The translations under genes were made by a program, and so were the position numbers. Positions 1 to 64,000 of a stretch of DNA of 64,000 nt are shown one piece after another (the first letter of the stretch is position 1; every line of letters starts with the position of its first letter). The notes under the pieces are model-generated. The model had not been told where the DNA came from, ran no database searches, and saw nothing but the letters and a program-made list of their open reading frames with translations. The DNA is from Spirochaetia bacterium. GTDB lineage: Bacteria; Spirochaetota; Spirochaetia; CADAEX01. The stretch covers positions 2,176,001 to 2,240,000 of the forward strand of contig OY759746.1 of the NCBI GenBank assembly GCA_963662795.1. The letters run 5' to 3'.

Positions 1-35
1 AATATGAAGAAAAGGAATTATTGGCAGATGAATAA
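1..35 (+). CDS. 3' end of YefM/Phd-type antitoxin (partial, runs off window)
   Basis: Frame from nt 3 reads YEEKELLADE*. Its TAA (33-35) overlaps the start of the toxin ORF (ATGAATAA), the usual TA coupling. Confidence 0.6.
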   Translation, partial: YEEKELLADE

Positions 36-288
36 GCTGTTCACAGATGAGGCATGGAAAGACTATTTATATTGGTTTGAAAATGATAGGAAGCAATTAA
101 AAAAGATTAATGATCTTATAAAAGAAATTGAAAGATCACCATTTGCTGGAATAGGAAAACCAGAATCTCTAAAATATAATTTGAAAGGATTTTGGTCAAG
201 AAGGATTGATCATGAACATAGAATAGTGTATCAAGTCGAAGGTTCTCAGCTAAGAATAATATCTTTAAAATATCATTACGAAAAATAA
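28..288 (+). CDS. yoeB: Txe/YoeB family toxin (RelE superfamily)
   Basis: AWKDYLYW...KKINDLIKEIERSPFAGIGKPESLKYNLKGFWSRRIDHEHRIVY is the Txe/YoeB signature. Likely start is ATG 28. Confidence 0.93.
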   Translation: MNKLFTDEAWKDYLYWFENDRKQLKKINDLIKEIERSPFAGIGKPESLKYNLKGFWSRRIDHEHRIVYQVEGSQLRIISLKYHYEK

Positions 289-322
289 TAAAGTAAATAA
301 TTAAGAGAAAAAAATGGAAGAA

Positions 323-354
323 GTCCGGCCTTGGCGTTGCCGTGCGGCCTGGAC
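323..354. repeat. Conserved pre-attC hairpin B, copy 1
   Basis: GTCCGGCC-TTGGCGTTGCCGTGC-GGCCTGGAC; recurs at 1313, 2706 and 3776. Confidence 0.9.
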
Positions 355-372
355 AAGAAGGGGACGTACTGC

Positions 373-544
373 TGCTAACAGCGGGTAAGAAGCTGCGCTC
401 GGAGTACCTCGCTTGGGCTTCGCCATATTTTGCTTTTATGAAATCAGAACAATTAATATTTCATCATTTCAGATGTGACAAAAGCTGTCAAAATGATTGA
501 AAAGTATTAATCGCAAAACATCTTTTACCCGCGGGACGTTATGC
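373..544 (+). other. attC-like integron recombination site 1
   Basis: R'' TGCTAAC 373-379 and R' GTTATGC 538-544. Inner arms GCGGGTAAGA and TCTTTTACCCGC, with spacer GGGAC before GTT. Confidence 0.85.
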
Positions 545-568
545 TCAATACCAGCCGCAAGAGGAAAT

Positions 569-593
569 CGCCCGGACCTCCGGCCAACGGGCG
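569..593. repeat. Conserved post-attC hairpin A, copy 1
   Basis: CGCCCG-GACCTCCGGCCAA-CGGGCG; near-identical at 1542, 2969 and 4018. Confidence 0.9.
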
Positions 594-665
594 AGAGAGA
601 AAGAGAAACAATAAGTATAGATTATACTGTAAAAGATAAGAAATGCTTATAGAAAATGAAGGATC

Positions 666-699
666 TTGACAATAATATGTAATAACAATATAATTACAT
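666..699 (+). promoter_or_regulatory. Sigma70 promoter with overlapping palindromic operator for mazEF-like cassette
   Basis: TTGACA (666-671)-N17-TATAAT (689-694). Inverted repeat ATGTAAT...ATTACAT spans 677-699. Confidence 0.85.
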
Positions 700-712
700 T
701 AGAGGTAGAGAA

Positions 713-961
713 ATGATAGTTTCTGTTGTTTCCATTGGCAATTCAAAAGGAATACGTCTTCCAAAAGCATTATTAAATCAACTAAAAATATCAGATAAAC
801 TGGATTTAGAAGTAGAAGATCAGAAAATAATACTTAAACCTGTATCTAATAATCCAAGAGCAGGATGGAATTTGGCTTTTAAAGATATGCATAAAAAAAA
901 TGAAGATCAATTATTGATAAATGAAAGTATTGATTCTAAGGATTTCAAATGGGAATGGTAA
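713..961 (+). CDS. AbrB/MazE/SpoVT family antitoxin
   Basis: N-terminal IGNSKGIRLPK swapped-hairpin motif; GAGG RBS; overlaps the toxin. Confidence 0.92.
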   Translation: MIVSVVSIGNSKGIRLPKALLNQLKISDKLDLEVEDQKIILKPVSNNPRAGWNLAFKDMHKKNEDQLLINESIDSKDFKWEW

Positions 962-1278
962 TAAATCAGTATGAAGTTTATCTGGTTGAGCTTGATCCAA
1001 CAAAGGGACATGAAATACAAAAAACAAGACCATGTTTAATTATTTCCCCCGATGAAATGAATCATAATATAAGTACTGTTATTATTGCTCCAATGACAAC
1101 AAAATCACATAATTATCCGACACGTGTAGAATTAAAGTTTTTAGGAAAAAAAGGATGGATAGTTTTAGATCAGATAAGAACAATAGACAAACAGAGATTA
1201 TTAAAAAAAGTTGGTAAGATTGAAATTAAAGAAATTATAAAAGTTAAACAAATCATTAAAGAAATGTTGGTTGATTGA
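955..1278 (+). CDS. PemK/MazF family toxin (mRNA interferase)
   Basis: LDPTKGHEIQKTRPCLIISPDEMN...DQIRTIDKQRL. Confidence 0.93.
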   Translation: MVINQYEVYLVELDPTKGHEIQKTRPCLIISPDEMNHNISTVIIAPMTTKSHNYPTRVELKFLGKKGWIVLDQIRTIDKQRLLKKVGKIEIKEIIKVKQIIKEMLVD

Positions 1279-1312
1279 TAAAAAAAAATAAAATAATAAT
1301 GCATGAGAATAA

Positions 1313-1344
1313 GTCCGGCCTTGGCGTTGCCGTGCGGCCTGGAC
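1313..1344. repeat. Conserved pre-attC hairpin B, copy 2
   Basis: Identical to 323-354. Confidence 0.9.
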
Positions 1345-1364
1345 AAGAAGCGGCTGGTACTGGA

Positions 1365-1518
1365 GCATAACAGCGAATGACCGGTTCCGGCTGTTTCTAA
1401 GGAAACAGCCTCCACCCAAATTGCCGAAATAATACATGTTAAGAATAATGGAATAGAGTATAAACTTTTGGAGTGAAAAACACCATCGGCAACTTCGGTC
1501 ATTCGCGAGACGTTATAC
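1365..1518 (+). other. attC-like site 2
   Basis: R'' GCATAAC 1365-1371 and R' GTTATAC 1512-1518. Arms GCGAATGACCG and CGGTCATTCGC are perfectly complementary; spacer GAGAC. Confidence 0.88.
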
Positions 1519-1541
1519 GAAAAACCACCCCAAGAGAAAAC

Positions 1542-1566
1542 CGCCCGGACCTCCGGCCCACGGGCG
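1542..1566. repeat. Conserved post-attC hairpin A, copy 2
   Basis: CGCCCGGACCTCCGGCCCACGGGCG. Confidence 0.9.
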
Positions 1567-1640
1567 AGGATCAAGACAAAGTAAAAGTGATTGATTATTC
1601 ATTTCAAAATATTAACAGTAACCAGAAAGAGAGGGGTTTT

Positions 1641-1979
1641 ATGAAGAGTTTTCCTGATTTTATGAAAAGTGAATTAAATAAAATTGATCAAAGTCAGCAA
1701 AACACGAAAGATATTGTAGGATATTATTATACTGGAAAAGACGGTTCTCAAATAGCTTTTTAGGAGTGTTACTCAGACAGAGAATCAATAAAACACAAGC
1801 ACGATCTTGATGAGCATATAGTTTGTGTAAGCGGAGAATACATTGCATATTTTACTGAAGAAAAATATATACTACATGCTGGAGATGAAATACATATACC
1901 AAAAAAAACTGAGCAGTGGGGGAAAAGTATAAAAGGAACTAGAACAATTCATTTTTTTGGTGGGAAAAGGATAAAATAA
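1641..1979 (+). pseudogene. Cupin-domain protein with in-frame nonsense codon
   Basis: GAGGGG RBS, then MKSFPDFM...DGSQIAF*ECYSDRESIKHKHDLDEHIVCVSGEY...AGDEIHIPK...TIHFFGGKRIK*. The single TAG is at 1761-1763 (probably from TGG). Confidence 0.75.
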
Positions 1980-2015
1980 AGAAATAGAACTGGGAAACCA
2001 TAAAGTGATTAAGAC

Positions 2016-2053
2016 TTGACATATACGGCAATAATAAATATACTATACGTATA
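2016..2053 (+). promoter_or_regulatory. Sigma70 promoter and palindromic operator of the second TA pair
   Basis: TTGACA (2016-2021)-N17-TATACT (2039-2044); palindrome TATACGTATA at 2044-2053. Confidence 0.8.
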
Positions 2054-2063
2054 GAGGTATAGT

Positions 2064-2303
2064 ATGAACAGGAAGTTGACATTAAGCCTTGATCCTAAAA
2101 TAATTGATTTTGCGCATGATTTTTCAAAAAAATCAAATCAGCCTATTTCGAAAATAGTAGAGAATTACTTTTTAGAATTAAAAAATAAAAATACTTCTAA
2201 ATATGCAAAAGATGTAGAAGATTTGTATGGAATTCTTGAAGGAATAGAAATACCCGATAAAAAAGAAATGAGAAAAGCATTTTATGAAAAAAATATTAAT
2301 TGA
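2064..2303 (+). CDS. DUF6364-like (RHH) antitoxin
   Basis: KLTLSLD...AHDFSK...ISKIVENYF; overlaps the PIN toxin gene. Confidence 0.8.
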   Translation: MNRKLTLSLDPKIIDFAHDFSKKSNQPISKIVENYFLELKNKNTSKYAKDVEDLYGILEGIEIPDKKEMRKAFYEKNIN

Positions 2304-2700
2304 TTTAAATGTAATTCTTGATTTCTTAAATAAAAGAGAAGGACATGAAAAAGCTGCTGATATATTAAATATGTGTTCGTCTGGAAAAGCAGTAGGCTAT
2401 ATCTGTGCTCATGAAATAACAACACTTTCCTATTTTCTTGGAAAAATAATTAAAGAAAAAACGAAAAGAAACAAGATAATAAATGGAATACTGGAGTTAT
2501 TAAATATAATATCAATAGATAAGAAAATATTAAAAGAAGCATTATTGTCAAAAATTGATGATTATGAAGATGCGGTAATTGATGAGTCTGCTAAAAAAGA
2601 AAAAATAGAATATATAATAACAAGAGATTTAAAAGATTTTAAAAATGCAAGCATTAAGGCAATTACACCAGAAGAATATTTAACCAGATCAATATCATAA
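2284..2700 (+). CDS. PIN-domain (VapC-like) toxin
   Basis: ILIDLNVILDFL...DYEDAV...IITRDLKDF acidic PIN motifs. Confidence 0.92.
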   Translation: MKKILIDLNVILDFLNKREGHEKAADILNMCSSGKAVGYICAHEITTLSYFLGKIIKEKTKRNKIINGILELLNIISIDKKILKEALLSKIDDYEDAVIDESAKKEKIEYIITRDLKDFKNASIKAITPEEYLTRSIS

Positions 2701-2705
2701 AGAAC

Positions 2706-2734
2706 CCAAGCCTTGGCGGTGCCGTGCGGCTTGG
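2706..2734. repeat. Conserved pre-attC hairpin B, copy 3 (covariant stem)
   Basis: CCAAGCC-TTGGCGGTGCCGTGC-GGCTTGG. Confidence 0.88.
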
Positions 2735-2752
2735 AAGAAGGGGTGGTTCATC

Positions 2753-2944
2753 GTATAACAGCGATTATTTCGCTGCGCTCCCTATGGTCGCTTGGGCTCC
2801 TGCCAGTTGAGCTGGCAGATCGCCATATTTTGTTTTCATAAAACCGGAACAACATGTGTTTTATGCTCTTCAAGTTTGTAAAAACCAAATAAAAGTATTT
2901 TAGAGTTTAGTCACAAAACATCGAATAATCGCGAGACGTTCTCC
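2753..2944 (+). other. attC-like site 3
   Basis: R'' GTATAAC 2753-2759 and R' GTTCTCC 2938-2944. Arms GCGATTATTTCG and CGAATAATCGC; spacer GAGAC. Confidence 0.85.
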
Positions 2945-2968
2945 GAAATACCGCCCCAGGAGAAGGAT

Positions 2969-2993
2969 CGCCCGGACCTCCGGCCCACGGGCG
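2969..2993. repeat. Conserved post-attC hairpin A, copy 3
   Basis: Identical to 1542-1566. Confidence 0.9.
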
Positions 2994-3064
2994 AGGATAA
3001 GTTAAGAAAATAATACAACAAATGAGTGTGAAAATTGTTAAATGATTATTAAATAGTTGACAAC

Positions 3065-3093
3065 TTGACAATTAAAATAATTACAAATATAAT
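3065..3093 (+). promoter_or_regulatory. Sigma70 promoter, probably producing a leaderless mRNA
   Basis: TTGACA (3065-3070)-N17-TATAAT (3088-3093). ATG is at 3100 and there is no SD sequence. Confidence 0.8.
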
Positions 3094-3099
3094 TAATAT

Positions 3100-3339
3100 A
3101 TGAAAACAATGCAAATAGGAGATTTTAAAGCTCAATTCTCAAAGGTTCTCGAAGAAGTAAAACACGGAGAGGAAATAATAATATCTTATGGTAAACAGAA
3201 GAAAAATGTTGCAGTAATAATTCCATATGAAGAATACAAAGAAAAAAATAGAATTAAATTGGGCTTGTTGAAAGATAAAGCAAGTTATAAATTTAATAAT
3301 GATTATGAAATGACTGAAGAGGAGCTTGTAAGTCTTTGA
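3100..3339 (+). CDS. Phd/YefM family antitoxin
   Basis: MKTMQIGDFKAQFSKVLEEVKHGEEIIIS...VAVIIP. Confidence 0.9.
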   Translation: MKTMQIGDFKAQFSKVLEEVKHGEEIIISYGKQKKNVAVIIPYEEYKEKNRIKLGLLKDKASYKFNNDYEMTEEELVSL

Positions 3340-3733
3340 AATATCTCCTTGATACACATTATTTAATCTGGAGCATAATTGACCCGGATAAAATAGATAA
3401 AAAGAGGAAAAAGATATTATTGGATGTGAATACAGAGAAATATATAAGTCAGATAAGCTTTTGGGAAATATCAATAAAATATTCGCTTGGGAAATTAGAA
3501 TTAAAAGGAATTACTCCTGAAGAATTACTAGAGGCAGCAATAAAATCAGGATTTCAAATATTGGAATTAGAAACAAAAATACTTGCACATCATACAAACT
3601 ACCGAAAAATCCCAACCACAAAGATCCTTTTGACCGTTTAATAATTTGGGAATGTATTTGCAATGATTATATTTTATTAACAGCAGATGAAAAAGTAAAA
3701 GAATATAAAGAAAACGGTTTGAAAATAGTATAG
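3336..3733 (+). pseudogene. VapC/PIN toxin, frameshifted
   Basis: YLLDTHYLIW...ISFWEISIKYSLGKL. After ~3587 the conserved HKDPFDRLIIWE...LLTADE tail continues in another frame to TAG at 3731-3733. Confidence 0.85.
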
Positions 3734-3775
3734 ATAAAATACAATCTACAAATAAATAAATGAAAATAAGAAAGC

Positions 3776-3806
3776 CCCAAGCCTTGGCGGTGCCGTGCGG
3801 CTTGGG
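3776..3806. repeat. Conserved pre-attC hairpin B, copy 4
   Basis: CCCAAGCC-TTGGCGGTGCCGTGC-GGCTTGGG. Confidence 0.88.
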
Positions 3807-3823
3807 AGAAGGGGCGGTACTTC

Positions 3824-3994
3824 CGAGAACAGCGGTTAAAGCGCTTCGCTCGCAGTAGCTCACTTGGGCTCCTGGCTGTTGAGCAGCCAGTTCGCCAAAC
3901 ATCGCAGTTTAGAATAAAAGTATAAGAATCAAGAAATTTGTAAAATAAGCAAATCATAATTTGCGATGCTTCGCTTAACCGCGGGACGTTATCG
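3824..3994 (+). other. attC-like site 4
   Basis: R'' CGAGAAC 3824-3830 and R' GTTATCG 3988-3994. Arms GCGGTTAAAGCG and CGCTTAACCGC; spacer GGGAC. Confidence 0.85.
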
Positions 3995-4017
3995 GCAATG
4001 GCTGGGCAAGAGGAAAT

Positions 4018-4042
4018 CGCCCGGACCTCCGGCCCACGGGCG
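4018..4042. repeat. Conserved post-attC hairpin A, copy 4
   Basis: Identical to 1542-1566. Confidence 0.9.
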
Positions 4043-4114
4043 AAGAATAAGAAATATATATAAAAAAAGAGTATAATAAATGTAAATTAATTCTTGGAAG
4101 GAAAAAGAAAGAAA

Positions 4115-4550
4115 ATGACAAACATAATTATTTTTCTCATGGGGGAGGTCCACTTCCAATACTTGGAGAGCCAAGTCATAAAGAAATGATATCATTTATG
4201 AAAAAACTTCCTGAAGAACTTGATAAACCGAAAGCAATAATAGTAATAAGTGCACATTGGGAGGAAGAAGTACCAACAATAATTGGAAATAATAATCCCT
4301 CGCTTTATTATGATTATTATGGATTTCCCAAGGAAGCATATGAAATAAAATATCCGGCCCATGGAAATGTTGAGTTTGCAAAACAAATTAAACAATTATT
4401 CGAGAAAAACAATATACAGGCAGTGATTGATGATAAGCGTGGATTGGATCATGGAGTCTTTATACCATTATTACTGATGTATCCGGAAGCAGATATACCA
4501 GTAATCCAGATATCATTGGTAAAAGGATTAAGGCCGAAGGAGCATTTATC
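4115..4550 (+). pseudogene. LigB/DODA-type class III extradiol dioxygenase, 5' frameshift and 3' truncation
   Basis: SHGGGPLP is out of frame with ATG 4115. ISAHWEE, YYDYYGFP and RGLDHGVFIPL are present. Similarity stops at ~4550, where attC5 begins. Confidence 0.85.
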
Positions 4551-4712
4551 AGAGGATAAGGCGCATCGCTCCCTATGGTCGCTTGGCCTACGGCATATTT
4601 TGCTATCATTAAAACAGTTCAAATTATGTTTTACTCTATTTAAATATATTCCCAAGACTATTACGTTGAAGAAGATTATAGCAAAACATCGCTTATCCTC
4701 GGGACGTTATGC
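4550..4712 (+). other. attC-like site 5, lacking R'' and hairpin B
   Basis: Arms GAGGATAAG and CTTATCCTC, spacer GGGAC, R' GTTATGC 4706-4712. Internal CGCTCCCTATGGTCGCTTGG is shared with attC3. Confidence 0.8.
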
Positions 4713-4724
4713 TCAATACCAGCC

Positions 4725-6068
4725 TGTGCAATCAGGACATAGGTAACACTTTTTATCACGACATAGGTAACACCACACATGTAAATCTTTTAGTACAATC
4801 CTATTTAGGAGGACTGAGAGATGCCATGGAAGGAGACCAATGTTATGGATCAGAAAAAAGAATTTGTTCTGGAAGCACTCAAGGGAACAATGAATTTTAC
4901 CAGTCTGTGTGCGAAATATTGTATCAGTCCAAAGACTGGCTACAAGTGGAAAGAGAGGTTTCTTGAGCAAGGCTTTGAAGGACTTGAGGAATTATCAAGA
5001 AAACCAAAAACAAGCCCAGAGAGTTTATCAGAAGAAGAGATACTCTCTATAATTAAAATCAAACATCAAAAGAAGAATTGGGGAGCTAAAAAGATCAGAG
5101 AGATTTACGCTAATAAATATCCTGATAAGAGGCTGCCCTCAGTGAGTACATTTAATCGATTTTTTCAGAAGGCTGGATTAGCCAAGAAGCGTCGAAAGAA
5201 GAGAACAGCTGAAGGTATTAGAATTGAAAATCGTGTAGAAGCAACACATCCAAATCATGTATGGACGGTGGATTTTAAAGGATGGTGGTATACCCCTAAC
5301 AGAGAACGAGTAAATCCGCTTATAGTACGAGATGATCATTCCAAGTACATTTTAACAATTAAAACTCTGGATAAGGGTGATACAGCAAGTGTTTACAAGG
5401 AATTCGACCAATTATTCAGGGAATACGGTCTTCCAGAGGTAATTAGATCAGATAATGGCCCTCCTTTTGCGAATATGCGAAGTTTATTCGGTCTGACAAG
5501 ATTATCAGTTTGGTGGCTATCATTAGGGATTAAGTTGGACAGAATAGAACCAGCATCACCTTATCAGAACGGAGCACATGAACGGATGCATTTGGATATG
5601 GCGAATGAATTGGAAGGCCAGATTTATGGAGATATCAGGTATCATCAGAAGATGTTTGAAAAGTGGCGTGTAGAATATAATGAAGAGCGACCGCATGAAT
5701 CACTGAATATGAAAACACCCTCTACAGTATATAAAGTATCAGAGCAGGAATATTATGGGGACTTTGTGGAGTTTGCATATCCGATAAATTACAGAAAACG
5801 TTTTGTAAATAACCGAGGATTTGTCAGCTTTAAAGGTGTTCGCTATTTTGTTGGGAATCCTTTTGGGGGTTATAACATAGGCATACATCCCACTGAAACA
5901 GGGCAGCTGGATGTGTGGTTCGCAGACTCTCTTCTTGGGTATTTTGACCAGGAAAGTTTGTTGCTGGTACCGGAAAAGAAGTATACACTTATGAAAAGAA
6001 AAAGAAGAAAAGTGTTACCGATGTCGTGACACAAATCCTTTACCGATGTCGTGAAACTGGACCCAACA
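4725..6068 (+). mobile_element. IS481 family insertion sequence
   Basis: TGT...ACA ends. Subterminal repeats GACATAGGTAACAC occur twice on the left and TTACCGATGTCGTGA twice on the right. Confidence 0.85.
4821..6029 (+). CDS. IS481 family DDE transposase
   Basis: MPWKET..., HTH, WTVDFKG, IRSDNGPPF, QNGAHERMH, YNEERPHESL. Confidence 0.93.
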   Translation: MPWKETNVMDQKKEFVLEALKGTMNFTSLCAKYCISPKTGYKWKERFLEQGFEGLEELSRKPKTSPESLSEEEILSIIKIKHQKKNWGAKKIREIYANKYPDKRLPSVSTFNRFFQKAGLAKKRRKKRTAEGIRIENRVEATHPNHVWTVDFKGWWYTPNRERVNPLIVRDDHSKYILTIKTLDKGDTASVYKEFDQLFREYGLPEVIRSDNGPPFANMRSLFGLTRLSVWWLSLGIKLDRIEPASPYQNGAHERMHLDMANELEGQIYGDIRYHQKMFEKWRVEYNEERPHESLNMKTPSTVYKVSEQEYYGDFVEFAYPINYRKRFVNNRGFVSFKGVRYFVGNPFGGYNIGIHPTETGQLDVWFADSLLGYFDQESLLLVPEKKYTLMKRKRRKVLPMS

Positions 6069-6120
6069 CGCCGCAAGAATATAACCATGGCTTGTAATAC
6101 AATTCAGCAAAAAGTTGTAA

Positions 6121-7067
6121 GACTCTGTACTAAAAACTGTGTAACTGCAAAATTCTAAATAGCCTCAATGCAGAACTGGATAACCACTTAGGTTACGAGA
6201 AGCATTCAAGCCAGGACCGCAATAAACTGAACAGCCGTAATGAGGCAAAAAAGTAATAACCGATGCGGTTCTTGAGGAAGTTGAGCAGCGGCAAAACCGT
6301 CCACTTGAGAGTGTCTATCCGATAATTTACCTTGATTGCATTGTCGTAAAGGTGCATCAGGATAAAAGAGTAATCAACAAGGCTGTTTATCTAGCCCTGG
6401 GTGTTACCACAGAAGGAATTAAGGAACTTTTGGGACTCTGGATATCAGAAAACGAAGGAGTGAAGTTCTGGCTTTCTATACTAACGGAACTTCACTCCCA
6501 GAGGTGTAAAAGATATCTTCATTGCCAGTGAGGATGGACTTACAGGCTTCCCTGAAGAGATAAATACAGTATTTCCCAAAACAAAAATCCGATTATGCAT
6601 TGTACACATTCTTTGAAATACGTTTCCTATAAAGACTGTAAAGAACTGGCTGGGGATTTGAAAAGAATCTACTCTTCAATAACCCTTGATGAAGCAGAAA
6701 GGGAATTAGTGATATTTTCAGATAAGTGGGACAGTCAATATGCATCGATCAGCAGAATGTGGGGAAAAGCTGGGAAAACCTGATAACAATCTTTGATTAT
6801 CCTGATGAAATCCATAAAATAATTTATACGACAAATGCAATTGAATCTTTAAACAGTGTAATTCGAAAAGCCATAAAAAATCGCAGGATATTTCCCAATG
6901 ACAAATCGGCATTTAAAATTATATACCTGGCTGTAAAGCAGGCTTCAAAGAAATGGAGCATGCCTCTCCGTGAGTGGAAACCGGCGATGAACCTATTTTT
7001 ATTGGAATATGGAGATCGGTTTTCTGATGAATAAAAAAGTCAGTTACACAGAAATTTTTACAGGCTC
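6121..7067 (+). mobile_element. Degenerate IS256 family element, copy A (internally deleted)
   Basis: IRs GACTCTGTACTAAAAACTGTGTAACT and its partner ending CAGGCTC. Fragments include YPIIYLD, LGLWISENEG and IYTTNAIESLNS, with several frameshifts. Confidence 0.85.
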
Positions 7068-8197
7068 TTTTAATCAGCCCATGATTTCCAGTATGCAGTC
7101 TGTCTGCAGTCAAGCCGTTATGCCCTGCATATCTGTAGGTATCTTATAATATTATAAGTTAGATTTGTCAATCCAATTATTGTATTGGCCCTGATAATCC
7201 CACTTCCTCTTATCATGTTACCTTTCAACGAATTCTTTATGCACCCAAATACATGCTCTATCCTGCAGCGGATTTTTGATTTCTTCCTGTTCCTTACCAT
7301 TTGCTGCCTGCTTAAAGTTTCATACCTATACCCTTTTTCATGTATCCGGTTTTTTATATTATTTTCCTCCAATGTGCTTTTTTTAATTGTTTTTCCTGAA
7401 TAAGCACTGTCTGCATACATTTCATAATGATAATCTTTTTCTGTAATAAGGTTTTCCATAACTTGACTGTCATGCACTGAAGCCGATGTTATACAATATT
7501 TTTTTATCAGTTTTGATTTACAGTCAATATTTATATGATTCTTGTAGCCAGAATGTCTTTGCCCTGTCTTTGTAACCCAGCGGGCATCTACATCTTTTTG
7601 CCGTTTTTGTTTTCATTCCAATCCGATGGTCCTTTTTTCTCTTTTAGTTCTTCGTTTTCTTCTTTTGTGTTTCTCTGCTTGGGGGCTTCTGCAAAGCTGG
7701 CATCTACTATTTTCCCATTTTGCGCTATAATTCCTTTGTCATAGAGGTATAGTCCAAACTTTTCAAAAAGTACTTCTACTTTGCCTGATTTTGTAAGGGT
7801 TTCGCGAAATAGCCATATTGTTTTTTCATCCGGCACCTGATCCTGAAGCTCTAATCCCAAAAACCTCATAAAAGAAAAACGATCCATTATTTGAAACTGA
7901 GTCTGTGCATCTGACAAGTTATAAAGTCTCTGAAGAATCAGTATTTTAAACATCAGCACATAGTCATAGGCAGATCTTCCTCCAGGACCCTTGGCCTGCT
8001 TTGTAAACACACGGTTTAAGGTATGACGAAAACTTTCCCATGGAATTATTTTATTCAAGGTTATCAGCGGGTCTCCCTGCTTTTGTCTTAATTCATCATC
8101 AAAAAATCCGCGTTGCTTTTTCATTTTATCCTCCCCCAGGGAGAGTATTACATTTATTCAAGATTATGAAAATTCCATTGAGTTTTTAGAGGTGCCC
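7068..8197 (-). mobile_element. IS5 family element with split transposase (ORFs 7588-8124 and 7118-7477)
   Basis: DPLITLNKIIPW, FKILILQRLYNLSD, VPDEKTIWLFRE, IVDAS, YADSAY, RIEHVFG. One end IR (TTTTTAGAGGTGCCC) ends at 8197; the other end abuts IS256. Confidence 0.85.
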
Positions 8198-8271
8198 TTT
8201 AATTATATGAATGAAAATACTATATATGGCAAAATTGAGATATTAAAAGAGAAGGTTTCTCCCCCAATAAA

Positions 8272-9035
8272 TCATGAAGCAATATTCTCGTCACTTAAAT
8301 TCTTAAAAATATCTTTATATTTTCTGTAATACGTATCAATCAGAACTGGTTTAAAAATCAATACACCCGGGTTAATGTTAACTGCTCTCTCGTGCAATAA
8401 TTCTTTTGGAGTCGCACCTTTTGTACGAATTATTGCGTCCTGCATTAAAGAACTTTTGGTAAACAACTGCTTTTTCGAAGAAATTGTTCTTTGATGAAAA
8501 TGTTTCACAGGCATAAAGCTCATCCTCAATCAGTCGGTGAGATGTTTCAACATCTCTCTACCATGTCTTTGCTCCGGGCGGAATACATACATGACCTTGC
8601 ACCCATTATTAGTTTTACAGCTTTTGTAAAGGGGGAATCTTCGAGACAGTTCCAGGGAGAAGTGAACTCTGTTCCGTTATCGGTCTGTATAGTAACATCT
8701 TTAAGATCAATACCATTTCTTTCCAGATGCTCTTTTAACTCGAGAATAAACATTGTTGTATTGGTTGAGTTCTTTTCTATGGCATATGAGTAAAACAATG
8801 CTTCTGTACTTACGTCTCTGGCTGTTATTTGATATCCGGAAAGCTTATGAACAATATATGAACCATACATTTCAGGAATATCATCAAGATATTTGATATC
8901 AACCTGCACTTTTTCAAAAGGTTTCATTTTAGCCTTTATTTCCCTTAAATCCCGCTTTCTCTGATGTTTTTTTCTTCTTCAAATCTTCGAAGCCATTTTC
9001 TTACAGTTTTTGTATAGCTGGTAATATGTATGCAT
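8272..9035 (-). pseudogene. Degenerate DDE (rve, IS481-like) transposase
   Basis: KPFEKVQVDIKYLDDIP...YQITARDV...IQTDNGTEF, in fragmented frames. Confidence 0.75.
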
Positions 9036-9173
9036 GGGTTCCTCCTTTTTTGGTTTGTCGTAATTCCATGCTACTCATTTTCTTTGATTATGGGCAGCGG
9101 GGGGGGGACCTTCTCTTTTAACTGTTCATATATATGGCAAAACAATATTGCAAATTTAAGTAATATTTATTAT

Positions 9174-10448
9174 CATAGGTGTCCAAAACAATCATAACAG
9201 CTCCAGTTGAAGATTGAAACTAGTTTTTTTAGTCTGTTCTGAAGGCGGTTTATTGAGAACAGTCCAGATATCTTTTCTTGATGTCAGTATTACAGGAATC
9301 AATTTCATCAGTGAAAAATGAGTCCATTTTCTACATGAAAACATTTTAAGGAACTGAAGTAACAGAAAAGCAATTAGGGCAATCCAGATTTGTGTCATTA
9401 CAGCATTTCTGGAAGTACCAAAGAATTTCTTGATCTTGAGGTTCTGTTTGATAGTTTTAAAAAATATTTCAATCTGCCATCTGTCTTTGTAAACAGCAGC
9501 AATTGTTGTTGGAGACCAAAGGAAATTATTGGTAAGAATTACAATATATTTACCGGTTTCAGGATCTCTGCTTCTGATTCGTCTTAATTTTAACGGGCAT
9601 TTTTTACTGGTGTAAAATCCTTTCATTTCTATGATCTGATCAGATGTAATATTTTTAAAGGAGGAGGTATCTTTTCTCTGGACAATTTTATAATCAGCAT
9701 TCTTTTTTAACCTGGTAACAAAATAAATACCGGTATTACAATAATTTGCGAATAATTTAAAGTCAGTATAACCACGATCAAACGTGATGACATCGCCTTT
9801 GTTGAAAGCCATTTTTTTCAAGGAATTGACTTCATGTGTTTTTGCAGTTGTAACTGATACAAAAGCTGGAATATATCCACTATGGTCAAGTTTTACATTA
9901 AGTTTTATTCCGCCTTTATATTTTCTGAAATTTGCCCATGGAAAGAGATTTAAACACAAGTCAATAGTTGATGCATCAACACTGTAAAGAGGATTTTTAA
10001 ATTTATGTTTATGCGCTCTCTTCATGGATAATATCTTATCAAGAAGATCAGTGAAAACATTTTCATAAACTTCACAGCTTCTATTATTATTTGCGTAAGA
10101 TAATGTAGAGCGTTTTACCTTTTTTACACCCATATGATAAAGGTGGTTACTGATTGATTCAAAAGAGTTTTCAATGCCTCTTAACCCGGTCTGTCCTGAA
10201 AGTTGTGCAAAGAGCATGGAGACAAAATGCTGCCAACAGGTAAAACCTTTGGAAGCAAAGTCCCCTTTATGTTTTTTTACAGATTTTTCAAATTCATGTC
10301 TCGGAATTATTTGTAGAATTTGTTTTAAAATGGTATTATTGTAACTCATTGCCTGATTTCCTTTTCCTGTAAAGAATTAGCCGTCCAAGCTTAATTCATT
10401 ATAGTTGGGATTTCAGGCAATTAATAGTCCTTGTTTTGGACACCTATG
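9174..10448 (-). mobile_element. IS4 family element, copy 1 (1275 bp)
   Basis: 18-bp IR CATAGGTGTCCAAAACAA at both ends; 9-bp TSD ATTTATTAT at 9165-9173 and 10449-10457. Confidence 0.95.
9192..10349 (-). CDS. IS4 family transposase
   Basis: DASTIDL, FDRGY and YKDRWQIEIFFK (YREK-type motif). Confidence 0.95.
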   Translation of the reverse strand: MSYNNTILKQILQIIPRHEFEKSVKKHKGDFASKGFTCWQHFVSMLFAQLSGQTGLRGIENSFESISNHLYHMGVKKVKRSTLSYANNNRSCEVYENVFTDLLDKILSMKRAHKHKFKNPLYSVDASTIDLCLNLFPWANFRKYKGGIKLNVKLDHSGYIPAFVSVTTAKTHEVNSLKKMAFNKGDVITFDRGYTDFKLFANYCNTGIYFVTRLKKNADYKIVQRKDTSSFKNITSDQIIEMKGFYTSKKCPLKLRRIRSRDPETGKYIVILTNNFLWSPTTIAAVYKDRWQIEIFFKTIKQNLKIKKFFGTSRNAVMTQIWIALIAFLLLQFLKMFSCRKWTHFSLMKLIPVILTSRKDIWTVLNKPPSEQTKKTSFNLQLELL

Positions 10449-10539
10449 ATTTATTATATTTTCAAAGTTTTTATTTATCTCAAGAATATCTTTGTCAAGC
10501 AGATAGAGAATAGCAATTTAACATTAAGGATTTTTAATA

Positions 10540-11787
10540 ATGCCTAAAGAAATATCCGTAAATCTTGGTAATATGCTTTTATCGTTGTCTGAAATTATTG
10601 ACATGGCAAATCCATATATATCAAATCATCAACAACGTACAGCATTAATCGCAATGCGATTGGCAAATACAATGGATCTTTCACAGAACTCTCTTGAAAA
10701 AATATTTGCATCTGCTCTTTTACATGATATTGGAGCAATAACGATTGAAGAAAAAACGCTATTACATGAAAATCATGAAAAAGATATATTTATTCATTGT
10801 AATAGAGGTGCTGCCCTTGTATCTGGTTTACCGTGGTTTGACCGATTTTCCTTCATAATTAAAAACCATCATACAAACTGGATCGATATTAATAATTCAA
10901 TCGATAATGATGATGTTCTTTCTGCTCAAATAATTCATGTGGCGGATTTTATTGAAAGATCAGTAAACCGAAAAAAATGTATCCTTCATCAAAATGATGA
11001 TATTATAAAAACAGTAAATAAACTGAAATACATTCAGATCAATGAAAAAGTTATTGATCATTTTAACGATTTAGCCAAAAAAGAAGAATTCTGGTTGGAA
11101 CTTACCTCAAACAGAATTTATTCTAATCTGCTACATAACGGCCCATTTATTACAATAAAAGTTTCAATTGATGAAATATCGCAACTAGCTGATCTTTTTA
11201 CTAGAATAATTGATTTTAAATCATCTTTTACTTCTACGCATACAACCGGTGTTGAGGCTTGTACAGAGAAGATTTCGAAAATATTCGGATTTTCCGATAG
11301 GGAAGTAAAACAATTGAAAATTGCAGGAGCATTCCATGATATAGGTAAATTAGTTATTCCTAGAAATATTTTAAATAAGCCCGCAACTCTAACAAAAAAG
11401 GAAACAGCATTAATGCGATCACATGCTTATTATACCTTTATTGCATTAAATTCCATAAAAGGATTGCAAAAAATTGCTGTTTGGGCTGCATATCATCATG
11501 AAAAAAACGATGGATCTGGATATCCATTCCATTATAAAGAACAAGAACTTGATTCTGGTTCAAGAATTATTGCAGTGGCAGACATTTTTACGGCATTGAC
11601 AGAAGATAGACCTTATAGAAAAGGTTTGAAAAAAAATGAAATATATTCGATTTTTAAAGAACATTTGGATTTAAAACAACAGGATGAAAACATAGTCAGC
11701 ATACTTTTTGATAATTATGATGAGATTAGCTGCCATGTAAAGAAAAAGCAAAAAACAGCGACAAAACTTTATAATCGTATTTTTTAA
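10540..11787 (+). CDS. Tandem HD / HD-GYP domain phosphodiesterase (c-di-GMP)
   Basis: Two HD motifs (LHDIG, FHDIGK); HHEKNDGSGYP and VADIFTALTEDRPYR in the second domain. Confidence 0.9.
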   Translation: MPKEISVNLGNMLLSLSEIIDMANPYISNHQQRTALIAMRLANTMDLSQNSLEKIFASALLHDIGAITIEEKTLLHENHEKDIFIHCNRGAALVSGLPWFDRFSFIIKNHHTNWIDINNSIDNDDVLSAQIIHVADFIERSVNRKKCILHQNDDIIKTVNKLKYIQINEKVIDHFNDLAKKEEFWLELTSNRIYSNLLHNGPFITIKVSIDEISQLADLFTRIIDFKSSFTSTHTTGVEACTEKISKIFGFSDREVKQLKIAGAFHDIGKLVIPRNILNKPATLTKKETALMRSHAYYTFIALNSIKGLQKIAVWAAYHHEKNDGSGYPFHYKEQELDSGSRIIAVADIFTALTEDRPYRKGLKKNEIYSIFKEHLDLKQQDENIVSILFDNYDEISCHVKKKQKTATKLYNRIF

Positions 11788-11830
11788 AAAATAATTAAAA
11801 TATATTTATTACTAAAAGGAAATATAAAAT

Positions 11831-13495
11831 ATGGAACTAAATAAATCTAATATCTATGTTGGCAAAGTATTTTTAATAGTGTTGTTATCAAATTTGGGCT
11901 TATATTTTTTCAAAATGGATACTAGCGAAAAATCATCTTTGCTATTTATGATTCCGATAATTGTTTCTGTAATAGTATCAGTTATTATTGTTCATTTAAA
12001 TAACAAATTAAATAAAAATCTTCTTATTTTCAAATCTCTGTTGGTGGATTTTATAGCAACTATTAATAAAAATGCCAAACCAGCTAATATTATTTCAGAT
12101 TTTACAGATTATTCAATGCAATGTAAAAGCAGTAAAAACAACCTTTTAGATATTTTTAATGCGAATAACGAACATTCTCTTGATATGGCTTTAACAATGA
12201 AGGATTCTGTTTATCATACTTCATATATAATAGGGAAGATCAATAGGATTTCGGAAGAAATTGATTCTTTGAGTTCAAGTATTAATCAATCTTCCGCAGC
12301 AATTAATCAGATAACACAGACTGTTGTTAATTTTGTAAAGCAAATCGAGAATCAGTCAAGTGCCGTAGTTCAAACATCGACGGCTGTTGAAGAAATGAAT
12401 GCTTCAATAAAAAATATTGACAAAATTACACATTCAAAAAAAGATAAATCAGAAGACCTTCTGGAGCTTACTAAAAAGGGCAAATTACAGATGATCTCGA
12501 CAAACAATATAGTTGAAAAAATAAGTAAAAATCTTGAATCGGTCAATTCAATAATTAATGTCATTAATGATATAGCCGCCCAGACCAATCTCCTTTCCAT
12601 GAATGCTGCAATTGAGGCTGCTCATGCAGGGGTTGCTGGTAAAGGTTTTGCTGTTGTAGCAGATGAGATAAGAAAACTAGCAGAATCATCTGCTAGCAAT
12701 TCAAAACATATTGCAAAAGACTTAAAAGTAATTGTTGAAAGCATAAAGGAAGTAACTACTTCAAGCAGTCAAAGTCTTAGTTATTATGATGAAATACAAA
12801 TAGAAGCGTCAGCTTTTGTTGATGCACTTGACGAAATAATAAATGCAACAAAGGAGCTTAGTATAGGAAGCAATGAAATTGTAAATGCAACAACTTCTTT
12901 GGTTGAAGTAACAGAGAATATCAGAACTGGTTCCCATGAAATGGAAACAGGAGCTAATGAAATTAATCTTGCTATACATAGCATTATGGAAGCTGGTAAT
13001 AAAAACAGGAATAACATCAACGAAATTACGGAAATAACTTCTGAAATAAATCTAATATTTCAAAAGCTTACAAATTCAAGTATTGAAAGCAATATGATAA
13101 TAGACGGTGCAATATCGGTAGTTTCCATGACTGAATCATTGTCAGAATATAAAATCAATATCCCAACAGTAATAATGCAGCATATCCTTTGGCTTATTAA
13201 AGTAAGACTTTTTCTTGATGGCAGACTAAATCTTGCTGCTTCTGAAATAACTGATCATACGCGTTGTGATCTTGGAAAATGGTTACTATCAAATGTTCAG
13301 GATGAAATGAAAAATGATAAGTCTATTCAAACACTTGAAGATAAGCATATAAAATTACATTTATATATTAAGAAAATAATTGAAAACAAAGAGCAAAAAA
13401 CAAAAGATGCTCTTGAAAATAATTTTACAGAATTAATTAATATTTCTGAAAAGATCGTAGAAATTCTAATCCAATTAAACAAAAAGTTGAATTGA
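11831..13495 (+). CDS. Methyl-accepting chemotaxis protein with C-terminal CZB domain
   Basis: Two N-terminal TMs; [20 protein letters not shown]...[14 protein letters not shown]; C-terminal H.LW...[10 protein letters not shown]...H..LH. Confidence 0.9.
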
Positions 13496-13597
13496 ATTTT
13501 CATTCAGATTTATTCTGCAAAGGTGTTAAATATAATCTCTTGATGGTAAAGAAATTAGCTTATCATTAGGAACTCATAGTTTTTTAATAAAAGAAAT

Positions 13598-13618
13598 CAT
13601 AGGTGTCCAAAACAATCA
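13598..13618. repeat. Solo end of the IS4 element
   Basis: CATAGGTGTCCAAAACAATCA, identical to the first 21 nt of the copies at 9174 and 15873. Confidence 0.9.
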
Positions 13619-13621
13619 CAG

Positions 13622-13760
13622 TGACTATACCCCTGTAATAATCCAAACCGATGTTAGTGATCGACCGTTTTTACTGTTTCATTTTTACACCAATTTCAGC
13701 CGGTGTAAAGCCGCCTAATGCCTGTGCGGTCTTAAAGTGTTGTATTCCACTTTCCAGTTT
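13622..13760 (-). mobile_element. IS3 family 3' remnant
   Basis: Minus strand reads WKVEYNTLRPH and then (frameshifted) ALGGFTPAE. The TG-type terminus is at 13622. Confidence 0.65.
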
Positions 13761-15083
13761 AGGCCTGTAAAAATTTCTGTGTAACTGACTTTTTATTCAT
13801 CAGAAAACCGCTCTCCATATTCCAATAAAAATAGGTTCATCGCCGGTTTCCACTCACGGAGAGGCATGCTCCATTTCTTTGAAGCCTGCTTTACAGCCAG
13901 GTATATAATTTTAAATGCCGATTTGTCATTGGGAAATATCCTGCGATTTTTTATGGCTTTTCGAATTACACTGTTTAGAGATTCAATTGCATTTGTCGTA
14001 TAAATTATTTTACGGATTTCATCAGGATAATCAAAGATTGTTATCAGGTTTTCCCCACATTCTGCTGATCGATGCATATTGACTGTCCCATTTATCTGAA
14101 AATATTACTAATTCCCTTTCTGCTTCATCAAGGGTTATTGAAGAGTATATCCTCTTTAAATCTCCTGCCAGTTCTTTACAGTCTTTATAGGAAACGTATT
14201 TCAAAGAGTTCCTTACCATGTGTACAATGCATAATCGGATTTTTGTTTTGGGAAATACTGTATTTATCTCTTCATGGAAGCCTGTAAGTCCATCCTCACT
14301 TGCAATGAAGATATCTTTTACACCTCTGGGAGTGAAGTTCCGTTAGTATAGAAAGCCAGAACTTCACTCCTTCGTTTTCTGATATCCAGAGCCAGAGTCC
14401 CAAAAGTTCCTTAATTCCTTCTGTAGTAACACCCAGGGCAAGATAAATTGCTTTGTTGATTACTCTTTTATCCTGATGCACCTTTACGACAATGCAATCA
14501 AGGTAAATTATCGGATAGACACTCTCAAGTGGACGGTTTTGCCGCTGCTCAACTTCCTCAAGAACAGCATCGGTTACACCAGATAATGAGGGAATGCAGA
14601 AACATCTACACCGTACATTTCTTTAAGGGTGGCTGCAATATCCCGTGTCCTCTGTCCCTCTGGCATAAAGAGAGAGGATTTGATCGTCAAATCCTAAAAA
14701 CCTGCGCTGCCCCTTTTGAATGATTTGGGATTCAAAATCACAAGTCCGATTTCTGGGGGTTTCTATCTCAAGTTCACCGGAATCGGTTATTACTTTTTTG
14801 CCTGTACGGCCCATTACGGCTGTTCAGTTTATTGCGGCCCTGGCTTGAATGCTTCTCGTAACCTAAGTGGTTATCCAGTTCTGCATTAAGGGCTTTCTCA
14901 ATTGTCAATTTCATCAGCTGCCTAAAGGGCTTGCAAGATCCGATTCACTCTTGACCCCTTTTACCAGTTCTGTTGCCAATTCTTCCAAACGCTCTTTATC
15001 CATCATAATACTGCTCATTCTATATCCTTTGCCTCTGTAGGCTATTTAGAATTTTGCAGTTACACAGTTTTAATTACAGAGTC
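13761..15083 (-). mobile_element. Degenerate IS256 family element, copy B
   Basis: Same IRs as copy A in inverted orientation; fragmented ORFs at 13793-14077, 14031-14219, 14296-14481 and 14623-14814. Confidence 0.87.
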
Positions 15084-15872
15084 GATTTGTCTTATGCTAT
15101 AACCTGATTTCTTCCGTTATTCTTGGCTTCATATAGTTTTTTATCTGCTTTTTCAATCAATCTTTCAATTGTAATATTGCTGTCATCAATTTCTGAAGCA
15201 TCGGAAATGCCGCAGCTGAATGTAAAAATTATTTCTGTTTTATTGTATATAAAATTAGTCTTTCTTGTGATTTCAAGAATACGCTCAATTGTCAATTTGG
15301 CCTGTTCTTTTGTCGTATCAGCTGAAATGACAAGGAATTCTTCTCCTCCATAACGTCCCTGGAGGTCATAGGGCCTCAGGTTGACGCTTATCAGTTTTGT
15401 AAATTCCCTGAGTATAAAATCTCCAGTCTGATGACCGTAGGTATCATTAATATTTTTAAAATGATCCAGATCGATAATCGAAATTGAAAATATGTTCTTT
15501 TTCCTTTTATATTCTGACAGAAGATTTTCAAGTCTTTCCAGGACAAATCTTCTGTTGTAGATCCCGGTAAGCGAATCCCTTATAGCCATCTCCTTGAATC
15601 TGTTTTCAGATTCAACCCGGTCGGTAATGTCCCTTGCCGCGGCATATAAAAGATTCCCGTAAGGATGAACCCTCCATTCGATAAAGCGGTATGACCCGTC
15701 TCTGTGGCGATAGCGGTTAACAAAATTATTGACAGTTTCATTTTCTGACAGATTTATAAGCACCTCAATTGTTCTGCCTAAATCTTCAGGATGGATGAAA
15801 TCAAGGAATCTGCTTTTTTCAAGAATATCAGATGAATATCCCAGGATGTCTGTCCATGCCTTGTTGACTTTT

Positions 15873-17147
15873 CATAGGTGTCCAAAACAATCATAACAGC
15901 TCCAGTTGAAGATTGAAACTACTTTTTCTAGTCTGTTCTGATGGCGGTTTATTGAGAACAGTCCAGATATCTTTTCTTGATGTCAGTATTACAGGAATCA
16001 ATTTCATCAGTGAAAAATGAGTCCATTTTCTACATGAAAACATTTTAAGGAACTGAAGTAACAGAAAAGCAATTAGGGCAATCCAGATTTGTGTCATTAC
16101 AGCATTTCTGGAAGTACCAAAGAATTTCTTGATCTTGAGGTTCTGTTTGATAGTTTTAAAAAATATTTCAATCTGCCATCTGTCTTTGTAAACAGCAGCA
16201 ATTGTTGTTGGAGACCAAAGGAAATTATTGGTAAGAATTACAATATATTTACCGGTTTCAGGATCTCTGCTTCTGATTCGTCTTAATTTTAACGGGCATT
16301 TTTTACTGGTGTAAAATCCTTTCATTTCTATGATCTGATCAGATGTAATATTTTTAAAGGAGGAGGTATCTTTTCTCTGGACAATTTTATAATCAGCATT
16401 CTTTTTTAACCTGGTAACAAAATAAATACCGGTATTACAATAATTTGCGAATAATTTAAAGTCAGTATAACCACGATCAAACGTGATGACATCGCCTTTG
16501 TTGAAAGCCATTTTTTTCAAGGAATTGACTTCATGTGTTTTTGCAGTTGTAACTGATACAAAAGCTGGAATATATCCACTATGGTCAAGTTTTACATTAA
16601 GTTTTATTCCGCCTTTATATTTTCTGAAATTTGCCCATGGAAAGAGATTTAAACACAAGTCAATAGTTGATGCATCAACACTGTAAAGAGGATTTTTAAA
16701 TTTATGTTTATGCGCTCTCTTCATGGATAATATCTTATCAAGAAGATCAGTGAAAACATTTTCATAAACTTCACAGCTTCTATTATTATTTGCGTAAGAT
16801 AATGTAGAGCGTTTTACCTTTTTTACACCCATATGATAAAGGTGGTTACTGATTGATTCAAAAGAGTTTTCAATGCCTCTTAACCCGGTCTGTCCTGAAA
16901 GTTGTGCAAAGAGCATGGAGACAAAATGCTGCCAACAGGTAAAACCTTTGGAAGCAAAGTCCCCTTTATGTTTTTTTACAGATTTTTCAAATTCATGTCT
17001 CGGAATTATTTGTAGAATTTGTTTTAAAATGGTATTATTGTAACTCATTGCCTGATTTCCTTTTCCTGTAAAGAATTAGCCGTCCAAGCTTAATTCATTA
17101 TAGTTGGGATTTCAGGCAATTAATAGTCCTTGTTTTGGACACCTATG
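15873..17147 (-). mobile_element. IS4 family element, copy 2 (1275 bp)
   Basis: Same IRs as copy 1; 9-bp TSD TTGACTTTT at 15864-15872 and 17148-17156. Confidence 0.95.
15891..17048 (-). CDS. IS4 family transposase
   Basis: 385 aa; differs from copy 1 by two residues near the C-terminus. Confidence 0.95.
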   Translation of the reverse strand: MSYNNTILKQILQIIPRHEFEKSVKKHKGDFASKGFTCWQHFVSMLFAQLSGQTGLRGIENSFESISNHLYHMGVKKVKRSTLSYANNNRSCEVYENVFTDLLDKILSMKRAHKHKFKNPLYSVDASTIDLCLNLFPWANFRKYKGGIKLNVKLDHSGYIPAFVSVTTAKTHEVNSLKKMAFNKGDVITFDRGYTDFKLFANYCNTGIYFVTRLKKNADYKIVQRKDTSSFKNITSDQIIEMKGFYTSKKCPLKLRRIRSRDPETGKYIVILTNNFLWSPTTIAAVYKDRWQIEIFFKTIKQNLKIKKFFGTSRNAVMTQIWIALIAFLLLQFLKMFSCRKWTHFSLMKLIPVILTSRKDIWTVLNKPPSEQTRKSSFNLQLELL

Positions 17148-19300
17148 TTGACTTTTATAAAATTACCGTCCTTGTCCGCGATACAGAGCAGATCAAGGTT
17201 TACAGAGAAAAACCGTTCCAGTTCGTTGCTTCTTTCTTTATCAGCTGTAATATCGATGTTTGTTCCAACCCACCTGTAAGGCTTACCGTTTTTATCCCTC
17301 AGCAGTTCCCCTCTTGTCAGAATCCAGCTCCATTGGCCGTTTTTATGACGGAGTCTGTGGGTTATTTCATATTTCCCTGTTTTTCCTTCAAGATAGTCCT
17401 GTATTGCTTTTTCTATTAAAGGTTTGTCATCTGGATGCCAGAGTTTTTTCCAGTCATTAAATGTACCTGTTGCTTCGGTATCTGTATAGCCAAGCATACT
17501 TTTCCAAAGCGGAGAGAAATAAACGTGATCATTGATCATGTCCCAATCCCACAAACCAGCTCCTGTTCCCTTCATTCCAAGATCAAGTCTTTTTTCCGTT
17601 TCCTTCAGGAGAATTTCATCTCTTTTCCTTGAAGAAATATCTGTATGCGTTCCCATCATTATAAGCGGCTCACCGTCTGAATCCCATTCAACTACCTGTC
17701 CCCTGTCGATTACCCAAACCATGGAACCGTTTTTATGCTTCATTCGTGTTTCAAAATCGTAAAATTCGGTAATACCCCGAAAGTGCTCTTTCAACAGCTT
17801 ATTCGATTTTTTGTAGTCATCAGGATGAGCTAATTTTTTCCAGGTCTCAATTGTAACAGGTTTAAGCTCTTCAAGCGTATACCCTGTGATTTCCGCCCAT
17901 CTTTCATTTACTTTAAGGCTACCTGTTTTAATGTTCCATTCCCATGTCCCTATACGGGTACTGGCTATAATTTTTTCATACCTGAGTTTCTGTTTTTTTA
18001 GTTCTTTTGTCAGTTTTGCCTGGTTAGTGATGTCTGCCATTATAGTCAGAAAGTACTTTTTGCCCTGATTTTCAACCATTTCCCCGAAAAACAGGCCGTT
18101 CAGTTTTTTTCCGTTTTTACATTTAACCTGAAGTTCAATATTTTTAATCCTGCCGGATTTGAGCAATTGTTCCGTAATAGCGGTTTTTTTTTCCGGATCT
18201 GTAAATATTTCAAGCTCATCTGTTCTTTTCCCGATTATCTCATTTTTTTGATAGCCCAGCTTCCGGGCAAAGGCGCTGTTAACTTCCCTGATTATCCCAT
18301 CAGGAAGGCTGCTGATAGCCATGAGGGCCGGATTGTTTTCAAAAATCTTTGTAAATTTCTGCAGCGCCTCCTGCTCTCTGCTTAAGTCCTTTGATATTCC
18401 GAATATACATTCCGCGCCGTCCCATCTGCCGGTCCATATACGCGTTTCCACCGGAATCAGGGATTTATCGGCAGTTTCAAGCTCAAGCGGGCAGTAAGAG
18501 GATTCCCCCGCAAACATTGCCTGCAGGATCCCTGCTGCTTCGTTTTTTTTATTATCAGGGTGCAACTGCAGAATAGTCATCTTTTTAAGTTCTTCCAGGG
18601 AATACCCCAGTTTTCTGATAACAGCGTTATTGGCATGGACAATTTCGCCCTGCATATTGCCAATTATAAAAAGGTCTTCTACCGTATTGAAAAAAGTCTG
18701 CAAATTTGTTTTTGCGGTTTCAAGTTCCATGAGAATAATTTTCCGCTCAAAAGAGGATGACAACAGCCCTGATATTGTTTTTAAAATTTCAATTTCACTG
18801 TTATTCCAATCTGTTTTTTCCCGGCAGCCTGCAAATCCGATGAATCCTTTAATTCTGCTTTTGATGCATACAGGATATATTCCGATCGAACGAACATCCT
18901 CAGCTGTTAATTTTTTTCTGATATTTTCAGGCAATTCACTGCTGATGCAGCCGAATAACTCATCTTTTTCTTTGATCATCTTATGCAGTGAGTTCAAATC
19001 TGACCGGGATAGACAGTGGGTTCTGTTTTCTCCGGTTTCTGAGGAATATTCGTGCATTATAGAGGATTCTTCCTGAAAGAAATTATCGATGAAAAGCCAT
19101 GCCCGTGTTTTATTTAAATACTGAGCTGTATTTCGCAATACTGATCTTATCTGGATTTCAAAGTCTTCCGAGTTAATTAAAGACAACGCTGCTTGTGAAA
19201 TCAGCTCCAGGCTATTCATTTGAACATTATAATATATTATTATAATTTTAGCTTCAAATAATTATTTGTTTTCAATAAGGTATTTAAGGAGGGACCGGAG

Positions 19301-20017
19301 ATGAGGATTCCAATTGAACTTGCCGACAGGATAAGAGAAGAGCTTCTGCTGAATTCTGATGAAAAAACAAAAGAAAGCGGACAGCGCTTTTTTAAGGAGA
19401 ATGTTAAGCTTTACGGCATAAAGACTGCGGTTGTTAAAAAAATTGACAGGAAATATTTTAAGGAGATAAAAGAAAAAAACCGGCTGGATATATATTCAGT
19501 GTGTGAAGAGTTCATGAAGTCAGGATTTATGGAAGAATCATTTATCGCCGCAAATTGGTCTTATTATATCAGGAGCAGGTACGAACAGGAAGATTTTAAT
19601 ATTTTTGAAAGATGGGTGAAGAGTTTTGTTTCCAACTGGGCATCCTGTGATACCTTATGCAATCATACAATAGGCGCTTTTATTGAAATGTATCCTGAGT
19701 ATCTTGATAAATTGAAAGAATGGGCTAAATCCTCGAACCGGTGGGTCAGGCGCGCATCAGCGGTCTCGCTGATAATACCTGCAAAGAAGGGGCTTTTTGC
19801 AGATGATATTTTTTCTATTGCAGATATCCTTCTTGCAGATAAGGATGACCTTGTTCAGAAGGGATACGGCTGGATGCTGAAGTCGGCCTGCAAAAATCAT
19901 GAAAAAGAGGTTTTTGAATACGTAATGAATAATAAGAAGGAAATGCCCAGGACAGCGTTGCGCTATGCGATTGAAAAGATGCCCCCGGAACTGAAGTCAG
20001 CTGTAATGAAAAAATGA
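19301..20017 (+). CDS. DNA alkylation repair protein (AlkD-like)
   Basis: NWASCD, NRWVRRA, DDLVQKGYGWMLK and MPRTALRYAIEK. Confidence 0.88.
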   Translation: MRIPIELADRIREELLLNSDEKTKESGQRFFKENVKLYGIKTAVVKKIDRKYFKEIKEKNRLDIYSVCEEFMKSGFMEESFIAANWSYYIRSRYEQEDFNIFERWVKSFVSNWASCDTLCNHTIGAFIEMYPEYLDKLKEWAKSSNRWVRRASAVSLIIPAKKGLFADDIFSIADILLADKDDLVQKGYGWMLKSACKNHEKEVFEYVMNNKKEMPRTALRYAIEKMPPELKSAVMKK

Positions 20018-20094
20018 TTCATGCTATTATTTTGTGAATTTTATCCGGAGATTTGTATATGACATCTTCCCGTATCAGGTTTAAGGAGATTTGA

Positions 20095-20580
20095 GTGATT
20101 ATACTATATTCCGTTACTGTCTTGCTGGTCATTCTATCAGGAACAGCAAGCATGAAAAAGACAAAGGCAGCCCTTGTTTCTGCCGCGAAAAAACTGCTTA
20201 ACATATTACCGGCTTTTATCCTGATGCTGATTTTTGTATCTTTGAGTCTGGCTCTGCTGCCGGATGAGACAGTACTGAATCTGCTGGATAATAACAGCAC
20301 TGCGGTTTCCGTGCTGCTGGCATCAGTTGTCGGTTCAATAACATTAATGCCGGGATTTATTGTATTTCCATTGTGCGGGATCCTTCTTGAAAAAGGGGTG
20401 ACATATATGGTTATTTCGGCTTTCACAACTACTCTCATGATGGTGGGAATCCTGACTTATCCGATAGAGAAAGCGTATTTCGGTGCAAGGATTGCCATCA
20501 CCAGGAATGTATTCAGTCTTATTATTGCCCTGGCTGTAGCTCTTGCGACCGGCCTCTTTTTCGGGGAGGTTTTTCAGTGA
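20095..20580 (+). CDS. Predicted permease (DUF318/ArsP-like half)
   Basis: Multi-TM; GSITLMPGFIVFPL. Confidence 0.7.
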   Translation: MIILYSVTVLLVILSGTASMKKTKAALVSAAKKLLNILPAFILMLIFVSLSLALLPDETVLNLLDNNSTAVSVLLASVVGSITLMPGFIVFPLCGILLEKGVTYMVISAFTTTLMMVGILTYPIEKAYFGARIAITRNVFSLIIALAVALATGLFFGEVFQ

Positions 20581-21092
20581 AAAAGAGATTTCTGACAGCC
20601 TCCGCAGTAACGTATGCAGTTTTTATATCAATCTCATTTGCCGCCGGTTTCGGTCCGGGTATAAAGGCTGCAGAGAATTTTACAGCTTTTCTGGCTGATA
20701 TGGTCAAGGTTGTTCCATGTGCATTTATCCTGATCGGTTTATTTGAAGTCTGGGTTAAAAAAGAGACAGTTGAAAAACATATGGGTGAGAAATCCCTGAT
20801 TATCCGCTATATCTGGGCAGTACTCCTTGCCGGTACCACAGTAGGAGGGATGTATGTCGCGTTTCCTGTCGCATATGTCCTTTATTCGAAAGGGGCGAAA
20901 CTTAGTGTCATATTTACCTATATAGGAGCTGCAGCTATATGCCGGATTCCCATGATGATTTTTGAAGCATCATTTTTGGGCATTAAATTTACCCTGATAA
21001 GACTTTCTGTTTCACTTCCTCTTGTTATAGCCTCCTCGCTTATCCTTGAGGCTTACCTTAAAAACACTGGGTATTCAATCAAAAAAGTGTAA
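20577..21092 (+). CDS. Predicted permease (DUF318/ArsP-like half)
   Basis: Multi-TM; GGMYVAFPVA and FEASFLG; GTGA overlap with the previous gene. Confidence 0.7.
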   Translation: MKKRFLTASAVTYAVFISISFAAGFGPGIKAAENFTAFLADMVKVVPCAFILIGLFEVWVKKETVEKHMGEKSLIIRYIWAVLLAGTTVGGMYVAFPVAYVLYSKGAKLSVIFTYIGAAAICRIPMMIFEASFLGIKFTLIRLSVSLPLVIASSLILEAYLKNTGYSIKKV

Positions 21093-21117
21093 TGAACTGC
21101 CCGGTTTTGGGAAATGC

Positions 21118-21157
21118 TTGACAGAATCGGTGCTTTTTAATATTAGTAATTTACTAA
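21118..21157 (+). promoter_or_regulatory. -35 box and palindromic operator
   Basis: TTGACA at 21118-21123; TTAGTAA-T-TTACTAA at 21143-21157, with a further half-site nearby. Confidence 0.5.
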
Positions 21158-21219
21158 CACACTAAATTACTAAAACAACTGCATGCCATGACTGTGTCAT
21201 GACCGCAGCAGGAGGGAAA

Positions 21220-21702
21220 ATGAAAATTCCGTCAGATTTAAAACATAAACCGGTTATTGTCTCAGAAGATTATAATCTGGTAGACGGCAGGTATGCCGGT
21301 GATCCAAAGTCGGATGCCAAGGGACTTTCCCTGGGCCTTGCCCAGTGGAACGACAGGGGGAAAGTCGAGATTTCTGCCAAAGTATGGCGGCACACCGGCG
21401 AGAAATGGTCGCGCCAGTCGGAAGAAATGCCCCTGCACAGGGTGCTTGATCTTGCGATTCTGATTGTAAGGAGCAGGCTTTATTTTGCAAACCGCTATCA
21501 TGAGAAAGAGAGCGATAATCCCTCCTTTCCCCTGATTGAAAGGATCGGGCTTCATGGAGGGGCAATGAATGCCTCAGTCTGTCTGGATAACGAAAATATT
21601 GAAGAGGACATGAAACTTTTTGATGACTGTCTTCATCAGGATGATGAAATTATAGGCGAACGCCTTAGAGTGCTTCAGCGCCTTCTGGCAGAGCTTGACT
21701 GA
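21220..21702 (+). CDS. DUF6530-like hypothetical protein
   Basis: MKIP..LKHKPVI...SDAKGLSLGLAQWN...KVWRHTGEKWSRQSEE; GGAGG RBS before ATG 21220. Confidence 0.75.
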   Translation: MKIPSDLKHKPVIVSEDYNLVDGRYAGDPKSDAKGLSLGLAQWNDRGKVEISAKVWRHTGEKWSRQSEEMPLHRVLDLAILIVRSRLYFANRYHEKESDNPSFPLIERIGLHGGAMNASVCLDNENIEEDMKLFDDCLHQDDEIIGERLRVLQRLLAELD

Positions 21703-21751
21703 CCTGCAAAAACCGCTTCATCTGATTAAACTTATGTTGAGGTAAATATAA

Positions 21752-22372
21752 ATGGATGAATGGAACAGAACTTTCAGTAAATACGACTTTCGCCCTCTTG
21801 TTTATGATGACTGGCTTGATAAATTCTCACCGCTTCTTGAAAAGTCGCGCTCTGAAGCGATTATCGATTTAGGCTGCGGTACCGGTAATGACACCTTATA
21901 CCTTAAGAAAAGGGGGTTTAAGGTAATTTCCTGTGACTTTTCCGCTGAAGCTCTGAAGAGGCTTGATCATTTCATCGAAAACCCTGAAAAAAAACTTTTT
22001 GACATGAGGGAGAGATTTCCGTTCCCTGATAATTATGCCCGTATAATAATTTCAGACCTGTCGCTTCATTATTTTTCCAGGGTGGAAACCGGAAGGATAA
22101 TCGGGGAATTGTCACGGGTACTTGAAAACAGGGGGATTCTCATCTGCAGAATAAATTCAACGAACGATATCAATCATGGAGCAGGGCAGGGGGAAAAAAT
22201 TGAGGAAAATTTTTATAACTTTAACGGCAGTTTAAAAAGATTTTTTGACAAAGATGAAATTGAATATTTTTTCAGGGACTGGAACATCGGTTACATTAAT
22301 GAGTGCGTGATGCTAAGATATAAATTGAAAAAAATTGTATGGGAATTTACTGCGGAGAACAACAAGCCATGA
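21752..22372 (+). CDS. Class I SAM-dependent methyltransferase
   Basis: IDLGCGTG motif I. Confidence 0.88.
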   Translation: MDEWNRTFSKYDFRPLVYDDWLDKFSPLLEKSRSEAIIDLGCGTGNDTLYLKKRGFKVISCDFSAEALKRLDHFIENPEKKLFDMRERFPFPDNYARIIISDLSLHYFSRVETGRIIGELSRVLENRGILICRINSTNDINHGAGQGEKIEENFYNFNGSLKRFFDKDEIEYFFRDWNIGYINECVMLRYKLKKIVWEFTAENNKP

Positions 22373-23121
22373 AAATAACAATCCTTTGTGAAAACCAGGC
22401 GGGACACGATAACGCAAAAGTTTGCCTCGCGGAATGGGGTTTTTCAGCTTTTATCAGGGTTAACAGTATGAATATTCTTCTGGATGCAGGTCATACTGAT
22501 GTATACAGGCACAATGCTGAAAGGATAGGGATAGATCTCGAAAAAACAGATTTTATTGTTCTTTCGCATCATCACTGGGACCATATCGGCGGACTTTTAA
22601 ATCATTCTTTTCAGGAAAAGAAAAGGCTGATTTTTCACCCCGATATTCCGGAAAAGCTTGACAGGACAGAAGCTGATACGATTAACAGTGATTATTTAAT
22701 TACAGCATCAGCCCATCCTCTTGAATTTTCCAAAGATATTTACTTTCTTGGACAGATCCCCCGGATCAGCAGTTTTGAAAAAGGGACACACAAGGGTGAT
22801 TCAATGAATGATGACACTGCCCTGGCGGTAAAGACAGACAGGGGGGTCATAGTCATAACAGGCTGTTCCCATTCGGGAATCTGCAATATCTGCGAATATG
22901 CAAAAAAGATTACGGGACAGAATCTATATGCTGTAATCGGAGGTTTTCATCTTTTTAAGGATAACCCTGAAGCGGTTGACGGAACAGTCGCTTATTTTAA
23001 AAAAGAGGGTGTTGATAATCTCTATCCGATGCATTGCATGGATATGCCGACGCTCTGCCGTTTTTATTCGGAATTTGCTGTTAATAAGCTCTGCGCAGGA
23101 GACAGCATTGTACTTGACTGA
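22369..23121 (+). CDS. MBL-fold metallo-hydrolase
   Basis: EWGFS, SHHHWDHIGG, TGCSHSG, GGFH and PMHC. Confidence 0.88.
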   Translation: MKITILCENQAGHDNAKVCLAEWGFSAFIRVNSMNILLDAGHTDVYRHNAERIGIDLEKTDFIVLSHHHWDHIGGLLNHSFQEKKRLIFHPDIPEKLDRTEADTINSDYLITASAHPLEFSKDIYFLGQIPRISSFEKGTHKGDSMNDDTALAVKTDRGVIVITGCSHSGICNICEYAKKITGQNLYAVIGGFHLFKDNPEAVDGTVAYFKKEGVDNLYPMHCMDMPTLCRFYSEFAVNKLCAGDSIVLD

Positions 23122-23173
23122 TTTTTTAAAAGGGTAAATTAATATAGAGACTGCTTACCGGAAAAGGAGATTT

Positions 23174-23515
23174 ATGATGGATAATGAACTTTTCATCCTG
23201 TGGACAAATGACAACATAATTACAACAGAAAAATTTGTTTTTATGTATGCGCAGAATGCGCTGCTTAAAAAATGGTGGGGTTCTGTTACTCTTATTGTCT
23301 GGGGTGCTCCCGCAAAGCTTGTCTCGGATAATAATGCCATTGGGGAAAAAATAAGGGATCTGATTATCCGGGGTGTCAAAGTGTCAGCGTGCAAAGCATG
23401 TGCTGATCAGCTCGGCGTATCTGAAAAACTTACAGAACTTGGTGTTGAAGTAAAATACTGGGGAGAAGACCTGACAAAGCTGATCAGGGAAAAGAAAAAC
23501 TTGATTTCAGTTTAA
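23174..23515 (+). CDS. DsrE family protein
   Basis: MYAQNA...WW...IVWG...ACKACAD. Confidence 0.8.
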   Translation: MMDNELFILWTNDNIITTEKFVFMYAQNALLKKWWGSVTLIVWGAPAKLVSDNNAIGEKIRDLIIRGVKVSACKACADQLGVSEKLTELGVEVKYWGEDLTKLIREKKNLISV

Positions 23516-23554
23516 GATATTCAATAAAAATACTTCATCCGGCGGCAGGGCATT

Positions 23555-24523
23555 ATGATTCAATTAAATGAAATAAGTAAAAATTTCGGGAATAACAGGG
23601 CTGTTGACAGGGTTTCTCTTGATATAAAAAAGGGAGAGATATTCGGGTTATTGGGCCCGAACGGCGCGGGAAAATCAACTACAATCAAGATGCTGGTTAC
23701 AATCCTTAAAAGCAACAGCGGAAGCGCCTTCATAAACGGATATGATGTAGTAAAGGATCAGACCCGCGTAAGGGAATCTGTCGGGATAATATTTCAGGAT
23801 CCAAGCCTTGATGAACGCCTTACTGCCGGGGAGAACCTTTACTTTCACTCTCGCCTTTACCATGTGCCGTCATGCGAGATAAAAAAGCGGACTGATGACG
23901 CGCTTGAACTGGTTGGCCTTACAGGGAAGAGAAACGACCAGGTCCTTACTTTCTCAGGCGGTATGAAGAGGCGGCTTGAGATAGCAAGGGGCATTATTCA
24001 TACGCCGGAAGTTCTTTTTCTTGATGAACCGACAATAGGACTTGACCCCCAGACACGAAAGCATATCTGGAAATATCTTGAAGACTTAAAAAAAAGGGAA
24101 GAAATAACAATTCTCCTTACTACCCACTATATGGAAGAAGCTGAAATCTGCGACAGGATTGCAATAATGGACCACGGCAGGATCATCGCTCTTGATACCC
24201 CCTCCAATCTTAAAAAAAGCATCAAGGAAGACATAGTTACAATTACTACGGTAAATAACGAAGAAACCTCTGGTGTTATTCTCAAAAAACTCGGGCTAAG
24301 GGCTGAGCCGGAAGGGGATGCTCTGCGGATTACAGTTCCGGACGGAATAAAATATCTGCCGATGATTTTCGAAGCTGCAGGAAGACGAATAACAGGCGCC
24401 GATATCAAAAAGCCTACACTTGAGGATGTATTTATAAGTCTTACCGGCAGAACGATCCGGGATGAACTTTCAAACAGCAAAGACAGGCTAAAAAGCGCTG
24501 TCAGGAGGAAAAACAGAAAGTGA
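23555..24523 (+). CDS. ABC-2 exporter ATP-binding protein (DrrA-like)
   Basis: GPNGAGKST, FSGGMKRRLEIARG and LFLDEPT. Confidence 0.93.
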   Translation: MIQLNEISKNFGNNRAVDRVSLDIKKGEIFGLLGPNGAGKSTTIKMLVTILKSNSGSAFINGYDVVKDQTRVRESVGIIFQDPSLDERLTAGENLYFHSRLYHVPSCEIKKRTDDALELVGLTGKRNDQVLTFSGGMKRRLEIARGIIHTPEVLFLDEPTIGLDPQTRKHIWKYLEDLKKREEITILLTTHYMEEAEICDRIAIMDHGRIIALDTPSNLKKSIKEDIVTITTVNNEETSGVILKKLGLRAEPEGDALRITVPDGIKYLPMIFEAAGRRITGADIKKPTLEDVFISLTGRTIRDELSNSKDRLKSAVRRKNRK

Positions 24524-25275
24524 AGGCATTTTTAATCGACAGCCTTGTAATAGCCTCGCGCGATATTTTAAGAAGCACCAGAGAGAAAAGCAGGCTTTTC
24601 AGCTCTATTGTAAGACCTGTTATATGGCTTTTTCTCCTCGGCAGCGGGCTGAGAGGTTCTTTCTCGCAGATGCCCGGGGGCTACACATATACCCAGTACA
24701 TATTTCCGGGGATGCTTGCAATGAATGTTCTCTTTGCTTCGGTACAGTCCGGCACAACAATTATCTGGGACAGGGAATTCGGATTTTTAAAGGAAATACT
24801 GGTTTCGCCTGTATCAAGGTCATCCATCGTATTCGGCAAGACAATAAGCGGCGCTGTCGTCGCGACGATACAGGGGCTTATCGTGCTTGTGCTTTTCCCT
24901 TTTGTCGGACTGCACCTCTCTTTTTTTCAGATAATTATCTGCGCGGCCGCGCTTTTCATGATAGCGCTTTCCATTACATCGCTTGGAATACTTATAGCTT
25001 CAAGAATGACCTCTTTTGAGGGGTTCGGATCAATAAATAATTTTATTGTTATGCCGCTGTTTTTCCTGAGCGGGGCAATGTATCCGGTTGACAAAGCACC
25101 GTACTGGCTTAAACCGTTTATAATGGTAAATCCCCTTTCATACTCGGTTAATCTTTTAAGGGGAATTATACTTGGGACTGAGGGGAATTTTTTTATTGAT
25201 CTTGCAGTTATAGCAGCTTTTCTTCTGACAGTATTTTCAATAGCAACATATATCTTTTATACTGACAGAAGATAA
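24520..25275 (+). CDS. ABC-2 exporter permease
   Basis: WDREFGFLKEILVSP, FLSGAMYP and NPLSY. Confidence 0.92.
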   Translation: MKAFLIDSLVIASRDILRSTREKSRLFSSIVRPVIWLFLLGSGLRGSFSQMPGGYTYTQYIFPGMLAMNVLFASVQSGTTIIWDREFGFLKEILVSPVSRSSIVFGKTISGAVVATIQGLIVLVLFPFVGLHLSFFQIIICAAALFMIALSITSLGILIASRMTSFEGFGSINNFIVMPLFFLSGAMYPVDKAPYWLKPFIMVNPLSYSVNLLRGIILGTEGNFFIDLAVIAAFLLTVFSIATYIFYTDRR

Positions 25276-25305
25276 CTAAACATATAACCGTATCCGCAGG
25301 AGGCT

Positions 25306-26055
25306 GTGATGAAGTACGAAGGTAAGGTTGTAATTGTAACCGGTTCAGGACAGGGAATAGGGCGCGAGATTGCATGCGCTTTCGCATCAGAAGGAGCATC
25401 TGTTGTTATTGCGGAGATAGTACCTGAAAGCGGCATGGAAACAGAAGACATTATAAAAAGCGCAGGCGGAGAGGCTCTTTATATTGAAACAGATGTCAGC
25501 AGCCCTGAAAAAAGTGAAATCCTTATGAGGAAAGCAGCGGAAAAATACGGACGTATCGATATACTTGTAAATAACGCGGGTATTTCAAAAAAAACCCCGA
25601 TCTACTTACTTACGTCAAAAGAGTGGCACAGGATAATTGACACCAACCTTGGAAGCGTGTTTTTTTTCTCACGAGCGGCAGCAGGTTTTATGAAAAATAC
25701 AGGAGGAGGCGTCATCATAAATATCGCATCGACAAGGGCATTCATGTCGGAGAGCGGAAGTGAAGCCTATGCGGCATCGAAAGGGGGGATTATATCAATT
25801 ACCCATGCTCTTGCCGCATCCCTTGCCCCTGAAAAAATCCGGGTAAATTCCATAGCGCCAGGGTGGATTGAGACAGGCGATTACAGTATTCTTACAGGTG
25901 CTGATCATCTCCAGCATTTTTCGGGAAGGGTGGGCCGGCCTGATGATATAGCCAGGGCATGCCTTTTCCTTTCTTCTCCTGAAAATGATTTCATAAATGG
26001 AGCGAACCTTGTAATTGACGGCGGAATGACCAGGAAAATGATTTATGAAGAATGA
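25306..26055 (+). CDS. SDR family oxidoreductase
   Basis: TGSGQGIG, NNAG and YAASK. Confidence 0.93.
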   Translation: MMKYEGKVVIVTGSGQGIGREIACAFASEGASVVIAEIVPESGMETEDIIKSAGGEALYIETDVSSPEKSEILMRKAAEKYGRIDILVNNAGISKKTPIYLLTSKEWHRIIDTNLGSVFFFSRAAAGFMKNTGGGVIINIASTRAFMSESGSEAYAASKGGIISITHALAASLAPEKIRVNSIAPGWIETGDYSILTGADHLQHFSGRVGRPDDIARACLFLSSPENDFINGANLVIDGGMTRKMIYEE

Positions 26056-26106
26056 TATAAGTGTAATTGCAGCAGAGTGTAACTGTGACTCTGATTCGGG
26101 GGTGAT

Positions 26107-26469
26107 ATGATAAGAATGATAAAAAACCCGTCTTTGATAAAAGCTTCGGGGATACTTGAAAAAAAAATAGAAGAGTATTTCGGCAATGTCAACTCAAAAA
26201 GCGGCGATGTAAGCATTGCGCTGATGAACAGCCCGTCCGGCTGGGAAGAACCGTTCCAGAAACCTTCCTTTGACGAGTATACTGTTGTTCTTGACGGAGA
26301 ACTGAGGGTAGAGTGCGGCGGCGCGGTTTATGATGTAAAGGCGGGAGAAGCTGTTCTCGTCGGGAAAAATGAAAGGGTAAGATACAGCACCCCGGCAGAC
26401 GGAGGGGCAAGGTATATAGCTGTGTGTCTTCCTGCATTTTCTCCCGATACGGTACACAGGGAAAATTAA
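26107..26469 (+). CDS. Cupin domain protein
   Basis: GWEEPFQKPSFDEYTVVLDG...RVRYSTP...YIAVCLPAF. Confidence 0.85.
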   Translation: MIRMIKNPSLIKASGILEKKIEEYFGNVNSKSGDVSIALMNSPSGWEEPFQKPSFDEYTVVLDGELRVECGGAVYDVKAGEAVLVGKNERVRYSTPADGGARYIAVCLPAFSPDTVHREN

Positions 26470-26471
26470 TT

Positions 26472-27623
26472 ATGATTCAATACATATATGATCCTCCTCA
26501 AAATACAATGCCATTGATAAAACAGCTGTTTGCTGAATACACAGGCAGTCTGAATCTGGATTTATCATTCCAGGATTTTGAGAAAGAGCTTGAAAATCTT
26601 CCCGGCAAATATGCGCCTCCTGAAGGATCCCTGATTCTTGCAGAGGAAAACGGGATTCCGGCAGGCTGTGTAGCCCTGAGAAAATTCGGAACTGGCGGTG
26701 ATAAATGCGAGATGAAAAGAGTCTATGTCCCTGACGGCTTTAGAAAAAGGGGAATTGGAAAAGAGCTTGTCTGCAGGATAATTGCCCAGGGTTCTGCTAT
26801 GGGATACGGTTCAATGCTTCTGGATACGTTAAGCACAATGGGGAAGGCAAGAGAGCTGTATGAGGCTGCGGGATTTAAAAAAATTGACGCCTATTATCAT
26901 AATCCCCTTGAGGGCGCAATTTTCATGGAACTTGATCTTAAAGAAAAAAAGATTATAAGGGATAATCTGCAAGCCCTTTCTCTCCTGCCGGGGGGGGAGC
27001 GGGAGCCGCTGCCTGAAAATTATATCTTTGATTACGGCGGAGTAATAAGTTTTAATCAGAAAGAAGAAGATCTTATTAAAATGGCAAAAGTATCGGGAGC
27101 TGAGGATTTTAATCTTTTTGAAAAGGCGTACAGGGAAAACAGGCATGATTATGATGCTGGTATTGCTGACGGAAGGCAGTACTGGGATAAGGTATTCTCT
27201 GACTCGGGAGTTTTGTTGCCTGATGAGGAGCTCTGCCGGAAACTTATTGATATGGATATTGCAGGCTGGACTGATATAAACCATGAAACAGTTGATATAA
27301 TCCGCAGCCTTAAAAGCAGGGGCGCTTATCTCGCGCTTCTTTCCAACATGCCCCGTGACATGCTGGTGTTTATCAGGGAGAACAAAAGCGGTGAGTTTTC
27401 ATGGCTTGACTGTTTTGATATTAAACTGTTCTCCTGTGAGGTAAATATCTGTAAACCTGATCCTTCCATATTCGCCCTTTGCCTTGATAAAGGAAGCATA
27501 AATCCCTGCCGGGCAGTTTTTATTGACGACATGAAAGCCAATATCAGCGGGGCAGAAAGATGCGGAATTAAAGGCATCCTGTTTGAAGGTGCCAATTGTC
27601 TTAAAAAGATATTACTCCGGTGA
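26472..27623 (+). CDS. GNAT acetyltransferase fused to HAD-family phosphatase
   Basis: CEMKRVYV..FRKRGIG (GNAT), then FDYGGV, LSN, KPD and FIDD (HAD). Confidence 0.85.
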   Translation: MIQYIYDPPQNTMPLIKQLFAEYTGSLNLDLSFQDFEKELENLPGKYAPPEGSLILAEENGIPAGCVALRKFGTGGDKCEMKRVYVPDGFRKRGIGKELVCRIIAQGSAMGYGSMLLDTLSTMGKARELYEAAGFKKIDAYYHNPLEGAIFMELDLKEKKIIRDNLQALSLLPGGEREPLPENYIFDYGGVISFNQKEEDLIKMAKVSGAEDFNLFEKAYRENRHDYDAGIADGRQYWDKVFSDSGVLLPDEELCRKLIDMDIAGWTDINHETVDIIRSLKSRGAYLALLSNMPRDMLVFIRENKSGEFSWLDCFDIKLFSCEVNICKPDPSIFALCLDKGSINPCRAVFIDDMKANISGAERCGIKGILFEGANCLKKILLR

Positions 27624-27786
27624 AATTTCAATTGAAAAACTGAAAATGGTCCTCCTTGACATTCATTGTACCGGAGGAGTATTCTGAATCGGTTTTGATC
27701 TGATCACATTAACTTTATATAAGAATTTACTCCCGAACCAGGATGGCTGTTTTACGGCAGACTCTGGACTATCGGTTTACATAGGT

Positions 27787-28479
27787 GTGTATATGAAAAT
27801 ATCTGTAAAAGATGCGGCAGCATTGCTTGAGGTATCAGAATCTGCATTGTATCGCTGGATAGACCATGCTGAAATTCCGTTTTACAAGATAAACGATACT
27901 TATCGTTTTAACAGGTCGGAATTACTGCAGTGGGCCACTTCCCGTGGAATACGTGTTTCACCTGATATGTTCGCAGACATTGATAACGATTCTCCTGTCC
28001 TTCCGAGGCTGACGGATGCTATGCGTGCCGGCGGAGTTTTGTACGATATTGAGGGTGAAACAAACGCGGAGGTTTTAAAGTCAATTGTTGACAGAATGCT
28101 CCTTCCTCCAGAAGAGGACAGGCAGTTTTTATACCAGGTTCTGGTTGCCCGCGAAGCTTTGGGATCAACAGGTATCGGGAACGGCATTGCCATTCCACAT
28201 GTCCGTAATCCTGTGGTTCTTCACATATCTGAACCTGCTGTTACATTATGCTTTTTAAAAAAAGCGATTGATTTTAAGGCTGTTGACGGTAAGCCGGTTT
28301 CTGTTCTTTTTACAATTATAAGCCCCACAGTCAGAACTCATCTGCATTTGCTTTCAAGAATTGCATTTGTCCTTCGTGATTCTGAGGTTCTGGCTTTACT
28401 TAAACGGCAGGCAGCACCTGAAGAAATATTGGATATAATTTCCAAAAATGAAGACAGTATCCCCGAAGTACAAAAATAA
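27787..28479 (+). CDS. Excisionase-like HTH fused to PTS IIA (Ntr/fructose-type) domain
   Basis: SVKDAAALLEVSESALYRW...YRFNRSEL; REALGSTGIGNGIAIPH phospho-His motif. Confidence 0.9.
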   Translation: MYMKISVKDAAALLEVSESALYRWIDHAEIPFYKINDTYRFNRSELLQWATSRGIRVSPDMFADIDNDSPVLPRLTDAMRAGGVLYDIEGETNAEVLKSIVDRMLLPPEEDRQFLYQVLVAREALGSTGIGNGIAIPHVRNPVVLHISEPAVTLCFLKKAIDFKAVDGKPVSVLFTIISPTVRTHLHLLSRIAFVLRDSEVLALLKRQAAPEEILDIISKNEDSIPEVQK

Positions 28480-28498
28480 TGAGCCAAGGAAGTATTTC

Positions 28499-30520
28499 GT
28501 GTCTGTTGATTTGATTTCTGCTTCGATAATAATTTTTGCCTTTAGCGGAGTTGCCGGTCTTTTTTTACATCCCCTTTCACCCTGGATCGGGCGTATTCAT
28601 TCGTTTTTTATTTTGTCAGGTGTTATTCTGGGTTTTTGCGGAGCTATTACCGGTATTTTCATTCCTGATACTGCATTATATATTTTACCCTGGCCTTCTG
28701 TTCAGGGTGCATTGATTGGTGTTGATGCCCTGAGTGCATTTTTTCTCTTACCTGTATTTCTTGTGGGAGGACTCGGCGCAGTATACGGGCTCGGTTATTG
28801 GCCGCCCAGGGAGTATGTACGGACAGCGGCCTGTCTGAGGTTTTTCTGGGGATTGATTCTTTCCGGCATGACACTTCTGGTGATAAGTAAACATGCCCTG
28901 AGTTTTCTTCTCGGCTGGGAAACCATGGCTCTTTCGGCTTTTTTTCTTGTTTCAACTGAGGATGAAAAACCGGATTGCCGGAAAAGTGCCCTGATCTATC
29001 TGATAGCAACCCATATCGGAACTTTAACTCTTTTCGGCTTTTTCAGCCTCTGGCACAGTACTACCGGTTCATTCAACCTGATTCCTGTACAAACAGGTTT
29101 TATTCCTGCAAAAACAGTAAATATTCTTTTTTTGCTTGCTTTTACAGGATTCGGGCTGAAAGCCGGAATTATGCCGCTGCATTTCTGGCTGCCCGGTGCC
29201 CATGCCAATGCTCCAAGTCATGTATCTGCACTGTTTTCGGGTGTAATGCTTAAAATGGGAATCTACGGAATTCTGCGTGTACTAACTCTGCTGCCGGGTA
29301 TTTCCCCTTTCTGGGGCTGGTTCATTCTCCTTATGGGTTCCGTCAGCGGTCTTCTCGGAGTTATTTTCGCCCTTGCCCAGCACGACCTGAAGCGGCTTCT
29401 GGCATACCATAGTGTTGAAAATATCGGTATTATACTGCTGGGAATGGGAATGGCTCTTTTAGGGCGCAGTTATCACCGGCAGGAATGGGTTATTCTGGGG
29501 ATGGCAGGCTGTCTGCTTCATGTCTGGAACCACAGTCTGTTCAAATCTTTACTGTTTTTCGGTGCAGGTTCGGTGCTTCATGGAACAGGAACACGCCGGA
29601 TTGACAGGCTTGGCGGTCTTTCAAAATTTATGCCATTTACGGCCGCTACTTTTTTGACCGGTGCTGCGGCGATAAGCGGTCTGCCGCCGCTGAATGGTTT
29701 TATCAGTGAGTTTTTTATTTATTTCGGCTTTTTCAGATCTGCCGTATCGGTCGAAAAGCTTGCATCGCTTGCTCTTCTTGCCATACCTGTGCTGGCGATG
29801 ATAGGCGCCCTGGCAGTTTCATGTTTTGTGAAGGTCACAGGAGCTGTTTTTTCCGGATCCCCGCGAACTGATGCTGCTGAAAAGGCAGCTGAATCACCGC
29901 TTTCTATGGTTCTCCCTATGGTTATATTGGCTCTGATTTGTCTGACTATCGGAATTTTTCCTGCCCTTACAGTTCCTTTCCTTGAAAGAGCTATTGCTGT
30001 CTGGCAGGGGTTTGACAAATTGTCTGTCCCGGCTGCTTCAGTTTCTTTAAGCAGACTGGTTCCATTCGGCTGGATCAGCTCAATATTGATAATAACATTA
30101 TTCCTGTTAAGCATCATTTTTATCATTATATCCTTTTATAAACGGAGAATGATTCACAGGGCAGTAACCTGGGATTGCGGCTATGCAGAACCTTCTGTCC
30201 GCATGCAGTATACTGCTGCATCCTTTGCCAGGTCTCTGGTAAGTTTGTTCAGCTGGATTTTGAAACCGCATGAGCATTCACCCCGGTTGAAAGATAATTT
30301 CCCCGGCAGGAGCTGCCTGGAAAGTCATGTAAATGATCCGGTACTTGACCGCATTCTGATTCCTGATTTCAACTTTCTGCGGAACAGTGCCCGCTGGTTT
30401 TATCGTTTTCAGCAGGGACAGACTCAGTCCTATATACTGTATCTGGCGATTTTCATGAGTGTTCTTTTGGCAACATTGATACCTTTTAAGAAATTGTTTT
30501 TTGATCTTTTTACAAAATAG
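28499..30520 (+). CDS. Ehr/HyfB-like antiporter-like membrane subunit 1
   Basis: GLKAGIMPLHFWLPGAHANAPSHVSA, KRLLAYHSVENIG and WDCGY..P..RMQYT. Start uncertain (28448-28499). Confidence 0.9.
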   Translation: MSVDLISASIIIFAFSGVAGLFLHPLSPWIGRIHSFFILSGVILGFCGAITGIFIPDTALYILPWPSVQGALIGVDALSAFFLLPVFLVGGLGAVYGLGYWPPREYVRTAACLRFFWGLILSGMTLLVISKHALSFLLGWETMALSAFFLVSTEDEKPDCRKSALIYLIATHIGTLTLFGFFSLWHSTTGSFNLIPVQTGFIPAKTVNILFLLAFTGFGLKAGIMPLHFWLPGAHANAPSHVSALFSGVMLKMGIYGILRVLTLLPGISPFWGWFILLMGSVSGLLGVIFALAQHDLKRLLAYHSVENIGIILLGMGMALLGRSYHRQEWVILGMAGCLLHVWNHSLFKSLLFFGAGSVLHGTGTRRIDRLGGLSKFMPFTAATFLTGAAAISGLPPLNGFISEFFIYFGFFRSAVSVEKLASLALLAIPVLAMIGALAVSCFVKVTGAVFSGSPRTDAAEKAAESPLSMVLPMVILALICLTIGIFPALTVPFLERAIAVWQGFDKLSVPAASVSLSRLVPFGWISSILIITLFLLSIIFIIISFYKRRMIHRAVTWDCGYAEPSVRMQYTAASFARSLVSLFSWILKPHEHSPRLKDNFPGRSCLESHVNDPVLDRILIPDFNFLRNSARWFYRFQQGQTQSYILYLAIFMSVLLATLIPFKKLFFDLFTK

Positions 30521-30619
30521 AAAAGGATTACCGGATTCTGTTACATCATGTGTTAAGGGAATCTGAAAAGATGATCGGGTAATTGTTAAAGTATCTGTTT
30601 TTAATGAGGAATAATTTAG

Positions 30620-32599
30620 ATGACGAGTGTGATTGTTGTTCTCATCAGTGCAGGGATAATAGCTTTAAGCGGTATTCCGGCAGGGCTGGGATCAAGAGGG
30701 TCTGTAACCGGTCAACGATGTACCTTGGCACTTTTTGCAGCCGGCAGTCTGACCGGTATTGCCGGGACAGTATGGGCACTTGCGCAGCCCGGTATTCCTT
30801 CCGTGATCCTTCCCTGGGCCTTGCCCTGGGGGCAGTTTTATGTATCCATAGATAATTTCAGTGCATTTTTTCTCCTGTTGGTTTTTATAATTCCTCTGTT
30901 TGGCGCCATTTATGGTCTTGAATACTGGAAACAAAATGAGCATCAGGAGAACGGCCGCCGCCTGGGTGTTTTTTTCGGACTGCTCACAGCTTCAATGGCA
31001 ATGGTAGTAATTGCCCGGGATTCCCTGCTCTTCATCATGGTGTGGGAAATTATGGCACTTTCGGCATATTTTGCAGCTACAGTAGAGGATGATAAGGCAG
31101 AAGTCCGCCGGGCGGGGTGGATTTATCTTGTGGCTACCCATACAGGAACCATGATTCTCATGGCAATGTTTTTAATATGGTACCGGGTATCAGGAACTTT
31201 TTCCCTTACTGTGACAGATTTAATACCTGCAGAGACCGCCGGACTTATCTTTGTATTATCTGTAGCCGGTTTTGGTTTCAAAGCCGGTCTGATGCCTCTT
31301 CATGTCTGGCTGCCCGGGGCCCACGCAAATGCTCCAAGTCATGTTTCAGCCGTTATGTCCGGTGTAATGCTTAAAATGGGGATATACGGTATTCTCCGGA
31401 TTACATCCCTTTTTACTTTCTGCGAACCATGGTGGGGCACTTTGCTTTTAACTGCAGGGAGCATTACAGCACTCCTGGGGATAACTTTTGCGATCGGTCA
31501 GCGGGATCTGAAACGGATTCTGGCATACAGCAGTATAGAAAATATCGGCATAATCACGATGGGCATCGGCATTGCCATGCTGGGGAAAGCTTTCGGATTA
31601 CCGGCTCTTATACTATTAGGTCTTGGCGGCGCCCTGTTCCATATCTGGAATCACGGAATTTTTAAAACCCTGATGTTTCTTAATTCAGGGGCGATAATCC
31701 ATGCCACAGGAACCAGGGATATTGAGATTCTGGGCGGGCTGGCAAAAAAAATGCCTCACACTGCGCTGCTGTTTGTCATCGGGGCTGCCGCTATCGGAAC
31801 CTTGCTGCCTTTAAACGGTTTTGCCGGGGAATGGCTGATCTACATGGGGATGTTTAACACTCTTTCGTTTACTTCAGTACCCAATTTACCCCTTGCCGGC
31901 ATTTCTGCAGTAATTCTTGCGATGACCGGAGCTCTTGTACTCGCGGTTTTTGTCCGGCTTGCCGGTGTTATCTTTCTGGGTACACCGCGTTCATCAGCAG
32001 GGGAAAACGCCCATGATCCTGATATCGTAATGAAGTTTCCGATGATTGTACTAACCATGTTTTGTATTGTACTGGGTGTATATCCTATCCTTGTTTCACC
32101 ATTTCTTGATAAAGCGGTACGTGCATGGATTCCTTCCATGGTTTTCCCCGCAACTATTCCTGAGCTGGTTCCGCAGATGTGGATTACCTGGATAAGTGCA
32201 GTCCTGCTGGTCCTTCTGGGGCTGGGTGGTTTCTGGTATTTTGTATCTGCAAAAAAACGGATTAATCCGGTTAAACACCTTACATGGGATTGCGGCTATG
32301 GTAGGCCTTCGTCCAGAATGCAGTACACCGGAACATCCTTCGGACGGTCGGTTGTAAATCTTTTCTCTTTTGTGTTGCTGCCTCTTGCCGGCAGGGTGAA
32401 AATCCGGGAATCTTTTCCTGAGCCTGTCCGATTTGATGCTTCAGTGCCTGATACTGTACTGGACCGTCTTGTGCTGCCCCTGTTTGCACTGGCAAATAAA
32501 ATTCTGCCGAAAGTTTATGTATTTCAGCAGGGACAAACGTATTTATATGTCCTTTATGTGGTGATTATCACTGCTTTGCTGTTTTTAATAGGTATATAG
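30620..32599 (+). CDS. Ehr/HyfB-like antiporter-like membrane subunit 2
   Basis: Paralog of the previous gene with the same motifs. Confidence 0.9.
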   Translation: MTSVIVVLISAGIIALSGIPAGLGSRGSVTGQRCTLALFAAGSLTGIAGTVWALAQPGIPSVILPWALPWGQFYVSIDNFSAFFLLLVFIIPLFGAIYGLEYWKQNEHQENGRRLGVFFGLLTASMAMVVIARDSLLFIMVWEIMALSAYFAATVEDDKAEVRRAGWIYLVATHTGTMILMAMFLIWYRVSGTFSLTVTDLIPAETAGLIFVLSVAGFGFKAGLMPLHVWLPGAHANAPSHVSAVMSGVMLKMGIYGILRITSLFTFCEPWWGTLLLTAGSITALLGITFAIGQRDLKRILAYSSIENIGIITMGIGIAMLGKAFGLPALILLGLGGALFHIWNHGIFKTLMFLNSGAIIHATGTRDIEILGGLAKKMPHTALLFVIGAAAIGTLLPLNGFAGEWLIYMGMFNTLSFTSVPNLPLAGISAVILAMTGALVLAVFVRLAGVIFLGTPRSSAGENAHDPDIVMKFPMIVLTMFCIVLGVYPILVSPFLDKAVRAWIPSMVFPATIPELVPQMWITWISAVLLVLLGLGGFWYFVSAKKRINPVKHLTWDCGYGRPSSRMQYTGTSFGRSVVNLFSFVLLPLAGRVKIRESFPEPVRFDASVPDTVLDRLVLPLFALANKILPKVYVFQQGQTYLYVLYVVIITALLFLIGI

Positions 32600-32609
32600 G
32601 GAGTCGTAA

Positions 32610-33521
32610 ATGATTATCATAATATTTCATCTTTTGTTTTTACTGCTGTTCCCTCCGTTCCTTTTGGGTGTTATCAGCAAGACTAAAGCCCTGTTCGCAG
32701 GACGAGTCGGAACTCCATTATTTCAGTACTATTTCGATATCATAAAACTTATGAAAAAGGGGATGGTAATCAGTTCCACCACTACCTGGATATTCCGTGC
32801 GGGGCCGATTATAAGTTTTGTTGTACCTGTTATGGCAGGATTATTAATGCCGATGGGAAATATTCCTGCCATCATCTCCTTTCCTGGGGATTTTCTCCTT
32901 TTTGCATATCTGTTTGCCCTTTCACGGTTTTTTACAACAGCTGCCGCGCTTGATACAGGTTCCGCTTTTGAAGGAATGGGCTCAGCCCGGGAAGTTACCT
33001 TTGCAGTTTTAACCGAACCGGCCCTGTTCTTTTCCTTCCTGGTTCTTGCCCGTCTTTCCGGATCTCTCTCGTTAAGCGGTATGCTGTCTCTAAGCGTCAA
33101 GCATCTTTTTGCAATCGGCAACGCGGCTCCGCTGCTGCTGACATTCGTAGGGCTGTTCATAGTGCTTTTGGCTGAAAACAGCCGTATACCGGTTGATGAT
33201 CCGAATACACACCTGGAACTCACAATGATTCATGAGGTGATGGTACTGGACCACAGCGGACCGCTTCTCGGTCTGATCGAGTATGGTTCAGCTGTAAAGC
33301 TTTTTGTCCTTGGGTCTTTTTTACTTAACGTCATCCTGCCTTACCGCGTTATGCCGGTTTGGATGGGCGGACTTGTGTGGATCTGCGGGATTCTGCTGTT
33401 ATCGGTTGCTATCGGGGTTATTGAATCCATTATGGCGAGACTCCGTATGCCACGGGTTCCTGCTCTGCTGATTGCGGCGATCCTGCTTTGCGGATCGGCT
33501 TTTATTATGCTGGTGAGGTAA
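32610..33521 (+). CDS. HyfC/HycD (NuoH-like) membrane subunit
   Basis: ENSRIPVDDPNTHLELTMIHEVM. Confidence 0.92.
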   Translation: MIIIIFHLLFLLLFPPFLLGVISKTKALFAGRVGTPLFQYYFDIIKLMKKGMVISSTTTWIFRAGPIISFVVPVMAGLLMPMGNIPAIISFPGDFLLFAYLFALSRFFTTAAALDTGSAFEGMGSAREVTFAVLTEPALFFSFLVLARLSGSLSLSGMLSLSVKHLFAIGNAAPLLLTFVGLFIVLLAENSRIPVDDPNTHLELTMIHEVMVLDHSGPLLGLIEYGSAVKLFVLGSFLLNVILPYRVMPVWMGGLVWICGILLLSVAIGVIESIMARLRMPRVPALLIAAILLCGSAFIMLVR

Positions 33522-33524
33522 AAA

Positions 33525-34166
33525 ATGATTGATATTCTGAATTCTTTATTCGTCTTTGTGCTGATATTAAATCTTTTTGCACTGGGTAACGGGCGTATAC
33601 TTTCTGTAATCAGAATAGTAGCAGTTCAGGGGATCATTCTTGGAATTATACCGCTGCTTATGCACCGGTATGTAACAATTCCGGAAGCAGTTTCTTCGTT
33701 GTCTGCTGTTTCACTGAAGGGTTTTATTATCCCTGCCATGATGACCAAAGCACTGCGTGATGTGCGCATCAAGAGGGAGGTGGAACCTCTCCTGGGTTTA
33801 CTGCCGTCCACTATTCTCGGGGCGTTGGTCATCGGTGTGACTTTTCTGGCTTTTGCCAATACAAATCCGGTCGGACAGGATGGAATATCACTGATTATTC
33901 CCACTTCTATTTCAACAGTTATAGCAGGTTTTATACTGCTTACCACCAGGTTTAAAGCACTTTCACAGGTCCTGGGATATCTGATTCTTGAAAACGGTAT
34001 ATATATTTTCAGCCTTCTGCTGGTTGATGCCATTCCGCTGGTTGTTGAAATGGGAATGCTGCTTGACCTGTTTGTCAGCGTTTTTATTGTATCAATTATA
34101 ACCAATCACATTAATCGCGCATTTTCATCGCTGGACACCCGCAAGCTTGCGGCGCTTAAGGAGTAA
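33525..34166 (+). CDS. HyfE-like membrane subunit
   Basis: QVLGYLILENGI...VEMG..LD. Confidence 0.88.
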   Translation: MIDILNSLFVFVLILNLFALGNGRILSVIRIVAVQGIILGIIPLLMHRYVTIPEAVSSLSAVSLKGFIIPAMMTKALRDVRIKREVEPLLGLLPSTILGALVIGVTFLAFANTNPVGQDGISLIIPTSISTVIAGFILLTTRFKALSQVLGYLILENGIYIFSLLLVDAIPLVVEMGMLLDLFVSVFIVSIITNHINRAFSSLDTRKLAALKE

Positions 34167-34170
34167 CCCC

Positions 34171-35604
34171 ATGGCAGCAATACTTATCCTTTTCCCCATA
34201 GCTGTGGCGTGTATTGCCATGATTTTTCCCTGGAACCGCATCCGGCCGGTTCTGTTACCCTTATCAGGAGTTGTCCATACGGCAGTTACTGTGATTGTTA
34301 TGCTTCATCCTGAATACAGAATTTATAATTCATGGTTTACTCTGGATCCACTGGCAGCATTAATACTTCTTACGGTTTCGGTGCTGTATCTGTTCTCATC
34401 TTTTTATGCTGTCGGGTATCTCCAATTCCGTCAGGAACGGTCAAACAGGGTCTTTACAGCAAGCTTTTCCGCTTTTTTGGGACTTATCAGTATGGCAATC
34501 TGGGCGCATCACCTGGGTCTTATGTGGGTTGCCATTGAAGGTACAACCCTGGTTACCGCACCTCTTATCTATTTTAATCATTCACCGAGAAGTATTGAAG
34601 CAACCTGGAAATATCTGCTGGTCGGGTCAGTCGGTATTGCACTTGCCCTGCTGGGAACATTATTTCTTGCATACGCTTCAGTTCAGGGAGGCAGGGAAGC
34701 AACTCTTGATTTGACAGCTCTGGTTGCCAATGCCTCTTTTATGTCTCCGATGTGGCTTCGTTCAGCTTTCATTCTTCTTCTTGTAGGTTACGGGACAAAA
34801 ATGGGTCTTGCACCGATGCATACCTGGAAGCCTGATGCATACGGAGAAGCTCCTGGTGTTGTCGGTGTAATTTTTGCCGGAGGAGTAACCAGCGGCGCTT
34901 TTCTGGCACTTTTGAGGATTTATCAGATTACAAATGCCGCAGGCCTTGAGCAGTTTACTTCCCGTCTGATGATCTTTATGGGGCTCTTTTCCATGGCCAC
35001 AGCAGGTGTTTTCATGATAAACCAGCGTGACTTTAAAAGAATGCTTGCATACTCCAGTGTGGAACACATGGGTATACTTATTCTCGGAGTGGGAATAGGG
35101 GGAATTGCTCTCTGGGGCGCTCTGCTTCATGTGCTGATGAATGCCATGACCAAAGGCCTTCTTTTCCTTTCGGCAGGGAATATTCACAGGGCTTTCAGGT
35201 TTAAGAGTACTGATTCAGTACACGGTGCCTTCCGCCGGCTTCCTCTTTCAGCGTCACTGTTTATTATCGGATTTCTGGCTATAACAGGATCACCGCCGTT
35301 CGGTCCCTTTATAAGTGAATTTTCGATATTGAACGGCGCTTTTCTCTCCGGCCGGTTTGTAAGCGGTTCTCTTTTTCTGTTTTTTCTCCTGGTTGTGTTC
35401 ATTGGAATGGGTATCACAGTTCTTAAGGTTGTACAGGGAAGACCCCCCGGGGATGTTAATGTATCTCCTTATCATGAAGATGTTTTAACGACACTTCCTG
35501 CACTTTGCTTTATGGTGATTGTACTTCTTCTGGGTGTCTATATTCCTCCGTTCCTGAGAGAAATGCTTGACCAGGCGGTTAATTTTCTGGGGAATCAGCT
35601 ATGA
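34171..35604 (+). CDS. HyfF-like antiporter-like subunit
   Basis: EATWKY, GYGTKMGLAPMHTWKPDA and KRMLAYSSVEHMG. Confidence 0.9.
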   Translation: MAAILILFPIAVACIAMIFPWNRIRPVLLPLSGVVHTAVTVIVMLHPEYRIYNSWFTLDPLAALILLTVSVLYLFSSFYAVGYLQFRQERSNRVFTASFSAFLGLISMAIWAHHLGLMWVAIEGTTLVTAPLIYFNHSPRSIEATWKYLLVGSVGIALALLGTLFLAYASVQGGREATLDLTALVANASFMSPMWLRSAFILLLVGYGTKMGLAPMHTWKPDAYGEAPGVVGVIFAGGVTSGAFLALLRIYQITNAAGLEQFTSRLMIFMGLFSMATAGVFMINQRDFKRMLAYSSVEHMGILILGVGIGGIALWGALLHVLMNAMTKGLLFLSAGNIHRAFRFKSTDSVHGAFRRLPLSASLFIIGFLAITGSPPFGPFISEFSILNGAFLSGRFVSGSLFLFFLLVVFIGMGITVLKVVQGRPPGDVNVSPYHEDVLTTLPALCFMVIVLLLGVYIPPFLREMLDQAVNFLGNQL

Positions 35605-37112
35605 AAACTATAATCAATGGTAAATCAATACCGCTTTCAACAATTCCTGTAAGGGAGTTTGCTGATTTTTCAAACACAATAATCAGGAACGTCGCTGCCG
35701 GTAAACGTGTCAGCACCTATTTCGGTGTTCCGGGTGAAGACAGGAAACGAGTCGAAGTCTTTGTTATTCTGGCTGATGACAGCAGGAATCTGCTCGAAGT
35801 CGGACGTTCAGTCATCGAGGGGGATTCGTTCAACTCCATCACCCCCCGGTGTCCTCAGGTTCACCTGTTCGAACGGGAAATTTCTGAACAGTTCGGTCTG
35901 AAAGCACTGGGGCATCCCTGGTTCAAGCCTGTCCGTTATATTCATTCCTGGACAGAAAAGGATGCCTGGGACCGTCCTTCTGACGATGTAATACTTCCGG
36001 CTGTCGGGGATTTTTACCGGGTTGAAGGTGAACAGATTCATGAGGTTGCTGTCGGACCCGTGCATGCGGGTGTTATTGAGCCGGGTCATTTCAGGTTTCA
36101 GTGTTACGGTGAAGAAGTTTATCACCTGGAAATTGCACTGGGCTTTCAGCACAGGGGTGTTGAGAGAGCTCTGAAGGGCGGACCTGATCCGGGAACTCTG
36201 CACTATATTGAAACCCTGGCCGGCGATACTACCATAGGTCATACCATAAGCTATTCTCAGGTAGTGGAAGCTCTTTCCCGGACACAGATTACAGCCAGGG
36301 CTCAGGCATTAAGGGGTATTGCACTTGAACTTGAGAGGCTTGCCAACCATATCGGAGACCTCGGAGCACTTTCCGGAGATGTCGGTTACCTGCCTACTTC
36401 CAGTTTCTGTGGCCGTATCAGGGGCGAACTTCTGAATATGACGGCTGCTTTATGCGGAAACCGCTTCGGCAGGGGGATGACCCGCCCGGGCGGGGCAGGA
36501 TTTGATGCTGAATCTGAACGGATTACAGAACTACTGCAAAGACTTGATGTTAATGAAAAGGATTCCCGTGATGCGATAAATCTGCTCTGGGATAATCAGT
36601 CAGTCATGGCCAGATTTGAAGATACCGGACCCCTTTCCAGAGAAAAAGCCATCGAATTGGGAATTGTAGGTCCTCCGGCCCGTGCGACAGGACTCAACCG
36701 GGATGTCAGGTACACACAACCGTCAGGAATTTTCAGTTTTGTTCAGATTCCTGTATCGACATACGATTCCGGTGATGTATTTGCCCGTGCATACGTAAGG
36801 TGGCTGGAAATTCAGCAATCATTCGCTTTTATCCGTGATCAGCTTACCCGTCTTCCCTCTGGTCCTGTAATGACAGATGTTGGACAGCTTGCTCCGGACA
36901 GTCTGGCGGTATCCCTGATCGAAGGATGGCGGGGTGAAATTTGTCAGGTTGGAATTACAAATGGTGAGGGTTTGTTTGCCAGGTATAAGGTAACTGATCC
37001 CTCTTTCCATAACTGGATAGCCCTTGCCCAGGTATTAAGAAATCAGGAAATTTCAGACTTTCCCCTGTGCAACAAGAGTTTCAATCTGTCCTATTGCGGA
37101 CATGATCTGTAA
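35601..37112 (+). CDS. Ehr large subunit (HycE/NuoCD-like, no NiFe ligands)
   Basis: VGPVHAGVIEPGHFRF and HRGVE. Both CxxC motifs are absent (ETLAGD; NKSFNLSYCGHDL). Confidence 0.9.
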   Translation: MKTIINGKSIPLSTIPVREFADFSNTIIRNVAAGKRVSTYFGVPGEDRKRVEVFVILADDSRNLLEVGRSVIEGDSFNSITPRCPQVHLFEREISEQFGLKALGHPWFKPVRYIHSWTEKDAWDRPSDDVILPAVGDFYRVEGEQIHEVAVGPVHAGVIEPGHFRFQCYGEEVYHLEIALGFQHRGVERALKGGPDPGTLHYIETLAGDTTIGHTISYSQVVEALSRTQITARAQALRGIALELERLANHIGDLGALSGDVGYLPTSSFCGRIRGELLNMTAALCGNRFGRGMTRPGGAGFDAESERITELLQRLDVNEKDSRDAINLLWDNQSVMARFEDTGPLSREKAIELGIVGPPARATGLNRDVRYTQPSGIFSFVQIPVSTYDSGDVFARAYVRWLEIQQSFAFIRDQLTRLPSGPVMTDVGQLAPDSLAVSLIEGWRGEICQVGITNGEGLFARYKVTDPSFHNWIALAQVLRNQEISDFPLCNKSFNLSYCGHDL

Positions 37113-37127
37113 AATAAGGAATAAACT

Positions 37128-37901
37128 ATGTACAAAGAAATACTGACCAGGATAAAACAGGGGCACAGGACAATCAAATTTCCTCATGGAAATACACCTG
37201 TCCTTCCGGACCGTTACCGTGGGCTACCCCGTATATCAGCAGAAAAGTGCCCTGCACTATGCAGTAAATGTTCCGAAGCATGCAGTACCGGAGCTATCGA
37301 TCCGGAAACTAAAATCATTGATATGGGAAAATGTCTTTTTTGTACCGACTGCATACAGGCCTGTCCCGCGGCTGCAATCGAGTTTACCAGGGATTACCGA
37401 CTGTCTGTCAGGAAGAGGGTGGATTTGTTTGTTGGGCCGGATGAAGAAGAAATTGAACTTACCGGTGAGCTTGACAGAAAAATGAAAAATCTTTTCAGGC
37501 GGTCATTGAAATTGCGGGTGGTGAGCGCCGGAGGTTGTAATGCATGTGAAGCTGACGTGAATGTATTAAATACCATCGGCTGGGATCTCGGCCGCTTCGG
37601 GATCAGCTATGTTGCTTCTCCCAGACATGCAGACGGTATTATTGTTACAGGTCCTGTTACAAAGAATATGGAACTGGCTTTGAAAAAAACCTATGATGCC
37701 GTACCAGACCCGAAAATTGTTATAGCTGTCGGCGCCTGCGCAATTGCGGGAGGACCGTATGCAGGACACCCTGAGGTTTTAGGCGGTGCTGATGTCATGA
37801 TACCGGTAGATCTTTATATACCAGGATGTCCACCGCATCCACTTACAATTCTCGACGGTCTTCTGCGGCTTCTTGGAAGGATCAGAACGGAAAAGGGATG
37901 A
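37128..37901 (+). CDS. Ehr small subunit: 2x[4Fe-4S] domain fused to NuoB/HycG-like domain
   Basis: CPALCSKCSEAC, CLFCTDCIQAC, GGCNACE, GACA and PGCPP. Confidence 0.9.
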   Translation: MYKEILTRIKQGHRTIKFPHGNTPVLPDRYRGLPRISAEKCPALCSKCSEACSTGAIDPETKIIDMGKCLFCTDCIQACPAAAIEFTRDYRLSVRKRVDLFVGPDEEEIELTGELDRKMKNLFRRSLKLRVVSAGGCNACEADVNVLNTIGWDLGRFGISYVASPRHADGIIVTGPVTKNMELALKKTYDAVPDPKIVIAVGACAIAGGPYAGHPEVLGGADVMIPVDLYIPGCPPHPLTILDGLLRLLGRIRTEKG

Positions 37902-37996
37902 TAAAAAAACTTCCCTGATGGAGTCTTTTTAGTCAAGGCGTGTTAGCCCTCTGCCCTTGCGGCTCCCACAAATTTAAACTTTCCAGGTCCGGACGC

Positions 37997-38024
37997 AAAA
38001 AAAAGACTCCCTTTCGGAAGTCTT
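37997..38024 (-). terminator. Rho-independent terminator downstream of the tRNAs
   Basis: AAGACTcc/ggaAGTCTT hairpin preceded by an A-run (U-tract on minus). Confidence 0.65.
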
Positions 38025-38026
38025 AT

Positions 38027-38100
38027 TACGTCCAAGAGGATTCGAACCTCTGACCCTCGCCTTAGAAGGGCGATGCTCTATCCAGCTGAGCTATGGACGC
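38027..38100 (-). tRNA. tRNA-Arg (TCT)
   Basis: Minus strand GCGTCCATAGCTCAGCTGGATAGAGC...CT-TCT-AA...GGTTCGAATCC...TGGACGTA. Confidence 0.95.
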
Positions 38101-38105
38101 GCGAG

Positions 38106-38178
38106 TCGGGATAGAAGGACTCGAACCTTCGGTCTCCTGCTCCCAAAGCAGGCGCCTTAGCCACTAGGCTACATCCCG
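38106..38178 (-). tRNA. tRNA-Pro (TGG)
   Basis: Minus strand CGGGATGTAGCCTAGTGG...CCTGC-TT-TGG-GA-GCAGG...GGTTCGAGTCC...ATCCCGA. Confidence 0.95.
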
Positions 38179-38241
38179 AAAATCTGGTGAATTATACTGT
38201 TATCACTTTACATGGTCAAGATATGGATGCTACTTTTAACC

Positions 38242-38880
38242 ATGAAACAAGCTGATATCAGGCGCTTGTCGGATGAAATATTCACCCTTCTGGATTCCAA
38301 TTATCCGGATACAATAGAGTTTCTCCGCTACCACAGCAGCTTCGAACTTTTAATCTCGGTTATCCTTTCAGCGCAGACTACAGACCGGCAGGTGATGGAA
38401 GTAACCCCTGCGCTTTTCGGCAGGTATCCCGGTCCCCAGGAGCTTTCAGAAGGCAGTCTGGATGATATAATGGACATAATCAGGTCTACTGGGTTTTATA
38501 AGGTCAAGGCACAGAATATCAAAAAGACTGCCAAAATGCTTGTTCAGGATTTCAAAAGCACAGTTCCGGATACAATTGAAAAACTAATCCTTTTGCCGGG
38601 TGTAGGGAGGAAAAGCGCCAATGTGATTTTAGGTGCTGTATTCGGAAAACCTGCTGTAATAGTTGATACCCATTTCGCCCGGGTTGTAAAAAGGCTCGGC
38701 CTGACTGAACAAAAAGATCCCGATAAAATTGAGTATGATATTGCCTTGCTTATTGCAAAAGAAAAACAGTACAGGTTTTCCATGACAGTAAATCTTCACG
38801 GCAGGGAAGTATGCCATGCCCGAAAGCCATTATGCGGCAGCTGTTTTTTAAGCCGCCTCTGCAGAAGCGCTGTTCTTTGA
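38242..38880 (+). CDS. nth: Endonuclease III
   Basis: LSAQTTD, LPGVGRKSA (HhH), VDTH and C-X6-C-X2-C-X5-C. Confidence 0.95.
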   Translation: MKQADIRRLSDEIFTLLDSNYPDTIEFLRYHSSFELLISVILSAQTTDRQVMEVTPALFGRYPGPQELSEGSLDDIMDIIRSTGFYKVKAQNIKKTAKMLVQDFKSTVPDTIEKLILLPGVGRKSANVILGAVFGKPAVIVDTHFARVVKRLGLTEQKDPDKIEYDIALLIAKEKQYRFSMTVNLHGREVCHARKPLCGSCFLSRLCRSAVL

Positions 38881-38905
38881 TATAAATAAGACTGATTTTA
38901 CACGT

Positions 38906-39349
38906 CTATTCAGAAAGTATTTTCTCCCATTCGTCATCAGAAACACCTGACTCAGAAAGGTGTCTGTTGAAATATTCAGAGCAGTTTTTAAGCCGCATGG
39001 CTGTATCAATTGAAATAGCGTGTTCAATTTCGCATGCCGAGCTGTCTGATTCTGCTTTTGAAAGCCTGAGGACAGATTGAAGAAAATCCCTTATAATATC
39101 GTGCTTTTTTCTTACTGTCGCAGCAATTTTTTTCCCCTTATCCGTAAGAGAAATAAAGGAATTTTTTTCATAGTTGACAAGACCCCGCTCTTTGAGGTTT
39201 TTAAGTGCGGATGTAACAGATGACATTTGAACATTAAGCTTGGCGGCAATATCCTTAACCCTGGCGACCCTGTTTTTTGATTCGAGAAAGAGAATGGCCT
39301 CGAGGTAGTCCTCAAGGCTTGTTGACAGTTTGGCCTTGTTGCTTGTCAT
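38906..39349 (-). CDS. DtxR/MntR family metal-dependent regulator
   Basis: SLEDYLEAI...ARVKDIA...SSVT...ACEIEH. Confidence 0.92.
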   Translation of the reverse strand: MTSNKAKLSTSLEDYLEAILFLESKNRVARVKDIAAKLNVQMSSVTSALKNLKERGLVNYEKNSFISLTDKGKKIAATVRKKHDIIRDFLQSVLRLSKAESDSSACEIEHAISIDTAMRLKNCSEYFNRHLSESGVSDDEWEKILSE

Positions 39350-39533
39350 AATAATATAAAAGTACATCAGGGTGAGCATATTTGCAACTAAGAAAAAAGA
39401 GATTCAGGAAGAACATATGGAAAAAATACTTGCAACTATCGCCCTGCAGATTTATGTTATATAATTATTGTGCTATATATAGTACAATTCTATTCGTATA
39501 ATTAAACCGTATATTAAAAAAGAAGGTGAAAAA

Positions 39534-41216
39534 TTGAATTCAAAGGAAAATCACAACTTTGAAAGTTTTGAAGAACTTAAATTACACTACATTAACAATC
39601 TCCCTCTTGATATTGGAAATATTTCCGATAAATTCGAAGTTTTATCTTCTTCCGGGATAAATAAAATAAATGCTGCAGAGCTAAGGACTGATATTCATAA
39701 GCTGGCCGGATCAGCCGGCAGTTTCGGTTTTAAGGAAATAAGCACAATACTTAAAAGGATTGATCAGTATTTAACAAAATATATTGAGAATGAAATATCT
39801 GATAATGATTTTGATAAGCAGTATGTAAAAGAAACAATTCAGGAAGTAAGGGAAAAACTTTCAGGATCCAGAAATCCGTCTGTTGTAAGAAACCTTCATT
39901 CTGTTACAACGCTCCCTGTAACTCATGGAAGGGTATTTGAAAAAATACCTGCCACATGGGATAAAAATCTGATTATATGCAATCCTGAAAAACAGAATTA
40001 TCTTGAAGAACTGAGAGGTAAACTCTCATATTTCGGATATAAGGTCGAATATTTTACAGATAAAGATGAAGCTGTGAAGCGCATTGAAAATGAGTCTATT
40101 TATCTTGCGCTTGTTGATGTTGACTGTCTTCAGAAAAATCCTGAATTGGGTGCCAGACTTGTTAAAATAAAGGAAAAAAGGGAATGCACAAAGTTAATCT
40201 ATACATCAGCCCATAATGATTTTTTGACCCGTCTTTTCGCGCTCAAGAGCGGGGGAGATGCTTTTTTTGAAAGCCCGATAAATATTATAAAGCTTGTTGA
40301 TAAAATTGAATTTTTTGCAGACAGCCGCAGGATAAAACCTGATCACATTCTTATTATTGATGACGATATGGATACCCTTTCCTACTATGCGCATCTTTTC
40401 CAGGAGTACGGAATGATAACTTCGGTTACTTCTGACCCCTATTCTGCTTTTGATCTGATAATAGAGGCTTCGCCTGACCTGGTTTTTATTGATATGCTGA
40501 TGCCGGGGTGCAACGGACTGGAACTCGCCTCTGTAATAAGGCAGCATGAGGAGTTTGTTTCAACTCCTATCATTCTTTATTCTGCGTTTGATAAGCCTGA
40601 TTTTATTGATACAGGAGTCCCTTTTTCCGGAGATGAATTTATCAATAAATCTGTGAATGATGAAATACTTGTAAACATTGTTACAAACAGGATCTACAGG
40701 TCAAAAAATCTAAGACATTTCATGGAAAGGGATTCTCTTACCGGGCTGCTTAATCATACAAATCTGAATGACGGCTTCTACAGGGAGCTCCTGCGGGCTG
40801 ACCGTATGCAGCTTCCGTTAAGTTACGCAATGATAGACCTTGATAATTTTAAATCTGTTAACGATAAATACGGACATCTTGTCGGAGACACAATACTAAA
40901 AAGTCTTGCGTATATGCTGATTGAAAGACTCAGAACTACTGATATTATTGGCCGTTACGGCGGGGAAGAGTTTGTTGTAATTCTTAATAACACTTCCGTG
41001 GAAAATGCAAAAAAAGTTCTGGATGGAATAAGGGTAAATTTTTCTAAAATATCTCACAGCACGAAAGACGAGCAGTTTAGTGTGACTTTCAGCTGCGGTA
41101 TAGCAGGCTATCCTGATTTTTCTCTTGCAGAAACTATCTCCGAAGCGGCAGATAAAGCCCTTTATACGGCTAAGAATCAGGGAAAGAACCGGGTTGTTAT
41201 CTATGGGGACAGTTAA
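39534..41216 (+). CDS. Hpt-REC-REC-GGDEF diguanylate cyclase response regulator
   Basis: HKLAGSAGSFG, IIDDD...DMLMP, RDSLTGL and GRYGGEEF. Confidence 0.9.
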   Translation: MNSKENHNFESFEELKLHYINNLPLDIGNISDKFEVLSSSGINKINAAELRTDIHKLAGSAGSFGFKEISTILKRIDQYLTKYIENEISDNDFDKQYVKETIQEVREKLSGSRNPSVVRNLHSVTTLPVTHGRVFEKIPATWDKNLIICNPEKQNYLEELRGKLSYFGYKVEYFTDKDEAVKRIENESIYLALVDVDCLQKNPELGARLVKIKEKRECTKLIYTSAHNDFLTRLFALKSGGDAFFESPINIIKLVDKIEFFADSRRIKPDHILIIDDDMDTLSYYAHLFQEYGMITSVTSDPYSAFDLIIEASPDLVFIDMLMPGCNGLELASVIRQHEEFVSTPIILYSAFDKPDFIDTGVPFSGDEFINKSVNDEILVNIVTNRIYRSKNLRHFMERDSLTGLLNHTNLNDGFYRELLRADRMQLPLSYAMIDLDNFKSVNDKYGHLVGDTILKSLAYMLIERLRTTDIIGRYGGEEFVVILNNTSVENAKKVLDGIRVNFSKISHSTKDEQFSVTFSCGIAGYPDFSLAETISEAADKALYTAKNQGKNRVVIYGDS

Positions 41217-42972
41217 GGCCGTTTCAGCAGCATTGTTAATTTTTTTTAGTGTTTATCTTCTCTCCTGTGAGACTAACGAAGGTTATTTTTACGGGAAAAT
41301 CAAAAACAACGGTAAATACGAAAAAACAGTATTGCGGTTTGAAAAAAGCAGTGATAAAAAAACAGGGTATTATAGATTTAAAAAACCATACATTATCGAA
41401 AACAGCGGTCAGCCGGTGTTCTTCAAATCTGAAATACCTGAAGTAAATGGATCGTTTTTTTTTACTATACATACAGCATCTCCCTCCTCCCCCGATACCC
41501 GGACAGAATCTATACATAGCATTGAATTTTCGTCAGAAGGGCCTTCAAAAGCAGTTCTTTTTTTTAGTATGCAGGGGCCTTCATCTATCAAAGGTTTTTC
41601 TATAACTGAATTAACCGAAGAAAGCGAATCAGCTGGATATCAGAGCGGGAAAAAAACAAAAGAGGAAAACAGGGATATTTCCGGGTCTTCAGGTCCAATT
41701 GAGGTGAGGATAATAGCAGGTACTGAATACAGGGAAGGATTTTTAAGGGAAAATGGATTTATTTATCAGAGTGAAAATTTTCACAGGATAACTGAAGACG
41801 GGGAAGAAGTTTTTTCTTTTAATTCCGGAAACGGAAACGGAATTAAAAGTCTTGATAAAATTAAGATAAGAGTGGAAAACGGACCTTTATACAGTCATGA
41901 TGAAAATATATTGCTGGTGAATTTTTATTCCAAAGGTATTAAAAAAAGTGTTAAGGCCCTTCCGGTGAGGGATGAAATAAATTTTACTCCGGCGGATTTA
42001 AAAACAATATTTCCTGCGCTGCCGGATGAGTTAAGGTTTTCTGTTACTTCTTTAAATGGAGCTTCCAGCCCTGTGGTAAAGGGTGTTTCAGTTTTTCGCA
42101 GTTCAGAAAACCAGACTCATTCTGATTATTCGGCGATAAAAGCTGATTTTAATTCCATGCTTGATTACAGTATTGAAAAATGGAGAACCGCAAACTATGA
42201 ACTGTTTTCCTGGTCGGTTTTTCCTGAATTTCTTCTTATTGATACAATAGACTACAGATTCCAGAATGCAATGTTCAAGAGGCTTGCCTTTTTTGTGGAA
42301 AAGCCTGGTGCTGCGGGAAAGCTTCTTACAGACAGTGAGATGGAAAAACTGCATGGATGGAATGCCCATGATTACAGGGCCGAGGACCTTTGCAGGTTTT
42401 TTAATCTGGCGGAGGAAACAGGTTTTAACCTCTCTGAAGAAGAGGAAATACTTAAAATGCTGCTCCTTGAAAACAAAATAATCCGGAATGATCAGGGCGG
42501 CAAGGAATATCTTCCTTCAGGGGGCGGTATTCTGTCTATTTCAAGGGAATCAAACCCTTTTCTGCGGAAAGTATTTATTTCCCATGAGGGATATCACGGT
42601 GTCTTTTTTTCATCAAAGGAATTCAGGGAAAAGTGCGGATTGATATGGAACAAAACTCCGGAAGATGTAAAAACTTTCTGGAAATTTTTCCTTGCCCATA
42701 AGCATTATGATATTTCAAACAGTTACCTTGTTATTAATGAATTCATGGCCTACAACCTTCAGCAGACGCCGGATAAGGGTAGAGATTATTTTTTTGAATA
42801 TATAATTCCCGCCCTCTATGATAATTATCCCTCACGGAAAGATTTTCTGGATAATATCAATGAAAATTACCGGGAAGAATTTTATGAAATAAGCACTGAC
42901 ATTGCAGCAGCCCTGTATGAAACAACAGGCCTTCCGCCCGGCAAGCTTCTCTTTATTGAAAACAGTCCCTGA
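41203..42972 (+). CDS. Hypothetical exported or lipoprotein with HExxH motif
   Basis: Hydrophobic N-terminus ending LLSC; C-terminal KRLAFFVEK, HGWNAHDY, HEGYH and NEFMAY. Confidence 0.7.
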   Translation: MGTVKAVSAALLIFFSVYLLSCETNEGYFYGKIKNNGKYEKTVLRFEKSSDKKTGYYRFKKPYIIENSGQPVFFKSEIPEVNGSFFFTIHTASPSSPDTRTESIHSIEFSSEGPSKAVLFFSMQGPSSIKGFSITELTEESESAGYQSGKKTKEENRDISGSSGPIEVRIIAGTEYREGFLRENGFIYQSENFHRITEDGEEVFSFNSGNGNGIKSLDKIKIRVENGPLYSHDENILLVNFYSKGIKKSVKALPVRDEINFTPADLKTIFPALPDELRFSVTSLNGASSPVVKGVSVFRSSENQTHSDYSAIKADFNSMLDYSIEKWRTANYELFSWSVFPEFLLIDTIDYRFQNAMFKRLAFFVEKPGAAGKLLTDSEMEKLHGWNAHDYRAEDLCRFFNLAEETGFNLSEEEEILKMLLLENKIIRNDQGGKEYLPSGGGILSISRESNPFLRKVFISHEGYHGVFFSSKEFREKCGLIWNKTPEDVKTFWKFFLAHKHYDISNSYLVINEFMAYNLQQTPDKGRDYFFEYIIPALYDNYPSRKDFLDNINENYREEFYEISTDIAAALYETTGLPPGKLLFIENSP

Positions 42973-43020
42973 GTCTGCCTCTGTAACTGCCAATGGGAGC
43001 CGGTAAAGCAAACTTCAGGG

Positions 43021-43074
43021 CGGATATTATCCGCCGGGATATTATCCGCCCCTGTTGTCCGCCCCTGTTGTCCG
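43021..43074. repeat. Short tandem duplications between convergent genes
   Basis: GGATATTATCCGCC twice, then CCGCCCCTGTTGT twice. Confidence 0.6.
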
Positions 43075-43119
43075 AACCCTTTTCAGGTTGAATCCTTGTC
43101 AGGATAGATCATCATCAGA

Positions 43120-44490
43120 TCACAATTTATTCTCAACCTCTGTAATTGCCTCTTCTATTGCATTGAGCGCAAAATCCATCTCTTTTTTTGTTATAACAAG
43201 AGACGGGGTCAGCGTAAGGATATTCCCCATAGTAAGCTTGAAGCTGACTCCTTTCGACAGAGCCCTGTACATAACCTCTTCCGCCTCTTCCGATGCAATC
43301 TCCCGTGTTTCCCTGTTCTTTACCAGCTCAATCCCGATAAAAAGGCCTATTCCTCTTACAGCTCCTATCAGCGGATGCCGCTCCATCATCTCATTCGCTT
43401 TTTTAAGTGAATACTCCCCCAGGATTCTTGAATGCTCTACAAGCTTGTTTTTTTCAATGTAGTTAATGGCTGCAAGCCCTGCCGCAGCTCCAAGAGTGCT
43501 TTTTTCGTGTGTGAAGTGTCCGAGCGCGATATGGCCTGCCACATCAAGCCTTTCGTCTGCTATAACAGCCGCGATTGGAAATACTCCGCCGCCGAGTCCT
43601 TTCCCGATGACAAGAATATCCGGGGTAACATCAAAATTCTGGCATGTAAACCACTGGCCCGTTCTTCCAAGAGCGTGAGGAATTTCATCGAAAATGAGGA
43701 GGGCCCCGTATTTGTCACAGGCTTTTCTGACAATCTGCCAGTATTCTTTCGAAGGGACATAAGGTGTGCTTCTCATCGGTTCTGAAATAACTGCAGCGAT
43801 ATCACCCTCTTTTTCAAGAATATACTCGATATACTTTGCCCAGAGTATCTCCCACTCTTCAGGTTTTCCTATGTCCATGAACCGTCTGTGAATATCAGGC
43901 GGGGGAACGTGTTCTGTTCCGCTTGACAGGGGGCCGATCCCTTTTCTGAAAACTGCCTCACCCCCGATAGAAATTGTATCGAGCGTCGCGCCGTGAAAAG
44001 AATCCCACATTGAAATTGTCTTATATCTTCCTGTTGCTATACGGGCAAGCTTAATCGCGATTGAGTTTGCTTCCGCGCCTCCGGGGGCAAAAAGCATTTT
44101 ATTGAGGTTTCCCGGGGTGAGGGATGCAATTTTTTTGGCGAATTCTATCACAATTTTGTTTGTATACCGCCGTGTACAAAAGGGAAGTTCATCCAGTTGT
44201 TTTTTTACTGCATCAATAACGTCCTGATTTCCGAAACCGACCTGATGTACATTGTTGCCGTGGAAATCAAGATATTTTCTCCCTTCATAGTCTTCTATCC
44301 AGGCGCCTTTTGCTGATGCAAGGACATTAAGGCATGGGGATGAGAGCGATTGTTTTAAAAAATATCTGCTGTCCTCCTCAAGTATTTCCGCGGTTTCTTT
44401 TCCTATATTTTCATCCTGCCACTGCTTTCTTTTTTCCGAGATATTAATATCACCTTCCAGCTTAAGCTGGCTGCTCATTTTTTCCGGCAT
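43120..44490 (-). CDS. pbfA: Class III PLP enzyme, probable (R)-1-hydroxy-2-aminoethylphosphonate ammonia-lyase
   Basis: EGDINIS...ED.RYFLKQSLSSPCL, DFHGNNVHQ, WDSFHGATL, DEIP, GKGLGGG and GHFTHEK recall the PbfA subfamily. Confidence 0.7.
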   Translation of the reverse strand: MPEKMSSQLKLEGDINISEKRKQWQDENIGKETAEILEEDSRYFLKQSLSSPCLNVLASAKGAWIEDYEGRKYLDFHGNNVHQVGFGNQDVIDAVKKQLDELPFCTRRYTNKIVIEFAKKIASLTPGNLNKMLFAPGGAEANSIAIKLARIATGRYKTISMWDSFHGATLDTISIGGEAVFRKGIGPLSSGTEHVPPPDIHRRFMDIGKPEEWEILWAKYIEYILEKEGDIAAVISEPMRSTPYVPSKEYWQIVRKACDKYGALLIFDEIPHALGRTGQWFTCQNFDVTPDILVIGKGLGGGVFPIAAVIADERLDVAGHIALGHFTHEKSTLGAAAGLAAINYIEKNKLVEHSRILGEYSLKKANEMMERHPLIGAVRGIGLFIGIELVKNRETREIASEEAEEVMYRALSKGVSFKLTMGNILTLTPSLVITKKEMDFALNAIEEAITEVENKL

Positions 44491-44642
44491 GGGCCCTCCT
44501 TATTCAATTATTTTCAAAATATAGCTGAGAGACACAATTGTGTCAACAAATGTATATACAAATATAGTTAGAGTTGATATGAAAATATGCATTTTTTATA
44601 AAAAAATGATTATAATCATATTATATAATATTAAGATTTGTT

Positions 44643-44710
44643 ATCATAATAAAATATGATAATTAATATAATATAAATTTATTGACAATAAAACAAACTG
44701 CCCTGATAAT
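44643..44710 (+). promoter_or_regulatory. LysR-type operator plus promoter of TAXI gene 1
   Basis: ATCATAATAAAATATGATAAT (44643-44663), then TTGACA (44682)-N17-GATAAT. Confidence 0.8.
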
Positions 44711-44779
44711 TTATTATGTTGATCAATAAACAGTAAATATATGCCAAAAAGAATGACTAATTATTTAGGGAGGAGTTTA

Positions 44780-45772
44780 ATGAAAAAGATAATTTTATTG
44801 GGGCTGATCCTTATTGTTGCACCGTGCCTGGTTTTTTCCGGCGGTGCAGGTGAGCAAGGGTATTCGGCAATTATGGGAAGCTCAAGTCTTGGAGGAACAT
44901 GGTATCCGACAGCGGCAAGAATGGCAGGCGCCGCGATGGAACATGGTGGCATAATAATAACTGTCCAGTCATCCGGCGGCGGAACAGAAAATGTAAGACT
45001 TATGAGGCAGGACCAGTATCAGATGGGACTTTGTGAACCAAATATTGCCAACTACGCATATAAAGGTGTTAAATTATTCAAGGATGACGGGCCATATGAC
45101 AATCTTACATTTGTTACAAACCTTTACCCAAATGCGGCCTGCGCGGTTGTTCACAAGGGCGGCCCGATAAAAACAATGTATGATTATAACATGGACAGCA
45201 ATGGTGGAAAAAAATACGGATTTGCTCCGGGAAGTCCGGGATCAGGTGATGAATACTGCTGGGAAGAGATTTTCAGCATCTATGGCGCAAACAAAACAAA
45301 CATGAACTGGAAGCCCCTTTCCCACAATGAAAGAGTTATGGCTTTCAAGGACAGAATTCTTGAAGGAATAGGTTATACGACAGCACAGCCTTCAGGGAGT
45401 ATAATTGAAGCATCAGCACAGACTCCAATCAGAATTTTGGAGATAACGGGAAAAGACAGGGAAAAAATAATCAAAGAATTCCCCTGGTATTCTCCGGCGG
45501 TAATCCCTGCAGGCATGTATAATGGCATTGATGCTGATGTGGAAACAATTTCAATCGGCGGATTTGTTCTTGCCAACAAGGATGTTCCAGAGGATTTTAT
45601 TTACAGATATCTTTCCGCTGTTTACGGCAAAGGACTTAAAAGTGTTCAGGGTGTGGCAGAAGCAACAAAAGATATAAAACTTGAAAATTCCATTAATGGC
45701 AATGAGACTGCTTCGATGGCATTTCATGCCGGTGCTGAAAAATTTTACAGGGAAAAAGGTCTCCTGAAATAG
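44780..45772 (+). CDS. TAXI family TRAP solute-binding protein 1
   Basis: SSLGGTWYP, SGGGTENV, GSPGSG and FHAGAEKFYREKG. Confidence 0.92.
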   Translation: MKKIILLGLILIVAPCLVFSGGAGEQGYSAIMGSSSLGGTWYPTAARMAGAAMEHGGIIITVQSSGGGTENVRLMRQDQYQMGLCEPNIANYAYKGVKLFKDDGPYDNLTFVTNLYPNAACAVVHKGGPIKTMYDYNMDSNGGKKYGFAPGSPGSGDEYCWEEIFSIYGANKTNMNWKPLSHNERVMAFKDRILEGIGYTTAQPSGSIIEASAQTPIRILEITGKDREKIIKEFPWYSPAVIPAGMYNGIDADVETISIGGFVLANKDVPEDFIYRYLSAVYGKGLKSVQGVAEATKDIKLENSINGNETASMAFHAGAEKFYREKGLLK

Positions 45773-45943
45773 AAATTATTAAGCTGATCGCCTTTTAAGC
45801 GGGGTATTTAAACAGATATCCCGCATTTTTTCCCTCTGATAATACTGAAAATTATCAGTGCATTAATTTAATCTCTCTATTTTACTTTCTGTAATTCGTG
45901 AATATTATTAATTCCAGCCGTAAAAATAGAAACCAAAAAACAG

Positions 45944-45972
45944 TTGACAAAAGATTGAATCAGAGTGATAAT
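45944..45972 (+). promoter_or_regulatory. Sigma70 promoter of TAXI gene 2
   Basis: TTGACA-N17-GATAAT. Confidence 0.7.
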
Positions 45973-46022
45973 TTTCCTAACAGTAAATTAACTAAATTTT
46001 AACACTAATAAAGGAGAGAAGT

Positions 46023-47021
46023 ATGAAGAGAATTTTAATTTTTCTACTAATTGCCTTCCTGTTTACCAGTTTTGCATTTGCAGCTGGACAGGGAGAAGCT
46101 GGTGGAAAAAAATACTCAGCAATCATGGGAAGTTCAAGCCTTGGTGGATCATGGTATCCTATGGCTAGTAGACTTGCCGGTGTAGCAATGAAGTACGGCG
46201 ATATAGTAATAACTGTACAGTCCTCAGGCGGCGGTACAGAGAACGTAAGACTTATGAAACAGGGTCAGTATAACATGGGTCTCTGCGAACCAAACGCAGC
46301 CAACTATGCTTATCAGGGAATTAAAATGTTTGCCAAAGAAGGCAAATTTGATAACCTCAGATATGTTATGGGCCTTTATCCGCTTCCTTTGACAGCAGTT
46401 GTTCATAAAGACGGTCCTATTACAAGCCTTGGTGATTTTGATAAGGCAAAAACAGGTAAAAGCTACGGTTTTTCACCTGGAAGCCCGGGATCAGGCGATG
46501 AAGTCAGCTGGCTTGAAGTTTTCGAAGCTTACGGCGTTAAAAAAGATGACATGAACTGGAAACCACTTTCACATAATGAAAGAGTAATGGCTTTCAAAGA
46601 CAGAATTCTTGAATGCGTAGCTTTTGAAACAGCTCAGCCTGCAGGTGCTATAATCGAACTTTCAGCTCAGAACCCGATCAGAATTATTGAAATCAAGGGC
46701 GCAGAAAGAGACAAGATTCTCAAAGCTCTTCCTTTCTATGGTAAATATACACTTCCTGCTGGAATGTATAACGGTCAGGATACAGCAGTTGAAACAATCT
46801 TCCTTGGCGGATTTTGTCTTGCCAATGCAGATGTTCCAGAAGATTTTATCTACAAATATCTGACAGCAATTTATGGACCTGGTCTTTCCGAAGTACAGAG
46901 TGTATTCCCGGTAGCAAAAGAAATTACCCTGAAAACAGCTATTCTTGGAAATGAGAACGGAGAAATCCCTTTCCACCCAGGTGCTCTTAAATTCTACAAG
47001 GAAAAAGGTCTTCTTAAATAA
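46023..47021 (+). CDS. TAXI family TRAP solute-binding protein 2
   Basis: Close paralog of the previous gene. Confidence 0.92.
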   Translation: MKRILIFLLIAFLFTSFAFAAGQGEAGGKKYSAIMGSSSLGGSWYPMASRLAGVAMKYGDIVITVQSSGGGTENVRLMKQGQYNMGLCEPNAANYAYQGIKMFAKEGKFDNLRYVMGLYPLPLTAVVHKDGPITSLGDFDKAKTGKSYGFSPGSPGSGDEVSWLEVFEAYGVKKDDMNWKPLSHNERVMAFKDRILECVAFETAQPAGAIIELSAQNPIRIIEIKGAERDKILKALPFYGKYTLPAGMYNGQDTAVETIFLGGFCLANADVPEDFIYKYLTAIYGPGLSEVQSVFPVAKEITLKTAILGNENGEIPFHPGALKFYKEKGLLK

Positions 47022-47049
47022 TTCTAATATATAGAGTTAGAGAAAGATT

Positions 47050-47080
47050 AAAAGCCATACCGCAAGGTATGGCTTTTTTT
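47050..47080 (+). terminator. Rho-independent terminator
   Basis: AAAAGCCATACC-GCAA-GGTATGGCTTTTTTT. Confidence 0.9.
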
Positions 47081-47267
47081 ATGGTCTGCACGGTATAGCC
47101 GGTAATTCCGGCAGACCCGGCAGTACTGCTGCTGATGACAGATCAGATGTTTTATCCGGACAGGTATATCTATTACGGGATAATAAAGATAATTGTTTTG
47201 CCCGAAAAGTTACTAAAAAAAATTTGTATTGTATTATTCAGCTTTATTAAATATAGTATTTAAAGTA

Positions 47268-48188
47268 ATGAACCTATATCATTTAAAGACTTTTTTTTAT
47301 ACTGCCAAATACAGGAGCTTCACAAAAGCGGCTGATGTACTTTGTATTACCCAGCCGGCTGTAACGAGACAGATTCAGGAGCTTCAGTCTACTCATAACC
47401 TTGTTTTGTTTAACAGGATAGGGAAAAAAATCCTTCTCACCGATGCCGGTGAGGCGTTGTACTCTCTGGCTGAGAAAATATTCGAGCTTGAAACACAGGT
47501 TGAAGAAAGCATCCGGGATTTTCAGCAGCAGAAAAGCGGTAAAATAAGTATTGTGACGTCCGAAACTTTCGGCGGTTTTTATCTTCCTAAGATTATAATA
47601 AAGTTTAACCAGAAATATCCTGATATATATGTTTCTGCAATGACTCTTAATGATTTTTATGTTGTTGATTATGTTTCAAGACTTACCTATGATTTCGGTT
47701 TTTTATCGAAAGAGATGTCTCACCCTAAAATTATTGTAAAAGAACTGTTTGAGGAAGACATTGTCATGATAATCAACCCGGAACATCCTCTTGCAGGAAA
47801 AAGCATTATTGAACCTCACGAACTGGATAATATCCCGATGATAATGCCTGAGCAGGACAGCGGTACCCGCAATATTCTTAACGAATTCAAAAAAAGACAT
47901 GATCTGAAATTTAATGTTGTATGTGAGTTTTCAAACAACGATTCAATAAAAACCCTTGTTCAGGAAGGAATGGGCGTTTCCCTTATCTCAAGAAATGTTG
48001 TAAAGAATGAGATAAAGAGGGGAGAACTTGCATCTCTTAATATAAATGATAAAGGTTTAACGAGAAAATATTATATCACTTATCATAAGGAAAAATACTT
48101 TACAAAGACGATAGCTGAATTTATCGCAATAACATATCAGTGGTCTAATGAGTATATGAATGAATACGGCCGCGGTCCGGTATTATAA
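47268..48188 (+). CDS. LysR family transcriptional regulator
   Basis: SFTKAADVLCITQPAVTRQI...LFNR...LTDAG. Confidence 0.95.
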   Translation: MNLYHLKTFFYTAKYRSFTKAADVLCITQPAVTRQIQELQSTHNLVLFNRIGKKILLTDAGEALYSLAEKIFELETQVEESIRDFQQQKSGKISIVTSETFGGFYLPKIIIKFNQKYPDIYVSAMTLNDFYVVDYVSRLTYDFGFLSKEMSHPKIIVKELFEEDIVMIINPEHPLAGKSIIEPHELDNIPMIMPEQDSGTRNILNEFKKRHDLKFNVVCEFSNNDSIKTLVQEGMGVSLISRNVVKNEIKRGELASLNINDKGLTRKYYITYHKEKYFTKTIAEFIAITYQWSNEYMNEYGRGPVL

Positions 48189-48231
48189 AATTACCCTGCA
48201 TCGATTATACTTCTTAATATAATATCCACAA

Positions 48232-48299
48232 ATCATAATAAAATATGATAATAATTATAATTAATAATTATTGACAAAGCTCACTCCAAAAAAGATAAT
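48232..48299 (+). promoter_or_regulatory. Second copy of the LysR-type operator plus promoter
   Basis: Identical 21-mer at 48232-48252, then TTGACA (48271)-N17-GATAAT. Confidence 0.8.
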
Positions 48300-48364
48300 A
48301 TATTTAAGATTATTAATCTTTATAATAAGTATAATTAAATATTATACAACAAGGAGATGAAAAC

Positions 48365-49561
48365 GTGGCTAAAAAATTATTTGCTCTTGCGGGAGCCGGA
48401 AAAATCTGCGGCTGGGCACTTAGAACTGCGGTAAAAAATTCAGACAAAAATCTTTTTGACAGGATTACAATCGGTGAGTACAACCTTGAAGCTGCAAATG
48501 CGCTTAAGGCTGAGCTTGATGATCCAAGAGTTGATGTCGTAAAAATCGATATCAATGACGAGGCCGATGCAATAAATAAAATGAAGGGGTATGATGTTGT
48601 TCTCGACGGTTCAACAATCAAATTGAACGGTATTTCAACAAGGATTATTGCGCAGGCCGGATGCAGCGGTTTAAATCTTAACGGTTTCGGTGAAGAATAT
48701 AAATACAGCGATATTTTTAAAAAAAACGGCAGGATTCATATTCCCGGTTACGGGATGACACCCGGGCTTACAGATTCGATGGTGAGGGCAGGTGCTGAAA
48801 AACTTGATAAAATTGATACAGTAAGAGTAAGCCACTGTGCGTTCAGGCCTATCGCGTATTCTCCTGCTATTTTTGAAACAACTTCATACGAGTATGATCC
48901 GAACCTTCCAGGCAGGGTTGTTTATGAAGACGGAGAACTTAAGCAGGTTCCCCCGTTTGCACGGGAAAGGCTGATTCCTACCCCTCTTCCATACGGGACA
49001 AATCCTCAGTACATAATCCCCCACTCGGAGGTGCATACTGCAACAGAATATCTTAAAAAAATCGGGAAACCGCCCAGGCTTGTAGAGGTAAGGGGAACCT
49101 GGCCGCAGAAAAACATGAGACTTATTAAAGCTCTTTATGAATGGGGCATAATGAAAAACGAAAAATTCACCTATAACGGTTCAGAAATGAAGATTATGGA
49201 TGTTATCGGCGCTTATCTTCAGCAGAAGGAAGATGGAAAAGTGACAGATCTTTACGGATACTGCCTCTATATCCAGCTGCTTGGAGAAAAGAACGGCAGG
49301 AAGATTGAACAGGTCCTTTATCATACACACCCGAAATCAGATGGTTCGGTTAAAGGCTGGGAAGGGCTTACCGCCTATATCAGGAATGTTGGTTCTCCGA
49401 TGGGTGTCGCTGCTCTGCTTATTGCCCAGGGTAAATCAGCAGGAACAGGTTGTGTAATTCCTGAAGAAGCATTTGATCCCGCGGATGTTTTTGCGGCGCT
49501 TGAGCCGATCGGGATCCGGATTCACCAGTCTGAAAGGGAAATTGCTGATTATAATTATTGA
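48365..49561 (+). CDS. Saccharopine dehydrogenase family oxidoreductase
   Basis: N-terminal AGAGKI Rossmann motif, GYGMTPGLT, HSEV and G.VIPEE. Confidence 0.8.
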   Translation: MAKKLFALAGAGKICGWALRTAVKNSDKNLFDRITIGEYNLEAANALKAELDDPRVDVVKIDINDEADAINKMKGYDVVLDGSTIKLNGISTRIIAQAGCSGLNLNGFGEEYKYSDIFKKNGRIHIPGYGMTPGLTDSMVRAGAEKLDKIDTVRVSHCAFRPIAYSPAIFETTSYEYDPNLPGRVVYEDGELKQVPPFARERLIPTPLPYGTNPQYIIPHSEVHTATEYLKKIGKPPRLVEVRGTWPQKNMRLIKALYEWGIMKNEKFTYNGSEMKIMDVIGAYLQQKEDGKVTDLYGYCLYIQLLGEKNGRKIEQVLYHTHPKSDGSVKGWEGLTAYIRNVGSPMGVAALLIAQGKSAGTGCVIPEEAFDPADVFAALEPIGIRIHQSEREIADYNY

Positions 49562-49607
49562 TATAAGGGAACCTAAGATACTTCTCCCGGAAACTTAATT
49601 TTACCGG

Positions 49608-49642
49608 CCCGGACTGCAGGAAACTGCGATCCGGGTTTTTTT
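49608..49642 (+). terminator. Rho-independent terminator
   Basis: CCCGGActGCAG-GAAA-CTGCgaTCCGGG followed by a T-run. Confidence 0.75.
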
Positions 49643-49708
49643 ATGAGACACAATTTTTTTTAATAAATAAGCTTTATCAGGCTGTCCGGATAAGAGGAAT
49701 CCGGGGTA

Positions 49709-51154
49709 TTACATTACCGGTGAAAGAATTCTTATTGCTGAATTTCTGAATTTTCTGAATATCCCTGTTTTTTGGAGATATGCTCTTGTAACTGTTTCTG
49801 AAAATTCCAGGTCTTTGTAGAAAGAGGTAATCATTTCCCCTGCTATTTCTGAATCATATATAAGGGCGTTTATTTCATAGTTGATATGGAAACTTCTCAT
49901 ATCGAGGTTACAGCTTCCGATTGAGACTATTGTGCCGTCAGCAATAACAATTTTTGAATGCATAAACCCTTTTTTATATAAAAATATATTTACTCCTGCA
50001 TTTAAAAGGGGCTCGAAATAGGTGTGAGCGGCCCAGTATGGAATTAATTTGTCAGGGATACCTGTCATAAGGATATTGACGCTAATGCCGCTTAAAGCCG
50101 CCGTCTCAAGAGCTGTCATTATGCTTTGATCCGGAATAAAATAGGGAGTCTGGATATATATTTCCTTGTTTGCATTGGTAATCATTGTGAAATACATCTG
50201 ATGTATGGAATCCCACCTGGAATCAGCCCCGCTTGTTGCTACCTGAATAGGCATTTCTGTCGCTGCAATAGTATTTTCAGGAAAATATTTTCTGTCGAGA
50301 AGCAGTTCATCACCGCTGTTATACCAGTCTACGAGGAATACAGACTGAAATATACTTACGCTTTCACCTATAAGCCGGATCTGGGTATCTTTCCAGCTTT
50401 CAAACCTCCTGCCGCCGGAAATATATTCGTATCCGACATTCATCCCTCCCGTATATGCAATTTCTCCGTCAATTACGGCAATTTTTCTGTGATTACAGTA
50501 GTTTATTTTGATAATGGCAAAAGGGGCTGCAAGATCAAGATAATACTTGTATTTTATCCCTGCTTTTTTAAGTTCTCTTTTATACTTATAGGAAATCCTT
50601 CCAAAAGAGCCTACTCCGTCAAAAAGAAGTCTTATTTCAACACCTTCAGCTGCTTTCTTCAGCAGAATTTCTTTAATTTCTTCGCCAAGACGGTCCGATG
50701 TCCAGATAAAAAACTCAAGATGTATTGATGATTTTGCATTTTCAAGATCCTTTAATAAATCCCTGAAAAATTCTTCGCCTGTATGGTAGATGCTGCAGTT
50801 ATTTTTCAGAGTCAGAATTGAACTGTTCGAGTTCATCAGGAGGTTCATCAGTTTGTTCTTGTCGTTTTCAGCTTCATCGGACAGGCTTCTTTTTTTTAAA
50901 AAATGTTTCTGGTTTTTAAGTATTGTTTCAAGATGCGTGCTGAAAAGCGTGTCGGGGCTTTGTTTTGTAAGCTTTGTTTTTTTCCAGTTTATTCCAAACA
51001 GGACAAAAGTAAAAAGCCCGATAACCGGAAAAAAAATTATAAGCATTATCCATGAAATTGATACTTCAGGAGGCCTGTTGTCCAGAATAATGATGAAAAC
51101 AGCGATGACTGCATTTATCCAGAATATATAATTCAATATCTGAGCAGGATTCAT
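49709..51154 (-). CDS. cls: Cardiolipin synthase
   Basis: Two N-terminal TMs and two HKD motifs (HRKIAVID, HSKIVIAD). Confidence 0.93.
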   Translation of the reverse strand: MNPAQILNYIFWINAVIAVFIIILDNRPPEVSISWIMLIIFFPVIGLFTFVLFGINWKKTKLTKQSPDTLFSTHLETILKNQKHFLKKRSLSDEAENDKNKLMNLLMNSNSSILTLKNNCSIYHTGEEFFRDLLKDLENAKSSIHLEFFIWTSDRLGEEIKEILLKKAAEGVEIRLLFDGVGSFGRISYKYKRELKKAGIKYKYYLDLAAPFAIIKINYCNHRKIAVIDGEIAYTGGMNVGYEYISGGRRFESWKDTQIRLIGESVSIFQSVFLVDWYNSGDELLLDRKYFPENTIAATEMPIQVATSGADSRWDSIHQMYFTMITNANKEIYIQTPYFIPDQSIMTALETAALSGISVNILMTGIPDKLIPYWAAHTYFEPLLNAGVNIFLYKKGFMHSKIVIADGTIVSIGSCNLDMRSFHINYEINALIYDSEIAGEMITSFYKDLEFSETVTRAYLQKTGIFRKFRNSAIRILSPVM

Positions 51155-51323
51155 GTTAATTCCTTAGAATAAACAAAATATACTACAAAACGTTAAGTAT
51201 TCAAGCATATTTTTATTGTTTAATTGTTTACAAAACAGTAAAAAACTGCTAATTTCTTAAAACCTGTTAACAGGAAATTACTGAATACTAATTATTATTT
51301 AATATAAAGGCAGGAAGTTTCAA

Positions 51324-51512
51324 ATGGCTCGAAGATGTGATATATGCGGAAAAGGTGTTCAAACCGGAAACAATGTCAGCCATGCTCATAATAAAACAAG
51401 AAGAGTGTGGAGACCGAACTTAAGAAAAATCAGGGGATATGTGGAAGGCAAACTCCGATCAGTTAAAATCTGTACAAGCTGTCTTAAAAGCGGCAAAGTA
51501 ACAAAAGTCTGA
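51324..51512 (+). CDS. rpmB: 50S ribosomal protein L28
   Basis: CDICGK...[17 protein letters not shown]...CTSCLK. Confidence 0.97.
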
Positions 51513-51544
51513 CATATTTTCCGGCAGCTGAATCAATCATTTTT

Positions 51545-52354
51545 TCAAAAATTAATTTTTAATCCGTCCCAGGCAGGTCTCACATGTAAAGGAAGCTCTT
51601 TTTCCAGGGTTTCATGATCTATATTATGGCACATGTGAGTGAGATAAGCTTCTCTGCATCCTGTTTTTTCTATCATTTCAAGCGCCTGGTCAACTGAAAA
51701 GTGGGTGGGGTGCGGCTTGTATCTCAGGGCATCAATTATAAGTATTTCAACTCCTTCAAGTGCCTCAAACGATTCAGGCGGTATATAGCTGCAGTCGGTG
51801 AGATATGCGAGACTTCCTGCCCTGTATCCCAGGATATTATCTTTTCCGTGTTTGATTTTTACCGGTTTTATAATGATCTTATTTTCAGTATTTGTATTGC
51901 AGGCCTGTCCCGGATTGCCATCTGCGGGTCCTGCCTGTACAGTTAATTCTTCATCTTTTATTTCCTTGAATGCCAGTCTTGGTTTACCCCCACCGCTGCC
52001 TGCATCAGCGTTAATATAGCTGAAGCGCTTTTTTACATCGTTTATTGTTTCCGCATTTCCGTAAACAGGTATGGGGTTGTATCTGGAAAGGGGGCGGAGG
52101 TCATCAATTCCATGTATGTGGTCCGCGTGAGAATGAGTGAGGAAAACACAATCCACCTTATTTATTCCTTCCCTCACAGCCTGTAGTCTGAATTCTGTTG
52201 CTGTATCGATCAGAATGGAAGCTGTTCCTGATTCTATCCATACAGAAGCCCTTGTCCGCTTGTTTTTTTGATTCCCTGATTTACATACTGCACAGGCGCA
52301 GCCGATTACCGGAATGCCATGGGATGTTCCTGTCCCCAGAAATGTTAAACGCAT
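51545..52354 (-). CDS. PhnP-like MBL-fold phosphodiesterase
   Basis: LGTGTSHGIPVIGC.C.VC, THSHADHIHGIDD, YLTD and THM.H. Confidence 0.88.
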   Translation of the reverse strand: MRLTFLGTGTSHGIPVIGCACAVCKSGNQKNKRTRASVWIESGTASILIDTATEFRLQAVREGINKVDCVFLTHSHADHIHGIDDLRPLSRYNPIPVYGNAETINDVKKRFSYINADAGSGGGKPRLAFKEIKDEELTVQAGPADGNPGQACNTNTENKIIIKPVKIKHGKDNILGYRAGSLAYLTDCSYIPPESFEALEGVEILIIDALRYKPHPTHFSVDQALEMIEKTGCREAYLTHMCHNIDHETLEKELPLHVRPAWDGLKINF

Positions 52355-52444
52355 AGATAGGTTATAGCAGATTAAGCTCTGTTGTGCATCAATTCTGCTG
52401 CCGGTTTCAGGGGATAAATGACCTGAGTACCTTAATTTTAAAGT

Positions 52445-53968
52445 TCACACATAATAAATATTTTTCCATAAATATTTTCCTTTTTTAACTTCACCTGATT
52501 TTTCAAGATTTACAAGCGCTTCCCGTATCTCATCAGGCTGCCAGGTCTCAAGTGAGCAATAGCTTTCTGAAAATACCTGCCATATTTTTATGATACTGTC
52601 TGATCCGAATCCGGTTAATATCTGTGAAATCTCTTTCCCTGTGAGCTTCCTGTTATTGGCTCTGATAATCTTAATTATTTCATCCGCCCCCGCCGGGGCC
52701 TCAGCTTTTGTGCCGCGGCAGATATCACATCCGCTGCAGTATGGAATTTCATCAGAAAAAAAGGATAGAAGCTTCTCTCTCCTGCAGATTGCTGTGTTTT
52801 TCGCGTAATCAATCATCTGGTTCAGCCTTGAAAGCTGGAATTCTTTTATTTTGCTGTAAGCTGCAGATACATCCGCATCTGTTTTACCCATGGGATTACT
52901 TCCGGCCTGTGCAGATATATTGTATAAAAGAACTGCTTCTGATTGAAGCCCGTCCCTGCCCGCACGTCCTGATTCCTGGAGATAGGCTTCAACTGACCCT
53001 GGCGGGCCCCTGTGGATAACTGTTCTGATGTCAGGTTTGTCTATCCCAAGTCCATATGCACAGGTTGCAGCCAGAATACCGTTTTCAGATGAAAAAAACC
53101 ATTTTTCAATTTTTTCTTTTTCATTTTTCTCAAGCCCCGCGTGATAGAAGTAAACCTCGCTTTTTCCCAGAGATGATCTCAGCATCCTTGCCGTAAGCTC
53201 CGTGTCTGTTCTGCTTGTACAGAATATTACAAGCGGTTTTTTGCCCTTTTCCGCATAGACAGAGGTGTCCCTGTCCATGCAGATTGTCGGAACTACACTG
53301 TAGAAAATATTGCTCCTGTCAGGGCTGCCCGCGATTATGTTGACCTGGTTTTCTCCGAAGATGTACATTCTGATTTTATCGAAAATTGAGGATGTAGCTG
53401 TTGCTGTAAATGCAGTGATGCAGTCGGGTCTAATAATATCAATTATTTCACCTGTTTTTAACAGCGCATCCCTGAATGTCTCTCCCCATTCAGGAATTGT
53501 GTGGGCTTCATCAACGACAATATGGCTGATAACCGGATTACCGTTTTTGTCAGGGGAGAAACATGTTTTTGCAAGAGGATAAAGAGACTCGGGATTTGTG
53601 AGCAAAATCCTGCATTTCCCTGACCTGGCATCCTCAACTGCCTTGTTTTTTTCTGAGCGGTTAAGTGTACCTGTCAGTATTGATACATCGATTCCCGCTT
53701 TTTTAAGTCTTCTTTCCTGGTCCTTAACCAGGCTTAGAAGGGGGGACAATACTATCGTAGGTTTTTCAAGAAGGAGGGCCGGCAGCATGTAGCACAGTGA
53801 TTTTCCATATCCGGTCGGAAGTATTACTATCTGTCCCGGCAGTGCCTCCCCTGTTTTTTCAGCAGCGGAAAGTATATTTGAGATTACAAGGCGCTGGTAC
53901 GGATAAATATAACTGATCCCGAAAAAATCATGGGCAAGTTCATTGAGCCGGTCTTTAACTGAATCCAT
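52445..53968 (-). CDS. RecQ family ATP-dependent DNA helicase
   Basis: PTGYGKS, DEAH, TATA, YHAG, QESGRAGRDG and Zn motif CRR...C..CD.C; no HRDC domain. Confidence 0.92.
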   Translation of the reverse strand: MDSVKDRLNELAHDFFGISYIYPYQRLVISNILSAAEKTGEALPGQIVILPTGYGKSLCYMLPALLLEKPTIVLSPLLSLVKDQERRLKKAGIDVSILTGTLNRSEKNKAVEDARSGKCRILLTNPESLYPLAKTCFSPDKNGNPVISHIVVDEAHTIPEWGETFRDALLKTGEIIDIIRPDCITAFTATATSSIFDKIRMYIFGENQVNIIAGSPDRSNIFYSVVPTICMDRDTSVYAEKGKKPLVIFCTSRTDTELTARMLRSSLGKSEVYFYHAGLEKNEKEKIEKWFFSSENGILAATCAYGLGIDKPDIRTVIHRGPPGSVEAYLQESGRAGRDGLQSEAVLLYNISAQAGSNPMGKTDADVSAAYSKIKEFQLSRLNQMIDYAKNTAICRREKLLSFFSDEIPYCSGCDICRGTKAEAPAGADEIIKIIRANNRKLTGKEISQILTGFGSDSIIKIWQVFSESYCSLETWQPDEIREALVNLEKSGEVKKGKYLWKNIYYV

Positions 53969-54126
53969 ATTTATATTAACATGCAGACAAGTCAAAACAA
54001 TTCATAAGTGCAGTTAAAACAGCTGTCAAAAATGTATTATCTGAATTTTTAAATATGGCGTATAACAGTTCGGTGAAAATATTAACAGTGCAAAAAATCA
54101 TTTTTATCGGCGCCTAAAGATATTTT

Positions 54127-54993
54127 ATGGGGACTATAATTTTGAAAGACAATCTGCTGGATATTTTTAAAAATCTTTTCCTGATAACAGGAGGGTGTGT
54201 TGTTGCTGCAATTGCCCTGAATGGAATCCTCATCCCTCATCAGTTTGTAAGCGGGGGAATAGTAGGTATCTCAATTCTGCTTAATTCTCTTTTTCCTATT
54301 ATTTCGGTTTCAATTTTTAATTTTATCCTGAATATTCCTATTTTCACCGCCGGCTGGATATTTGTAAGGAGACGGTTTTTTCTCTACAGTATTGCCGGTA
54401 TTCTCAGCTATACAATTGCCCTGCATTTTTTACAATTTATAATACCGGTACATGACAAGATACTTGCCGCGATTCTCGCCGGAATAATCTCGGGTATAGG
54501 CGGAGGGATGATCCTTAAGTCCAAGGGATCGGGCGGAGGTCTTGATATCCTTTCTGTTATACTGCTTAAAAAGTTCTCAATCAGGGTAGGGTCAACAATT
54601 CTCGGTTTTAACTCAATAGTACTTGTATTGGCCGGAATCATGTTTTCCATAGATTCGGCCCTTTATACGCTGGTTTATATTTTTGTTACATCAAAAATGA
54701 CGGAAGTTGTCCTTACAGGTCTTACCCAGAGGAAAGTTGTCTTTATCCTTTCAGATAAATGGAGGGACATCAGCGGTAAAATAAGGAAAGACCTTTCAAA
54801 AGGAATAACTGTTTTAAACGGTTCGAGGGCAGCCTCGGGGAAAGAGGCACATGTCCTTTTTACAGTCGCGACAGTCAGGGAATCTGTCAGGATAAAAGAG
54901 ATTGTAAACGAGAAAGATAAAAAAGCGCTTATTGTTATACAGGAAACTGTAGATGTCGCGGGACGGAGGATGGACAGCAGGCCTGACTGGTAA
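54127..54993 (+). CDS. YitT family membrane protein
   Basis: SGGIVG and GSGGGLDIL, with a C-terminal soluble domain. Confidence 0.88.
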   Translation: MGTIILKDNLLDIFKNLFLITGGCVVAAIALNGILIPHQFVSGGIVGISILLNSLFPIISVSIFNFILNIPIFTAGWIFVRRRFFLYSIAGILSYTIALHFLQFIIPVHDKILAAILAGIISGIGGGMILKSKGSGGGLDILSVILLKKFSIRVGSTILGFNSIVLVLAGIMFSIDSALYTLVYIFVTSKMTEVVLTGLTQRKVVFILSDKWRDISGKIRKDLSKGITVLNGSRAASGKEAHVLFTVATVRESVRIKEIVNEKDKKALIVIQETVDVAGRRMDSRPDW

Positions 54994-55064
54994 ATATCAA
55001 AAAAGAGAACTGCGGGGAAAGCAGCATCGGGCCTTAAAAGTAATCAGCTGCAATTCGGGCAGGT

Positions 55065-56621
55065 TTACTTTTTTAATCTAACCTTGTTCCCATCACCTGA
55101 TTCCTTGTCCTGTCCACAGACTGGATAGGGTGTTAAAGCAGATTCAGAAAACCGAAAAACCTGCCTCGACGTCTGCTGTATGGGAGACAGAGTTCCCGGA
55201 CCGCCGACGCATCCACCTGGACAGGCCATTCCTTCCACTAAATCCGGTTGAGATTCCCCCATTTGTATTTTACGAAGCATTTCCCGGCAATCAGAGAGGG
55301 TATCAGCTTTTTCAAACCGGATATCGGTTATCCCGAAATTTTTTTCAGCTGTATTAATGATTGCATTCCCCACACCGCCCGCATTTGCATATCCACGGCC
55401 CAGTGCGCTGGCATCATCTATGGGTTCCTCATTTTTTAAAGCAGTGAGATCTATGCCGAACGCTACGAAAAGCGCTGCAAGCTCTTCAAAAGTCAGAACA
55501 TGGTCAATAAACCCCGACACTTCAGCCGTAATTGCCTCAAATTTTTTGGCTATGCAGGGGCCTATAAATATAACCTTTGCTTCATCATTGGATTCTTTAA
55601 TCTTCCTCGCTGTTTCAACCATGGGCGTATAGCTGTCTGTAATATTCTCCGCCATGTCAGGAAAAAATGCCCGGGCAGCCATCACCCAGGAAGGACAGCA
55701 GGAGGTCCCTAAGAATTTCCCATGGTTATTTCGATACTTTTCTGTTAGCAAAATTGTATCACAATCCGCACCATAGGCTACTTCCATGGCTCTATCAAAG
55801 CCGAGTTTTTCAATACCGGTAAATATCATTTCTGGAGAGACTTTATTTCCGAACTGTCCGGGAAAAGAGGGGGCTACTATGGCATACAGAGGAGACTCGC
55901 GTTTCTTTTCCATTAAGCTGAAAATTACCTGAACTATCTCCGACTTATCTGAAATCGCTCCAAACGGGCAGGAGACAATGCATAAACCGCAGCTGACACA
56001 GATATCATGGTTAATCCTGGCAAAACCTTCATCATCTGAATCAATAGCTTCGACTCCGCATGCTTCCGAACAGGGTCTGACCATTCTTGTTATTGCCGAA
56101 TAAGGACAGACTTGAACACACCTCATACATTTTATGCATTTCTCCTGATCTATGTGGGCTTTTTTCTCAGGAAAGGAGACGGCATTGCGGGGGCAAACTA
56201 TTGAACAGGGATGGGCCATACAGGCCTGACATTTATCAGTGACAATAACTTCGTCTTCCGGGCATTTTTCACAGGCAGCACGGATCACATGAACAAGTGG
56301 CATTTTGATGATTTTTTTACTTGTAAATGCTTTTTCTATTCCCCGGGAGACCGGGATATTGTCTCTTTCCTCGATCAAAGGCAGACCGAATGCCAAACGG
56401 ATTCTCTGTTTTATTATGGAAAGTTCACGATAGGAGCAGCAGCGGTAGGTAGGTTTGCCCATTTCAATAATATTGAATGGAAGAGACTCGATTTCCAAGG
56501 GAGATTTTTCACCCAGGACGAATCGTGTTATTTCCATGAGAAGACGACGGCGTAGGTCTGTTACCGGAGTATAAACTCCCCGCATCCGTTCAAAAGCCCG
56601 TTTGACTCCATATTCCTTCAT
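55065..56621 (-). CDS. Monomeric [FeFe]-hydrogenase (group B-like) with multiple [4Fe-4S] clusters
   Basis: H-cluster motifs TSCCPSW, GPCIAKKFE and EGMACPGGCVGGPG; ferredoxin CxxCxxCxxxC motifs. Confidence 0.9.
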   Translation of the reverse strand: MKEYGVKRAFERMRGVYTPVTDLRRRLLMEITRFVLGEKSPLEIESLPFNIIEMGKPTYRCCSYRELSIIKQRIRLAFGLPLIEERDNIPVSRGIEKAFTSKKIIKMPLVHVIRAACEKCPEDEVIVTDKCQACMAHPCSIVCPRNAVSFPEKKAHIDQEKCIKCMRCVQVCPYSAITRMVRPCSEACGVEAIDSDDEGFARINHDICVSCGLCIVSCPFGAISDKSEIVQVIFSLMEKKRESPLYAIVAPSFPGQFGNKVSPEMIFTGIEKLGFDRAMEVAYGADCDTILLTEKYRNNHGKFLGTSCCPSWVMAARAFFPDMAENITDSYTPMVETARKIKESNDEAKVIFIGPCIAKKFEAITAEVSGFIDHVLTFEELAALFVAFGIDLTALKNEEPIDDASALGRGYANAGGVGNAIINTAEKNFGITDIRFEKADTLSDCREMLRKIQMGESQPDLVEGMACPGGCVGGPGTLSPIQQTSRQVFRFSESALTPYPVCGQDKESGDGNKVRLKK

Positions 56622-56905
56622 GGCTGTGACTCCCGAATTCGCTGTACCCTGCTATGAAGTACATCGAGAATTACTTCGGGTTTTGCCTGTAGATATATAT
56701 CACCATCGATTATAACAACGGGGGAGTTTTGAGAATGCTCACATTTCATCTCAAGACAAGGTGATTCCCTTATGACACAGAATTCCTTGATATCTTCTTC
56801 TGATGACAGTACTTCAAGCAGGTGGGAAGCGCCGCGAAAAGCACAGTATGTACCCATACAAACGGAAACCTGAATCAAAGGCCTGTCAGTCTGGTCATCA
56901 ATCAT
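56618..56905 (-). CDS. Thioredoxin-like [2Fe-2S] ferredoxin (NuoE-like)
   Basis: VCMGTYC...CLEMKC; ATGA-coupled to the hydrogenase gene. Confidence 0.8.
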   Translation of the reverse strand: MIDDQTDRPLIQVSVCMGTYCAFRGASHLLEVLSSEEDIKEFCVIRESPCLEMKCEHSQNSPVVIIDGDIYLQAKPEVILDVLHSRVQRIRESQP

Positions 56906-57097
56906 TTTTACACCATGAATGAGCAGTTTTTTATCATAGGTTAATGGTGAATTATAACTATTTTATTGTCAAGGAAAGATTAATTGTACTTCTTCGAATT
57001 TTTAAAATAACATGAATTGATTAAAAACAGCGGTATTTTGAAAAATTTGAATTCTCCCTGAGGAAATATTACTTTTGATATAACAGCTTAAGGAGCA

Positions 57098-57400
57098 ATG
57101 ATGAGGTATAATATCTTCACTACACTCCCTCCGCCGTTTCTGGAACGTATAGAAAGAGTGAAGGCAGCATTACAGGCAGAAGGGTTAGGTGTACTTTCCA
57201 ACATTGATTTAAAGACAACTATGAAACAATACTCAATCCTGAAATCAGCAACATTGAATTTCAGATGTCTGTAATCCTCAATTCGTTTATAAGGTTTTGG
57301 ACACGGAAGTCTGAATAGAAAACGATGCTGCCCTGCGGTCCCCGGCAGATGAAACCTGAGGTCGCTGAAAGCGGGTCATAGGAGTACTTGTCCAGAAGTA
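57098..57400 (+). pseudogene. DUF302 family remnant
   Basis: AGGAG RBS; ERVKAALQAEGLGVLSNIDLKTT, then CNPQ and MLPC in shifted frames. 3' end approximate. Confidence 0.6.
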
Positions 57401-57443
57401 AAGTACCAAATATGGATAGACTATAAAACAGGAGGATTATAAT

Positions 57444-59465
57444 TTGAAAAATAATGACATTAACCATGAACACAAGAATCATCAGAAACATGACCACAAT
57501 GCCCATCACCGAATGATGATCCGGGATTTTAGAAAGCGATTTTATATAACACTGTTATTGACCTTGCCTGTCCTGGCGCTATCTCCCCTTATCCAGCAGT
57601 TTCTCGGATTTTCGTTTGGATTTTCCGGCTCCGGATTTGTCGTTTTTGGTCTGGCGACGATTATTTTTTTCTATGGAGGCTGGCCTTTTCTTTCCGGGCT
57701 TGTTAAAGAGCTGAAGGATAAGAACCCTGGAATGATGACCCTAATCGGTCTTGCCATAACTGTAGCCTATGTTTACAGCGGTGCGGTAACATTCGGGCTC
57801 GACGGAACCCCCTTTTACTGGGAACTTGCAACCCTGATTGCCATTATGCTAGCCGGGCACTGGATTGAAATGTCCTCGATACTCGGTGCCTCATCCGCCC
57901 TGGAAAAGCTGGCCAAACTGATGCCCAGCGGGGCCCATCGAAAGAAAGAAGATAAAGTTGAGGATGTTGCTCTTTCGGAAATTCAGAAGGAGGATGTTCT
58001 CATTATTAAACCGGGAGAGAAGATTCCCTCCGACGGGGTAATCGTTAAGGGTGAAAGCTATATCGACGAATCCATGCTCACCGGAGAATCAAGACCGGTA
58101 AGGAAGGGAAAGGATGACAAACTGATAGGCGGTTCTCTGAACGGTGACGGTTCTCTGGAGCTTCGCGTTGAGGGGGCTGGTGATGACTCTTACCTGAACA
58201 AGGTGATTAAGATGGTAGGAGAAGCCCAGTCTTCAAAATCCAGAACTCAGGCCTTTTCCGACCGCGCCGCGTTTTGGCTGACTATTGTCTCCCTAACAGT
58301 TGGTATCACGACATTTGTTACCTGGTTTCTGGTGGGGAAAGACCTGCAGTTCGCCATAGCCCGGATGGCTACGGTTATGATTATTACATGTCCTCATGCA
58401 CTGGGATTGGCGATTCCCCTGGTGGTCGCAGTTTCTACTGCCAAGTCCGCCCAGAACGGTCTGCTTATCCAGAACCGCACAGCCTTTGAAAATGCCAGAA
58501 AGATCTCCACAGTCATCTTTGATAAAACAGGAACCTTAACCATGGGGACATTCGAAGTCACCAATGTTGATATTCACGATAAAAAATATAGTGAGAAGGA
58601 GTTGCTCGCCTTTTCCGGCGGAGTTGAATCCCTTTCAGAGCATCCCATTGGAAAGAGTATTGTCCTGCGGGCGAAAAAGGATGGGATAAAACTTCCTGAG
58701 GTTGAGGATTTTGAGGCAGTCAAGGGGAAGGGAGTAAATGGTACTGTGTCCGGTAAGAAGATACAGATTGTGAGTCCCGGCTATCTTAAGGAACAGAATC
58801 TGGATATCCCCGAAGGGGCGGAAAGTAAGGGCGGAGTCACCAGGATATTCGTTCTTGTCCAGGGAAAAGTTGCCGGTTCCCTGGCCTTGTCAGATACTAT
58901 CCGACCCGAATCTTACCAGGCAATTAAAACTCTGCAGAAGCGGAATATAAAATGCTGGATGCTTACCGGTGATAATAAGGAAACAGCAAAAGCTGTAGCC
59001 GATGAACTGGGGATGGATGGTTTTTTTGCAGAAGTACTGCCTGATGAGAAACAGGCAAAGGTAAAAAAGCTGCAGGATCAGGGGGAATATGTGGCTATGA
59101 CAGGGGACGGAGTAAACGATTCTCCTGCTCTTGTCCAGGCACAGATCGGGATAGCTGTAGGATCCGGAACGGATATTGCCGCATCATCGGCGGATATTAT
59201 CCTTGTAAACTCAAATCCCCTGGATATCACGGCATTGATACTGTTCGGCAAGGCCACATATAAAAAGATGGTTCAGAATCTGATCTGGGCAACCGGATAT
59301 AATGTTATTGCAATCCCTCTGGCGGCTGGTGTTTTATATAAAGCAAGTATAGTTCTGTCGCCTGAAGTAGGAGCTATTCTGATGTCGATTTCTACGGTAA
59401 TTGTTGCAGTGAATGCACGACTTCTTCGGGTGGAGAAAGAGGAATTTAAGGAGGAAGGAAAATGA
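57444..59465 (+). CDS. copB: P1B-type copper-translocating ATPase (CopB-like, CPH)
   Basis: His-rich N-terminus, TGES, CPHALGLA, DKTGTLT, EHP, GDGVND and YN.IAIP. Confidence 0.9.
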   Translation: MKNNDINHEHKNHQKHDHNAHHRMMIRDFRKRFYITLLLTLPVLALSPLIQQFLGFSFGFSGSGFVVFGLATIIFFYGGWPFLSGLVKELKDKNPGMMTLIGLAITVAYVYSGAVTFGLDGTPFYWELATLIAIMLAGHWIEMSSILGASSALEKLAKLMPSGAHRKKEDKVEDVALSEIQKEDVLIIKPGEKIPSDGVIVKGESYIDESMLTGESRPVRKGKDDKLIGGSLNGDGSLELRVEGAGDDSYLNKVIKMVGEAQSSKSRTQAFSDRAAFWLTIVSLTVGITTFVTWFLVGKDLQFAIARMATVMIITCPHALGLAIPLVVAVSTAKSAQNGLLIQNRTAFENARKISTVIFDKTGTLTMGTFEVTNVDIHDKKYSEKELLAFSGGVESLSEHPIGKSIVLRAKKDGIKLPEVEDFEAVKGKGVNGTVSGKKIQIVSPGYLKEQNLDIPEGAESKGGVTRIFVLVQGKVAGSLALSDTIRPESYQAIKTLQKRNIKCWMLTGDNKETAKAVADELGMDGFFAEVLPDEKQAKVKKLQDQGEYVAMTGDGVNDSPALVQAQIGIAVGSGTDIAASSADIILVNSNPLDITALILFGKATYKKMVQNLIWATGYNVIAIPLAAGVLYKASIVLSPEVGAILMSISTVIVAVNARLLRVEKEEFKEEGK

Positions 59466-59698
59466 TGAATGGCTGGGGAACCGGATGGGGGATATTTCCC
59501 TTTATATTGACTGCAGGATTAATTGTCGGAGGCTTCTTTTTTGTCAGATGGATAATCCAAAAATCCGGTAAAAACGGATTAATCGGAAGAGAGCCTGGCG
59601 CTATGGAAATACTGAAAAAACGATACGCAAACGGAGGAATTACCAGAGATGAATACCTGGAAATAAAGGCTGCTCTTGAGGAAGAAAATAAATCATAG
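59462..59698 (+). CDS. SHOCT domain membrane protein
   Basis: TM segment followed by ILKKRYANGGITRDEY. Confidence 0.85.
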   Translation: MMNGWGTGWGIFPFILTAGLIVGGFFFVRWIIQKSGKNGLIGREPGAMEILKKRYANGGITRDEYLEIKAALEEENKS

Positions 59699-60272
59699 GA
59701 CAGGTTGGATGAATGGATAAATAAATTTCGAATAATAACGAAAGGAATGATGGTTTTTGTTTTTTTGGCATGTAGTTTTTCTCTTCTTGCTCAGGACACA
59801 GGTACATACGGGGGATTGATGAAATAATCAGAGAAATAGAAAAAAACCAGAGTGTGGAAGGTATTTCTAAAATCAGCATTGAAAAAGAGAATCCAAATCT
59901 TCTCGAAGAGCAGGGAGATTCAGTCATGGAAGAGGTAATCGGGAATCAATCCAGCTATGAATAGATGGGGACGAGGTTCTGAACGGTTTTATCCCCTTTA
60001 CCGATTTTTAGGCTATCAGTATATACAAAATGAAGGAAAAATTAAGTCCTTCGGGTTGGGGGATGACATGGGTCTGGATTTTAGGATTGGTTCTGCCTGC
60101 CGCTATTAAGATGGATAGTATTGATGCTCTGACAAAACAATCGGCTATCACCGTCAGAAATGAAGCATATGAAAATGATCCCATAAGGTTTACTTGGTAG
60201 ATTTACTATGTAAGTTCTGAAATACATTTCTTAGCCTTTTATTGACTGGATGACATATCAGAGCAACTACAA

Positions 60273-60974
60273 TCATGAGAGTGTGGGATAAGTGATGATA
60301 AACTGCTCAATTTTTTCAGCTGCCCTGTAAAGTTCCCGGCCTGTTTTTTTAAGGTAAGGTATTTCCACTTCAAGCTCCATAATATCGAAAAACATTTCAG
60401 ATGAATCCATGTTCCCGTTATCTTCCTGTTCTTTTTCCCTGATCAGTTCCTCAATTTTTACGGCAAGAGGGCCTGAATCTTTTGATGCTTTTATCAGAAG
60501 CTGCTTTACCGCTGAAAGGAAAACAAGGTCCTTTTCACCGCATGGGCCGTCTTCACTTGTTTTTTCAATAATATCAAGTGTCAGCTTTGAATACTCCTCT
60601 GCGGACCTGATTACTGAAACCTCTTTTTTAAGTCCCTGAAAATCCTCATCTGTGCTGAGCCTTGCGTAAAAATAAAGTTTGCGCTCTTTTGTTATTTCAT
60701 TTACAGCTTCAAGTATCTCTTTTTTACCTTGTTTCCTCCCTGTAAGGGATTCTGCATCGCGAAGTGACCTGTCAAGAATGGCAGGCGTAAATATTTCTTC
60801 TGTATTAAGTGGTATTGAATCCGGTCTGGAACCGGCGGTCTGTATCAAATGGGAACATGATGAAAGGAAGAGGCCGAAAATAATTAAAAAAAAATAAATA
60901 CTGTATGATGGGGAATGAGAGCTTTCAGATTCCCCTGAAAAAAGACCCAAATCCGATTCCTCCTCCGTTTTCAA
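60273..60974 (-). CDS. Hypothetical lipoprotein (true start probably downstream of the ORF start)
   Basis: Hydrophobic stretch ending FLSSC; helical, charged body. Confidence 0.55.
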   Translation of the reverse strand: MKTEEESDLGLFSGESESSHSPSYSIYFFLIIFGLFLSSCSHLIQTAGSRPDSIPLNTEEIFTPAILDRSLRDAESLTGRKQGKKEILEAVNEITKERKLYFYARLSTDEDFQGLKKEVSVIRSAEEYSKLTLDIIEKTSEDGPCGEKDLVFLSAVKQLLIKASKDSGPLAVKIEELIREKEQEDNGNMDSSEMFFDIMELEVEIPYLKKTGRELYRAAEKIEQFIITYPTLS

Positions 60975-62004
60975 TTTTTTTCCTTACTGTTTTTCCTTTG
61001 ATCAGATCTGTAAATTCCGGTGAAAGGCCGGGGCTGAGATTTTTTTCACTTCGAAGCGGGGCGAAATCCGCCTCTGTCATTACCTCACCGGGATGGATTG
61101 TCCGCAGCGCGATCAGAGACCTGTTGGTGGTTTCGTAATTTGCTTTTTCTGAAGGGGCAAGCCTTTTGACACCGTCTCCTGCTATAGCGTTAACCCTGGC
61201 TTTGCCGAACCTTTTTTCAAGGTCGGCAAAGATATCTTTTCTGTCCGGCCTGTTTCCGGATGCGGAAGCATATTGTTTTATTTCAGCGCTCATTTTTTTA
61301 AATTCAGAAGGATTTAATGAAGTAAGGTCATCGAGTCCTTCTCCGCTGTTGTCCAGTGTAATGTGTTTTTCAAGCGTCACTGCGCCGAGGGCCAGCGAGA
61401 CAAGCGGTACAAGAAGCGGGTCTTTTGAATGGTCTGAAACCCCGGTTTTAAAACCGAAAACGGCAGAAAGTGTTTTTATAAGAGACAGGTTATAATCCTC
61501 TTCCGGCGCGGGGTAGGAGGTTACGCAGTGAAGAAATGTAATGTCAGTTCCTGTTATGCCGACTGCCTTTTCAATATCAGAGAGAGTCGAAACCCCGCCT
61601 GAGAGAATCAGCGGCAGGGAGTATTCTGAAACCTCTTTGAGCAGCGGATAATGGTTAAGCTCGGGGGAAGCGATCTTGATCATTGAAACTCCGATATTTT
61701 TTAGAAGTCTTGCGCTTTTTATGCCGAATGGTGTTGCCAGAAATGTAATACCGCATTTTTCTGCTTCCTGCTTCAGTTTGAGATAAAACTCCTCATCCTT
61801 TTCAAGCTCCCTGAATCTTTCATAAAGGCTTGTCTCACCTCCGGGGAGTTTTATTCTGCCGCAAAGAGGATGGACAATCTCATCAGCGAAAACAACCTGG
61901 AATTTAACGCAGTCAGCACCCGAGGCGGCTGCTTTTTCTATCAGCTTAAACCCTTTTTCAAGTGAACCTCCGTGAGATGTTCCTGCTTCCGCGATAATAT
62001 ACAT
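60925..62004 (-). CDS. NeuB/SpsE family nonulosonic acid synthase
   Basis: IIAEAGTSHGG, VKFQ, KIAS, HCVTSYP, SDHS and EKH; C-terminal SAF domain. Confidence 0.9.
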   Translation of the reverse strand: MYIIAEAGTSHGGSLEKGFKLIEKAAASGADCVKFQVVFADEIVHPLCGRIKLPGGETSLYERFRELEKDEEFYLKLKQEAEKCGITFLATPFGIKSARLLKNIGVSMIKIASPELNHYPLLKEVSEYSLPLILSGGVSTLSDIEKAVGITGTDITFLHCVTSYPAPEEDYNLSLIKTLSAVFGFKTGVSDHSKDPLLVPLVSLALGAVTLEKHITLDNSGEGLDDLTSLNPSEFKKMSAEIKQYASASGNRPDRKDIFADLEKRFGKARVNAIAGDGVKRLAPSEKANYETTNRSLIALRTIHPGEVMTEADFAPLRSEKNLSPGLSPEFTDLIKGKTVRKKIENGGGIGFGSFFRGI

Positions 62005-62118
62005 ATTTTCCCGCCTGTTTATCGTATATGGTTTATTAATTTACCGTTATATTATACAATAACAAAAAATAACTCGACAAGAATACCTTGTTGTTATAAT
62101 ATTTATTGAGAGGTATTT

Positions 62119-62337
62119 ATGCAGTATTTAACATGCGATATATGCAAAAAAATGATAAGTGATCCAGTCAGGGGGAAAAATTATGTTACCCTTAAAACCA
62201 GACATCTTTGCAGAAAATGCTATCTATCAATAGCAAGGGAAATGCAGGACAGGGCGGAAGCTCAGAATATTCCCTATGACTTTCTTGAAAAGAAAGGCGA
62301 ATATGTCGCCGCAGTTGAGAAAAAGTGTTCAAAATAG
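62119..62337 (+). CDS. Small hypothetical protein with two CxxC motifs
   Basis: GAGG RBS; CDIC...CRKC. Confidence 0.7.
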   Translation: MQYLTCDICKKMISDPVRGKNYVTLKTRHLCRKCYLSIAREMQDRAEAQNIPYDFLEKKGEYVAAVEKKCSK

Positions 62338-62341
62338 GGAA

Positions 62342-62881
62342 ATGATTCTTCTACATATATGCTGCGCCCCCTGCGGTTCGGCTTCCGTTGAAAGGTTACT
62401 TCGCGAAAACCGTGAAGTAACCCTTTTTTTTTCAAATTCCAATATCGCTCCAAAAGAAGAATACCTTAAACGATTAAAATACGCATTAAAACTTGCATCT
62501 CATTACAATATCCCCTTGATAAAGGATAATTATGAGCATGAGAGATGGCTTTCATATATTGCGGGACTTGAGGATGAACCTGAAAAAGGAAAAAGATGCA
62601 GTAAATGCTTTTATTTTAATCTTGAAAATACTTCCCGGAAGGCATCTGAGCTTGGAATAAAAGAGTTTACCACAACGCTTACCATCAGCCCCCATAAGGA
62701 TTCAGGGCTTATTTTTGAGACAGGCGGCATTTTCCAGGGATTTAAGGAATATGACTTTAAAAAGAAAGACGGGTTCAGGCGGAGCATCGAACTTTCAAAA
62801 GAGCTTGATCTATACAGGCAGGATTACTGTGGCTGCGAGTTCAGCCTTGCGGGAAGAGCAGTTCCGGGGTTAAAGGGCTGA
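62342..62881 (+). CDS. queH: Epoxyqueuosine reductase QueH
   Basis: LLHICCAPC, RCSKC, TTTL.ISPHK and YRQDYCGC.FS. Confidence 0.92.
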   Translation: MILLHICCAPCGSASVERLLRENREVTLFFSNSNIAPKEEYLKRLKYALKLASHYNIPLIKDNYEHERWLSYIAGLEDEPEKGKRCSKCFYFNLENTSRKASELGIKEFTTTLTISPHKDSGLIFETGGIFQGFKEYDFKKKDGFRRSIELSKELDLYRQDYCGCEFSLAGRAVPGLKG

Positions 62882-62965
62882 AATATATAACGGCCAAGGA
62901 TTATGCCTGGATAGGTCAGGCCGGCTGAAGACATACCTGAGGGGCCGGCGGGACGGAATGCCGGG

Positions 62966-63634
62966 TCAGAGGAGGTCCGGCATCGTTTCAAGCCCCTGGA
63001 TGATGTAGAGCGGTATCGTGTCTGTTTCCACTTCAATTTCAAGAATAGTCCTGTCAAGTTTTTTGTAGTATTCGACAAGGGGCATTGTCTGCTGTCTGTA
63101 GATATCCAGCTTCCTGCTTATCTCATCCTGCGAGTCGTCTTTCCTTCCTGCCCTGTCGCCGCCTGAGTTTGATTTAATCCTCTCGATTATTACCGCGGGA
63201 TGTGCCTCAAGTATGATCACCAGTCTGATGTCTACTATTCTGCTCAGGGCTTCAGCCTGTCCTGTGTGACGGGGAAGGCCGTTCAGGATTATTATCTCTG
63301 TCTCCGGGCCGGCGGGCGCAGCGCTTTCCCCGATAAAGGCGGAGAGGAGTTTTTCCGCTATAGGAAAATCCCCGTCCTCTAAAAGGGAATTGGACTTAAG
63401 TACGTTATTTATCGTCTCAAGTTCTTTTTTTGTCAGCTTTACACCGCCGCCCCCTTCCTTTCCGGCTGTACCGTCTGACAAGGCTGCGGCCTCCCTGAGT
63501 TTTTCCCCGAAATCAAAGTGGCGGTATGTTTTTCCCCAGAGATTCCTTGTTTCAAGCTGCTGTCCGAGCGGCGTTTTTCCTGTCCCTGTGGGGCCCAGAA
63601 GAAGAATTGCTTTATATGTGTTTGTGTTGTCCAT
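62966..63634 (-). CDS. Adenylate-kinase-like nucleoside monophosphate kinase
   Basis: GPTGTGKT, NGLPRH..QA and GRKDD. Confidence 0.8.
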   Translation of the reverse strand: MDNTNTYKAILLLGPTGTGKTPLGQQLETRNLWGKTYRHFDFGEKLREAAALSDGTAGKEGGGGVKLTKKELETINNVLKSNSLLEDGDFPIAEKLLSAFIGESAAPAGPETEIIILNGLPRHTGQAEALSRIVDIRLVIILEAHPAVIIERIKSNSGGDRAGRKDDSQDEISRKLDIYRQQTMPLVEYYKKLDRTILEIEVETDTIPLYIIQGLETMPDLL

Positions 63635-63671
63635 TAAAATTCCTTCTTTTAAATTGTTCTGATGCAGTGTT

Positions 63672-64000
63672 TTAAAGCAGATAAATATCTGTTCTCCTGT
63701 CCTGGAACAGGGCGCAAAGCGGTGTTACGGACTTGTCGTCAGCCAGAGAGGGGTTGATATCAACTGCGAAAAAACCCTCTTCAAAACCGCCTGCCTGTAC
63801 CATTATTCTTCCGTCGGGATCTGTTATCTGGCTGCACCCTGAAAAGGTGAGGCTTTTATCCCCGTTTGCTTCTGTACCGAACCTGTTGGCGAGGATCCAG
63901 AATATCCTGTTTTCCATGCTTCGCGACCGCGTTGTAACCTGGGCCTTGCCTGTAAGTACCAGGTTTGAAGGGTGACAGATCACCTGCGCTCCCTGAAGGG
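63672..64000 (-). CDS. Carbon-nitrogen hydrolase (nitrilase family), C-terminal part
   Basis: ICHPSNLV...RSMEN...ANRFGTE...F.G.SQI.DP.G...DRR; runs off the window. Confidence 0.85.
   Translation of the reverse strand, partial: LQGAQVICHPSNLVLTGKAQVTTRSRSMENRIFWILANRFGTEANGDKSLTFSGCSQITDPDGRIMVQAGGFEEGFFAVDINPSLADDKSVTPLCALFQDRRTDIYLL

What the first reader, a model, noticed from the sequence alone, without database searches (positions are those of the whole stretch)
538..3830. Each cassette has its own ~20-nt terminal inverted repeat, far beyond the 7-bp R box
Seen: three cassettes have complementary ends. Cassette 2 starts GTTATGCTCAATACCAGCCGC (538) and ends GCGGCTGGTACTGGAGCATAAC (1371). 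Cassette 3 starts GTTATACGAAAAACCACCCC (1512) and ends GGGGTGGTTCATCGTATAAC (2759). Cassette 4 starts GTTCTCCGAAATACCGCCCC (2938) and ends GGGGCGGTACTTCCGAGAAC (3830). The arms differ between cassettes but pair within a cassette, and do not pair well across the same junction. All three keep an A/C-containing bubble ~10-11 nt from the crossover. Inference: the long stem exists only in the excised circle. It could bias recombination towards re-integration, act as a cassette identity code, or be a footprint of how cassettes are made. It also shows that the cassettes were shuffled as units cut at G|TT.
Basis: partly seen in the sequence, partly recalled or inferred. Interest (0 to 1): 0.85.

Follow-up and report, generated by a model that had tools for sequence, protein, structure and literature searches.

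The report
Cassette-specific 20-bp end stems
Each gene cassette in a giant integron-like array of an uncultured spirochaete has its own pair of about 20 complementary bases at its two ends, a base-pairing signal about three times longer than in classical integrons, and the array is headed by a recombinase that lacks the integron hallmark domain.

Summary
The window holds the far end of a ~333 kb array of about 190 co-oriented cassettes. In 171 of 181 cassettes the first 20-21 nt (starting GTT) are the reverse complement of the last 20-22 nt (ending AAC). The figure is 51 of 187 for arms across one junction and 9.4% for random pairs. There are 63 distinct arm pairs, and most stem positions show all four Watson-Crick pair types. 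A conserved A·C mismatch, with or without one extra base, lies at positions 10-11.

The same arms occur in arrays of four related genomes and one more distant Spirochaetia contig. Classical integrons in two sister genomes show only 3-8 nt.

Duplicated cassettes always begin at GAC|GTT. Their identity ends at the next GTT in only 13 of 35 pairs. In most of the others it stops at or close to AAC|, so the 133-181 nt inner part of the site is exchanged on its own.

The recombinase at the array head lacks the IntI-specific insert, and the genome's true intI is a pseudogene. Neighbouring cassettes share arm types three times more often than chance, which hints at a partner code. Function is inferred, not shown.

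The parts
1..379 (+). Cassette 1, 3' part. yoeB toxin gene 4-288, subterminal hairpin ('L module') 323-354, linker AAGAA, 3' arm 360-379 ending AAC.
   Evidence: Its 5' arm lies upstream of the window at C1:2,174,884 and is complementary.
380..537 (+). Inner part of junction 1 (158 nt). It starts A-L'', has a variable middle, and ends L'-GGGAC. This is an independently exchangeable module.
   Evidence: Exchange shown.
538..1371 (+). Cassette 2 (mazE 713-961, mazF/pemK 949-1278). 5' arm 538-558, hairpin 'R module' 569-593, 'L module' 1313-1344, 3' arm 1350-1371.
   Evidence: Own 12/12 consensus promoter at 666-694.
1372..1511 (+). Inner part of junction 2 (140 nt).
1512..2759 (+). Cassette 3 (DUF6364 2064-2303 and PIN 2284-2700). 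5' arm 1512-1531, R module 1542-1566, 3' arm 2740-2759.
2760..2937 (+). Inner part of junction 3 (178 nt).
2938..3830 (+). Cassette 4 (phd/yefM 3100-3339 and a PIN gene from 3336 that matches only part of the PIN profile). 5' arm 2938-2957, R module 2969-2993, 3' arm 3811-3830.
   Evidence: Promoter 3065-3093.
3831..3987 (+). Inner part of junction 4 (157 nt).
3988..4550 (+). Cassette 5 (LigB-type dioxygenase fragment). 5' arm 3988-4007, R module 4018-4042. There is no 3' arm: the cassette is truncated.
4551..4723 (+). Remnant of the last junction. Inner part 4551-4705 has no preceding AAC. GTT at 4706 starts a 5' arm that breaks off after about 18 nt. This is the end of the array, followed by an IS481-family transposase gene at 4821-6029.

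Best explanation
The two arms are the halves of the outer part of each cassette's own recombination hairpin. In this system the crossover (GAC|GTT) lies about 20 bp above the base of the stem, not at its base. Integration therefore splits the outer stem, leaving one half at each end of the cassette. The stem has a 9-bp inner helix that includes GTT/AAC, a conserved A·C mismatch with or without a bulge, and an 8-9-bp outer helix. It is kept by selection for pairing, not for sequence. It is whole only when a cassette's ends meet: in the excised circle, by pairing across the cassette in single-stranded DNA, or between neighbours of one arm type.

Inferred steps. (1) The stem supplies the duplex arm next to the cleavage site for the Xer-like recombinase at the head of the array, which lacks the I2 insert. 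(2) Because strand swapping needs pairing with the partner's opposite arm, arm type influences which sites recombine. It would favour the cassette's own two ends and partners of the same type. (3) The inner 133-181 nt is exchanged separately, for example by a complete two-strand exchange between two folded sites, which swaps the hairpin tips.

Shown: the anatomy, the covariation, the unit boundaries and the conservation. Not shown: any recombination, the strand used, or the enzyme.
For: Within-cassette pairing in 171 of 181 cassettes. Covariation with all four Watson-Crick pair types at 10 of 14 variable positions, 92.5% paired against 51.7% with shuffled partners. About 25 recurrent arm types (45 distinct 5'-arm and 58 distinct 3'-arm 22-mers) argue against one protein reading the sequence.

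Complementarity ends sharply at position 20-21. The stem starts exactly at the boundary of the mobile unit. Identity between duplicated cassettes starts at GAC|GTT in 35 of 35 pairs, and cross-genome matches start 2-11 nt before GTT. The first cassette after the recombinase gene already carries both arms.

The circle-joined site is more stable than the in-array site, median -12.4 kcal/mol. The bottom strand is more stable than the top in 171 of 181 sites.

The same feature, with the same centre, occurs in G011 (12 credible pairs among 13 hits), G012 (5), G014 (6 hits) and G010 (2) and in L049 (4). Classical integrons of G012 and G011 show only 3-8 consecutive complementary nt in 8 candidate cassettes.

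The insert-less recombinase lies at the head of the array, in the same orientation, in G000, G011, L048 and L049. The true intI of G000 is a pseudogene far from the array. G014 has no intI above the cut-off.

Arm types cluster along the array: 47 of 186 against 15.8 expected, maximum 28 in 2000 shuffles.
Against: No excised circle, recombination product or enzyme activity was seen. The read data were assembled contigs only and gave nothing decisive. All energies are predictions.

Many unrelated cassettes share identical arms (36 with one 5' arm). Arm pairs may therefore persist by descent of a few cassette 'shells' and not by continuing selection.

The recombinase lacks the I2 element, which the literature treats as the adaptation to hairpin substrates (passages in PMC7790495). 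Hairpin recombination by it is unproven, and a true IntI acting in trans in the past cannot be excluded.

Arm-type clustering could also come from block acquisition. Exchange of the inner part shows that the site does not behave as one unit. Duplicate pairs are not independent, because several belong to families of three or four copies.
Confidence: 0.6

Rival explanations
1. Passive footprint. The arms mark how cassette shells were first made, for example by fold-back copying of one arm from the other. They persist only because each cassette moves as a block. The stem has no present role.
For: There are few arm types and many unrelated cargos share them. The same types occur in another genus. 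G·T pairs are almost absent, 0-4% per position, as expected from copying.
Against: The off-centre A·C mismatch and bulge are kept in nearly all types and in distant arrays; copying would erase them. Mismatched arm pairs are rare, 10 of 181 at most, even though conserved flanking hairpins would allow homologous exchange. Arm types cluster without related cargo.
Confidence: 0.15
2. This is an ordinary sedentary integron array cut off from its integrase (a CALIN). It was built by the genome's true IntI, which is now a pseudogene. The arms are just a longer version of the known 9-11-nt pairing, and the Xer-like gene at the head is a bystander.
For: A true intI-like gene exists at C1:412,371-413,302, next to IS genes. 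AAC/GTT boxes, co-orientation and toxin-antitoxin cargo are integron-like. Pairing beyond the 7-nt boxes, to 9-11 nt, is reported for most cassettes (PMC2727003 passage).
Against: In the sister genus the intact true IntI has its own adjacent array, with different ~110-nt sites and only 3-8 nt of end pairing. The arm-type arrays lie elsewhere, and in G011 the arm-type array is headed by the insert-less recombinase. That adjacency recurs in four genomes or contigs. G014 has arm-type cassettes but no intI above the cut-off at 95% completeness.
Confidence: 0.15
3. These are double-stranded modules with terminal inverted repeats, like pdif modules or small transposons. The arms would be protein-binding ends read as duplex DNA.
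For: The recombinase is Xer-like. Gene units and inner units alternate between sites of opposite orientation, and both boundaries are breakpoints.
Against: About 25 recurrent arm types covary, which one sequence-reading protein cannot explain. There are no inversions: 160 R modules on the forward strand and 0 on the reverse, and inner parts are not found inverted. No target duplications were seen. The upstream inner part does not travel with the cassette (at least 90% identical in 1 of 35 pairs, about the chance level), an asymmetry not expected of symmetric ends.
Confidence: 0.06
4. The pairing acts in RNA. The 5' and 3' arms of each cassette pair in a long array transcript and form a processing or stabilising stalk, like the stems that flank rRNAs.
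For: Co-oriented genes and a ~20-bp stem with a bulge. The analogy is recalled, not tested.
Against: G·U-type pairs are almost absent. The conserved mismatch is A·C in the sense strand. The stem begins exactly at the recombination boundary. The toxin-antitoxin cassettes have their own consensus promoters downstream of the 5' arm.
Confidence: 0.04

Closest known systems
Integron attC sites and the R'/R'' boxes of classical integrons
   Same: Co-oriented cassette array next to a tyrosine recombinase gene. AAC...GTT boxes. An imperfect inner palindrome with unpaired bases. The left cassette boundary is at G|TT. The first bases of a cassette pair with its own far end, reported to extend to 9-11 nt for most cassettes (PMC2727003 passage). 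The bottom strand is predicted to fold better.
   Different: Pairing is 20-21 nt, with a conserved internal mismatch and a second helix, and in some families a third helix. The boxes are 133-181 nt apart, against 57-142 nt for whole classical sites. Conserved hairpins flank the arms. The inner part is exchanged separately. The adjacent recombinase lacks the I2 insert and is co-oriented with the cassettes.
Xer recombinases and Xer-exploiting elements, including pdif module arrays (pdif recalled; Xer/IMEX passage in PMC7790495)
   Same: A recombinase of Xer type without I2. Modules bounded by sites of alternating orientation. Toxin-antitoxin cargo.
   Different: The arms vary and covary instead of matching one binding consensus. 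There are no inverted modules. The array is strictly one-directional and about 190 units long.
Heterospecific spacers of lox/FRT sites (recalled)
   Same: As an idea only: identity near the crossover decides which sites can recombine, giving compatibility groups.
   Different: Here the supposed code would be a 20-bp stem formed within one strand. This is untested.
DUF1874 motif (Weinberg et al. 2017, PMC5737381, passage read)
   Same: A multi-stem element in consecutive intergenic regions, suspected to be a complex attC, with no integrase seen at the head.
   Different: No Rfam family matches window 1-5000, so it is a different sequence and structure.

Membership tests
Integron (classical) | Adjacent integrase of the IntI type with the IntI-specific insert (I2 helix) | tested here: not met
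   The head recombinase scores 200.1 bits on TIGR02249 (cut-off 265), in two stretches. It has 25 residues where VchIntIA has 67. It is 41 alignment columns shorter than the true IntI of G011, as are its three orthologues.
Integron (classical) | An intact intI anywhere in the genome | tested here: not met
   The only full-length TIGR02249 match (C1:412,371-413,302) has a frameshift and internal stops, and lies 1.4 Mb from the array.
Integron (classical) | Recombination sites with inverted R'' (..AAC) and R' (GTT..) boxes around an imperfect palindrome | tested here: met
   187 junctions have AAC, a complementary L''/L' pair and GAC-GTT. Only AAC/GTT are invariant, and the RRRY part of the consensus is not kept.
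Integron (classical) | Site length 57-142 nt (range quoted in PMC2727003) | tested here: not met
   133-181 nt lie between the boxes. The arms and flanking hairpins add roughly 120 nt more.
Integron (classical) | A cassette is one unit from G|TT to the next G|TT and carries its whole site | tested here: inconclusive
   The left boundary is met in 35 of 35 pairs. The right boundary is the next GTT in 13 of 35, and in most other pairs identity is lost within or at the start of the inner part.
Integron (classical) | Co-oriented cassettes starting at an attI next to the integrase gene | tested here: met
   160 forward and 0 reverse R modules. The first GTT lies 152 nt after the stop codon, and the head region is conserved with L048. 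No attI activity was tested.
Integron (classical) | Recombination of the folded bottom strand, resolved by replication | not testable with these tools
   Only predicted energies are available: the bottom strand is more stable in 171 of 181 sites.
pdif-type module arrays | Modules bounded by conserved XerC/D sites and found in either orientation (definition recalled) | tested here: not met
   The arms differ between cassettes. No inverted units were found.
IS/MITE-type transposon | The same terminal inverted repeat in all copies, plus a target-site duplication | tested here: not met
   63 distinct arm pairs. The units abut invariant GAC|GTT and AAC|A with no duplication.
Any Rfam family (including attC-like motifs) | Covariance-model match | tested here: not met
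   0 matches at E-value up to 1 in window 1-5000.

The most novel reading that the evidence does not exclude
This is a sister or precursor of integrons: a hairpin-site cassette system run by a Xer-like recombinase without the I2 element. Its crossover lies mid-stem, so every cassette carries a private 20-bp stem. That stem would work as an address code for which sites may recombine. Second-strand exchange would be allowed, so hairpin tips (the inner 133-181 nt) are swapped between sites.
Probability: 0.3. Interest if true: 0.9.

Novelty: new variant of a known kind. Interest (0 to 1): 0.8.

Why it matters
Integron recombination is thought to depend on the I2 element of IntI, which reads folded sites and blocks second-strand exchange (PMC7790495 passages). 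Here an array of about 190 cassettes (8.5% of a 3.9 Mb genome), with folded-site anatomy, is headed by a recombinase that lacks I2. Its sites differ from classical attC sites in a way that covaries.

If the stem controls partner choice, or stabilises the excised circle's site, that would be a new way to regulate cassette traffic. It could explain how such a large array is built and kept. It would also offer designable, mutually exclusive recombination sites.

It also makes the question of how integrases evolved from Xer-like ancestors testable with a natural system.

Tried and rejected
1. My first R'' search by a fixed motif mis-placed sites. I replaced it with a search for the complement of L'.

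2. I tested whether the inner part goes with either flanking arm type. It does not: adjusted mutual information is about 0 for both. This led to the duplicate test.

3. I looked for inner parts in inverted orientation. Only short palindromic hits appeared.

4. Rfam gave no match.

5. I tested the idea that the inner part holds a terminator. The scan found 0 terminator-like sites in 1-4800, against 2.7 expected, so I dropped it.

6. I looked for arm-type cassettes next to 38 of the 80 recombinase relatives fetched, those at about 37-54% identity, mostly Bacteroidota. Only isolated pairs turned up, in L055, L065 and L067, and no arrays. That filter is strict. It also missed window cassette 4, and it found only 1 of the 4 L049 pairs.

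7. Reads. All runs are kept as assembled contigs. Joints at 375>1368, 375>2756 and 1366>2755 fall at the AAC boundary. One joint in X1, 2940>3828, would skip cassette 4 from GTT to AAC. All have short sides (20-36 letters) and unknown letters between, and no GACGTTAAC exists in the genome. I draw nothing from them, nor from parts without cover.

8. I tested for pairing between the flanking hairpin modules. It is not separable from their local folds. Only some non-standard families show a clear extra helix.

9. Eight literature searches found no paper describing cassette-specific end pairing of about 20 nt, or cassette arrays headed by an insert-less recombinase. The library holds open-access papers and bioRxiv only. 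Supplementary files were not opened, and lists of CALIN elements there may include such arrays.

Full report
**What is in the window.**
Window 1-4723 is the far end of one very long array. The window is G000:C1:2,176,001-2,240,000. A hairpin motif seen four times in the window occurs 160 times in the genome, always on the + strand. The conserved GAC-GTT anchor occurs 193 times between C1:1.847 and 2.181 Mb. Of these, 187 have a complete junction. The array spans about 333 kb, or 8.5% of the 3.93 Mb genome.

The cargo in the window is mainly toxin-antitoxin pairs: YoeB, MazE/MazF, DUF6364/PIN and Phd/PIN. Three of these cassettes have their own near-consensus promoters. Titles of related records place the organism among uncultured Spirochaetia.

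**Anatomy of a junction.**
Reading 5' to 3' on the + strand:
- a subterminal GC-rich hairpin (the 'L module');
- the linker AAGAA;
- a 3' arm of 20-22 nt ending AAC;
- one A;
- an inner part of 133-181 nt in three length classes, whose two ends (L'' and L') pair;
- GRGAC;
- a 5' arm of 20-21 nt starting GTT;
- the linker AAGAGG...;
- a second hairpin (the 'R module').

Across the array, 171 of 181 cassettes have at least 15 of 18 complementary arm positions beyond GTT/AAC. The two arms of one junction reach this in 51 of 187 cases, and random pairs in 9.4% of 3000. Two of the six worst exceptions are short junctions that my filter missed. The other four have no partner nearby, and two of them carry a repeated ~1.3 kb element.

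Pairing ends at position 20 or 21 in 163 of 181 cassettes. There are 63 distinct arm pairs. On distinct rows, the 14 variable stem positions are 92.5% Watson-Crick paired. Shuffled partners give a mean of 51.7% and a maximum of 57.4% in 1000 shuffles. All four pair types occur at 10 of the 14 positions. G·T pairs make up only 0-4% per position.

The bubble is systematic. AAT in the 5' arm faces ACT or ACTG in the 3' arm. That is an A·C mismatch on the top strand and G·T on the bottom strand, with one extra base in 83 of 181 cassettes.

A genome-wide scan found 269 such pairs in the array and 12 elsewhere, mostly AT-rich chance matches.

**Generality and a control.**
Arrays in four genomes of the same order show the same cassette-specific arms with the same centre. 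Some arm types are new and some are shared with G000: G011 has 12 credible pairs among 13 hits, G012 has 5, G014 has 6 hits and G010 has 2. A Spirochaetia contig whose recombinase is only 54% identical (L049) has four such cassettes directly downstream of the gene.

The sister genus also has intact, bona fide IntI genes scoring 384-400 bits on TIGR02249. Each has its own adjacent array of ~110-nt classical sites. In eight candidate cassettes there, end complementarity runs for only 3-8 nt. Some of the low values may reflect junctions I missed.

The literature already notes that self-pairing extends beyond the 7-nt boxes to 9-11 nt for most cassettes (PMC2727003, passage read). Extension as such is therefore known. 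What is new is 20-21 nt with a conserved internal mismatch.

**Where the units are cut.**
I compared 35 pairs of duplicated cassettes. They are not all independent, since several families have three or four copies. Both arms and the body are always shared: the 5' arm and the 3' arm are each at least 90% identical in 35 of 35 pairs. The upstream inner part is shared in 1 of 35, which is about the chance level. The downstream inner part is shared in 13 of 35.

Printed alignments show identity starting at GAC|GTT. On the right it ends either at the next GAC|GTT or at or within a few bases after AAC|. The second case includes pairs whose bodies are 100% identical. Matches between genomes repeat both right-hand boundaries.

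The inner type is independent of both flanking arm types, with adjusted mutual information about 0. So the gene unit (GTT...AAC) and the inner part are separate modules.

One mechanism fits this asymmetry and these exact boundaries. It combines ordinary movement by crossover at GTT with occasional complete two-strand exchange between two folded sites. On paper, that exchange swaps the hairpin tips and nothing else. This is my inference and no tool tested it.

**Folding.**
With DNA parameters, the bottom strand of the circle-joined site averages -59.7 kcal/mol, against -50.1 for the site as it stands in the array. The median difference is -12.4. In 122 of 181 sites the joined form is more than 5 kcal/mol more stable, and in 10 the array form is more stable by more than 1. 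The bottom strand is more stable than the top in 171 of 181 sites, by 4.4 kcal/mol on average. The flanking modules fold as local hairpins in both forms.

Module types are matched within a cassette. A non-standard R module never occurs with a standard L module within a cassette (0 of 27), but does so across junctions in 17 of 27 cases. Some families add a further helix beyond the linkers.

**The enzyme.**
A 339-aa tyrosine recombinase gene ends 152 nt before the first cassette and points the same way as the cassettes. It scores just under the cut-offs for XerA (214.5 against 220) and for integron integrase (200.1 against 265, in two stretches). It has 25 residues where VchIntIA has 67.

In an alignment with its orthologues from G011, L048 and L049 and with the true IntI of G011, all four lack 41 columns that the true IntI fills. 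All four share an N-terminal extension of about 70 residues. They sit at the head of arm-type arrays in G000, G011, L048 and L049.

The only full-length intI-like gene in G000 is a frameshifted pseudogene with internal stops. It lies 1.4 Mb away, next to IS genes and an rRNA operon. G014, which is 95% complete, has arm-type cassettes but no intI above the cut-off.

According to passages of PMC7790495, I2 and single-strand recombination are thought to be exclusive to integron integrases, and I2 blocks second-strand exchange. An insert-less enzyme on folded sites would therefore be unusual. It would also fit the tip swapping proposed above.

**A hint of a code.**
Neighbouring cassettes share an arm type in 47 of 186 cases. 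Shuffled orders give a mean of 15.8 and a maximum of 28 in 2000 shuffles. Only 1 of the 47 pairs have related cargo. This fits recombination favoured between sites of one arm type. It also fits acquisition of blocks of cassettes.

**Verdict.**
The finding is a real, conserved, covarying DNA structure tied to the cassette boundary. The best reading is a recombination hairpin whose crossover lies mid-stem. The function of the outer stem, the strand used and the enzyme are all inferred. I found no description of this in eight literature searches. Supplementary files were not seen.

Noticed in passing
window 4551-4723 and 4821-6029: The array ends in a damaged junction. An inner part with no preceding AAC is fused to a truncated LigB-type dioxygenase gene. 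Next come about 18 nt of a 5' arm, then an IS481-family transposase gene.
   Followed up: partly
window 10433-13613: A 3.18 kb element bounded by a perfect inverted repeat of about 21 bp (GTTTTGGACACCTATGATTT...). It is unrelated to the cassette arms and is probably a transposon.
   Followed up: no
G000:C1:412,371-413,302 (L032:3371-4302): A bona fide intI-like gene with the IntI-specific region, broken by a frameshift and stops. It lies between IS genes and an rRNA operon and has no array.
   Followed up: partly
G000:C1:2,050,779-2,051,573 and 1,881,758-1,882,309 (minus strand): Two more insert-less Xer-like recombinase genes (37-43% identical to the head enzyme) lie inside the array on the opposite strand. 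Relatives of this type sit near the arrays of G012 and G010.
   Followed up: no
array cassettes c31, c116, c127, c133, c154, c170, c173: A repeat of about 1.3 kb at 99-100% identity, probably an insertion sequence, interrupts several cassettes. Two of these carriers (c154, c173) are among the cassettes with unmatched arms.
   Followed up: no
G000:C1:~2,142,400-2,142,691: One junction has an L'' of one inner type and an L' of another. This is a chimeric inner part that cannot form the usual stem.
   Followed up: no
non-standard cassette ends across the array; first cassette L031:9953-10875: Subterminal hairpins of non-standard cassettes differ in their stems. Many share loop motifs of the CGTCCTG or CCGTCCATGG kind at both cassette ends, which suggests a second protein-binding element.
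   Followed up: no
L065:16861-17348 and L055:267-679: Single GTT...AAC units with the same AAT/AGT-type centre occur near distant relatives of the recombinase, in a Flavobacterium and in a Candidatus Buchananbacteria contig. The system may reach beyond Spirochaetia.
   Followed up: no

Follow-up and report, generated by a model that had tools for sequence, protein, structure and literature searches.

A near-invariant hairpin at the head of integron-type cassettes and its possible place in a composite recombination site

In a Spirochaetia bacterium (GCA_963662795.1), a 25-nt hairpin (hairpin A) stands at the head of each intact cassette of an integron-like array and hardly changes from copy to copy, while the neighboring attC bodies diverge strongly. 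This raises the question of what is being conserved in hairpin A, and in which form of the cassette it acts. We addressed it in a 64,000-nt window (the whole stretch of DNA analyzed, OY759746.1:2176001-2240000), in the rest of the genome, and in related genomes and metagenome contigs.

Hairpin A in the window and along the array

The pattern CGCCCGGACCTCCGGCCNACGGGCG occurs in the window at 569-593 (N = A) and at 1542-1566, 2969-2993, and 4018-4042 (N = C), with no further window match at ≤3 mismatches and none in 100 shuffles of the window. The four copies start +31, +30, +31, and +30 nt from the G of GTT (538, 1512, 2938, and 3988), confirming the hairpin, positions, and 30-31-nt spacing reported in the initial annotation. 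The units of the window are as follows, with hairpin B denoting a second hairpin at the cassette tail and N18 the variable base of hairpin A.

323-354, + strand: hairpin B of unit 1, tail of a cassette that starts before the window; outer stem GTCCGGCC/GGCC(T)GGAC, internal loop TT/GTGC, inner 3-bp stem GGC/GCC, triloop GTT at 336-338
360-379, + strand: 5′ arm (arm5) of unit 1, ending with the AAC of R''
377-540, + strand: attC body 1, from the AAC of R'' to the GTT of R'
538-557, + strand: 3′ arm (arm3) of cassette 1, beginning G↓TT and complementary to the arm5 at 1352-1371
569-593, + strand: hairpin A, copy 1; N18 = A at 586, matching the middle T (1327) of the GTT triloop in the tail hairpin B of the same cassette
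1313-1344, + strand: hairpin B of unit 2, tail of cassette 1 (MazE/MazF pair); triloop GTT at 1326-1328
1369-1514, + strand: attC body 2
1542-1566, + strand: hairpin A, copy 2; N18 = C at 1559, matching the middle G (2719) of the GGT triloop in the tail hairpin B of cassette 2
2706-2734, + strand: hairpin B of unit 3, tail of cassette 2; outer stem CCAAGCC/GGCTTGG, triloop GGT at 2718-2720
2757-2940, + strand: attC body 3
2969-2993, + strand: hairpin A, copy 3; N18 = C at 2986, matching the middle G (3790) of the GGT triloop in the tail hairpin B of cassette 3
3776-3806, + strand: hairpin B of unit 4, tail of cassette 3 (Phd/PIN pair); triloop GGT at 3789-3791
3828-3990, + strand: attC body 4
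4018-4042, + strand: hairpin A, copy 4; N18 = C at 4035; the last copy in the genome
4547-4724, + strand: partial fifth attC, lacking hairpin B; GTT of R' at 4706-4708

The cassette headed by copy 4 (LigB fragment) has lost its tail hairpin B. The fifth attC lacks a hairpin A because an insertion sequence interrupts its arm3 after 19 nt.

Genome-wide, 166 copies were found at ≤4 mismatches, every one on the + strand and all within C1:1850162-2180042, a single 330-kb cassette array. The pattern is fitted exactly by 146 of the 166 (N = G in 83, A in 32, and C in 31). The distance from the G of GTT is 30 nt in 109 copies, 31 nt in 42, and 29 nt in 12, so that 163/166 lie at 29-31 nt, with three copies that could not be placed. 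The attC bodies, measured from AAC to GTT at 159 junctions, span 75-187 nt (median 164) and fall into many families; together with the 146 exact copies, this upholds across the genome the claim of a single variable base set against divergent attC bodies. The array also removes a doubt attached to the initial annotation, that hairpin A might be a known dispersed repeat: a test for REP- or MITE-like behavior found the 166 copies on one strand, in one array, and 29-31 nt past the attC GTT.

N18, the only variable base, lies in a bulge. Changes at positions 8 and 16, which usually form an A·C mismatch, bring back Watson-Crick pairing in 8 of the 9 variant types, and double changes to A-T and T-A occur at pair 1-25. 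The sequence, loop and bulge included, is invariant across genera and one other family despite differing attC bodies. The earlier proposal of a structured element tied by position to attC at the cassette head is supported.

A site divided by the crossover

Each complete site is ordered as hairpin B, AAGAAG, a 20-nt arm, the attC body (R''-L''...L'-R'), a second 20-nt arm, AAGAGnnAAT, and hairpin A. The G↓TT crossover splits this site, so that the cassette head comprises arm3 and hairpin A, and the tail comprises hairpin B, arm5, and the attC body. In relatives, cassette heads beside attI-like junctions likewise start with G↓TT-arm3-spacer-A. Custom heuristic scripts for junction finding and loop parsing identified 194 junctions with AAC...GTT and L''/L' pairing, in co-oriented cassettes beside a recombinase and an attI-like junction. 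The first cassette head (G↓TT-arm) lies ~150 nt past the stop of the recombinase ORF, and genome G011 has the same layout.

The arms show that a cassette start is complementary to its own R'', as expected of integron crossover. Within one cassette, arm3(i) and arm5(i+1) are complementary in 130 of 155 cases, compared with 52/159 at the same junction, 36/155 for shifted pairs, and 11% for random pairs; a more complete set of 194 junctions gives complementary arms in 140 of 148 cassettes with an A head and a B tail. The predicted energy of the arm duplex is –19.0 kcal/mol within a cassette vs. –9.8 at array junctions. Because the halves match only inside one cassette, the full structure can form only once the cassette has been excised and circularized. 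Among 193 consecutive junction pairs, 148 combine head A with tail B, and none combines head A with a TCC-loop tail or a TCC-loop head with tail B. The alternative heads are themselves hairpins whose stems covary around a constant TCC-type loop, indicating that the fold is what is kept. Cassette order varies between relatives, and metagenome contigs show identical cassette heads joined to different arms.

By predicted energy the bottom strand is the more stable in 100 of 148 distinct attC bodies and in 122 of 148 arm duplexes. The single conserved non-Watson-Crick position of the arms is C·A on the top strand, hence G·T on the bottom strand, in 24 of 33 distinct arm pairs, with no top-strand G·T among the 33; the A8·C16 mismatch of hairpin A is likewise G·T on the bottom strand. 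These predicted energies and mismatch types suggest that the folding strand would be the bottom one, as it is for classical attC.

The 339-aa recombinase adjacent to the array lacks the IntI-specific additional domain, with 24 residues where VchIntIA (2a3v) has 66 (residues 173-238). Against TIGR02249 (cut-off 265) it reaches 200 bits, leaving model positions 173-229 unaligned, and against the XerA-like NF040815 (cut-off 220) it reaches 214.5 bits. The IntI-specific insert contacts extrahelical bases. At its N terminus the recombinase carries a 62-residue beta-beta-alpha-beta-beta-alpha domain beyond the range matched by Xer and IntI structures. A canonical intI-like gene at C1:412 kb covers the insert region and is frameshifted and IS-flanked; intact canonical copies are present elsewhere in genomes G005, G008, and G011.

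We favor, with a probability of roughly 0.55, the reading that hairpin A forms the outer 3′ part of a composite site of ~290 nt, a downstream accessory arm that takes part in a clasp with hairpin B in the circle. In the circle, the paired arms would form a ~20-bp helix placing hairpins A and B at its base, where the bulged N18 would pair with the middle base of the B triloop and close the site. Such a clasp would stabilize or mark the integration-competent fold of the free cassette for the recombinase, and array junctions, with mismatched arms and unmatched hairpins, would make poorer substrates. The clasp itself, closed only in the excised circular cassette by this pair at the foot of the arm helix, is a tentative proposal, to which we give somewhat worse than even odds. 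Against it stands a second context found in many relatives, in which hairpin A lies ~85 nt past GTT, after an unstructured AT-rich promoter-like insert, while hairpin B stays 13 nt from AAC, so that the site geometry is not fixed.

Correspondence between hairpins A and B

The stems of hairpin B covary across copies (GGCC/GGCC vs. AGCC/GGCT; inner GGC/GCC vs. GCC/GGC vs. GAC/GTC), and its loop variants ATT and TGT alter the first loop base while retaining the matched middle base. N18 and the middle base of the B triloop of the same cassette are Watson-Crick partners in 138 of 146 cases, at a loop position chosen after inspection of the data; the chance of full complementarity for three alleles at any of three loop positions is roughly 5%. 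Same-junction pairs match at background level (75/133, 56%) and offset pairs in 77/127. When N18 was shuffled within arm type, the mean was 105.6 and the maximum 121 matches vs. 135/138 observed, a value reached in 0 of 10,000 shuffles. With similar cargo collapsed, the match remains in 104 of 107 cluster-state combinations; one cargo family carries two states, both matched. The three main allelic states (A with GTT, C with GGT, and G with TCC or TTCCA) each occur with several arm types and all attC body families. The B-loop middle base explains 0.88 of the entropy of N18, compared with 0.46 for arm type, 0.14 for the adjacent spacer, 0.04-0.21 for other variable sites of hairpin B, and ~0 for the attC body.

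The correspondence extends to every one of 31 cassettes from metagenome contigs, 22 of them with cargo absent from this genome, and to 15 of 16 cassettes in relatives; by eye, 8/8 cassettes match in genome G011 and 2/2 in genome G002. These counts are of copies and genomes that are kin. The lone copy with N18 = T, in genome G005, is IS-disrupted upstream, and the next hairpin B has a mismatching TCC loop; the arms match poorly, so the two may belong to different cassettes. On its own, a single Watson-Crick pair makes for a weak contact, and the neighboring pairs show no covariation.

Taken at the level of sequence, these data suggest that hairpins A and B touch when the cassette is cut out as a circle, and one base pair between the accessory hairpins appears to be maintained by selection. 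The near-invariance of hairpin A, set against the freely covarying stems of hairpin B, suggests that hairpin A may also be read by a protein.

The tertiary pairing proposed in the initial annotation fared unevenly: the dependence of N18 on the B loop is evidence for a contact between the hairpins, but the proposed register, in which GGCCNACGG of A pairs with CCGTGCGGCC of B and both hairpins open into an A-B duplex, was not borne out. Two 4-nt blocks read from the sequence are complementary (GGCC/GGCC and ACGG/CCGT), but both are already paired in stems backed by covariation; the B segment varies (GTGC, GTAC, GAGC, CTATC, and CTAAC) while hairpin A is constant, and N18 shares 0.14 of its entropy with the B internal loop vs. 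0.88 with the triloop base, making this register very improbable indeed. It is also quite unlikely that hairpins A and B are functionless parts of a species-specific attC repeat copied with the cassettes, the N18 match reflecting three inherited lineages. There are only three main allele pairs, as such inheritance would predict, and near-identical attC repeats are known in sedentary chromosomal integrons. Treponema attC families show >85% identity within families (PMC3607928). Yet the allele pairs here span several arm types and all attC body families, N18 is tied far more tightly to the B loop than to sites 1-30 nt away, the match persists in the cargo family with two states, and hairpin A is identical across genera and another family whose attC bodies differ.

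Invariance of the loop and bulge is more than structure alone requires, and would suit a duplex site in which an imperfect palindrome (CGCCCG-N13-CGGGCG) is the target of a dimeric accessory protein or of the additional 62-residue domain of the recombinase, comparable to the arm-type or accessory sites in other tyrosine recombinase systems, the hairpin being incidental; the symmetric changes at pair 1-25 suit a palindromic protein site as well. We hold this to be unlikely, since the 8/16 changes restore pairing within the asymmetric part of hairpin A, the alternative heads keep their fold, and pairing of N18 with hairpin B over ~260 nt (across the site) or 0.5-3 kb (across the cargo) is unexpected for protein binding to duplex DNA. 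Similarly doubtful is a role in RNA, with hairpin A as a 5′ leader stabilizing, processing, or insulating the cassette mRNA and hairpin B as a matching 3′ hairpin. Cargo is co-directional with hairpin A in 130 of 140 cassettes, and many relatives have a conserved promoter-like module (ATAAAAATGTTAG-N17-18-TGTAAAAT) between attC and hairpin A, which would then begin a few bases past the predicted transcript start. Hairpin A contains ACCTCC, which resembles the anti-Shine-Dalgarno sequence, and has purine-rich tracts on either side; two metatranscriptome runs yielded short contigs that touch the units, with DNA carry-over possible. However, all 10 cassettes with reversed cargo retain an intact hairpin A, whose distance to the first start codon varies over 5-660 nt, so it is independent of gene expression, and the toxin-antitoxin cassettes of the window have consensus promoters (12-of-12 and 11-of-12) downstream of it. 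In RNA, the matched N18 and B-loop bases of one cassette would be 0.5-3 kb apart, read-through RNA would bring together the same-junction hairpins, which match only at background (56%), and the conserved mismatches are A·C on the sense strand. The Rfam search suggested in the initial annotation was run: hairpin A, hairpin B, and attC had no family match at gathering score or E ≤ 10. Rfam 15 found only two tRNAs at gathering score in the whole window, and at E ≤ 10 within 250-4800 gave four weak matches, each outside these elements. No intrinsic terminator-like site (hairpin plus T run) was found on either strand of 1-4800; on the + strand it is purine tracts that border hairpins A and B. The processing, insulation, and self-cleavage roles first considered for hairpin A thus go unsupported.

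Comparison with known sites and implications

Like the integron attC (59-base element), these sites are imperfect palindromes, R''(..AAC)-L''...L'-R'(GTT..), with crossover at G↓TT, seen here as the match of the first cassette bases to their own R''; one-strand arrays and favored bottom-strand folding are also shared. An integron site is usually viewed as one folded hairpin, bounded on its outer side by the 7-bp R box. Here, by contrast, the palindrome extends ~13 nt past the R box, two hairpins frame a ~290-nt site and covary at one base pair, and the neighboring recombinase lacks the IntI insert; Treponema attC sites measure 63-132 bp (PMC3607928). No description of the element was found in the literature searched.

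Sedentary chromosomal integrons such as that of Vibrio cholerae also have a large chromosomal array, similar sites, and many toxin-antitoxin cassettes, but there the conserved unit is the attC, whereas here diverse attC bodies assort independently of their flanks and the flanking hairpin A is nearly invariant across genera. In CTX-type phages, an Xer-type recombinase without the IntI insert (XerCD) acts on a folded single-stranded attP, a mode that would suit the XerA-like recombinase beside this array; attP is a single integration site rather than a cassette array, and it is not known to have accessory hairpins or head-tail matching. The ends of IS200/IS605 elements are likewise recognized through single-stranded DNA hairpins and base pairs outside helices, and in IS608, whose hairpins are subterminal, pairing between distant bases sets the cleavage site; the enzyme (an HUH transposase), element type, and geometry differ. 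Accessory (arm-type) sites of tyrosine recombinases, such as the arm sites of lambda att and the direct repeats of attI1, are also conserved, uncut elements flanking a crossover core, but they are duplex protein-binding sites, whereas the evidence here points to hairpins that fold and are joined by a base pair.

The functional unit in this array appears to be about twice as long as the usual site, split between head and tail by the crossover and complete only in the circle, and integron-finding software would mis-delimit such sites. If the proposed clasp is real, it would be the first sequence evidence of a tertiary (bulge-loop) base pair in an integron-type single-stranded DNA recombination site, and compensatory mutation would offer a concrete test of three-dimensional DNA structure in cassette sites. 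The recombinase could then tell free cassettes from resident array junctions, a possible mechanism for favoring re-insertion of free cassettes over excision from the 330-kb array. The discriminating enzyme could be Xer-like and lack the IntI insert. Taken with the neighboring recombinase, in which that insert is missing, the finding would bear on the evolution of single-strand recombination from Xer-type enzymes.

Hairpin A in a 330-kb cassette array

The initial annotation described a near-invariant 25-nt motif at the head of each intact cassette. This motif, hairpin A (CGCCCGGACCTCCGGCCNACGGGCG), is indeed present at window positions 569, 1542, 2969 and 4018, with 0 copies expected by chance, and the spacing of 30–31 nt from the G of GTT to the start of A holds for all four copies. 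The genome (G000), a single 3.93-Mb contig (C1) with 39.7% G+C, contains 166 copies with ≤4 mismatches, all on the + strand and distributed over 330 kb (C1:1850162–2180042); the window shows the right-hand end of this far larger structure. The exact pattern is found in 146 of these 166 copies, with position 18 (N18, the variable base) being G in 83, A in 32 and C in 31. The distance from G to A is 30 nt in 109 copies, 31 nt in 42 and 29 nt in 12, with three unplaced. The cassette array occupies G000:C1:1846000–2186000 (330 kb, ~8.4% of the genome) and includes at least 194 attC junctions, 166 of them with hairpin A behind them, window 1–4724 forming its right end. An Rfam search, proposed in the annotation, matched no family to A, to its partner hairpin B or to the attC bodies, whether at gathering score or at E ≤ 10, and a terminator scan of window 1–4800 gave 0 terminator-like sites.

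Hairpin A is part of a composite site with the following elements:

Elements of the composite cassette site, + strand, 5′ to 3′
Hairpin B: outer stem of 8–9 bp with a bulged T; internal loop TT/GTGC; inner stem of 3 bp; apical loop of 3–5 nt
B-to-arm linker: AAGAAG
First arm: 20 nt, ending AAC
attC body: 75–187 nt, median 164, with L''/L' pairing
Second arm: 20 nt, starting with GTT
Purine spacer: (C)AAGAGnnAAT, between second arm and hairpin A
Hairpin A, outer stem: positions 1–6 with 20–25, 6 bp
Hairpin A, bulge: 2 nt, N18 and A19
Hairpin A, inner stem: G7-C17, A8.C16, C9-G15, C10-G14
Hairpin A, loop: TCC triloop

Both stems of B covary (outer, GGCC/GGCC vs. AGCC/GGCT; inner, GGC/GCC vs. GCC/GGC vs. 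GAC/GTC). Among 39 distinct variants of A, a Watson-Crick pair is restored at positions 8/16 in 8 of 9 variant types, and pair 1–25 shows A-T and T-A double changes plus several mismatches. This count left out single matches in high-GC sequences without attC context (L010, L023, L054, L055, L058 and L066) and the atypical loci L015 and L039; L106 and L113 are lone matches of the same sort, in high-GC sequence that lacks attC. Treponema attC sites are reported to measure 63–68 bp and up to 132 bp (PMC3607928), in contrast to the composite sites here, in which the attC body of 75–187 nt is joined by flanking hairpins.

Of 41 related genomes searched, 7 contain hairpin A. They come from the genus of the window, from another genus in its family and from two more families in the class; the hit in G039, a genome from one of these last two, is one copy with 3 mismatches. 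When one genome per species was scanned for the exact core, 58 loci turned up, almost all of them in Spirochaetia assemblies or in short contigs binned elsewhere, together with a few chance-like single hits in high-G+C genomes without attC context; a metagenome scan for A gave 119 stretches. In many relatives, among them G020 and several Spirochaetia assemblies, A lies ~85 nt after GTT behind an unstructured AT-rich insert, with short arms and with B still 13 nt ahead of AAC, showing that the position of A is linked to the cassette head and not to an exact distance.

Other flank arrangements were also observed. A Treponemataceae assembly (L039) has three tandem A-like copies in ~200 nt, in G+C-rich surroundings with no recognisable attC, one copy bearing a compensatory change at pair 3-23. 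In three metagenome contigs (L093, L094 and L103), A follows a G+C-rich attC of a different family, and the tail hairpin is CGCCC-TCC-GGGCG-like and not B. A second flank type (L068 4960–5030, 5790–5860, 6040–6150 and 6860–6940) has head and tail hairpins with covarying stems and a fixed (G/A/T)TCC(T/A) loop, and an extra 8–9-bp head-tail helix past the arms (TTTCGCCCC with GGGGCGAAA; CCGTGCCC with GGGCACGG).

At the right end of the array, a LigB-family dioxygenase ORF (window 4186–4746) matches profile positions 41–141 of 269 and runs into a partial attC without hairpin B; it looks like a truncated last cassette. An insertion sequence (window 4725–6056; ends GGACATAGGTAACAC and GTGTTACCGATGTCG) interrupts the last junction within its arm, which resumes as GCCGCAAGAAT with no A after it. 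A related IS end disrupts a cassette head in G005 (L079 ~10500). Two adjacent tRNA genes lie further along the window (38027–38178, − strand).

Crossover, head-tail linkage and the recombinase

The arm after GTT at one junction is complementary to the arm before AAC at the next junction in 130 of 155 cases, compared with 52/159 for the two arms of the same junction, 36/155 for shifted pairs and 11% for random pairs. This pattern is the classical integron signature of a G|TT crossover, lengthened from 6 to ~20 nt. Since the complementary arms belong to the same cassette, B, arm, attC, arm and A are contiguous and self-complementary only in the excised circle. Arm duplexes are predicted at −19.0 kcal/mol for the two arms of one cassette vs. 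−9.8 at array junctions.

A fuller list of 194 junctions with R''/L pairing has A at 158 heads, a (G/A/T)TCC(T/A)-loop hairpin at 18 and other sequences at 18. Among the 193 consecutive junction pairs, head A occurs with tail B in 148, with complementary arms in 140 of these; head A with a TCC-loop tail and a TCC-loop head with tail B each occur 0 times. Hairpin A belongs to the cassette downstream of its attC. In relatives, heads beside attI-like junctions start as G|TT-arm-spacer-A and have no attC ahead of them. DNA metagenome contigs show the spacer and A joined to other arm types, which is expected and not decisive. The attC body is almost unlinked (0.05) to the first arm, which it touches, vs. 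a linkage of 0.46 between the two sides of one body and 0.41 between the two arms of one cassette. Over all array junctions, attC bodies assort independently of the arms they touch, and mosaic breakpoints occur at both AAC and GTT, as if the body were an exchangeable module.

The attC sites, the crossover and the array organization are those of an integron, but an adjacent IntI, which the definition also includes, is lacking. The neighbouring gene is as follows:

L068 3782–4801 (G000:C1:1846782–1847801), same strand as the cassettes: array-adjacent tyrosine recombinase, ORF directly upstream of the array, 339 aa

Its best solved-structure match is VchIntIA (E = 1.8e-37), and it has 24 residues vs. 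66 in the IntI-specific insert region. It scores 200 bits with the integron-integrase profile (cut-off 265) and 214.5 with the XerA-like profile (cut-off 220). An extra N-terminal domain of 62 residues gave no Pfam match and stayed without an assigned fold in Foldseek and VIA searches of the recombinase, whose matches (XerA, VchIntIA, lambda Int) cover mainly residues 63–337. The closest named relatives are clostridial proteins annotated "site-specific tyrosine recombinase/integron integrase", and a 46%-identical homologue occupies the same position beside the array of G011. A canonical intI-like gene at G000:C1:~412 kb (L002 1219–2184 and downstream), far from the array, covers the IntI insert region, is frameshifted and is flanked by IS transposase genes. 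Intact canonical intI copies occur elsewhere in G005, G008 and G011, and G020 has a frameshifted copy divergent to A-bearing cassettes.

Covariation of N18 with the hairpin B loop

Where a cassette has head A, tail B and complementary arms (140 cases), a B loop of GTT or ATT goes with N18 = A, GGT or TGT with C, and TCC, TTCCA or TTCC with G. N18 is thus Watson-Crick complementary to the middle loop base, with a chance of full complementarity of ~5%, given only three main allele pairs and a loop position picked after the data were seen. Matches occur in 138/146 comparisons within a cassette, 75/133 within a junction and 77/127 at an offset. When N18 was shuffled within arm type, matches averaged 105.6 (maximum 121) vs. 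135/138 observed, a value reached in 0 of 10000 shuffles. Collapsing similar cargo left 102 clusters with 107 cluster-state combinations, 104 of them matching, and one six-member cargo family has both A/GTT and G/TCC-type states. The three allele pairs are spread over several arm types and over every attC body family.

Fraction of N18 entropy explained
B-loop middle base: 0.88
Arm type, 12–30 nt away: 0.46
Adjacent 6-nt spacer: 0.14
6 nt after A: 0.12
attC body: about 0
Other variable positions of B: 0.04–0.21

The association passes over nearer sites, which argues for selection on the pair of N18 and B loop and not plain linkage. Metagenome contigs match in 31 of 31 cassettes, 22 of which have cargo absent from G000, and loci from relatives match in 15 of 16 (by eye, 8/8 in G011 and 2/2 in G002). 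All three complete cassettes of the window match (586/1327, 1559/2719 and 2986/3790). Support for an A-B contact is statistical, yet consistent across samples. The single N18 = T copy, in G005, is IS-disrupted; the next B loop is TCC, the arms are poorly matched, and this B may belong to another cassette.

No covariation was detected at the pairs neighbouring N18 and the B-loop base. Longer A-B duplex registers around N18 were considered from the copies, and beyond the single pair none fits all three alleles. The A-B register in the initial annotation, in which a segment of A would pair with a segment of B, is not supported: the B segment varies among copies in which A is constant, and it accounts for 0.14 of the N18 entropy.

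A proposed DNA-level contact and the RNA-leader alternative

The matching N18 and B-loop bases lie in one cassette, at sites kilobases apart in RNA, which favours a role at the DNA level. Read-through RNA would join the A and B of the same junction, and those match only at background, arguing against an RNA role. The predicted folds point to the bottom strand, which folds better in 100 of 148 distinct attC bodies and gives the more stable arm duplex in 122 of 148. At their sole conserved non-Watson-Crick position, the arms have C.A on the top strand, hence G.T on the bottom one; this applies to 24 of 33 distinct arm pairs, with 0 top-strand G.T. The conserved A8.C16 of hairpin A has the same polarity; the asymmetry is weak in the B outer stem (6 A.C vs. 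2 G.T) and in the other pairs of A (10 vs. 5).

The alternative, that hairpin A acts as an RNA leader, is kept alive by a conserved promoter-like module ahead of A in many relatives (L075 1870–1960 and 3255–3340; L019, L043 and others), which lies between attC and A and consists of an A-tract, TTAG, 17–18 nt and TGTAAAAT. Against it, all 10 of 10 cassettes that have their longest ORF on the opposite strand keep A intact, and A lies anywhere between 5 and 660 nt from the first ORF, a variation that also led us to reject A as a translation element. Metatranscriptome contigs from two runs gave 9 and 11 short pieces touching the units, with ends and strand not readable and DNA carry-over possible, and were set aside as evidence. 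The toxin-antitoxin cassettes of the window, moreover, have consensus promoters downstream of A:

713–1278: MazE/PemK-MazF; consensus promoter 12/12 at 666–694
2064–2700: DUF6364/PIN_3; promoter 11/12 at 2016–2044
3100–3641: Phd-YefM/PIN, with a short-looking PIN ORF of 101 aa; consensus promoter 12/12 at 3065–3093

We therefore favour, by inference, a DNA-level role for A and B, played on the bottom strand of the circular form. A full-text literature search, at summary level, returned no description of accessory hairpins around attC or of head-tail covariation. Hairpin A is one half of a bipartite frame of the composite cassette site, not an independent RNA motif. In the mechanism that we propose, to which we assign a probability of roughly 0.55, N18 in the bulge of A would pair with the middle base of the B loop on folded bottom-strand DNA, clasping the head and tail of the excised circular cassette.
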